Positions 1 to 31,682 of a stretch of 31,682 nt of DNA are shown here, piece after piece. The DNA lies in the IMG/VR virus record IMGVR_UViG_3300022209_000010, positions 1 to 31,682 of that record. One strand, written 5' to 3'. Positions within the stretch are counted from its first letter, which is position 1. Each line of letters begins with the position of its first letter. The notes beneath the pieces are model-generated. The model searched no databases. It was given only the letters and a program-made list of their open reading frames with translations, and was not told the origin of the DNA. The position numbers and the translations under genes were made by a program. Source of the stretch: a virus. Lineage: Duplodnaviria > Caudoviricetes.

Positions 1-2
1 AT

Positions 3-266
3 GATCCAAACGTGCAATGCGAGGAAGGTCAATATTACCGTGACCGAGCACGGGATGCCATCGCCGCCTACGAAGCCGCGCGCCCCGACCATGTGATGGT
101 GCCCAAAAACCCAAGCCTAAATAGCAAGATGGCTGACGTTCTTGGCACAATTACAATGGTCCCTGGAAATGTCGTTCATATTTCGGGTGAGGATGTAATT
201 AAAACCGGAATGTGGCGGGCCATGATAACCGCACACGAACAGGAAAAGACCGATGAATTACCATGA
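3..266 (+). CDS. hypothetical phage protein, probably 5'-truncated by window edge
   Basis: Frame is open from base 3 (GAT CCA AAC GTG...); stop overlaps the next small ORF. Confidence 0.6.
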   Translation, partial: DPNVQCEEGQYYRDRARDAIAAYEAARPDHVMVPKNPSLNSKMADVLGTITMVPGNVVHISGEDVIKTGMWRAMITAHEQEKTDELP

Positions 267-390
267 ATATTTGACGGATTGGGAAATTGCTGCCGATATC
301 GAGGCGGAGGAAGCACGGGCGCGGCTGGTAAAGGAAGCCGACGAACAGAAGTATGCTAAACAACCCCATCAACCAGGAGTGAACCAATGA
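253..390 (+). CDS. small hypothetical protein, 45 aa (MNYHEYLTDWEIAADIEAEEARARLVKEADEQKYAKQPHQPGVNQ), not in ORF track
   Basis: AGGA upstream of ATG at 253; stop forms an ATGA overlap with the 387 gene; fills the gap between neighbours. Confidence 0.65.
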   Translation: MNYHEYLTDWEIAADIEAEEARARLVKEADEQKYAKQPHQPGVNQ

Positions 391-914
391 AATATCTCGC
401 TGCCGTTATCATTCTACTTTTCTCGACCGCCGCTTTCGCCGGGGAGCGCGAGCGCCCCAATGCACAATCCAGCGCCCGCGCCGCCGCTCTCGCCGTGGGC
501 GTCGGTATCGCAGGAGCCAAGGGAGGGACCGCCACGGCATCTGGAGATAGCGGCGACTCGCTTTACCTGTCTATCCCCGGAGCAGCTTCCGTGGGCGCGG
601 CAGGGGCTCACAAGTGCGGCCTATCGACGGGCTGGAGTATTCCGATCTTTACCTATAACTCGGTCGAAATGGAGCCGTTCTGTGCGCTCTCTACACAGGC
701 AGACTGGGTATGTCAGCGGGCCAGACTTAATCCCGCGCTGGCGGACCGCTGCAAAGAGTTGACCGATCAAGCAGCTAATTTCGGCAAAGAACCGGAAGAA
801 ATGGTGGCCGCTGGAAGGCCTCCCGTCAAGACTGCCTCCAACAAGGGCGGCAAAGACAAAGACGATCTGGCCTGCGTTCTGGGCTGGGCTATTGCTAAAC
901 ACCTAGACTGTTAG
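387..914 (+). CDS. secreted/periplasmic Cys-containing hypothetical protein
   Basis: AGGAG RBS; Sec signal peptide MKYLAAVIILLFSTAAFA; six Cys; Gly/Ala-rich N-terminal segment. Confidence 0.8.
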   Translation: MKYLAAVIILLFSTAAFAGERERPNAQSSARAAALAVGVGIAGAKGGTATASGDSGDSLYLSIPGAASVGAAGAHKCGLSTGWSIPIFTYNSVEMEPFCALSTQADWVCQRARLNPALADRCKELTDQAANFGKEPEEMVAAGRPPVKTASNKGGKDKDDLACVLGWAIAKHLDC

Positions 915-923
915 GAGAAGAAA

Positions 924-1118
924 ATGAAAAGTCTGATTTTCGTAATTTCGATGTTGTTTGCCGGCGTGGCCTATGCCGTCCCTGCGGACTGGGTTAAGGT
1001 CGGCAAGGGTATGTATACCTCTCCGGTCTGCTCCACCCCAGAATGTGCGGCGCGTGAAGCGAAAGATATCGACTTCTATGCGGGCGATCTGGATGGGGTT
1101 GACGACGACGACGAATAG
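924..1118 (+). CDS. small secreted protein with acidic tail
   Basis: AGGAG RBS; signal peptide MKSLIFVISMLFAGVAYA; CSTPEC; ends DDDDE. Confidence 0.8.
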   Translation: MKSLIFVISMLFAGVAYAVPADWVKVGKGMYTSPVCSTPECAAREAKDIDFYAGDLDGVDDDDE

Positions 1119-1160
1119 TGTATAACTAACCCATCAACGCATATTCCCTCAAACTCCAGG

Positions 1161-1195
1161 GGGCCGGTGGCAGAAATGTCCCCGGCCCTTTCTTT
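1161..1195 (+). terminator. intrinsic terminator between convergent transcription units
   Basis: GGGCCGG-T-GGCA-GAAA-TGTC-C-CCGGCCC followed by TTTCTTT; lies where plus and minus genes converge. Confidence 0.8.
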
Positions 1196-1409
1196 ATTTG
1201 CGGCAGATTTCCAGTTGGTCTGCGAGTCTGTCCAGACGAGACATCCATTCCCAAAAATACGTGTATCCTTCATAGGGAATCTTTTTCATTTCCTCCGCCA
1301 CGCGGACACCGGCCTTGGGCCACGGTGGGCAGCGGGACGCCTTAGAGGTCGTTGTCCCGCATCCGATCAATGATATCAGAACGATCCCTAGGACGGCGGC
1401 TCGCCACAT
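1194..1409 (-). CDS. o-spanin (Rz1-like outer-membrane lipoprotein)
   Basis: Start reassigned to MWRAAVLGIVLISLIGC (AGGAG RBS); lipobox LIG-C; Pro-rich CPPWP; overlaps the 3' end of the Rz-like gene in another frame. Confidence 0.8.
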   Translation of the reverse strand: MWRAAVLGIVLISLIGCGTTTSKASRCPPWPKAGVRVAEEMKKIPYEGYTYFWEWMSRLDRLADQLEICRK

Positions 1410-1578
1410 CCAATTGCTCCTGCTGAATCTCGGAGGTTTTCTCGGTCTGCTTTGCGCGCTCGTTTTTCTTGCCGAGCTTATAGGCAAAGATCACGCCCAT
1501 CCATTTAAGGGCGGCGCTGGCCAAGTCGGCGATAAACCCACCGATCTTGGCAAACGCACCTGTAATCGCCAACCACAT
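1342..1578 (-). CDS. i-spanin (Rz-like)
   Basis: Hydrophobic N-terminal half then charged helical C-terminus; downstream of endolysin/holin; overlaps lipoprotein gene. Confidence 0.7.
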   Translation of the reverse strand: MWLAITGAFAKIGGFIADLASAALKWMGVIFAYKLGKKNERAKQTEKTSEIQQEQLDVASRRPRDRSDIIDRMRDNDL

Positions 1579-1796
1579 CAGGCTTTAGGCACAATTTTGA
1601 GTTTGGACACGGCATCGCGCATACCGTAAACTGTCCATGCGCTTCCCGCAGCCATGATAAGATTATTAATCAGACCACTAACAGCCGTTTCAGCGCCGGT
1701 CCACCATTCCCAGCCAAACTGTGTGGCAAGATATCCAACCATCGTAATTACGACGCCTTGAATGGTCTTGCTTGCCATAATCCATTTATTACTCAT
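1578..1796 (-). CDS. putative holin
   Basis: 72 aa, two hydrophobic segments, SKT motif near N-terminus, basic C-terminus; adjacent to endolysin. Confidence 0.7.
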   Translation of the reverse strand: MSNKWIMASKTIQGVVITMVGYLATQFGWEWWTGAETAVSGLINNLIMAAGSAWTVYGMRDAVSKLKIVPKA

Positions 1797-1814
1797 AACT
1801 AATCCGATCTGTGG

Positions 1815-2243
1815 TTAAGGCATTCTACCCCAGCGATCTAACACAAGCACATCCTTGTATTCAAACACCGGGCATTCCTTGTTAGCCACCTCACAGTGGC
1901 CGTGGAACGATATTCTACCATAATAGGCTTCGTTAATCTCTCCACAGAGCGCCTGTAGGGCCGTCAGAGAGGCGTCCGAGAAGTCCCTTAGACCGTGGAC
2001 CATGATTGCTATGGTTCTAAGGTTATGGCCCTTCTGCGCTGCCGGAACGGCCTCCAGCGGCCTCCCCTCGAATACTCCACCCAGCTTATCAATCAGGAAA
2101 TGATACCCCACGTCATTCCAGCCGCGTGCCTTGTGCCAATTCCGTATCTCGTCAACGATATGTCGGCCAACAAGCGTCTCGTCGTCGCTGGCGCTGCAAT
2201 GCAGGAAGACACGCTGCACGGCCCTTTTGGGGCGCTCAAACAT
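1815..2243 (-). CDS. endolysin, N-acetylmuramoyl-L-alanine amidase (T7 lysozyme / Amidase_2 type)
   Basis: Zn-amidase motifs HCSAS, WHKARGWNDVGYHF, GR..GHN, FHGH and KECP. Confidence 0.93.
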   Translation of the reverse strand: MFERPKRAVQRVFLHCSASDDETLVGRHIVDEIRNWHKARGWNDVGYHFLIDKLGGVFEGRPLEAVPAAQKGHNLRTIAIMVHGLRDFSDASLTALQALCGEINEAYYGRISFHGHCEVANKECPVFEYKDVLVLDRWGRMP

Positions 2244-2397
2244 CCTCTTCCTCTTTCAGCTTCTTCGCATACTGCTTGAGGTAGTCGCGGGCCTGATCCA
2301 GAGTTTCGTTCTGCTTGCGCGTGGTGTCCCATTGGCCCCGCCCGTCCCCTGCCGGAGCAATGTCGTCCGCGACCTTTTCCACTCTCTCCCATTCCAT
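2236..2397 (-). CDS. small hypothetical protein (start probably MEWERV)
   Basis: TGATG coupling to upstream gene at 2397; stop overlaps endolysin start. Confidence 0.65.
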   Translation of the reverse strand: MEWERVEKVADDIAPAGDGRGQWDTTRKQNETLDQARDYLKQYAKKLKEEEDV

Positions 2398-2669
2398 CAG
2401 TAAGTCGTCCCTACCAGTTCCCAACCATCGCCAACCATCATAATACAGGCTCTCGGCGGGTCGGGGAATGTCACGACAAGCGTCCAGGCGGTCGTCTTTT
2501 TATTGGCGAAGATTTCCATGATAGCGCCCGAACTGACTGCTGCATCCGCAACCTTTCGTTCGCCATTTCCCTTGTTCACCGCATTGATATCTTTCAAGCT
2601 CATGCAGACCATGCCTTGCGCCAATGCCGGAGACGTTACTAACCAAAGCAGGGTTGCAAGGCGGGTCAC
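2397..2669 (-). CDS. secreted hypothetical protein with one Cys pair
   Basis: GTG start overlapping upstream stop; signal peptide ending ALA-Q; two Cys. Confidence 0.7.
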   Translation of the reverse strand: MTRLATLLWLVTSPALAQGMVCMSLKDINAVNKGNGERKVADAAVSSGAIMEIFANKKTTAWTLVVTFPDPPRACIMMVGDGWELVGTTY

Positions 2670-2998
2670 TTATTGTTGTCGAGCTTGTCGAAGATACGCT
2701 CCAGGGCGCGGCCCGTCTCGTTATGACGGCGAAGGGCTTCCAGCGCCCGTTCGCGTTCCTTCTGTTCCGCCGAGTCAAGTCGTTGGATTACGATGCCCTG
2801 CTTCTTGTCTATGTCACTGATTGTTCTTGTGAGTTCTTCGACGCTTTTCTCGTTTTTTTGCGAGCGTTCTGCAGCCGCGTTTACCACATGCCCGAGGTCA
2901 TTCCAGGCGATGACACCGGCAATTCCCAGCCCGACGACAGTCAGGCCGTGGCGGAACCACGCCGGGTGCTTTAATATTTTCTCAGGGTCCATGCGCAT
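2666..2998 (-). CDS. single-TM coiled-coil protein at head of lysis cassette (possible holin/antiholin-like)
   Basis: GAGGA RBS; TM segment LTVVGLGIAGVIAW followed by charged heptad-like region. Confidence 0.65.
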   Translation of the reverse strand: MRMDPEKILKHPAWFRHGLTVVGLGIAGVIAWNDLGHVVNAAAERSQKNEKSVEELTRTISDIDKKQGIVIQRLDSAEQKERERALEALRRHNETGRALERIFDKLDNNK

Positions 2999-3042
2999 AC
3001 TATCCTCTATACTCAGAACTACTTCAAATGGGCGGATATATG

Positions 3043-3067
3043 GTTAATATCTGATGAATATATTAAC
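3043..3067. promoter_or_regulatory. AT-rich inverted repeat upstream of lysis cassette
   Basis: GTTAATAT-N9-ATATTAAC perfect 8-bp arms in an 86-bp AT-rich intergenic gap. Confidence 0.4.
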
Positions 3068-3084
3068 GGCCAACCAAGGCCCGG

Positions 3085-3390
3085 CTACCCTTCTAATTGA
3101 TGAACCACATCTAACGGCACATCTTCTGCCATTTCATCAGCCCGTTTAACAACGGCATTTCTAAAGCTCTCTATGGCCGCGACGTTTGCCTTCGCTTCCT
3201 GTGCCGCCGCCATGCTCATGTAAGGTGCCCAGAAGTGTGCACAGCCCCACTCCTGTACGTTCCGGCCCGTGTCCGGCGTTCTGAACCCGAAGAACATATA
3301 AAGGGCGCAGCCGTCTTTTTTCTTTCTAGTTTCCCGACAGGATTTAAAGTTGTTATAAGGACAACCACTCGTATCATCGAACAGCATCAT
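3085..3390 (-). CDS. Cys-containing phage protein downstream of tail-fibre gene (possible fibre chaperone)
   Basis: Pattern CP....C...C...P.TG....WGCA..W....AAIESFRN recalled from tail regions of environmental phages; ATGA coupling. Confidence 0.65.
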   Translation of the reverse strand: MMLFDDTSGCPYNNFKSCRETRKKKDGCALYMFFGFRTPDTGRNVQEWGCAHFWAPYMSMAAAQEAKANVAAIESFRNAVVKRADEMAEDVPLDVVHQLEG

Positions 3391-3932
3391 TTCTTCTCTG
3401 CAACAATGACATCAACAAACTTCAGGTCCATGTTGGGCAGGGTGTGGACATGCCCCGAACCGGACCCGGCGTTAGCAGTGCTTCCGCTGATCGTCGGCGT
3501 CCGTGAATCGGTGGATTGCACCGTACCTGTGTCTTCGGTTCCGCCTGCGGGGTCGCCAAAAATATCCACCCCCGTCGATATTTGCGACTGGGCTGGCAAC
3601 GCATTCTTCCAGCCTGTCGCTGTGTCGTCTGTGACGTAGAGAAAATGGAAATGGCTGGCATTCACCAGCGTCCCAGCGGCGTGCAAGTGTACCGGCATTT
3701 CGGTGGCTGTCAGAGTGTGGGCAGAGGCCGTCTTGGCGGCACCGAACAGAGTATTGAAGGCATCCGATCCCCCAACGCCCACGGCACCCGTGGTGGAGCG
3801 AAGACCGGCGTCTTCGTAGGTAGCGCCAGTTAATTGGGTCCACCCGAGTGGGGCAACGGACTGGTGGAACACCATTCTCGTTCCCCTGGGGAAACCTTTA
3901 GGCTCATTCAAACGTCTGGAAAAGTTACGCAT
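3387..3932 (-). CDS. short tail fibre / tail-collar-like protein
   Basis: FP.GTRMVFHQ..AP.GWT collar-like motif; HTLT..EMP.H.H and H.H metal-site motifs of trimeric fibres; C-terminal VDVIVAEK. Confidence 0.75.
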   Translation of the reverse strand: MRNFSRRLNEPKGFPRGTRMVFHQSVAPLGWTQLTGATYEDAGLRSTTGAVGVGGSDAFNTLFGAAKTASAHTLTATEMPVHLHAAGTLVNASHFHFLYVTDDTATGWKNALPAQSQISTGVDIFGDPAGGTEDTGTVQSTDSRTPTISGSTANAGSGSGHVHTLPNMDLKFVDVIVAEKK

Positions 3933-4294
3933 TATGTGGCCCTGTTAACCCAACCCGCCAAATGGAAAATGCCCGAGGCCGTGGCGAATGCCCGGATAAT
4001 AGATGTCGTCGCCGTGAAACTGACGCCGGGCACCAGATAATTAAGCCCGTCCATTTCAGCCAAATCCACAATAACATGATCCGCCGTCCCGGTGCCGCCT
4101 AGTTCAATCGTTAACCGCGAGGGACTCGTTGCCGTGCCTGCGTTCATCGCATACAGGTAGACTTCCTCAATGCCGTTGGTCGTGGTCGCCTGCACCGTAT
4201 GAACGGTCGTGCCCGGTGAGGTCAGGTTGTTAACCTCGACCATGCGGCCATTCGTGGACCCGCTAAGTATCTGCTTTGAATACGTTAAGGCCAT
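3932..4294 (-). CDS. putative small virion structural protein
   Basis: Thr/Gly-rich beta-type composition; TAATG coupling at both ends; tail module. Confidence 0.7.
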   Translation of the reverse strand: MALTYSKQILSGSTNGRMVEVNNLTSPGTTVHTVQATTTNGIEEVYLYAMNAGTATSPSRLTIELGGTGTADHVIVDLAEMDGLNYLVPGVSFTATTSIIRAFATASGIFHLAGWVNRAT

Positions 4295-4552
4295 TAGCTA
4301 AACATCCTGTTCATTATGACGATCCCCTCCTGTCCGGGGTCCGTGGTCAAAATCAACGCGCCGAAAGCAGCAGATACGTTCGAGTCCACGCCCTCGACGC
4401 CGGTCTTTAGCGGATCGCCCAACTTACTGACGTGCTTTGCCCATTCCACCTTGTTATCGGCGGTCGTGGTGCCGTCATCCGGTTTTCATTCACGGGGGCG
4501 GGGAGGTGTTGTAACCACTAATGGTTACAGACGAATAGGGGTTATCAGCCAT
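4294..4552 (-). pseudogene. interrupted ~81-aa tail-region gene (MADNPYSSVTISGYNTSPPP / DDGTTTADNKVEWAKHVSKLGDPLK...MNRMFS); recoded gene or pseudogene
   Basis: GGGAGG RBS and ATG at 4552; 20 codons, TGA at 4492-4490; second frame 4479-4294 ends in TAATG overlap with next gene; removing 13 nt restores one ORF. Confidence 0.75.
4510..4529. repeat. perfect 8-bp inverted repeat (hairpin) inside the interrupted gene
   Basis: TGTAACCA-CTAA-TGGTTACA. Confidence 0.7.
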
Positions 4553-4647
4553 TTAACCCCCCTCCCCGCACCCGCAATGTGCTCCTTCTAATAAGGTGTT
4601 TCATCTAATTGTGTCCTACATAGATGTGATATGGATTATCAGCCATT
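4535..4647 (-). repeat. imperfect direct repeat of the gene start, 94 bp apart
   Basis: AATGGCTGATAATCCATAT (4647-4629) vs AATGGCTGATAACCCCTAT (4553-4535), 17/19 identical, both reading MADNPY. Confidence 0.75.
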
Positions 4648-4682
4648 GCTCAACCTATCATATTGTCTTGTTAATGTTCCAA

Positions 4683-7600
4683 TCAGCGCGTGCGTTCTTT
4701 AACTCTCTTCTCCACCTGCTTCTTAAATAGATCAGGGTTTTCGGCAAATAGTCTTACGCGGGCCAATTGACGCCAACGCCGCACGGTTTCCTTAATGAAA
4801 TCCTCTTGCGCCGTTCTGCCGCCCGGCTGTGATCCCAGCGCGTCCCACCCCTCGCTGGTAACTGCCGCATCCAGGATGCGCTTGGCGGGCTTCCCTGCGG
4901 CCTCCACATAGCTCCAATATTGCTGTGGGGTTAGTTCTATGCCGCTGATTTTACGGGGCGGCATGGTAAGTTCCAGCTTTAACCGCACAACTTCGTTGGC
5001 TAGCTTATCCTTGGATGCCTTGTTGGTGTAGATGGGCGAGATAATGTCAGGCCCGAGCCCCCCGGTTAATGATATGGGCGAGCCCCATACATTCCGCCTT
5101 GCGGGCAAGTCTTCACTATACCCCGGTAGGCGGGATTTAATCTTATCCTGGAATGAGCGCACATCCCGAAGAATGGGGTCTTCCGTCCGCGCCAACTGTG
5201 CAACGCCGGTCGGGATCAACGTGCCGGATAGATTCTGTAGATACCTCTCCCCATACCTGTCTGGATCATGTAACGCTTGGATGGTTTCGGAAATTGATTT
5301 GAGATACGTCTTGGAAATCACATTCTTGGCAACAGCCATAGATATCATGCCCGCCAATTCGTCCTGCTCACCTTTCTCAAGGTGGCCGGAAATCTCCGCG
5401 TAATCCGCAGCCACCCCGAATAGAATGCCAAGCGGCTCAAGCCGAGCGTAGGAAAAATACTTGTCGCCTATTTTCAGGCTGTATGGTTGCCACCCGGTAT
5501 TGAATAAGGCCTGCCTAAGTTCCGGGTCTTTCGGCCCACCGCCGGTAATCTTACCCTCGGCAGCATAGCTTGCGACAACTGCGCTTACGCCCGTACCTAT
5601 GGTCATGCGGGCCAAGGCCAAATCCCTGGCCGCGCCGCCCTTTTTAATATCCGCACGGAAATTACGTGATAGGGGGGCCAGTACCGATCTTCCCGCCGCA
5701 AACTTGAGAATGTTAAGCGGTGTCCTCAGAAACGGCACCAGCAGACGGGCGGGCGCGGCAACCAATGGGTTGTCACTGTTCCTGATTCCCTGAATTTTCT
5801 GCCCGACATCCCCGAGTGGGTTGGTGAATGTCTGGTAGCGGGCGGTGTCCAGCGCGGCCAGTTTAATCTTTTCGGGCGGGTTGGTGATGACTTCATTAAT
5901 ATGTTTAGCCAGATCATTCCCGCGCAATCCCCTTTCCAGCCCGGTACGCATGGCGAGAGAGCGCAATTCCATCCTGAAGCCGATGGTCTTGAAGAATTCA
6001 TCTTCCGCCACCAGTGCTCGACCGGGCAGGCGGACAACCTTTCCGACAACTCCGGGGATGGCCTTGGGATTGGGTACATCCAGCTTGGAAAAGATATCCG
6101 AGGGCTCCTCGGTTATGAACGCCTTGGCTCCGGCCCGAAGGCCGTCCTTCATCCCCTCGACCATACCGAAGATACGGGCCTGCGTGTCGCGAAAGGTAAC
6201 GCCCTTGCCCCCCCTAACCCCGCGAATCCCCGCCGCAAGTAGATGTTCGGGAATTGTCCAGAGCGCGACTAGACTATTGGATAGTGTATTAACGGCATGA
6301 GTCTGTGGACCGGACAATAGCCCGTTAATCCAAACCTCGAATATCTTGTCCAGCGTGGTAGCCTTACGCACTCCGCGCGTAAACACTGCTACCTGTTCGG
6401 GAGTGTCAAGTCTGCTGGCAAGGTCCGCTATCTTGTCGATACGGTCCCGCCCGCCCTGAGACTCGATAATTTCCCGGAGAACGCGCTCCTTACTCTCCGA
6501 GGGAATCTGGAACTGACGTAACGCACGACCCGCCTCTGCCGTAAGACCGGCAACCTGTTCTTGAATAGCAACATGACGAGTTAGCGCTTGCTGAAACGAT
6601 ACAACTGCCTCATCCGACCCTCCCCGCGCCGCCTTGCTTAGATCAACCACTCGCTCCGCTGATTCAGCCAACAAGTTACGAGCAGCCAAGGCCTCTTCGG
6701 CATTAAATGCCTGCCCTTTGCGCCGCTTAAGGAGTGCTGATTCTGTCATCCCCAGATCGGAAGCCAGCAAGCGTGTCTGGTCGGTACTGATGACGCCTCG
6801 CCGTGCGGCCTCCATCTTCCCGGCCTGTTCCTGGGATGCTTCCAAGATAACCTGCTTGGCATCTTCCGGGGAGTTAATCCGGTCGAGGTTTATGTTCCCG
6901 GCACGGCGCGGCTCTTTATTTTCCCTAGCAAGCTTAGCGGTCCCAGCAGGGACTTCCTCCCTCCCCGATCCCACATCGGAAGTGCGTGGAGCCACATCTT
7001 CAATCGCCGCCTCGTCTGCCTGCGCCAGTACATGCTGACGAGCACCCGCCCTAAACCCGCGCATGAGAGCTACGAACGGTTGCAGGGCAACACCCAACCC
7101 AGCCCCCTCAAGGGCTAACTCAAACCGATTCTGCGCTTCCGAATCCTTGGGGTCTGCCGCAAGATATTCTGTTACGGGGTTTTGCAACTCAGGAAACTGT
7201 TGGATGAAATTACTGAATCGTGGTTGTTGTGGGTCGAAGGCCACTTGATCCGCGACAACGGCAGCGATTTCCGTCTCCAGAAATCTACCAACTGCCTTGG
7301 CTGCGGGAACGCCCATCTTCTCGGCAAATCGTGTCGCCGCTTCCGCTACCTGTCCCGTCCGACTCGCAGCTAGAACCGGGATAAACCCGGTCACAAACTG
7401 CATGACGCCACGGTTTAGAGCGCCGCCCAAATCTTTCGGCTTGTCAACCTGAGGAATTTTAATGTCGGACGTTTGCTCAGGGGGGATGTGTTGCCCTGTG
7501 CTGAAATCAAAACCACCAATGCCTGTTGCTTCAGAAAGCGCCCGCGCGGGTTTGTTAACTACTAAATCCACGATATTCTGCGCCGCTTCGAGTATTCCCC

Positions 7601-7796
7601 CTGCCTGCTGCTTGAAGTTCTCACCCATTTTTTCAAGTAGCGTAGGCTCTTCCTCCTGGAATCCTGCCGCTGACTCTTCTTCTCTAAACTCACTCCCCTC
7701 TATCACCGGAACATTCGTGATGTCCACGGTAACGCCGGGACCAAACCCAAGCGGCGGTTCCTCTGTCGGTTCCTCTCGGAAGTCCTGTTCAGACAT
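4683..7796 (-). CDS. large internal virion / DNA ejection protein
   Basis: 1037 aa, helical; third of three genes after the nozzle as in podoviruses; acidic F(R/Q)EE repeats at N-terminus; GWQPYS and SY.RLEP motifs recalled from such proteins. Confidence 0.75.
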   Translation of the reverse strand: MSEQDFREEPTEEPPLGFGPGVTVDITNVPVIEGSEFREEESAAGFQEEEPTLLEKMGENFKQQAGGILEAAQNIVDLVVNKPARALSEATGIGGFDFSTGQHIPPEQTSDIKIPQVDKPKDLGGALNRGVMQFVTGFIPVLAASRTGQVAEAATRFAEKMGVPAAKAVGRFLETEIAAVVADQVAFDPQQPRFSNFIQQFPELQNPVTEYLAADPKDSEAQNRFELALEGAGLGVALQPFVALMRGFRAGARQHVLAQADEAAIEDVAPRTSDVGSGREEVPAGTAKLARENKEPRRAGNINLDRINSPEDAKQVILEASQEQAGKMEAARRGVISTDQTRLLASDLGMTESALLKRRKGQAFNAEEALAARNLLAESAERVVDLSKAARGGSDEAVVSFQQALTRHVAIQEQVAGLTAEAGRALRQFQIPSESKERVLREIIESQGGRDRIDKIADLASRLDTPEQVAVFTRGVRKATTLDKIFEVWINGLLSGPQTHAVNTLSNSLVALWTIPEHLLAAGIRGVRGGKGVTFRDTQARIFGMVEGMKDGLRAGAKAFITEEPSDIFSKLDVPNPKAIPGVVGKVVRLPGRALVAEDEFFKTIGFRMELRSLAMRTGLERGLRGNDLAKHINEVITNPPEKIKLAALDTARYQTFTNPLGDVGQKIQGIRNSDNPLVAAPARLLVPFLRTPLNILKFAAGRSVLAPLSRNFRADIKKGGAARDLALARMTIGTGVSAVVASYAAEGKITGGGPKDPELRQALFNTGWQPYSLKIGDKYFSYARLEPLGILFGVAADYAEISGHLEKGEQDELAGMISMAVAKNVISKTYLKSISETIQALHDPDRYGERYLQNLSGTLIPTGVAQLARTEDPILRDVRSFQDKIKSRLPGYSEDLPARRNVWGSPISLTGGLGPDIISPIYTNKASKDKLANEVVRLKLELTMPPRKISGIELTPQQYWSYVEAAGKPAKRILDAAVTSEGWDALGSQPGGRTAQEDFIKETVRRWRQLARVRLFAENPDLFKKQVEKRVKERTR

Positions 7797-7799
7797 CGG

Positions 7800-8585
7800 T
7801 TATCTCTTGGCGGGGCGAGAAATCACCCGGCCATCCGCCGACTTAAAGAAGTCCCTGCCATCTCGGGTTTCGCTGAAGGTAAATTTAGCGCCCTTATGCG
7901 TTACTGTTGTATCCTTCGGGACATCCGCTGTTTTTGACACGCTACCGGCAGTAAGGGCGCGGGTCAGTTTGTCAAAAGCATCAAGGCGTTGAATTTCATC
8001 CAAGGCATCGCGCTCGCCTTTCGTTATTGCCTCGCCCTTCCGTATCTTCTCAATAATAGGAATGGAGATGGCGGATAGTGACGGAGCAGGTGGCGGTCTT
8101 GTTGCGCCGATGACATTTTTCTTTTCAGTCTCCGACAACTTGGATAGGTCCACACCCAACGCTCCGGCCTTGCGCTCTATGTCCGGTATGCGGGCCTCTT
8201 CCTTAGCCGCCTCAATCTGCCCCGCCTTTCGCGCCTCAAGGGCGGCGGGGTCCACCGTCCGGGAAATATTCAAGTCAAGACCAATCGCGTCCGGTTGTTT
8301 AAATAACCCGCCAATTTGAGTTGCAAGTCTGGTCGCCACAGCCCTGTCTCTCTTATAGGCCTCGCTGGCACCATACTTATTCGGTTCCGCTTGTGCCAAC
8401 TGATCCATAAGGCCGATTTGCTTTAGCAGGTTTCCGTACTGACTCTCATGCCCCTTCAGCCTCTCAGCGGCAGCCTTCTGCTGAAGCTGCTGATCCAGCA
8501 GGTCCACGCGCCGGTCGGCGGTGTCCCGCGTCTGTCGCGCCGCTGCTGCGTCCGCAAAGCCTGCACCCAAGAACGGACTAACCAT
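7800..8585 (-). CDS. internal virion / ejection protein
   Basis: Ala/Gln/charged helical composition; position in ejection triad; TAATG coupling. Confidence 0.6.
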   Translation of the reverse strand: MVSPFLGAGFADAAAARQTRDTADRRVDLLDQQLQQKAAAERLKGHESQYGNLLKQIGLMDQLAQAEPNKYGASEAYKRDRAVATRLATQIGGLFKQPDAIGLDLNISRTVDPAALEARKAGQIEAAKEEARIPDIERKAGALGVDLSKLSETEKKNVIGATRPPPAPSLSAISIPIIEKIRKGEAITKGERDALDEIQRLDAFDKLTRALTAGSVSKTADVPKDTTVTHKGAKFTFSETRDGRDFFKSADGRVISRPAKR

Positions 8586-9571
8586 TAGAAATCACCTCTT
8601 TGATTCTCGAAGTTGGTAAAGGTTTGTCCACCACCACCCCCGCCAAAGGACTGCGCGAAGTTAAAGCCGCCAATCCCTGCGTCCACCAGACTGTTAGCGC
8701 CCAACTCAAGGCTCTTGCCCCGTGCGAACTGCTGTTTCGCCTTGAACTGCGCTTCCGCAATGGCGAGGTCGGTGCCGATCTTGGTAAAGGCAGCGACTAG
8801 CTGGCCTGAATATCCAAGCTCCGTCAGTTCGCGCTGCGCCCGCTGCGCGGCAACCCCGGCCTCAGCCTGAATGGTCTGTACCTCTTGCGCCAGTACGCTC
8901 GCGTCCTGCGCCGTCAGCCCCGCAGCAAGGCCGATCTGCTGCATCTGCAAGCCCACATTCCCCGCGTCGAACTTCATAATCTCGCCAACTTGTTGGATCA
9001 ATTGTTGCTGCGCCTGCTGTTCCTCCAGGAACGATTCCGCCCTCACCCGGTCTTCTTCATTTGCGAAGTCCTGTGCAACGCTGGCAATCTGGGCATTCGC
9101 AAAGCTGGCCCCGCCGACATTCCTCTGGGCGAAGTTGGACCGCAGATTGCCGCTCGCCTTACTTGCTGCGCTTCTGATGCCCTGCACCCGGCTTTCCGTC
9201 AGCCTGCCAAAGCCGGGACGAAGCTCATCCAGTTGCCCCGTGAGCCTGTTCCTCAAGCCCGCCGTGGTGTCAAAGAATCCCGAAGTGCGTTGCTGGAGAG
9301 GATCGAGACTGCCTCTCAATGATCCCAGAACATCCCGTATACCACCCAGTTGTGCGCGGTTCGCCTGCAAACTCCCGATAGCGCCCGCTTCTGTCCGGGG
9401 AACAAGGCTTGCCGCCGTGCCCGTGCCTCGCGCCAAAGTACCGCTTCCAAGGTTAAGGGCAAACGTGGGCGTGGTTAATCCGGTCGGGCGCGGGGCGTCA
9501 ATCGTCTGGTCTTTACCAAACGCTCCACCTATTCCAACGGCACCCTTTACGACATCTTTTACAAAGGACAT
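8585..9571 (-). CDS. internal virion / DNA pilot (ejection) protein
   Basis: Gly/Ala/Gln-rich, coiled-coil-like middle, Gly-rich ends; position after nozzle. Confidence 0.65.
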   Translation of the reverse strand: MSFVKDVVKGAVGIGGAFGKDQTIDAPRPTGLTTPTFALNLGSGTLARGTGTAASLVPRTEAGAIGSLQANRAQLGGIRDVLGSLRGSLDPLQQRTSGFFDTTAGLRNRLTGQLDELRPGFGRLTESRVQGIRSAASKASGNLRSNFAQRNVGGASFANAQIASVAQDFANEEDRVRAESFLEEQQAQQQLIQQVGEIMKFDAGNVGLQMQQIGLAAGLTAQDASVLAQEVQTIQAEAGVAAQRAQRELTELGYSGQLVAAFTKIGTDLAIAEAQFKAKQQFARGKSLELGANSLVDAGIGGFNFAQSFGGGGGGQTFTNFENQRGDF

Positions 9572-10335
9572 TAATGACCTACCGTCTGGTACAGGGTTGC
9601 ATGAACGCCATCGCTAAAATAATCCCGCAACTTTCCGACCTTCCTGACAACGCCGTATTTCCCGAGATGATTGAAATACTTTTCGTCCTTGGCTTCCGCC
9701 GTCACCCAGCCCATGTGGTTCTTCTTCAACTCGATAAAGAACGCCAATCCGATCTCCAGCCGGTCCCGCGCCGACGCATCGGGGAACCAGACAGCGTGAG
9801 GATACGCGATTTTGCCACGATATTCCAATGTGGCCACGCCCAAGGGTATCTCCCCGTACACCGCATGTTTTCCCATCATGGCGACAACCTCGCCACCGGC
9901 CTCCATTATCGGAGTGATTATATCCATCAGCCATGCGTTAAACGTCAGCGCGTCCATGTCTTCCGGCAGATTCTCCACGTCATTGAAGGCACCCCGCTTG
10001 TACGCCGCCCAGACATACTTGATATGGTCCGTCTCGAACGCTGCAAACCGTGCCGACTTCCGCCGTAACGCCGTACTCCGCTTTAGACTATTGGTCTTTC
10101 GCGGTGCCGAATTCGAGGCCGACTTCTTCGATGACGAACGGGTCCGGGGCGACGACTTCGATTTCGACTTGGAAGAAACTGGAGTGACCGGCAGCAGACC
10201 AATCTTGCTTAAAGATTCTTCCACTAAATCCAACGTTGTAGACGGTTGTTCCGTCGTTGTAGTACGAATCTGAGTTGTAGAATCCAATGCCCTCTTCCTC
10301 TGCGCCTGGGATTTTCTTCGAGATTTCCTGGTCAT
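9571..10335 (-). CDS. hypothetical protein at the T7 gp13-like position (possible acetyltransferase-like fold); start uncertain
   Basis: Globular C-terminal ~165 aa fills gap 9571-10087; all candidate starts upstream of that domain lie inside the nozzle gene. Confidence 0.65.
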   Translation of the reverse strand: MTRKSRRKSQAQRKRALDSTTQIRTTTTEQPSTTLDLVEESLSKIGLLPVTPVSSKSKSKSSPRTRSSSKKSASNSAPRKTNSLKRSTALRRKSARFAAFETDHIKYVWAAYKRGAFNDVENLPEDMDALTFNAWLMDIITPIMEAGGEVVAMMGKHAVYGEIPLGVATLEYRGKIAYPHAVWFPDASARDRLEIGLAFFIELKKNHMGWVTAEAKDEKYFNHLGKYGVVRKVGKLRDYFSDGVHATLYQTVGH

Positions 10336-11665
10336 AAACACTCTTCCCGCCATACAGAATGCGGATCGTGACGGTCTGCGCGAACTGCTTCCGGTAGGTT
10401 ATCCATCCCCTGATATCGAATACGTCCGTGTCGGGTATCTGTATTAACCCCGAGCGTCTTATGACCGTGATATTGTCGGTCCCGCCATCCAGACTGCCGA
10501 CGCCCTCCATCAGGTAGATATTCCCCAACTCATCCCCGAGATAAACCACATCCGTATTGTCCAGCGGGTTGATAAGCTGCATCACCGTCTGCGGAGAGAA
10601 ATTCATCGGATGCGCGGTGGTCCATTTTGACCACGGACTCAACCCCTGACTCGTGGGATCGTTCAGCGTTTTCTTGTGCAGCACCCAGACCGCCGACTGG
10701 TTGTTCGGAAAGCAGTAAACGTCCTGCCCCCTGCGGTCATACTCAATCGTCCATCCCGTCACCTTGTCGATCAGGGGCGATATCTCGGCGGAAACGTCGT
10801 TGCTCTCCACGTCACCGAAGTTGATGGTGCCCGAGAGGCTTTCGATCCTCCCCGCCAGCCCCATGATAACGTCATTACCAATATTCTTGATGGCCTCCGT
10901 TCCCACCACGGCGGAACCAACATGAAACTCCTGCATGGTGAAATCGGTGGCGTCATTCCCGGCTAACCTGAACAGTCTTCCACGCTCCGTCGATACCAGA
11001 AAGGCACCGAATGCAGCCTCCAGCCCATTGATGGGCCTGAGATCGGGCATGGGGAGAAACCATGCGGCATCGAATCCCAATGCAGAGGCCGGGCGGTCGC
11101 CCGCCGAAAGGTCTTCCGCGTTCTGAATGGCCGACCCCAGAATGACATGCGGGGTCGCCGTTCCTGACGTGACGTTCGCGTATATCGCCCGCTCGTTGTA
11201 AACGCGGCAGTACTTGGCAAAAAAATTGCCCCCGAGATTGTGGGCCAGATCGCTGAAAGTGGTGCCGTCCCACTTCTTCACCGTCTCAAGCCCCGAAAGG
11301 TCGGTGATGATTACGAAATCACTAAGGGTGAAGTTATGTTCCCTCGGACCTCGCAGCTTTGCACCCGAAGCGGCGGTTCCTACAGAGACGAATGTCTGAT
11401 CCCCGTCCCATGTGTAAACGGTATCGCCTGCCTGCACTAATGTAGATACCGACATATCGGGATTGATTAGCTGGGCAAAGCCGTTAATGCTCGCTGCATT
11501 GGGCGCGGTGGCGACAAGATCGAACGCATTCCTTCGGGCCAGCGCCCGGTACTGGGGGTCGAGGTCGAAGTTGACCGACCCCGAAACGCATTCGTTCGGG
11601 TCAACGTCAGCGGTTCTACGTCGGGCGTTTATGCCCCCGCCAAACGTGATGACAGTTTCTGCCAT
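10088..11665 (-). CDS. tail nozzle / tail tubular protein B (P22 gp10-like)
   Basis: N-terminal FGGGIN; beta-propeller-like alternation; late WSKW motif; follows adaptor. Confidence 0.75.
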   Translation of the reverse strand: MAETVITFGGGINARRRTADVDPNECVSGSVNFDLDPQYRALARRNAFDLVATAPNAASINGFAQLINPDMSVSTLVQAGDTVYTWDGDQTFVSVGTAASGAKLRGPREHNFTLSDFVIITDLSGLETVKKWDGTTFSDLAHNLGGNFFAKYCRVYNERAIYANVTSGTATPHVILGSAIQNAEDLSAGDRPASALGFDAAWFLPMPDLRPINGLEAAFGAFLVSTERGRLFRLAGNDATDFTMQEFHVGSAVVGTEAIKNIGNDVIMGLAGRIESLSGTINFGDVESNDVSAEISPLIDKVTGWTIEYDRRGQDVYCFPNNQSAVWVLHKKTLNDPTSQGLSPWSKWTTAHPMNFSPQTVMQLINPLDNTDVVYLGDELGNIYLMEGVGSLDGGTDNITVIRRSGLIQIPDTDVFDIRGWITYRKQFAQTVTIRILYGGKSVYDQEISKKIPGAEEEGIGFYNSDSYYNDGTTVYNVGFSGRIFKQDWSAAGHSSFFQVEIEVVAPDPFVIEEVGLEFGTAKDQ

Positions 11666-12396
11666 TAACGCTTACCATAGCGTTTGCGGCGTTGTGTTCG
11701 CGCCATGTAATCCAGCGACCTTGCGAGACTGGAACGGAACATGCTCTGATCGAACTCCTTCTTGAAGACCCGGTTCCATGCCTCGGATACAACGGGCACC
11801 ATCGCCGCCGTGACCGTATCGGCCATCGGCATTGTCTCGGTCGCCATCGTGGAAGTCAGGACAAGCTGTTTCTCATACAGCATGTTCCACGTTTGACCCG
11901 CCTGTTCCGTGGTGGGCTCCCTGTCCAGCCTCAAAGCCCCATCAACGGGGCTGATCGCCCAAAAACTCGGGTCGCCCGTGAAGTCGGTGGCCATCACCTG
12001 ATCCCGCAACATGCGGGCGTAGCCTCCGGGGTATTCATAGGCCAGCAGCCCGGACGTGGCCCCCCTCATAACTCTGTCCCGGTAATCCTCCCCAGCTACA
12101 CGCTCAAAGTCATTGGGGAACGAATACTCCCGCTGGCCCGTCGCAAGCGTAAAGGTCGCGCTGGAAGCCTCGTTGGGAAATAGCCCCATCGCGTAGATTT
12201 CATGCAAGCCTTCCTGCCAAAGCTGAACGGCGAGGTCTATTTCCGTCTGCCTGCCCGAATCCGTGAATGCACCAGTCGCCACACCGCCAGTCGCCGTCGA
12301 GGCAATCGTGGAGGTGACAAGTTCGCCCGCATCGCCCTGGATTACCCTGACGCGCTTGAGCGTTTCATTGACTGCTTGCAGAAATGTAACGGCCAT
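11665..12396 (-). CDS. head-tail adaptor / tail tubular protein A
   Basis: Start reassigned to MAVTFLQAVNETLKR (GAGGA RBS); T(F)L..VN..L and TL..GQREYS.P.DF patterns. Confidence 0.75.
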   Translation of the reverse strand: MAVTFLQAVNETLKRVRVIQGDAGELVTSTIASTATGGVATGAFTDSGRQTEIDLAVQLWQEGLHEIYAMGLFPNEASSATFTLATGQREYSFPNDFERVAGEDYRDRVMRGATSGLLAYEYPGGYARMLRDQVMATDFTGDPSFWAISPVDGALRLDREPTTEQAGQTWNMLYEKQLVLTSTMATETMPMADTVTAAMVPVVSEAWNRVFKKEFDQSMFRSSLARSLDYMARTQRRKRYGKR

Positions 12397-12406
12397 TCGT
12401 TTATCC

Positions 12407-14647
12407 TCACAAATTCGCCATTGCGGTAAATACCGCTTCCGTATCATGGAAATCCCATGTCACCGTATTGTCGGTAATTCCCGTGCCCGTCCCCGTAGGT
12501 CCGCCCGACCCGGCGGAAGTCCCGGCGACGGTGCATTTGTAGATCCGGTTAGGAGTGTCGTTTTCCACCCAATCGCCGATTTCATACGCTGTTGTTGGTG
12601 CCCAAGCCGTAGCCATAGCCCCGGCAGTCGTGCAAATCCATCCAATCGGATTTCCGACAGATGGCGCAATATTATCGAAGGTGTCTCCCACGATATAGTC
12701 CCCCCATGTCGGAGCTTGATCCAAGAATGAACGAATGGGCCGCATCTGGTTCACGGTGGCACTCACAAACCCACCGCTTCCAAAATTGCGAGGAATCTCG
12801 CCACCCAAGCACATCTTTACATGGCTTATGCGGAACTCGACCGGAGCAGTAATCGTGTCGGAACCCGTTGGGCGAAAAATGCTTGTACCCGTCCCCTCCG
12901 TTATGGCCGTCTGCGCTGTTGAGTACCATGTATCTTTATCGACAGAAGTAACGATTGAACGGTAGCCCGCTTCATTATGCCATCCCGGAGTAGCCGTGCC
13001 ATCGAAGCGAAAAAGTTGATTTGCTCCTTCTTGGTGAATATATCGCCACCGAATCCCGAAACCTATTTGCGCGCCAAAACCATCCGCGTCATTCAAATAA
13101 CTGGATGGTAGCGAAAAGTTAAATGTCGGATAAGGAAAGTTGGTTCGCGCACGAACAGCAAATACGCGACCCTCAAATTCATCGTTTACAAGACCTATCT
13201 CGTAAATAACGGTGCCGTTGATTTCGTCAATATAGAATTGCGCGAAATCACAAGCCAACATGTTTGTCACTTTAGGAGTACCCACCAATCCGCAAAGCCA
13301 CCCGTCTTTGCTTGCCGATGCCTCGACCAGCGGCATTTCAGTATCGCGCAAATGAATGGCTTGCATAATAGAACCGATACCATCCAGCCTAACGCGCCCA
13401 ACATGCTGATCGGTTACAACAATTTCGCCAGCAGCAAAGTTCACATGATTCTTTATCTCGACCGACCACGAACTATTTACGGTCCCGGAGGTGTTGTATT
13501 CGATAAGATCGCTTGAAAGAATGCTTGTGGAGTCCTGATTGCCCCGGACACCATCCAGCGTCACCTTGCAAACATTGCAAACAGACAGCTTCATGCCGTT
13601 ATCGAAAAGGCCCCATGCCCCCCTTACTATCGTGTGGCGAGTGCCGTTAGAATTGATGCCGTCATCGTGATAAATATTATAGGTTGGGGATGTCCCGCTC
13701 TGTTCGTAATGCAGACCGTTTATATAATTCCAGCCTTCCCCATCAAATCTGATAAGTGAGTTCTTCGCCACGGAAATCCCGCCGCCCTCGATAACTATAT
13801 TATCAATGATAATTTCGCGAAATGCTTTGAAATCAAACAATTCTGTCCAAGGCGACGTGTCATTCCAGCCGCCGTTAAAAACATGAATGTTCTGAAAATA
13901 CATTCCGGTGCCGATGACACCATCACCAGTGCCTGCATTGGTATAGCCTAGAAACCCACCAATATCGTCTAGAAGCAAAACACCCAGCCACGATGAAGAC
14001 GATCCGAAATAGATGGTGTGAACTCCGGTTATATTTGTGCAGTGATAGCAAAGACCGGAAAAGCCACGAAATCCTATATTCATACTCACCCATTGATGAG
14101 CATCATTACCACCAATGCCGTTGCCAAACTGAAAGCAATGCTGGTTGGCTGTGCCCGGATTTTTAGACCGAAACCCAATATCTCTCCAAACGCAATCATA
14201 GGCATTGTTAATATGAGCTGTTGAATCTCCCGGATTTGTAAACAGCCACAGCACATCACCAGCCGTAGTGCTGTCCAGCATGATTGTAGAGCCGCCATTA
14301 GCAATCGTTGGGGACATTGCATGACCTTCACCAAACACGCTGATAGTGCCCTCAGATGTCAGCCCAACCCCGGCCACAGGAACAACGCGGTAAACTCCCC
14401 TCGGAAAATGAAGGATGCGCGTACCGCCATCTGCCTCGGCAACGTCGATTGCCGCCTGAATAGCTGCCCTATCGTCCGTGGTGCTATCGCCCACAGCGCC
14501 ATAATCCTTGACATTGATAAAGCTATTTCCACGCGCTCGGCTCAGCGATGCCCTGTAATCCCCGTCACCCGAAAGCGGGATAGGAATATCCGCACCCGAA
14601 ATATTCTTGGTCGCGGGAAGTGCTGGTAAATTAGGAATTGTCGTCAT
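12407..14647 (-). CDS. tailspike / receptor-binding protein with pectate-lyase-like beta-helix
   Basis: INVKDYGAVGDSTTDDRAAIQAAID...LHFPRGVY motif; Asn/Gly/Ile-rich repeats; C-terminal W...TAY..GD.V module. Confidence 0.85.
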   Translation of the reverse strand: MTTIPNLPALPATKNISGADIPIPLSGDGDYRASLSRARGNSFINVKDYGAVGDSTTDDRAAIQAAIDVAEADGGTRILHFPRGVYRVVPVAGVGLTSEGTISVFGEGHAMSPTIANGGSTIMLDSTTAGDVLWLFTNPGDSTAHINNAYDCVWRDIGFRSKNPGTANQHCFQFGNGIGGNDAHQWVSMNIGFRGFSGLCYHCTNITGVHTIYFGSSSSWLGVLLLDDIGGFLGYTNAGTGDGVIGTGMYFQNIHVFNGGWNDTSPWTELFDFKAFREIIIDNIVIEGGGISVAKNSLIRFDGEGWNYINGLHYEQSGTSPTYNIYHDDGINSNGTRHTIVRGAWGLFDNGMKLSVCNVCKVTLDGVRGNQDSTSILSSDLIEYNTSGTVNSSWSVEIKNHVNFAAGEIVVTDQHVGRVRLDGIGSIMQAIHLRDTEMPLVEASASKDGWLCGLVGTPKVTNMLACDFAQFYIDEINGTVIYEIGLVNDEFEGRVFAVRARTNFPYPTFNFSLPSSYLNDADGFGAQIGFGIRWRYIHQEGANQLFRFDGTATPGWHNEAGYRSIVTSVDKDTWYSTAQTAITEGTGTSIFRPTGSDTITAPVEFRISHVKMCLGGEIPRNFGSGGFVSATVNQMRPIRSFLDQAPTWGDYIVGDTFDNIAPSVGNPIGWICTTAGAMATAWAPTTAYEIGDWVENDTPNRIYKCTVAGTSAGSGGPTGTGTGITDNTVTWDFHDTEAVFTAMANL

Positions 14648-14664
14648 AGCTGCATTCTATCCTT

Positions 14665-17600
14665 TTATTTCCTACGCTTCCAAGTGCCCCGACGACGACG
14701 CCAGCGCCCCAGCTTATCGCCCAGGCCCAAACCGCCATGTCCGGTGAAAGCCTGCACAAACTGCTGATATAGGCTCTGTATCGTCGCCACAGCCGTACTC
14801 GTAGCGGTAAGAACCACATCGGTAAGCGGAACAACAAGTTCACGAACAAGCGTTGCCACCCCTGTAGCGGTTGCCGCCAGTGTTTTAAATAACAAGGCAA
14901 CTCTTGCCAGAGTCGCGGACGCTGTAGATGTTGCGACTAAAGCTATGCTCGTAAAAGCCCTGCTGAGAAGCAATGTCGCAGCGCCCGTCGCCGTCACTGC
15001 GAGAGTGCGGAATGCCGTAACTAACCGTTGAATGGTGGCTACACCTGTGGCCGTAGCTGCAAGGGTAATCTCCGTCAATGCGGAGATAAGTAGCTCGATA
15101 AGAGTGGCTATGCCCGTGGCTGTAGCCGAGAACAGCCGCACGTAAGTGGCGCGACGGAATAACGTGGCTATACCCGTGCTAACCGCGATGAAGACTTTAC
15201 GGAAAAGAGCCCGCCGGGCAAGGGTGGCAACGCCCGTGGCTGTCGCCGCAAGAGTGCGGAGATATACAGGGATGCCCTGAACAAGAGTAGCGATGCCCGT
15301 CGCCGCTGCCGCGAGCGTCTTGAAAAAACCTCTCAACAAGAATGCTCTGGACGGGCCTATCTGTTCATAAGCCCCGCCATTGATAAGCTCCCAGTCGCCC
15401 TTCTGGAAATTGTCTTCCCCGCCAATAAGCCCGTAATGCCCTGAACCCACTTGTGTTGTCAGGAAAACCGCGTGTGGGCTGTTCTTCTCTGTCGCGATAA
15501 CAGTCGCAATGGCGGAGAAAACACGGGCGCTGAACGGGAAGGCATTCGTTATTGTCACCACGCCTGTTGCGACTGCTGATACAATGCGAGGCGCAATCCG
15601 TTGACGCGCCAGCGTTGCCACACCAGTTGCGGTAGCCGCAAGCGTGACGAGCGTAGCCGCCAAATCCTCGGCAATAAGCGTTACTAACCCTGTCGCCGCT
15701 GCCGGTAGCGTAACCGTACTGAAATTCTTCAGGGCAGTAGCTACGCCCGTGGCCGTTGCCGATACGGTGCGGAAGAACAAACCCAGCTTGTTTAATGTGG
15801 CAACGGCAGCAGCAGTCGCAGCAAGGGTTATCTGCGTAGCGCCCAGTTGATCTGCGATCATCGTGGCGGTAGCGGTAACGGTAGCCGCAAAAGCGCGGAA
15901 AGCCCGCCAACGACGCGCCAAGGTAGCCGTTACTGCGGTTGTCGCGGAAAGAACCACTTGCGTGAATGCTTGGCTAAAAGCCAACACGGCAGCGCCCGTG
16001 GCCGTCGTGGATAACGTCCGAAGGGCAAGCCATCTCTTGTTTACGGTCGCCGTCACTGTCGCAGTAGCGGACATAACACGACGAAACAGCCCTTGTATTA
16101 ACAGTGTAGCGGAGCCCGTGGCAGTCACGGCCAGCGTTCGTCCTGCACGCAAACGCCTTTCAAGAACAGCAACCACTGTGGCCGTAGCCGCCAAGGTGAT
16201 TTCCGTTAATGCCGAGATTAATTGCTCTATTAATGTCGCGATGCCTGTGGCCGCAGCAGAAATTATGCGAGAAAACGCCGCCCGCTTGATTATCGTGGCA
16301 ACGCCCGTCGAAACAGCAGACAAAGCGCGGGAAACAGAGGCCAGCCGCAACAAGGTCGCTGTGCCTGTTGCTGTCGCCCCCAGAACGCGATTAACAAATT
16401 TCTGAAACGCTAGAACGGCGGCACCGATTGCCGTAGCGGCAAACCGTATATCTTGCCGAATGTTTAATGTCGTGACAATTCTAGAGCCACCGGCCGCCGT
16501 GGCTGGTCCTGTCGTGTCGGAGGTGCCGACACCTTCCGCCCAGTCATTAGCCGTGCCGTCATTTGTATGTGCGTTGGCTTCGTCTTTATTAAAAACGTAA
16601 GCAGCAGCGCCGCCCGAATCTATGTCGCCATCGTCCGGCAAAACAACGGCCTTGCCATCAGATGTCCGAACCAACTCAATAGTAGATGAATTGCTCCAGT
16701 CAATCTTGCGCTCCCATAAAGCAAGCTGGGATAACCCACCATCAAGATTGCTTGCACCAGTTGTCCAGTTTTGCCCTATGGCGCTGCCGACATCCTGATT
16801 GCGGAAAATACCATCAAGGACAAAAGTCGTTGCAACTGTGCTGTCCTGCACCCCGTCTATATAATTATCATAATCGTCTGTCGCAGCAGTATTTACCCAC
16901 CCGCAAACATGGTGCCATACGTCTTCTGTCGGTACGGCATTGTTTGCAGATATCCACCGATACACAACTCCACCAGCAGCATTCTGGAATAAAAAATCAA
17001 CCCTGTCAGTTGTTTGCAAAACCATCGCCTTGCGGCTTGAGCTTAAAATCGTTGGGGTGCCTGTTGTGTCTCGCCTGATCCAGAATGACCAACTTAGTTC
17101 TTTGCCGTCAGTAAGCCCGGCATTGCTCCCAGAATCATCAAAGCCACTACCGGCAGCACCATCGAAATCCACAGCGGGAGCGGTGCCCTCCGATGCAGGC
17201 TTCAGCGTCCTGAAAAACAATGCGGCGCGGTTCAGCGTTGCCGTAACAGCAGCCGTCGCCGCCAAGGTAAGCTCCGTCAGGGTCGCCCCGAGGTCTTCTA
17301 TCAGCGTGGCAACACCAGTCGCCGCCGCGGAAAGAGTACGATTAACGAGTGCCGCCGCCGTATTAAGGGTCGCCGCTCCGGTTGCTGTCGCCGCATTGGT
17401 GATGCTGGAAAAAGCTTGCGAGAAAGCCAGCGTTGCCGCCCCGGTCGCCGTCGCCGCCAATGTTCTGAATAAAGAGGCCCGTCTCGCCAAAGTCGCCGCT
17501 ACCGTAGCCGTTGCCGCGAGAGTTTCCTCGGTAGGGCCACCAGCCGCAGAAGCAATCGCAAACTGAATACCGGCAAGGCCGTCAGTCACCGCTGACGTGA

Positions 17601-18213
17601 CAGTACACGTTCCGGTCGCGCCGCTCGTTACATCCTTGGTGGCCCACATGCCGGACGCATCGGAAGCGCCACTACCCGACTGTTGGCTGTCTCCGAGCGT
17701 CCAGCCCGTGCCGCTTACAGTAAAGGCATGGCCGTCCCCACCGTCGAACGCCCCCACCGTAAAAGCAAGGCGATCATTGGCGGCAACGGTAAACCCGGTT
17801 ACGGCGTGGCTGGTGCCAACTGCGTTATATTCCGTACCGGGGCCGTTGGCATCCATGGGAGTCGTGTCGTCGTTCCCCTGGATATGGATATACCAGCCGT
17901 ATAGTTCGTTGGTTGTGTCACAGGTAACGCCCTGCGTCGCCCCCTCGGTGCCGTCCGCAATGCGCCAGTATACGGCCATCGCGACATCGGTGGTATTGTC
18001 GCCTATCTGGAATTCGCGGGTCCAGCCGGTAACGGCATTCCACTCACCGGCAAGGGGGTTTGCGTCATCACTGCCGACAATAATCAACAACAGATCGCCG
18101 TTGTCGATGGTGGCGTCCGTCGGCTTGGTCAGCGTGATAAGGGACTCGACGTTGCCACCACTGTCGTTGACGGTCCAGGCGGCACCAGAGGCGGCAATGA
18201 AGGGAACAGCCAT
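14665..18213 (-). CDS. 1182-aa Ala/Thr-rich repeat fibre protein with LamG/ConA-like insert
   Basis: About 30 repeats of ~20-23 aa, consensus (F)RTL(A/S)ATATG(V/A)ATL; SWSFWIR...WHHVCG...YIDG LamG-like motifs at ~16480-17200; basic C-terminal tail. Confidence 0.8.
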   Translation of the reverse strand: MAVPFIAASGAAWTVNDSGGNVESLITLTKPTDATIDNGDLLLIIVGSDDANPLAGEWNAVTGWTREFQIGDNTTDVAMAVYWRIADGTEGATQGVTCDTTNELYGWYIHIQGNDDTTPMDANGPGTEYNAVGTSHAVTGFTVAANDRLAFTVGAFDGGDGHAFTVSGTGWTLGDSQQSGSGASDASGMWATKDVTSGATGTCTVTSAVTDGLAGIQFAIASAAGGPTEETLAATATVAATLARRASLFRTLAATATGAATLAFSQAFSSITNAATATGAATLNTAAALVNRTLSAAATGVATLIEDLGATLTELTLAATAAVTATLNRAALFFRTLKPASEGTAPAVDFDGAAGSGFDDSGSNAGLTDGKELSWSFWIRRDTTGTPTILSSSRKAMVLQTTDRVDFLFQNAAGGVVYRWISANNAVPTEDVWHHVCGWVNTAATDDYDNYIDGVQDSTVATTFVLDGIFRNQDVGSAIGQNWTTGASNLDGGLSQLALWERKIDWSNSSTIELVRTSDGKAVVLPDDGDIDSGGAAAYVFNKDEANAHTNDGTANDWAEGVGTSDTTGPATAAGGSRIVTTLNIRQDIRFAATAIGAAVLAFQKFVNRVLGATATGTATLLRLASVSRALSAVSTGVATIIKRAAFSRIISAAATGIATLIEQLISALTEITLAATATVVAVLERRLRAGRTLAVTATGSATLLIQGLFRRVMSATATVTATVNKRWLALRTLSTTATGAAVLAFSQAFTQVVLSATTAVTATLARRWRAFRAFAATVTATATMIADQLGATQITLAATAAAVATLNKLGLFFRTVSATATGVATALKNFSTVTLPAAATGLVTLIAEDLAATLVTLAATATGVATLARQRIAPRIVSAVATGVVTITNAFPFSARVFSAIATVIATEKNSPHAVFLTTQVGSGHYGLIGGEDNFQKGDWELINGGAYEQIGPSRAFLLRGFFKTLAAAATGIATLVQGIPVYLRTLAATATGVATLARRALFRKVFIAVSTGIATLFRRATYVRLFSATATGIATLIELLISALTEITLAATATGVATIQRLVTAFRTLAVTATGAATLLLSRAFTSIALVATSTASATLARVALLFKTLAATATGVATLVRELVVPLTDVVLTATSTAVATIQSLYQQFVQAFTGHGGLGLGDKLGRWRRRRGTWKRRK

Positions 18214-18261
18214 TAGCCATCCCCCTCTATGCTATGGCAGAAAGTTAATAGGGCATACACA

Positions 18262-18642
18262 TTAGGTTTGCTGCAACCGGAACGTATACCTGATCTGGTC
18301 GTCGGTCGCCGCTGCAACGGTGGTATGTGTACCGCGAATGAGCATCTTGGATGCCGTTCCGGTCGAATCCCAAAACAAGGCCGCTTCCTCGACACTGAAG
18401 CCGGAACCCCGGTTGATCGTTACCGTGCCGATCCACTCGGCAGTATCGGAAGCGCCCGCCTGCTCTCCAGTGGATGTCGCGATAACCGTGCCCTCGGTCG
18501 CCCGGTTCTCAAGATCGAGATCGGACGCCGCCTCGGTGGTCGTGCCGGAACCGAAGCCAATCGCCCATACGGTAGCGGTGGTCCCGGCAACCAGCAGGTC
18601 CGTTAAGAAGAACGCCCCAGATGTTGTAAACACCGCTGCCAT
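18262..18642 (-). CDS. putative virion structural protein
   Basis: GGAGG RBS; IGFGSGTT....D..L..R and EAALF patterns typical of small fibre-associated phage proteins. Confidence 0.7.
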   Translation of the reverse strand: MAAVFTTSGAFFLTDLLVAGTTATVWAIGFGSGTTTEAASDLDLENRATEGTVIATSTGEQAGASDTAEWIGTVTINRGSGFSVEEAALFWDSTGTASKMLIRGTHTTVAAATDDQIRYTFRLQQT

Positions 18643-18776
18643 GTCAACTTTCCTCCAAAGAACAATTTAATTGCGTGCCACTTGTTGATGGGGATTTCTT
18701 CCCACGTATCGGACCCGCGTCGTTTGTGCTGCACTCGCGTAAGTTTTCCTACAAACTTACTTTTCGCACGGATCAT
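18603..18776 (-). CDS. small basic hypothetical protein, 57 aa (MIRAKSKFVGKLTRVQHKRRGSDTWEEIP...), not in ORF track
   Basis: ATGA overlap with upstream stop at 18773-18776; fills an otherwise empty gap. Confidence 0.55.
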   Translation of the reverse strand: MIRAKSKFVGKLTRVQHKRRGSDTWEEIPINKWHAIKLFFGGKLTWQRCLQHLGRSS

Positions 18777-19183
18777 AACACACCAGCCGCCTTCAGTTCA
18801 CTTCGCAACTCTTCCTCGCCCTTCTGAAAGGCGTTGACGCCATGTTCCTTGGCAAGCTGTTGAAGTTGCCGGAAATTGGGTTCCGCTTTCTTCGCGTAGG
18901 ACTGCCAGTCAACATGCGGTTCATCCGCCGACCGGGACGCCTTCACAAGAAACTCGGGGCGCTTCGGCTGTTGCTGGAAGATACCCGCCGACTCCGCTGC
19001 GAGCATGGCAGGCAGAACTTCGGGTTTTGTCCCGTCCGTCTTGATTTCCACATCAAAAGCATACGCCAGATCGCGTAGCTGCTGAAGCCGCAGGCCGTTG
19101 AGTACGCTAGCCGTGTATATCGGCTGACCCGGCAACTGCGGCGGAGCTACCGTTCGCTCTGGGAACACGTCGCTGAACTGCAT
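18773..19183 (-). CDS. hypothetical protein with two helix-extended-helix (Rho-N/SAP-like) motifs
   Basis: QQLRDLAYAFDVEI....K and RQLQQLAKEHGVN....EELR motifs; GAAGGA RBS-like sequence. Confidence 0.65.
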   Translation of the reverse strand: MQFSDVFPERTVAPPQLPGQPIYTASVLNGLRLQQLRDLAYAFDVEIKTDGTKPEVLPAMLAAESAGIFQQQPKRPEFLVKASRSADEPHVDWQSYAKKAEPNFRQLQQLAKEHGVNAFQKGEEELRSELKAAGVL

Positions 19184-19952
19184 CTTTCTTTTCCTTCGGG
19201 CTAGAGTCTTCGGGTTCGTATTCCGCTACAACCTCGCCGGATTCCTCGGTGACAACCTCTTTCTTGGTTGCCTTCTCGGGCGGTGTCGTGCCGAGCGTCG
19301 TCGGGTCGTACTTGGACCCATCGGGCAGGTTGATGATCGGCTGTTCCGAGTATCCGTAAATACCCTTACCAACCTCAACCGCGTCAAACAGGCTGGTTGC
19401 TTCAGGCAGGACAATCGACATGCCGGAAGCAGACGCAAGCGCCATCCATGCTTCTGTGCAGCCTCTCCCGCCCTCCGCGTAATTGCGGTTTGGATAGGTG
19501 AAGTCGCAACCGTACATCTTCAGGGTTTTGACGCCCTTCCAGATTGCATACGCAACCGCCATCGCCACGCCGTTGTTGAAATACGGCTTGCCGAAGATCG
19601 GCATACTCAGCGCCGTAACCTCGTCAATCGGATAATCGTAACTGTTGGGAACGACGCCCCGCGTTGCATTGGTCGTCAGAACCGGCGTGCCGTATGACCG
19701 CAAGGCCGCAAACAAACCCGGCTTGAAGTCTTCCTGCTCTGCAAGATTGTCCATCCAGATAACCACATCATGACGGATAACATTCGCCGCCATGTTGATC
19801 GCCCATACCTCGTCGCAATGGCTGGGCTGGTATTCCTGGGTAAGCGTTTCCGTGAGATAGCTGGTAATCGACGGCCCCATACCAATCAAGGCCACCGTCC
19901 CGCCGCCGCGCTCCACCTTGGGGTGGTGCTTTAGTAGTCTTTTTTTAGCCAT
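19107..19952 (-). CDS. putative sialyltransferase-fold glycosyltransferase (GT42/CstII-, Maf/DUF115-like)
   Basis: VALIGMGPS ... VWAIN ... NGVAMAVAYAIWKGVKTLKMYGCDF mirrors the GNGPS ... N ... SG..M...A...GYKEIYL.GIDF signature; GAGGA RBS. Confidence 0.65.
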   Translation of the reverse strand: MAKKRLLKHHPKVERGGGTVALIGMGPSITSYLTETLTQEYQPSHCDEVWAINMAANVIRHDVVIWMDNLAEQEDFKPGLFAALRSYGTPVLTTNATRGVVPNSYDYPIDEVTALSMPIFGKPYFNNGVAMAVAYAIWKGVKTLKMYGCDFTYPNRNYAEGGRGCTEAWMALASASGMSIVLPEATSLFDAVEVGKGIYGYSEQPIINLPDGSKYDPTTLGTTPPEKATKKEVVTEESGEVVAEYEPEDSSPKEKKDAVQRRVPRANGSSAAVAGSADIHG

Positions 19953-19961
19953 TCAATCCTC

Positions 19962-19997
19962 AAAAAAACGGCGGGGACCAGGGAGCCAGCCCCCGCC
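19962..19997 (-). terminator. intrinsic terminator after capsid/decoration genes
   Basis: Minus strand GGCGGGG-GCTGGCTCCCTGGT-CCCCGCC-GTTTTTTT. Confidence 0.85.
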
Positions 19998-20011
19998 AAG
20001 TTTACGGCGGG

Positions 20012-20392
20012 CTATGCAGAGCCGGTGGCCGTTGCCACCGTGGCACCCGTATTCTCTTCCAGGCTCCAAACACCGTTGAACTGCCGCAAACGAACAATGT
20101 CCGTCGCAGCGGCGAAAATCAGCATTCCGGTAGAAGTCCCGGTTAGCACCAAACTCGCGGTGCCGGTGGCCGTCGCCTGGACGATCAACGTGCGATTTTC
20201 ATAATTGCTGTCAGTCGCCAGAAGATAACGGTTCACACCAACCGTTGCCGCCGTTGACATGCCCAGATTATGAACATCATACGTCGGGTCCAGCGATTGA
20301 AGCGCCGTGGCCGTGTTCCCGGTATAACTTTTTACCGAGCGCGGCTGACCTTCCGAAACCTGAGTACCTGCGCCTACTACTGTTACAGTCAT
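20012..20392 (-). CDS. putative capsid decoration protein
   Basis: Start reassigned to MTVTVVGAG (GGAGG RBS); Thr/Ala/Gly-rich; directly after MCP and before the terminator. Confidence 0.7.
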   Translation of the reverse strand: MTVTVVGAGTQVSEGQPRSVKSYTGNTATALQSLDPTYDVHNLGMSTAATVGVNRYLLATDSNYENRTLIVQATATGTASLVLTGTSTGMLIFAAATDIVRLRQFNGVWSLEENTGATVATATGSA

Positions 20393-20394
20393 GA

Positions 20395-21474
20395 TTATGC
20401 CTCCAACTTGCTTGCAGTATGGCGGATGACCCGGACCCAAGCGCTGTTGAGAATCAACCCGGTGTGCCAGGACTTCCAGCCCATCGTGCTGATTTCGTTG
20501 AACGGATCGGCGGAACCGGCTGAACCCTTGGAATGATTAATCATCATCACGCCAGGAAGACGGTCGCCCGCCTGATAGATTTCCTTGGTGTGGTTCATCC
20601 CAAAGCCGAGACTGCCAACCGCTTCCTGACCGAGAATGACGGTGTTGTAAACGTCATACTGGGTCGCGGACCCGGTTGTCCGGCCCGCAGCGGTCGAAGT
20701 GCCGGTGATGGACTGCCCTGCGGTCGAGTCGATGCTTGCCTCGGTGGTGGAGACGAAGCGGACGTTACCAACCGCACCAAACTCGCCGTTGGCGATAGAG
20801 GTCTGCCCGGCATACTGCTCAACAGGCTGGAAGCCCGTCAAAAGCCGGATATCCTCTTCCACATCGACGTGACAGATACCCCAGTAGGCGGGCCTGATCG
20901 GCGTGGTGTTGGTATTCGCAGAGCCGGTTGTCATCGGCGTGAACATCATCGCGATATTGCGATTCAGCGCATTACCGGCCACGGTGATGTCGGACCGCGT
21001 GATCCCCGCCCCGGCAATTCCGGTCGCCGTGGTCGCGGCCCCGCCGAAGATAGCGGTGGCGTTGTCTTCCATGACGTTGCGTTGCAGGCGGTTCAGCGAT
21101 TGACCGGCGTTAATGCCGAGAACTTCAGCGAGCTTGTTTGTCTGGCCGTTGAAGTTAACGAGGTCAACTTCTTCGTTCAGATAAATGAACACACCGAATT
21201 TCTGGACGGTCGCGGTCAGATCGGTAACGGTCGGCTGTGTGCCTTGCCGTGTCGGGAAGTTAAGCGATCCCGTCAATTCCGCGAGAGGCGTTGTCGTCGG
21301 GGTCAGGTTCTCGATCCGTCGCCACTTGGCTGTAAATGTTCCCTGATGTTCCGCTATCGTCGCCGGAACCGAACCGACGAAATGCGGGCACCGTGCCTTC
21401 GCGTTGCGAAGCAAGGTCATCTGGAATTTAACATCTACCGGACCAGCAATCTCCGTTGTCGTGGTAATCGGCAT
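20395..21474 (-). CDS. major capsid protein (N4-gp56-like family)
   Basis: 359 aa after scaffold; motifs TPL.E, CH.D...DIR.L.GF.PVEQY, GEFGAV.NVRFV, GSADP.N....GWK. Confidence 0.9.
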   Translation of the reverse strand: MPITTTTEIAGPVDVKFQMTLLRNAKARCPHFVGSVPATIAEHQGTFTAKWRRIENLTPTTTPLAELTGSLNFPTRQGTQPTVTDLTATVQKFGVFIYLNEEVDLVNFNGQTNKLAEVLGINAGQSLNRLQRNVMEDNATAIFGGAATTATGIAGAGITRSDITVAGNALNRNIAMMFTPMTTGSANTNTTPIRPAYWGICHVDVEEDIRLLTGFQPVEQYAGQTSIANGEFGAVGNVRFVSTTEASIDSTAGQSITGTSTAAGRTTGSATQYDVYNTVILGQEAVGSLGFGMNHTKEIYQAGDRLPGVMMINHSKGSAGSADPFNEISTMGWKSWHTGLILNSAWVRVIRHTASKLEA

Positions 21475-21489
21475 AAGAGTTCTCCGGGG

Positions 21490-22092
21490 TTACGGTGCCT
21501 TGGCTATCTCTTCCTCAAGGAAGTTCTGCCATTCGGCATCGGACATTTTGGCCATTTTCGCGACACTCGGCCCCGTTTCGTCTTGTACCGATGAACCGGG
21601 ACTGCTGTCTTGAACCGCAGCCTTCGCTGCCTCGATGTCATCGCGGTCCCCGGTCTGCAAAGGAATATCCTTTATTTCTTCGGCAAGAGCGGTTTTCGCC
21701 TGATTCAAAGCAGCTTCCCATGCTCTGGGATTCTGGGCCTTGGTCTGGAAAGCCTTGTCAAACTCGGGATTGTCGAAGGCATAAGCGACAAGCATTCGTC
21801 GCGTTAAGGTCTTCGGCAAAGCCTTGAATGAATCGTCCGCCCCGATTGTCTCCACCGCGTCATTAACGTCCTTCTCGAAGGACTCCTTCTGACGGGTTGC
21901 CATCTCGGCTTCCGCAAAGCGGATCACCGGGTCAAGCCTGGATAGATCGGTCTGTGGAGTCACGGCTTTCGGCTTGGTGCCTTCCTCATATTGCTCTAAC
22001 AGCGATGTGAGGTCCGAGTCCCCGGAAGTGTCTGACTCTTGATGCTCTAAAGCACCTTCGCCAGCGTTCGCCAGTTCGGTATCAGGTTCCAT
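21490..22092 (-). CDS. capsid scaffolding protein
   Basis: Acidic helical 200 aa directly upstream of MCP; C-terminal KMSDAEW helix. Confidence 0.7.
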   Translation of the reverse strand: MEPDTELANAGEGALEHQESDTSGDSDLTSLLEQYEEGTKPKAVTPQTDLSRLDPVIRFAEAEMATRQKESFEKDVNDAVETIGADDSFKALPKTLTRRMLVAYAFDNPEFDKAFQTKAQNPRAWEAALNQAKTALAEEIKDIPLQTGDRDDIEAAKAAVQDSSPGSSVQDETGPSVAKMAKMSDAEWQNFLEEEIAKAP

Positions 22093-22124
22093 GCTTCAAG
22101 AAGTAAACGAAATAAAAATTTACT

Positions 22125-22358
22125 TCAAATCGTCGAATCTCCGACAGGAGACTTCAGCAGAAAATCTATAATCCTCCGCTCACCTTCAATAACGCCGCTC
22201 AAATAGACGTAGCGGCTGGTTTGCTCATCCAAAGGCTTGCTCTGGTTGTAGCTGGGCAAGGATGTCCTCGGTAGCGCCCTCAACATCTCCGGGAACGCCG
22301 GGTTCTGCCGAAGGTTGGCCAGCACCGCCCTGTGTGCCGCCGATAAATCTGCTGGCAT
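22125..22358 (-). CDS. small hypothetical protein between portal and scaffold
   Basis: GGAGG RBS before ATG at 22358 (MPADLS); overlaps portal 3' end by 134 nt. Confidence 0.6.
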   Translation of the reverse strand: MPADLSAAHRAVLANLRQNPAFPEMLRALPRTSLPSYNQSKPLDEQTSRYVYLSGVIEGERRIIDFLLKSPVGDSTI

Positions 22359-24111
22359 TCTGAATGCCTCCAAGTTTGTACGCCTCTTCCGCTATTTCCT
22401 CGAAAGATACCTCGAACGGCTTGCCCATCTGCGCCGCCTGTGCCGCCATCTGAATGACGAACTGCGAGGCCGACAGGAAGTTGCCCGCCCGCTCCCTTTC
22501 GTTCAACACGCCAGCGGAACCGTGGACGTTGAAGATAATATTGTCCGGCAGATCGGCGGCGGTCAGGTTAACCCAGCCCTCAATACCGCCTGCATTCACG
22601 GAAATCGCCTGCTTGCTTTTCATCACGCTTTTGATGATCTCCCATTCCATGTAAAGAATGGTGGTCAGCGGGCCTTGCTCCACGGCAGTTACGAAATCGT
22701 CCGTCCGGGCGATACCCCGAGAGGCTTCCAGTTCCACGCCTCCCGTCGTGGTGTGGGATTTAACCGGCGCACCGCGTCTCGCGTCATTCGCGCCCGTCAC
22801 GTCTTCATACAACTTCAACATCATCGCCAGGGCACCCGACGCCTCCGCCATGTTGCCGATATCCAGCGTTTCCACCGCATTCGGGCTATCGGCGGGAATC
22901 ATGGCTCCGGGGAACAGTTCCGGGCCTCCCGTCGCGGCGAAATTGGGGTCGTGCCGGTCGTAGGTAGCGGCAGGCTGGCTTGCGAACCGGCTTGCGGCGA
23001 GAAGATCGTTCATGATCGCCGTGCCCGCTTCCTGCAACGGCTGGCCCTTCATCAAGGGCGATGCCCCGTAAGGCGAATCCACCTTGTCCCGCATATAGTT
23101 ACCAACAACGTAGGAACGGAACGGCACGGGATTCTCGCGCATCCTGATAACCCGCACCAATCCTTGCCCTACCGCGATGGTAATCAGGAAGTTCGGGAGG
23201 TAAATACTGCCGCTGCTCTTGGGAATGACGAAATCGCCCTCGCCCTCGATCAACCGGACCATCCGGTTCGCGCTCTCGGGGATCATGTCGTTGATCTGCT
23301 TGGGCATCCAGCCGCGCTCTTTCCCGCCGCGCTTCGCCGCAAGCAAGAGGCTGTCAAGCCGCTGCCACGACGCCCTCAGCGTAAGCGGGGCGATCATAAC
23401 GCCCTCATGGGCACCTGTCGGGTTGATTTCCAGATAGGTATCCCGGATCGAACACGGGATAACGGCCGGACCCTCCATGCCGTCGTTCTTGTTGCCCCGG
23501 AAGTCCATCGTGAACTTGGACGTTTTGACCGGGCGGACACGAACGACGCCCGTTCCGTACTTAATCATCTCCGCGTCGAACAGGTCCATCTGCGTTCTGA
23601 AATCATATTGACGGTGATAATGGTCCATCGTCACCTTGCTCAGGACGTTCGCCGTCTCCTGGTCCAGATCGACTTGCTGCGCCAGCCCTTTAGCCGAAAG
23701 CCCCCCAGGAAGCTCGACATCCTCGGCGTCCGTGAAGCCGCCCCCGGTCAGAAGCGCGGATTTCTCGCGTTGAGTCTGCCATCGCTTCGCATATGCGTCA
23801 TTCAGGTCTGCGGAGACGGAAAACCATTCCGTTCCACGGGGAAACTTCAGACGCCGCGTATCCGCACCGATGACCTCCAGCGCGTTGAATTGCAAGGGGA
23901 GTTCCGTATCCGGATACCAGTCCTTCGCCGTACCGGACCGGATATCGCGGGTCACGGGCGTCATAGATATCTGGCGGTCGATTTCGCCCCACAACTCTTC
24001 AAGGCTCTTGCGCTTCGTTTTCCGCCGCTCAAACTCCGCGTTAACGTAATCGCCGAGCGTGGCCAGATCGTTCTTGTTAAACCTGCGCTTTTCCTCGACC
24101 TTTTCGGGCAT
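22225..24111 (-). CDS. portal (head-tail connector) protein
   Basis: 628 aa after terminase; IKYGTGV, PF.........SPYG.SP and EDVTG motifs of podovirus portals. Confidence 0.85.
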   Translation of the reverse strand: MPEKVEEKRRFNKNDLATLGDYVNAEFERRKTKRKSLEELWGEIDRQISMTPVTRDIRSGTAKDWYPDTELPLQFNALEVIGADTRRLKFPRGTEWFSVSADLNDAYAKRWQTQREKSALLTGGGFTDAEDVELPGGLSAKGLAQQVDLDQETANVLSKVTMDHYHRQYDFRTQMDLFDAEMIKYGTGVVRVRPVKTSKFTMDFRGNKNDGMEGPAVIPCSIRDTYLEINPTGAHEGVMIAPLTLRASWQRLDSLLLAAKRGGKERGWMPKQINDMIPESANRMVRLIEGEGDFVIPKSSGSIYLPNFLITIAVGQGLVRVIRMRENPVPFRSYVVGNYMRDKVDSPYGASPLMKGQPLQEAGTAIMNDLLAASRFASQPAATYDRHDPNFAATGGPELFPGAMIPADSPNAVETLDIGNMAEASGALAMMLKLYEDVTGANDARRGAPVKSHTTTGGVELEASRGIARTDDFVTAVEQGPLTTILYMEWEIIKSVMKSKQAISVNAGGIEGWVNLTAADLPDNIIFNVHGSAGVLNERERAGNFLSASQFVIQMAAQAAQMGKPFEVSFEEIAEEAYKLGGIQNASRFIGGTQGGAGQPSAEPGVPGDVEGATEDILAQLQPEQAFG

Positions 24112-24383
24112 CAGATCAGACCTTTCTCATCCAGGAGTTCCATCAAGCCCGAAGCGTCATTGATTAATACCTGCCGGACATCTTCCAACGACGTGTCTTC
24201 CTTAAACTCAATGTCGCGCGCCTTGTCGCGATATCCCCAAAGGCCGACGATATTCCCGTCAGCGTTGGTTCCGTGTGCAAGATAGATTATTCCGAAATCT
24301 CCTTCCACTCGCTCCATTCGCAGGCGGTCCGTGATGATATTCCGGGCGATCCTCTCCAGACGGGCGAGGCTTATGTCCTCCAT
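24111..24383 (-). CDS. hypothetical protein between terminase and portal
   Basis: Overlaps terL stop; TGATG coupling with portal. Confidence 0.7.
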   Translation of the reverse strand: MEDISLARLERIARNIITDRLRMERVEGDFGIIYLAHGTNADGNIVGLWGYRDKARDIEFKEDTSLEDVRQVLINDASGLMELLDEKGLI

Positions 24384-25822
24384 GCCCTGCCCCCCACGAT
24401 TGGCCGCGCCGGTTTTCTGGTCGCCACCGCGCCATGCGATTTCGTCGCGGCGTACCGCCGCATCACGAACGCATACCGGGTTGCGCTCATGATATCATCA
24501 TACGAATCCACCACCTTGCCGTCGTCCCTGTGATAAAGCCGCTTTTCCTCAAACCAGTCACTCAGGGTGGAAAATACCTTGAACTTGCCCACCCGCATCC
24601 ATTCGTACATCTCGATCAGCCCGGCCTCCCGGCTGTTCTGACGTTCGTCCTTATAATGCGCGTGTTCCTTCAACATGGTGCAGCCGTGGTCCCGGAACTG
24701 ATCCTTCAGAGCCACCCCGGTTCCCTTGTCTCTCTGCAACCCGTCATGCGGCCACGATACGGGTATCCATGCGCCGTGCTTCTTCAGCGCCGCCGCGTGG
24801 TAAACCGATGTTTCGTTGGACCTTTTATAACAGTCGTAAACATAAAAGGTGTCTTCGTCGCGGTCCCAGGCGCAAAACGCCGTCGCGTGCGGATGGTCGA
24901 TGCCGAAATCAATCCCGTTAATCCGTGCGAAATGATCGGGTATCTGGAAGGGCGGGCAGGAGATGTCTTCATCCTTGACCGGGAAGATCGCGCCCGACCC
25001 CAGAAGGGGCGTTCCTGACGCACGTGTGTCCCGTTCGTGAGACGGGTAGGTGGCCATTAATTCGTTGCGGGCCTTCTCGTCCAGATGCGGCGCATCGTCC
25101 CAGCCGACGTTTTTGATCCATATGCTCGCGCCGATCTCGGGATTCAGGAAGTGGCGCACGACTTCAGACGGGCCTTTTAAGGGCGTAAAGGTCAACAGAA
25201 CGCAGCCCCGCTTGTCGAGAATACGGGTCAGCCCTTCCGTGTAAATGTCCATCGTCGGTTCTTCATCGAACCACACGAAATGACACGCGCGGCCCTGCCA
25301 TTCCTTTCTTTGCTGCTCATACGTCTTCAGGGTGATGGAGGATGCCCCGCCTGTCTTGTGCTGGACGCGGATCGTATCCACAACGTCCGAGACGCCGGCC
25401 TGACGCTTCTTCCAGTCGATGATGTATTCCTTGGGTATCCAGCCGGTGCCCTCTTCCCCGACCACCCCTAATAGAGACTCTTGAATGATGTCTCGCGAGG
25501 CCGTCCACGATTCAGATCCACACCAGATCGTTGTCGGTTCCTCGAACCTCCGGCCTTCCCACCAACTCGGATACAGTCCCGTGGCGTGGCAAGCGACTTC
25601 CGCAGCCGCAGTTTGCGTCTTGCCCACCCTGTTCGCGGCCATCAGCAGGCGCTCGGTCTTCTCCCCGCCCGCGTTGTGAACCTCGATCTGCCACAAATAC
25701 GGCCCGATATTGTCCGGGCCGAACGCCTTCGCATGGTCGTAGGGCTGCTTGTACTGGAAGAAAAGCATTTGGTTTGCTTTTTTGGCTTCCAGGTTAGCCA
25801 AGACGGTTTGGATTTCGCTCAT
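24371..25822 (-). CDS. terL: terminase large subunit
   Basis: Walker A AANRVGKT; Walker B VWFDEEP; coupling motif TFTP; nuclease GIDFG...HA and DDIMSATRYA. Confidence 0.95.
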   Translation of the reverse strand: MSEIQTVLANLEAKKANQMLFFQYKQPYDHAKAFGPDNIGPYLWQIEVHNAGGEKTERLLMAANRVGKTQTAAAEVACHATGLYPSWWEGRRFEEPTTIWCGSESWTASRDIIQESLLGVVGEEGTGWIPKEYIIDWKKRQAGVSDVVDTIRVQHKTGGASSITLKTYEQQRKEWQGRACHFVWFDEEPTMDIYTEGLTRILDKRGCVLLTFTPLKGPSEVVRHFLNPEIGASIWIKNVGWDDAPHLDEKARNELMATYPSHERDTRASGTPLLGSGAIFPVKDEDISCPPFQIPDHFARINGIDFGIDHPHATAFCAWDRDEDTFYVYDCYKRSNETSVYHAAALKKHGAWIPVSWPHDGLQRDKGTGVALKDQFRDHGCTMLKEHAHYKDERQNSREAGLIEMYEWMRVGKFKVFSTLSDWFEEKRLYHRDDGKVVDSYDDIMSATRYAFVMRRYAATKSHGAVATRKPARPIVGGRAWRT

Positions 25823-26799
25823 GCGGCCTTGATCTTGTCCAGGTTGGAATACCAGTCCATGTATTCCGTCATGCCGCGCTCGATGTCGTATTGAGGTTTA
25901 TATCCCACTTTATCGCGGATATGGCGGCAGGACATTGTACCACGTTCCGGCTTTTCCGGGTCTTTCTCCGCATACAGAACCTTCGTCGGGAACCGTTTCA
26001 TGACGATATCCGCGAGTTTATTGAGGCTTGTCGCGTTCTCTCCCGTGAGATTGAACGTCTCGAACATACCCGGTTCCCATTCCTGGTTTTCAACCGCGCA
26101 CCGGAGTCCCATCACCAGATCGGCGATGTAGGTGAAGTCGTGTTCTTCGGTTCCATCGCCGTGGATCGTAATCGGCTCGCCCCGCATGGCTTTTTCAATA
26201 AATACCTGCGTCACCCTCCCCGATACGCACCTTGGACCGTAGAGCGCCTGCGGGCGGATAATCGTCAAGGGCAGGCCATACGTCTGATTGTAGGCAATCG
26301 CCATTCTCTCCCCGGCGAGCTTGAGATTACCGTAGATGCCTTCAGGGGTGAGTTCTTCCTTCTCGTTGATGACGGGCTGGGAGAAATCCCCGTAAACCGT
26401 CGAGGACGAGAAATACATCAACCCACATCCTAATGCGCGGGCAACGTCGAGGCTGTTCTCCAGCGTCCTAAGGGAATGATCGAAGGTGGTGTGCGGGTCT
26501 TTGTTTGCCACGGTGATATGGGCAATCGCCGCCGTATGGATAATCAGATCGGGCTGAAAGTGCGCGAGGGTGCGGGACAGCAGATCGTAATCCCGTGCAT
26601 CCGCGCGGATCAGGGGAATCCCGGCAATATCGAGCAGCGCCAGCCGTTCCTCGGCAAAGGCCTTGTGGGCGTCGTTTTCGAGAACCATCAGGTTATTCAC
26701 CATCAGGCTGTCAACGGCGGCAACGGTATGGTTTCTGTTCTTCAGGTGAAGGGCGAGATGGTGGCCGATGAAGCCGCAGCCAACGAGGGCGATTTTCAT
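25819..26799 (-). CDS. NAD-dependent nucleotide-sugar epimerase/dehydratase (extended SDR)
   Basis: GCGFIG, SSSTVYG, YGNLK (YxxxK), YGP, DFTYI.D. Confidence 0.93.
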   Translation of the reverse strand: MKIALVGCGFIGHHLALHLKNRNHTVAAVDSLMVNNLMVLENDAHKAFAEERLALLDIAGIPLIRADARDYDLLSRTLAHFQPDLIIHTAAIAHITVANKDPHTTFDHSLRTLENSLDVARALGCGLMYFSSSTVYGDFSQPVINEKEELTPEGIYGNLKLAGERMAIAYNQTYGLPLTIIRPQALYGPRCVSGRVTQVFIEKAMRGEPITIHGDGTEEHDFTYIADLVMGLRCAVENQEWEPGMFETFNLTGENATSLNKLADIVMKRFPTKVLYAEKDPEKPERGTMSCRHIRDKVGYKPQYDIERGMTEYMDWYSNLDKIKAA

Positions 26800-27881
26800 A
26801 GAACTTCCTTAAAAGTTTGCGCCATATACTTGATGGCCTTTTCAGTGAGATGCGGTCCGACCGAGAAACATAGATTCTGGCTGGATATCTCTTCCGCGTT
26901 CGGGAACTGCCCGATCTGGTGGTGTTGCGCGTAAACCTGTGTATGCGGCACCGGCTGCGCGTAATAAACGCTGGTTTCCACATTTTTCCTCTTCATTTCC
27001 GCCTTTACACGGTCCCTGTCAGGGCCGACGAAGACCGAAAGAGCATAATGCCCGCTGTTCATCTGCTCGAACGCAGAAAGTTCCTTCGACAGCAGATTGT
27101 AGTTGTTTTTTCTCGCATTCATGATGCTGGGCAGCTTTTTCATCTGTGAAACGCCCAGCGCACCCTGCATTTCCGTCATCCGGTAGTTCAATCCTAGCAT
27201 AATCCAGTCCCGCGCGGCCACAATCAGCCCGGTCGGGCTTTCATGCCGTTGCCCGAAATGCCGTCTGGCGCGGATATTCTCGGCTATCGCGGGGTGGCGG
27301 GTCAGCAGCATACCCCCTTCCCCGGTGGTGATGTGTTTTGCAGGGTAAAACGAGAACGTCCCGGCATGACCCCACAGGCCCACATGGGTGCCCTCTATGA
27401 AGCTCCCGAGAGCCAGGGCGCAGTCTTCCACCACGAACAGGTCGTGTTGCCGCGATATCGCCATGATTTCCGGCATATCGCAGGGCTTTCCAAGGTAATG
27501 AACCACAAAAATAGCCCCGGTGCGGGGCGTTATGGCGTTTTTGATGGCTTCCGGCGTTATATTGCCTGTTTCCCGGTCGCAATCGACAAAAACGGGGATT
27601 CCCCCGACCAGGGAGACGGCCATTGCGGTAGCCGGATGGGTTAAAGCGGGAACGATCACCTCGAAGCCGGGTTTTAACCCGCAGAGTGCGGCCAGATGTA
27701 GAGCACCCATGCAAGAAGTGGTAGCCAAAGCCATTCCACCGCCGCAAAAATCGCTAAAAGATTGCTCGAAGGCGCGGACATTTCCCGCATTAGTGAGTTG
27801 AGAATTTCGTAAGGAACACGAAACAGATAAAATATCATCATCGTCTATTTGCGGCACCGCGAACCGCACTCTCATACCCAT
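26796..27881 (-). CDS. DegT/DnrJ/EryC1/StrS PLP-dependent sugar aminotransferase (PseC/LegC-like)
   Basis: VEDCA, FSFYPAKHITTGEGG (PLP lysine), GLNYRMTE. Confidence 0.95.
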   Translation of the reverse strand: MGMRVRFAVPQIDDDDILSVSCSLRNSQLTNAGNVRAFEQSFSDFCGGGMALATTSCMGALHLAALCGLKPGFEVIVPALTHPATAMAVSLVGGIPVFVDCDRETGNITPEAIKNAITPRTGAIFVVHYLGKPCDMPEIMAISRQHDLFVVEDCALALGSFIEGTHVGLWGHAGTFSFYPAKHITTGEGGMLLTRHPAIAENIRARRHFGQRHESPTGLIVAARDWIMLGLNYRMTEMQGALGVSQMKKLPSIMNARKNNYNLLSKELSAFEQMNSGHYALSVFVGPDRDRVKAEMKRKNVETSVYYAQPVPHTQVYAQHHQIGQFPNAEEISSQNLCFSVGPHLTEKAIKYMAQTFKEVL

Positions 27882-28690
27882 TTTGCTTCTTCCTGCATTT
27901 GTCTCCGCCCCTCATCGATCATCAGGGCGACAACGGTGGAGTAAATCCCGCTATTGTGATTTTCCTTCTTCTCCAGCATCTCCACGAAATCGAATATACA
28001 CGCCTGCTTGTCTGTGGGTTCGTGATTTACCACAGTAATTCCGCCTTTTGTGCCGTGTATCGTGATTCTGTGGTTGTGCTTGTCCACTCCGGTGCCGCCA
28101 TCCACGGTAAAGTTGCAGATTCCGCCATTATCCAACTTACATAGGGCGGAAACCGTGTCAGGACCGGGAAACCCCGGCGCGGAGAGGTTCACGCCCGCCA
28201 CCATGCTCGGCTCGATCTCCATTCCCGTAAGCCAGACAACCAGATCAACCATGTGAATCATGCCGCCCATGACCAGACTGTAGTCAGGATTGCGATTTCT
28301 CCACGATTCGTACAGTTTATGTGTCCGTCCCCAGTTATATGAGGCTTCTATTCTGTAGATTTCGCCAAAATCCTTTATTTTTTCCTTCAAATCAACGAAT
28401 AACGGCTGATATCGAAGCGGAAAGTTCTGCCAGATGCACTTTTCGTCCGCCAAACCCATGATTTCCATCATATCGGCGCGATTTGTCGCCAAGGGCTTCT
28501 CGCAAAACACATGCGCGCCCGATTGCAGGGCTTCTATGACGTATTCCGCGTGGGTATCGTCGGGAGACGCGATGGAAACGATGTCGGGGCGTACATCGAC
28601 AATCTTCACGCCGCACTCTCGGTAGGCCGCGACATGCTCACGGCCCATGTTGCCCTCGGCACCGATTACTTTCGCAGTAAGTCGAGACAT
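27872..28690 (-). CDS. Gfo/Idh/MocA-family oxidoreductase
   Basis: IGAEGNMG, SPDDTH, HVFCEKPLA, GG.IHMVD. Confidence 0.9.
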   Translation of the reverse strand: MSRLTAKVIGAEGNMGREHVAAYRECGVKIVDVRPDIVSIASPDDTHAEYVIEALQSGAHVFCEKPLATNRADMMEIMGLADEKCIWQNFPLRYQPLFVDLKEKIKDFGEIYRIEASYNWGRTHKLYESWRNRNPDYSLVMGGMIHMVDLVVWLTGMEIEPSMVAGVNLSAPGFPGPDTVSALCKLDNGGICNFTVDGGTGVDKHNHRITIHGTKGGITVVNHEPTDKQACIFDFVEMLEKKENHNSGIYSTVVALMIDEGRRQMQEEAKWV

Positions 28691-29265
28691 TCAGCCGCCG
28701 TGTATTCGGTGTGGGGTTTGGTCATGCGGGAGACGATCAGGCGGGCGCGTTCGAGGTCTGCGGGGGTATCGACGGTCAGACGGTCACGATGGTGGAACCA
28801 AAGGCCAAGATGTTCCCTCTCATCACCTTGCATGGATGGTTCCGCCCGTAGAAAGGCCTCTGTATCAAAGCCTTCTGCCTGATTTCCGTGCGCATGGCCG
28901 TTATATTGAAAATACACAAAATCCTGAAGGCCATTCGCAGCCTTGTCTACCGATTCAGCATCAATAAACGGGCTATCCGCGCACACCCGCACGAAACCGT
29001 CACAGGGGTATTCAGCGAGAACCTTGACGAAGCGGGCGGCGGGTTCCTCGGGGCCATCAACCCAATATCGCTCCGAACCGTCCTTTTTTTGCGCTTTGTC
29101 ATATTTCGGGCCGTTCCAAGCCACGATTACCTTGTCAATATTCCTGGCTAAATCACATCGAGACAGAACCATTCCCAATAACGTACTATCGCCGATCTTC
29201 TCCAGCACCTTCCCCGGCAGACGGGTGGAGCCCATGCGGGCCTGGATGATGCAGTTAATTTTCAT
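28666..29265 (-). CDS. acylneuraminate cytidylyltransferase-like (SpsF/NeuA/KdsB family)
   Basis: IIQARMGSTRLPGKVL, VRVCADSPFID, RLTVDTPADL. Confidence 0.9.
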   Translation of the reverse strand: MKINCIIQARMGSTRLPGKVLEKIGDSTLLGMVLSRCDLARNIDKVIVAWNGPKYDKAQKKDGSERYWVDGPEEPAARFVKVLAEYPCDGFVRVCADSPFIDAESVDKAANGLQDFVYFQYNGHAHGNQAEGFDTEAFLRAEPSMQGDEREHLGLWFHHRDRLTVDTPADLERARLIVSRMTKPHTEYTAAECLDLLRK

Positions 29266-29734
29266 GGAAAACCTCTTCCCGCTTGATTTCCTTCATTCCA
29301 AGCCTTTCATAAAGTTTTCTTGCAGGCACATTGTCCGTGTATGTCCCGGCTGTGATTGTTCCCCCTACATGCCTGATAAGGCGCTCCGCCAACCCCAATC
29401 CAGCGGCGGCGGGGTGAACGCCGATCAGTTCAATCGTGCCGTCATTTCTTATGATCGCGAATGCAGCCGGATATTTCCCGAGAGCATATGCGTATTTTCC
29501 CTTTATCCATTTCTTTGTTTCGGCATACGCATCGATCCTGGTATCGCGCCACAATCGGCCACTAAAATCCACCGAGCCGATACAGTCAGACACATAGCAA
29601 GCATCTACCCAGCGCACATGCTTGTCAGGAATACGAATTACCCTGCCACGATATGTTATCCGAGTGCCCATATGCCGCCAGCTAAGGGGGCCGGGGTCCA
29701 GATAGTCAAGAACCACGCATTTCGGCAACGGCAT
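29255..29734 (-). CDS. GNAT-family N-acetyltransferase
   Basis: LIGVHP...GLGLA..L and N.PARKLYERLG motifs. Confidence 0.85.
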   Translation of the reverse strand: MPLPKCVVLDYLDPGPLSWRHMGTRITYRGRVIRIPDKHVRWVDACYVSDCIGSVDFSGRLWRDTRIDAYAETKKWIKGKYAYALGKYPAAFAIIRNDGTIELIGVHPAAAGLGLAERLIRHVGGTITAGTYTDNVPARKLYERLGMKEIKREEVFHEN

Positions 29735-30410
29735 CTCTGAACTCGCATATCAGTTTCAATTCATCGGTTGTCAGGTTTACGGGGCCGTCCGGGCCTTCTT
29801 TATCCCCGAAATGGACCTCGACAAACTCAACGCCTCTCGCAATGGCGTCGATTGCGGGCCAGGGGGTGCCGGAGTGGTCGGAGAGGCCGTCATACGATGC
29901 ACCCCATTCGGCCCTGTTCAGGGGTGTCGGGTATTCAGATACACAGTAGAGCGCGTAATGTTCTTGTTCGGGGTATTCGTGTCTGCCTAGCAAATCAAAG
30001 CCGTTGGAGATGATAAACGGCCCCGGCACCTGATCGTATGGGTAGGTCTTTGCCGCCCTGCTCGCCACCTTGTAGTATTTAGGTTCGAGTTTCTTCAGCC
30101 ATTCGATGCCGGTGGGTTGAAAGACGGAGGCGAGGAAGTCGATTTCTTTGTTGCCGCAATAGTTTTTAACCGTTTCCCACTCCCAGAATTGCATTGCCGA
30201 ATTATTCCAGCGCGGGACACGATTTTCATCACCTTCAATTGGGCAAAACAGAGGTTCGTCACGAATAAACATCTGAAACTTGACGGCATCCGCGCCAGCG
30301 CGCTTGGCCCAATCAACAAGCTTGCACGCTAATCGAAAGTCGCCCTTGGGCGGCAAGGTATCTTGCCCAATATGCCCCGTTCCGGCTTCGGCAATAATAT
30401 ATGCGCTCAT
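29706..30410 (-). CDS. N-acetylneuraminate/nonulosonate synthase-like (NeuB/PseI/LegI family), short form
   Basis: Start MSAYIIAEAG (ATGA overlap); GADAVKFQ, KVAS, CVSEYPTP, GLSDHS, VEVHF; no C-terminal SAF domain. Confidence 0.88.
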   Translation of the reverse strand: MSAYIIAEAGTGHIGQDTLPPKGDFRLACKLVDWAKRAGADAVKFQMFIRDEPLFCPIEGDENRVPRWNNSAMQFWEWETVKNYCGNKEIDFLASVFQPTGIEWLKKLEPKYYKVASRAAKTYPYDQVPGPFIISNGFDLLGRHEYPEQEHYALYCVSEYPTPLNRAEWGASYDGLSDHSGTPWPAIDAIARGVEFVEVHFGDKEGPDGPVNLTTDELKLICEFRDAVAEMRGS

Positions 30411-31237
30411 GGGAACATCTCCTGCCAGGATTTGAAGAATTGCAGGACTTCTTCGGGGTTGTCGTGCCAGCAATCTTCCGGCTTGGTTTCGCTGCTCCCC
30501 AATGCGTGCATTATCAGCCAGTCGCTATCCTTGTATTGATTGGCTGCGACATTTTTAAAGCCCGCCTTCAAAGCGGCGTGCCCGAGGCTATTAACCGAAA
30601 ACCGGAAACAATGCAGGTCAGGAGGGTTCTTTCCTACATAAGAAGACAGCGGTTTCTTGAACGGCACCAGAATCCTCGATCCCGTCGCCACGACAAGATG
30701 ACCGTCAGGCTTCAGGAATGATTTCGCGCGTTTCAGGAAGTCGATGCAGTCGCCGCAGTTCTCCAGCGTCCAGAGGACGGTTACGATGTCGAACTTCTCT
30801 GATAATTGCTTCTGCGCCTGTTCAAGCGTTCCTGGATAACAATTGAAGAACTTTCTGACCTGTTCGGCGTTAGATTCACAGGGCTCAATACCCCACATGC
30901 TTGATCCGCAACCAAGTCCCTCCACAATTTCCAGAAACGCACCCTCACCGGCCCCGATATCCAGAACCGACTTGCCTTCAAGGCCGATATTCTGGTCGAT
31001 CCACTCGGCTACATAGGTGAGCCTCGCCTTCACCATCGGCCATGCGGAGGTATATCCTTCCCCCCATACATCATCCCATGCCTTCGCGATAGCCTCGGGG
31101 GAGCGTCTGTAGGGGACATATACGAAGCCGCAATTTCCACATACGGCGGCACCGGGCACCATGTCGAGATATTGGGGGTTATCCTCTTCGCAGAGGTCGC
31201 AGTTGTGTTTTACTGCGGTGGGGTCCTGAGTTGCCAT
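30407..31237 (-). CDS. class I SAM-dependent methyltransferase with N-terminal Zn-ribbon
   Basis: CDLC...CGNC; VLDIGAGEG; GIEP; FDIV; LKPDG. Confidence 0.9.
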   Translation of the reverse strand: MATQDPTAVKHNCDLCEEDNPQYLDMVPGAAVCGNCGFVYVPYRRSPEAIAKAWDDVWGEGYTSAWPMVKARLTYVAEWIDQNIGLEGKSVLDIGAGEGAFLEIVEGLGCGSSMWGIEPCESNAEQVRKFFNCYPGTLEQAQKQLSEKFDIVTVLWTLENCGDCIDFLKRAKSFLKPDGHLVVATGSRILVPFKKPLSSYVGKNPPDLHCFRFSVNSLGHAALKAGFKNVAANQYKDSDWLIMHALGSSETKPEDCWHDNPEEVLQFFKSWQEMFP

Positions 31238-31682
31238 ATGCCGTCCGTCCTTTCCCAGATTTCCGGGTTTCTGTGTTGTTCAACGATGTTCTCGAATTCC
31301 CTGTGGTCCATGTCCATGTATTTCAGGACATCCGGCAGATACGATTGCGGGAACTCCCCATCGTATTTACGGGCGAGTTCCAATCCCTGCTCACGGGTCA
31401 TGTGGCCCCTTTGAATGAGCCTTGAGGCCATCCGGGTTGCCCTGCCGAAGCCGAACTTGATGTGCATCATGTAGAAGTCGAGGTCGTCTATCTTATCGTC
31501 TATCGAATCGAAGCCCTCGAACGAACCGTCCGATTTGCCCCACCAGTAATTATCGGCGTGGTAATTGACGTTCGTTCCGTTCTGGGCCTGCCCGAAATCC
31601 ATCTTCTCTTTGCAAAGTTGGGCATTCTCGTAAATGTCCCACGGGAAGTACCATGAGAAATACACGGCTTCGATTCCATCGA
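31210..31682 (-). CDS. N-acetyl sugar amidotransferase (WbpG/PseA-like), C-terminal part; 5' end outside window
   Basis: Frame open to window edge (DGIEAVYFSWY...); IDD......Y....KFGFGRAT..AS..I..G.MTRE.GL.L..KYDGEFP family motif. Confidence 0.85.
   Translation of the reverse strand, partial: DGIEAVYFSWYFPWDIYENAQLCKEKMDFGQAQNGTNVNYHADNYWWGKSDGSFEGFDSIDDKIDDLDFYMMHIKFGFGRATRMASRLIQRGHMTREQGLELARKYDGEFPQSYLPDVLKYMDMDHREFENIVEQHRNPEIWERTDGIWQLRTPPQ

Follow-up and report, generated by a model that had tools for sequence, protein, structure and literature searches.

A 13-nt insert in a phage tail-fibre anchor gene: a candidate case of translational bypassing

In a podovirus-like virus, an 81-codon gene for a tail-fibre anchor is split by a lineage-specific insert of 13 nt, and the sequence around the insert suggests that the full-length protein may be made by ribosomes that bypass it from one CCG codon to the next. 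We give this reading a probability of roughly 0.45; inactivation of the gene by an insertion that the phage tolerates was ranked almost as likely. The window, i.e., the whole stretch of 31,682 nt analysed here, is a metagenome-assembled contig, and the split gene lies on its minus strand (Table 1).

The split gene and its relatives

Read on the minus strand, the split runs TCC CCG CCC CCG / TGA ATG AAA A / CCG GAT GAC GGC, and every sequence detail and coordinate recorded here by the initial annotation was borne out on re-reading: a strong ribosome-binding site (GGAGG, 8 nt ahead of the first-frame ATG) and a stop immediately after CCG; an identical CCG preceding a 61-codon frame, the TAA of which overlaps the ATG of the next gene as TAATG; a perfect 8-bp hairpin 14 nt upstream of the first CCG; and a TGA in the second frame that bars a simple +1 frameshift. 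The coding gap of 13 nt is made up of 10 non-coding bases and the landing codon. The proposed take-off and landing codons are matched and do not overlap, and the A site at take-off would be slow to decode, as UGA follows Pro-Pro-Pro ending in CCG. In the second frame, the earliest start codon is a GTG at 4449, which itself has a poor ribosome-binding site. By our estimate, a random frame-breaking insert would yield both an immediate stop and the same codon before the point of resumption in ~2-7 of 10,000 cases, or in about 1.6 of 100 if the insertion mechanism duplicates 3 bp; because of these figures, the pattern by itself does not settle the matter when many windows are scanned. As judged from the sequences compared, its weight is raised in that the halves join, with no residue gained or lost, into the most conserved motif of the protein family.

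The conservation of that motif is evident in the relatives. Stand-alone homologues of 81-82 amino acids read ISGYN(T/A)SPPPDDG in one frame in 5/5 cases, SGYNxSPPxDDG is in one frame at 63/63 other related loci, and an alignment of 32 relatives contains zero indels at the motif, in which N16 and P20 are invariant. PPP is an ancestral motif of the anchor family and did not evolve for a hop. The bypass reading of the initial annotation thus holds in part: contiguous homologues and the presence of the insert in contigs of five sequencing runs (see below) speak for it, whereas a similar gap was found at 0/63 other loci.

From its sequence, the split gene is the tail fibre's conserved N-terminal anchor domain. 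The motif Y..[ST][IV]SGYNxSPPxDDG...N...W..H..K.GDP.KT is present at the N-terminus, in a gene that follows an internal virion protein gene, and in most relatives the anchor gene is the fibre gene directly downstream of the latter. In one relative (L063), the anchor domain is fused to tail-collar-fibre domains (phrog_523, 1e-33), and the family of the 181-amino acid distal protein of the window is fused to the anchor domain in the same relative. No family in Pfam, PHROGs, or the PDB sequences covers the anchor domain itself. An AlphaFold model (pLDDT 76) has an extended arm (residues 1-27) and two helices (34-63 and 69-80), for which Foldseek returned no match in the PDB; a search of GenBank phages with positions 3900-4750 likewise returned none. 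Host inference from genome bins gave seven matches, in bins of unrelated phyla.

The initial annotation had allowed for an assembly error. Contigs of five runs (X1, X2, X3, X5, and X6, with five study codes, X1 and X2 being possible sources) bridge positions 4480-4495 with 0 differences, and that alternative falls because all of them contain the 13 nt. The window is a metagenome-assembled contig, and contigs rather than raw reads were compared; nevertheless, an assembly or sequencing artefact is hardly credible against five such runs, a separately assembled sibling contig (G001) that shares the insert, and inserted bases that do not repeat the neighbouring sequence. The contigs of run X7 stop at 4465, short of the gap, no contig of run X9 aligned here, and no RNA run was listed with the stretch; run X4 has a variant that seems to be uninterrupted. 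All carriers belong to a single clone (two contigs differ at 4 positions in 29,862 nt), and the gap is confined to this one lineage. No templated origin was found for the insert: its 16-mer has no second copy at ≤3 mismatches, and the reverse complement of the flank of the 5' helix arm does not yield the inserted bases. Derivation of the gap from the TAG-ATG-AAA junction at 4607 was rejected (31% of 2000 shuffles score equally well), as was a 12-mer shared with 27173-27184, which has no convincing extension.

Table 1. Features at and around the split anchor gene, with positions in the window.
Feature	Position	Strand	Remarks
181-aa tail-fibre / tail-collar-like distal protein	3387..3932	-	phrog_8763, phrog_8469
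Next gene, 120 aa, translationally coupled	3932..4294	-	phrog_30535 (unknown function)
Resumed frame, 61 codons, then TAA	4294..4479	-	DDGTTTADNK...MFS (4479-4297), TAA 4296-4294; 82% identical to homologue P0001 over 62 aa
Proposed landing codon CCG	4480..4482	-	first CCN triplet after take-off in any register
Non-coding bases UGAAUGAAAA	4483..4492	-	10 nt, 8/10 A/U, UGA first; absent at 63/63 other related loci
TGA stop directly after take-off CCG	4492-4490	-	
Proposed take-off codon CCG	4493..4495	-	third Pro of SPPP
Predicted long-range helix, 3' arm CCUCCCCGCCCCCGUGAAUG	4487..4506	-	T-S-P-P-P codons, take-off CCG, UGA, AAUG of gap
First reading frame MADNPYSSVTISGYNTSPPP, 20 codons, then UGA	4490..4552	-	aligns with residues 1-20/21 of the 81-82 aa homologues
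First-frame ATG	4552-4550	-	
Predicted perfect 8-bp hairpin, 4-nt loop	4510..4529	-	-9.1 kcal/mol; 14 nt 5' of take-off
Predicted long-range helix, 5' arm CAUUGCGGGUGCGGGGAGG	4561..4579	-	contains Shine-Dalgarno GGAGG 4565-4561
Upstream small frame, 19 codons	4545..4604	-	ATG 4604; UGA 3-5 nt past first-frame ATG (AUGGCUGA, 4552-4545)
Second, diverged copy of gene start	4605..4647	-	ATG 4646, then 13 codons and TAG; 17/19 nt identical

Predicted RNA structure and the upstream rearrangement

The 8-bp hairpin is the strongest when set against the equivalent segments of 52 distinct relatives (mean -2.7, sd 2.2). In addition, an 18-bp mRNA helix is predicted in which the Shine-Dalgarno region (4579-4561) pairs with a stretch (4506-4487) that includes the take-off codon, the UGA, and the start of the gap; the helix reaches 4 bp and a G.U pair into the inserted bases. 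The fold of bases 4575-4440 has a predicted energy of -62.8 kcal/mol (z = -4.54), 0/200 shuffles were equally stable, and the long-range helix persists when 291 nt are folded, in the MFE as well as in the centroid. The upstream region and the PPP arm form a predicted duplex (-36.0 kcal/mol) that is stronger than at any of 59 other loci with enough upstream sequence, and the idea of the helix as a family feature was rejected, as the duplex z of -4.1 in the window compares with values of +0.4 to -1.9 in five relatives. A forward slide of 13 nt would be accompanied by an exit-side folding gain of -15.7 kcal/mol for an exit length of 12, which is in the top 0.14% of 4143 positions, or -11.0 (top 2.5%) for an exit length of 14; the rank thus varies with the exit length assumed. 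No local hairpin is predicted within the 10-nt gap, and the prediction downstream of it is limited to a CCG/CGG stem of 3 bp. No Rfam family was found over positions 3800-5200 at E values up to 1, and a scan for promoters and terminators gave nothing above the shuffle level. Predicted folds carry little evidential weight, and the predicted 5' structures of gene 60 homologues are poorly conserved even among true ones (bioRxiv 10.1101/2022.08.31.505936).

Next to the helix and the gap lies an upstream rearrangement of 94 nt, in which the gene start is duplicated. The diverged copy (alignment score of 28, against a shuffle maximum of 25), with its ATG at 4646, is likely the ancestral start, and the X4 variant joins at this copy. 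The 5' arm of the helix matches the 3' arm, in reverse complement, at ~17/20 bases; given this match and the adjacency of the rearrangement, the helix and the gap may therefore both be scars of one complex mutation. The small frames here form a stop-start chain, with TAG-ATG at 4607-4602, AUGGCUGA at 4552-4545, and UGA-AUG at 4492-4487, and translation of the upstream small frame could unwind the helix and pass ribosomes on. The long-range helix, the rearrangement, and the ancestral status of PPP were not part of the initial annotation.

Decoding the insert, and its alternatives

In the proposed bypass, peptidyl-tRNA(Pro) would leave the take-off CCG with UGA in the A site and re-pair with the next CCG, after which GAU would be decoded; the predicted junction peptide of the joined 81-amino acid protein is ...GYNTSPPPDDGTTTADNK. 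The ribosome would pause at Pro-Pro-Pro followed by UGA. Sliding commonly requires a pause (PMC11194080), and UGA is described as the weakest terminator and termination after proline as especially slow (PMC3082878). Once re-formed where the mRNA exits, the 8-bp hairpin may prevent backward movement, and the C-rich arm, on leaving the ribosome, would pair with the free G-rich arm and draw the mRNA 13 nt through; gene 60 bypassing is driven and secured by the mRNA as it folds again behind the ribosome (bioRxiv 10.1101/2024.12.09.627546; PMC11194080). Masking of the Shine-Dalgarno site, along with the overlap of the upstream small frame, might space ribosomes such that re-formation of the helix is possible. 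A low yield is conceivable, perhaps matched to the few fibre copies that a virion needs.

Several features argue against a bypass. The gap (UGAAUGAAAA) contains neither a stem-loop capable of forming in the A site nor Shine-Dalgarno-like bases (GAG ~6 nt before landing), both of which matter in T4 gene 60 (bioRxiv 10.1101/2024.12.09.627546). The nascent chain is just 20 residues long and has no known anchoring signal, and the helix also masks the ribosome-binding site, which would reduce output. A more specific version of the bypass, in which a self-contained cassette of ~100 nt and of new design arrived as one recombination block, like the gene 60 cassette, and its G-rich arm (the Shine-Dalgarno) re-pairs with the exiting C-rich Pro-codon arm to pull the mRNA, we regard as doubtful.

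Other means of joining the halves fare poorly on the sequence. A 13-nt skip from CCG to CCG restores colinearity with the uninterrupted homologues, and no single frameshift does. A +1 shift on the Pro codons cannot join the halves because it meets the UGA at 4488-4486; a single -1 shift leads into a third frame that ends after 28 codons, and would require a second shift at a non-slippery site; and no homopolymer has the length that transcriptional slippage requires. If TGA were read as sense, the first frame would continue for 13 codons to a TAA without joining the second; TGA is the working stop of 7/18 long genes, and no tRNA or suppressor genes were found in the window and the rest of the sibling contig. 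The halves might still be expressed by a double frameshift or as two peptides that assemble, or ribosomes might terminate at UGA, re-initiate at the adjacent AUG, and slip +1: the UGA is followed immediately by AUG AAA ACC GGA UGA, in which AAAA lets tRNA(Lys) re-pair into the second frame. This last route demands two rare events in succession and gives a product that lacks residues 1-20, the conserved docking arm, and we consider the whole group of such routes very improbable. About as little credence was given to the possibility that the anchor is not made whole and that the first frame and helix act as a leader peptide or attenuator, with the PPP-UGA pause or translation of the small frames remodelling the mRNA and tuning the downstream fibre genes. 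The stop-start chain would suit such a device, as would the masking of the Shine-Dalgarno site by a helix that translation would open; however, the second frame lacks a start before the poorly served GTG at 4449, the 120-amino acid gene needs ribosomes in the second frame because TAATG couples it to the end of that frame, and no relative has such a leader.

The serious competitor is that the 13 nt are an ordinary frame-breaking mutation that inactivated the anchor protein, the loss being tolerated or even profitable and spread by a clonal bloom. On this view, the insert and the 94-nt upstream piece may have arisen in a single complex rearrangement; the repeated CCG would be explained as a micro-duplication that the insertion left behind, and the stop would stand directly after CCG by chance. 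The restriction of the gap to one clonal lineage and the apparently uninterrupted variant in run X4 are in keeping with this, as is the adjoining rearrangement, which marks a mutationally active site; the event would be so recent that neither the second frame nor the partner genes should yet show decay. The same phage encodes a separate 746-amino acid tail-spike-like protein, and the anchor fibre may therefore be dispensable. Loss-of-function frameshifts are known in phage side tail-fibre genes, lambda stf being an example. Set against inactivation is the number of coincidences that it needs: a stop that follows at once, a codon match in which the landing CCG is the first cognate triplet as well, the most conserved motif restored exactly, a 5' hairpin that ranks first among 52, and a helix that is unique against 59 other loci and enters the inserted bases. 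Furthermore, five runs have the broken allele as their assembled form, a status that a costly mutation would not easily reach, and in most relatives the gene occupies the fibre position directly after the internal virion protein gene. On this balance, inactivation was judged nearly as probable as the bypass.

Known systems and implications

The bypass reading has parallels in several systems. As in T4 gene 60 and the MobA homologues, the take-off and landing codons match (bioRxiv 10.1101/2024.12.09.627546; bioRxiv 10.1101/2022.08.31.505936; PMC11194080). As in gene 60, the stop is directly after the take-off codon (it is UGA in three gene 60 homologues), the gap is A/U-rich, the joined product is colinear with uninterrupted homologues, and the mRNA could pair on leaving the ribosome. 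A stem-loop lies 5' of take-off, 9 nt away in T4 and 14 nt away here; the 8-bp hairpin and the long-range helix could both re-form at the mRNA exit, which is an analogy of position and not homology. The gap is 13 nt here, whereas it is 50 nt in T4; there is no compact A-site stem-loop at the take-off codon, no KKYK nascent-peptide signal in the first frame (MADNPYSSVTISGYNTSPPP), no adjoining mobA-type homing-endonuclease gene, and, by Rfam, no sequence homology, the host gene is a fibre anchor rather than a topoisomerase gene, and the neighbours are structural genes.

The closest known analogue is the large terminase gene of the Streptomyces phage Hau3, in which two 10-nt frame-breaking inserts are reported to be bypassed, with support from mass spectrometry in E. 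coli (PMC10732093). Both cases consist of a very short non-coding block (7-10 nt) inside an otherwise intact phage structural or packaging gene, headed by a codon that is decoded slowly, with flanks that are contiguous in insert-free relatives and strong predicted structure around the site, including a 5' stem-loop. Both inserts are rare (3/100 terminases for Hau3, one lineage of ~60 here). The two differ in the gene (a tail-fibre anchor here) and the host, in the length of the skip (13 nt here, 10 nt in Hau3), and in the trigger, which is UGA after Pro-Pro-Pro here and the rare sense codon UUA in Hau3; there is no UUA at the present site, and no link to a host developmental tRNA such as bldA is implied. 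They also differ in the partner of the take-off region, which here is the Shine-Dalgarno region 54 nt upstream.

Stop hopping at a low level, from one matched codon to another and with no dedicated signals, goes back to Weiss et al. 1987 and later work, as cited in PMC10732093 and bioRxiv 10.1101/2024.12.09.627546. It shares the short distance, the matched codons, and the stop in the A site with the window; as it is presented in those citing texts, it concerns laboratory constructs and low yields, whereas here a natural gene with an unusual helix would need the hop for its product. Even without evolved features, the sequence of the window would support at least stop hopping. For the +1 frameshifting at CCC_UGA shifty stops described for Listeria phage tail genes and antizyme (PMC3082878), the likeness extends to a P-site proline codon, an A-site UGA, and a phage tail-related gene; that route fails on the sequence because CCG cannot re-pair at +1 (CGU) and because a UGA comes two codons later.

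If the insert just kills the gene, then the case is an ordinary one, a clonal phage bloom that has lost one receptor-binding fibre. To our knowledge, natural translational bypassing has been seen in only a handful of systems (T4 gene 60 with its homologues, the yeast mitochondrial byps, and the Hau3 terminase candidate), and the split anchor gene, if its bypass were shown at the bench, would be a rare new case. With a gap of 13 nt, a first frame of 20 codons, and one long-range helix, it would be the smallest natural system in which to ask whether mRNA pairing behind the ribosome makes it slide forward, an idea so far argued from mutants of gene 60. A bypass would also mean that some of the "frameshifted pseudogenes" of metagenomic phage genomes are working genes, and that such short inserts are an under-counted class.

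The split anchor gene

Every coordinate that the initial annotation had given for the frames, CCG codons, stops and hairpin proved correct when the minus strand was re-read, and the observation of a frame split between matched CCGs is confirmed and sharpened. The minus-strand junction reads ...AAC ACC TCC CCG CCC CCG TGA ATG AAA A CCG GAT GAC GGC..., and the TAA closing the second frame shares bases with the ATG of the next gene (TAATG). Neither a +1 nor a -1 shift on its own can unite the halves, since the second frame has a TGA at 4488-4486 and the third frame is open for 28 codons. This bears out the earlier claim that a simple +1 frameshift cannot join them. Shifty-stop frameshifting of the CCC_UGA kind was ruled out by the window sequence. 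The CCG at 4482 is the nearest CCN triplet, in any register, 3' of the first CCG.

Features around the split gene and elsewhere in the window
Feature	Position	Strand	Remarks
Internal virion protein, 1037 aa	ends 4683	minus	PHROG match
13-codon frame	ATG 4646, TAG 4607-4605	minus	likely remnant of ancestral gene start
19-codon frame	ATG 4604, directly after TAG	minus	UGA overlaps start of first fibre frame (AUGGCUGA)
Long-range helix, 5' arm CAUUGCGGGUGCGGGGAGG	4579-4561	minus	holds Shine-Dalgarno site
First-frame start ATG	4552-4550	minus	GGAGG 8 nt 5'
Perfect 8-bp hairpin	4529-4510	minus	14 nt between hairpin and first CCG
Long-range helix, 3' arm CCUCCCCGCCCCCGUGAAUG	4506-4487	minus
First frame, 20 codons	last codon CCG (proposed take-off) 4495-4493, stop TGA 4492-4490	minus
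Second CCG (proposed landing)	4482-4480	minus	then 61 open codons, stop TAA 4296-4294
746-aa protein	12407-14647	minus
1182-aa protein	14665-18213	minus	adjoins 746-aa protein
Epimerase-like and aminotransferase-like genes	25819-27881	minus	just after terminase gene

A query with the second frame (62 residues) returned five proteins of 81-82 aa, all starting MA(D/E/A)NPY..(V/I)(T/S)(I/V)SGYN(T/A)SPPPDDG. On alignment, residues 1-20 of these homologues correspond to the first frame and the remainder to the second, with an overlap of one proline only, and the family sequence is restored only by an exact 13-nt skip. Scans with the alignment of the five homologues found 21 viral and 45 metagenome loci, three of which are the window or its sibling contig, G001. 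The initial annotation had asked whether homologues read the motif contiguously and whether relatives share a similar gap; outside the window and sibling the motif lies in a single frame in 63/63 loci, and none of these is interrupted there. SGYNxSPPxDDG is also the best-conserved stretch in an alignment of 32 relatives, with zero indels.

In most relatives, the domain (~60 aa) forms the head of a fibre protein of 200-750 aa, which in most starts -8 to +21 nt from the stop of a long gene upstream. At one related locus (L063), a single protein combines the anchor domain with a tail-collar-fibre domain (phrog_523, 1e-33), and phrog_8763 is matched by both this fused protein and the window's 181-aa gene; the window's subgroup therefore has a divided fibre, made up of the anchor (81 aa), a protein of 120 aa and the distal protein of 181 aa. 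An AlphaFold model of the homologue P0001 (pLDDT 76) has an extended arm at residues 1-27 and then a long helix at 34-63, and because the modelled arm spans residues 1-27, the gap would lie midway along the anchor domain's conserved docking arm. No family covering the domain was found in Pfam, PHROG or PDB, and Foldseek gave no match. The domain also turns up in L075-L081, on contigs assigned to genome bins from unrelated phyla (Paracoccaceae, Rhodanobacteraceae, Flavobacteriales, Chlamydiales, Phycisphaerales and others), which are probably phage contigs swept into the bins.

The insert, its lineage and the genome

The 13-nt insert is real. Its presence was to be checked according to the initial annotation, and contigs from five sequencing runs span 4480-4495 with 0 differences, as judged on contigs, which mask rare variants; an artefact is a lesser explanation. 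The insert-spanning contigs of X1 and X2 (depth 13.6 each) may be from the source runs, and the insert is likewise present in contigs from X3 (4100-4578, depth 4), X5 (4433-4586) and X6 (4281-4537). All five are sediment metagenomes of the same year, with different study codes, and may therefore derive from one sampling campaign.

Run X4 contains window-type pieces together with a 198-nt contig linking 4479 to 4642, in which 58 other letters replace the window's 162. With ATGGC (4646-4642) these make 63 nt, i.e., 21 codons before GAT, a length that, taken alone, would fit an uninterrupted gene starting at ATG 4646. From that ATG onward, the first 19 nt of the gene recur in diverged form (17/19 identical, both mismatches on third codon positions). 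Judged by the X4 variant and this duplicated start, two features set the window lineage apart from the nearest relative seen: the gap of 13 nt, and an upstream piece of 94 nt that brings in two small frames along with a new and very strong ribosome-binding site. Across 4545-4647 (minus), the small frames are linked in a chain by stop-start contacts. Position 4466, inside the split gene and 14 nt 3' of the landing codon, reads ACG versus AAG (Thr versus Lys) between the window and G001; it is a variable position in the family and one of only two internal contig differences, and contigs from X4 and X7 also end at 4465/4466, as if polymorphic there.

The window, a linear virus record with every gene on the minus strand, shows 4 differences from G001 (43,946 nt; loci L069, L072-L074) in 29,862 aligned positions. 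Window 1821 onward corresponds to G001 1 onward, 35-1820 is the sole part absent from G001, and because window 1-34 is identical to the last 34 nt of G001 (43913-43946), the two close into a genome of ~45.7 kb. PHROG matches in the window include the large terminase, a portal-type protein, the major head protein and an amidase; the early region holds a replication initiator, a RusA resolvase and a regulator, and no integrase was found among 24 frames tested. At its N-terminus (residues 29-136) the 746-aa protein is of tail-spike/fibre type according to several PHROGs, its C-terminus matches a head-decoration family, no family was found for the 1182-aa protein, and the pair is likely a second receptor-binding system. 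The nucleotide-sugar epimerase-like (phrog_540, 1.4e-48) and aminotransferase-like (phrog_3139, 8e-56) genes are possible phage sugar-modification genes. Inside the latter, at 27173-27184 (minus), the 12-mer ACCGGATGACGG (last gap base, landing CCG and GATGACGG) is repeated, probably by chance because the flanking similarity is weak.

RNA structure around the gap

A long-range helix, absent from the initial annotation, has 18 pairs with one mismatch and one bulge, and its 3' arm takes in the codons for Thr-Ser-Pro-Pro-Pro with the take-off CCG, then the UGA plus three more gap bases. The 4575-4440 fold reached -62.8 kcal/mol relative to a shuffle mean of -44.6 (z = -4.54; 0/200 shuffles equally stable), and the MFE and centroid structures of a 291-nt fold (z = -2.96) both retained the helix. 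The duplex that the GYN...DDG codons form with the 60 nt preceding the start (-36.0 kcal/mol in the window lineage) is stronger than in any of the 59 other loci with sufficient upstream sequence, the runners-up being -33.1 and -26.8. Against shuffled upstream sequence, the window gave z = -4.1, and five relatives, including the next strongest, gave +0.4 to -1.9; the pairing was therefore rejected as a family trait and is lineage-specific. The 8-bp hairpin (-9.1) is the strongest among equivalent segments of 52 distinct relatives (mean -2.7, sd 2.2; next -7.7). We also calculated the folding-energy gain of the mRNA behind a ribosome moving 13 nt, at 4143 positions on the strand. At the take-off site it was -15.7 kcal/mol (top 0.14% of 4143) when the exit path was taken to hide 12 nt and -11.0 (top 2.5%) when it was taken to hide 14 nt, figures that quantify the helix and are not independent evidence.

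Possible bypassing or inactivation

We put at about 0.45 the probability that a 13-nt bypass from CCG to CCG yields the anchor protein; this interpretation is plausible, specific and testable, if unproven, and it builds on direct observations of the architecture, the exact join, the closed frameshift routes, the real insert and the unusual structure. The ribosome would stall once UGA enters the A site while Pro-Pro-Pro-tRNA sits on CCG. The available text of PMC3082878 ranks UGA as the weakest of the terminators and describes particularly slow termination where proline precedes the stop, and in that of PMC11194080 sliding usually needs a prior pause. The peptidyl-tRNA would then release, the mRNA shift, and the anticodon re-pair at the first cognate triplet 13 nt downstream. 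The hairpin, directly outside the exit, would block backward movement, and the unpaired G-rich arm would capture the emerging C-rich arm, drawing the mRNA forward. Masking of the ribosome-binding site, together with the 19-codon frame upstream and its AUGGCUGA overlap, would space the ribosomes out; ribosome spacing favours bypassing in gene 60, according to the available portions of bioRxiv 10.1101/2024.12.09.627546 and PMC11194080.

An ordinary inactivating insertion, perhaps as one complex rearrangement including the upstream piece, and brought to high frequency by a clonal bloom, is the main rival and only a little less likely than bypassing. The insert is confined to one lineage, and a second tail-spike-like protein could render the split fibre dispensable. 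The helix's 5' arm agrees with the reverse-complemented 3' arm at about 17/20 bases, a pattern that an inverted duplication would produce, and even among true gene 60 homologues a predicted 5' structure carries little evidential weight (available text of bioRxiv 10.1101/2022.08.31.505936). A leader-peptide role for the first frame, or re-initiation plus a slip on AAAA, are lesser explanations.

The nearest known case is the terminase gene of the Streptomyces phage Hau3. As described in the available text of PMC10732093, it contains two 10-nt frame-breaking blocks with a slow codon at the head, and in relatives the flanks of these blocks adjoin directly; 3/100 terminases have blocks of this kind, and with UUA changed to UAA a junction peptide was detected in E. 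coli by mass spectrometry. On that account, Hau3 and the window are alike in form but differ in gene, trigger codon and structure geometry. The window has the defining logic of T4 gene 60 but is missing several specific features of that cassette, namely a stem-loop in the A site, a GAG ahead of the landing codon, a nascent-peptide signal and linkage to mobA. The literature searched on coding gaps and phage yielded no account of bypassing for a tail-fibre gene; the term "coding gap" occurs there only in three of the recoding papers cited here, none of which mentions tail fibres. If true, bypassing at this gap would be a new variation on known bypassing.
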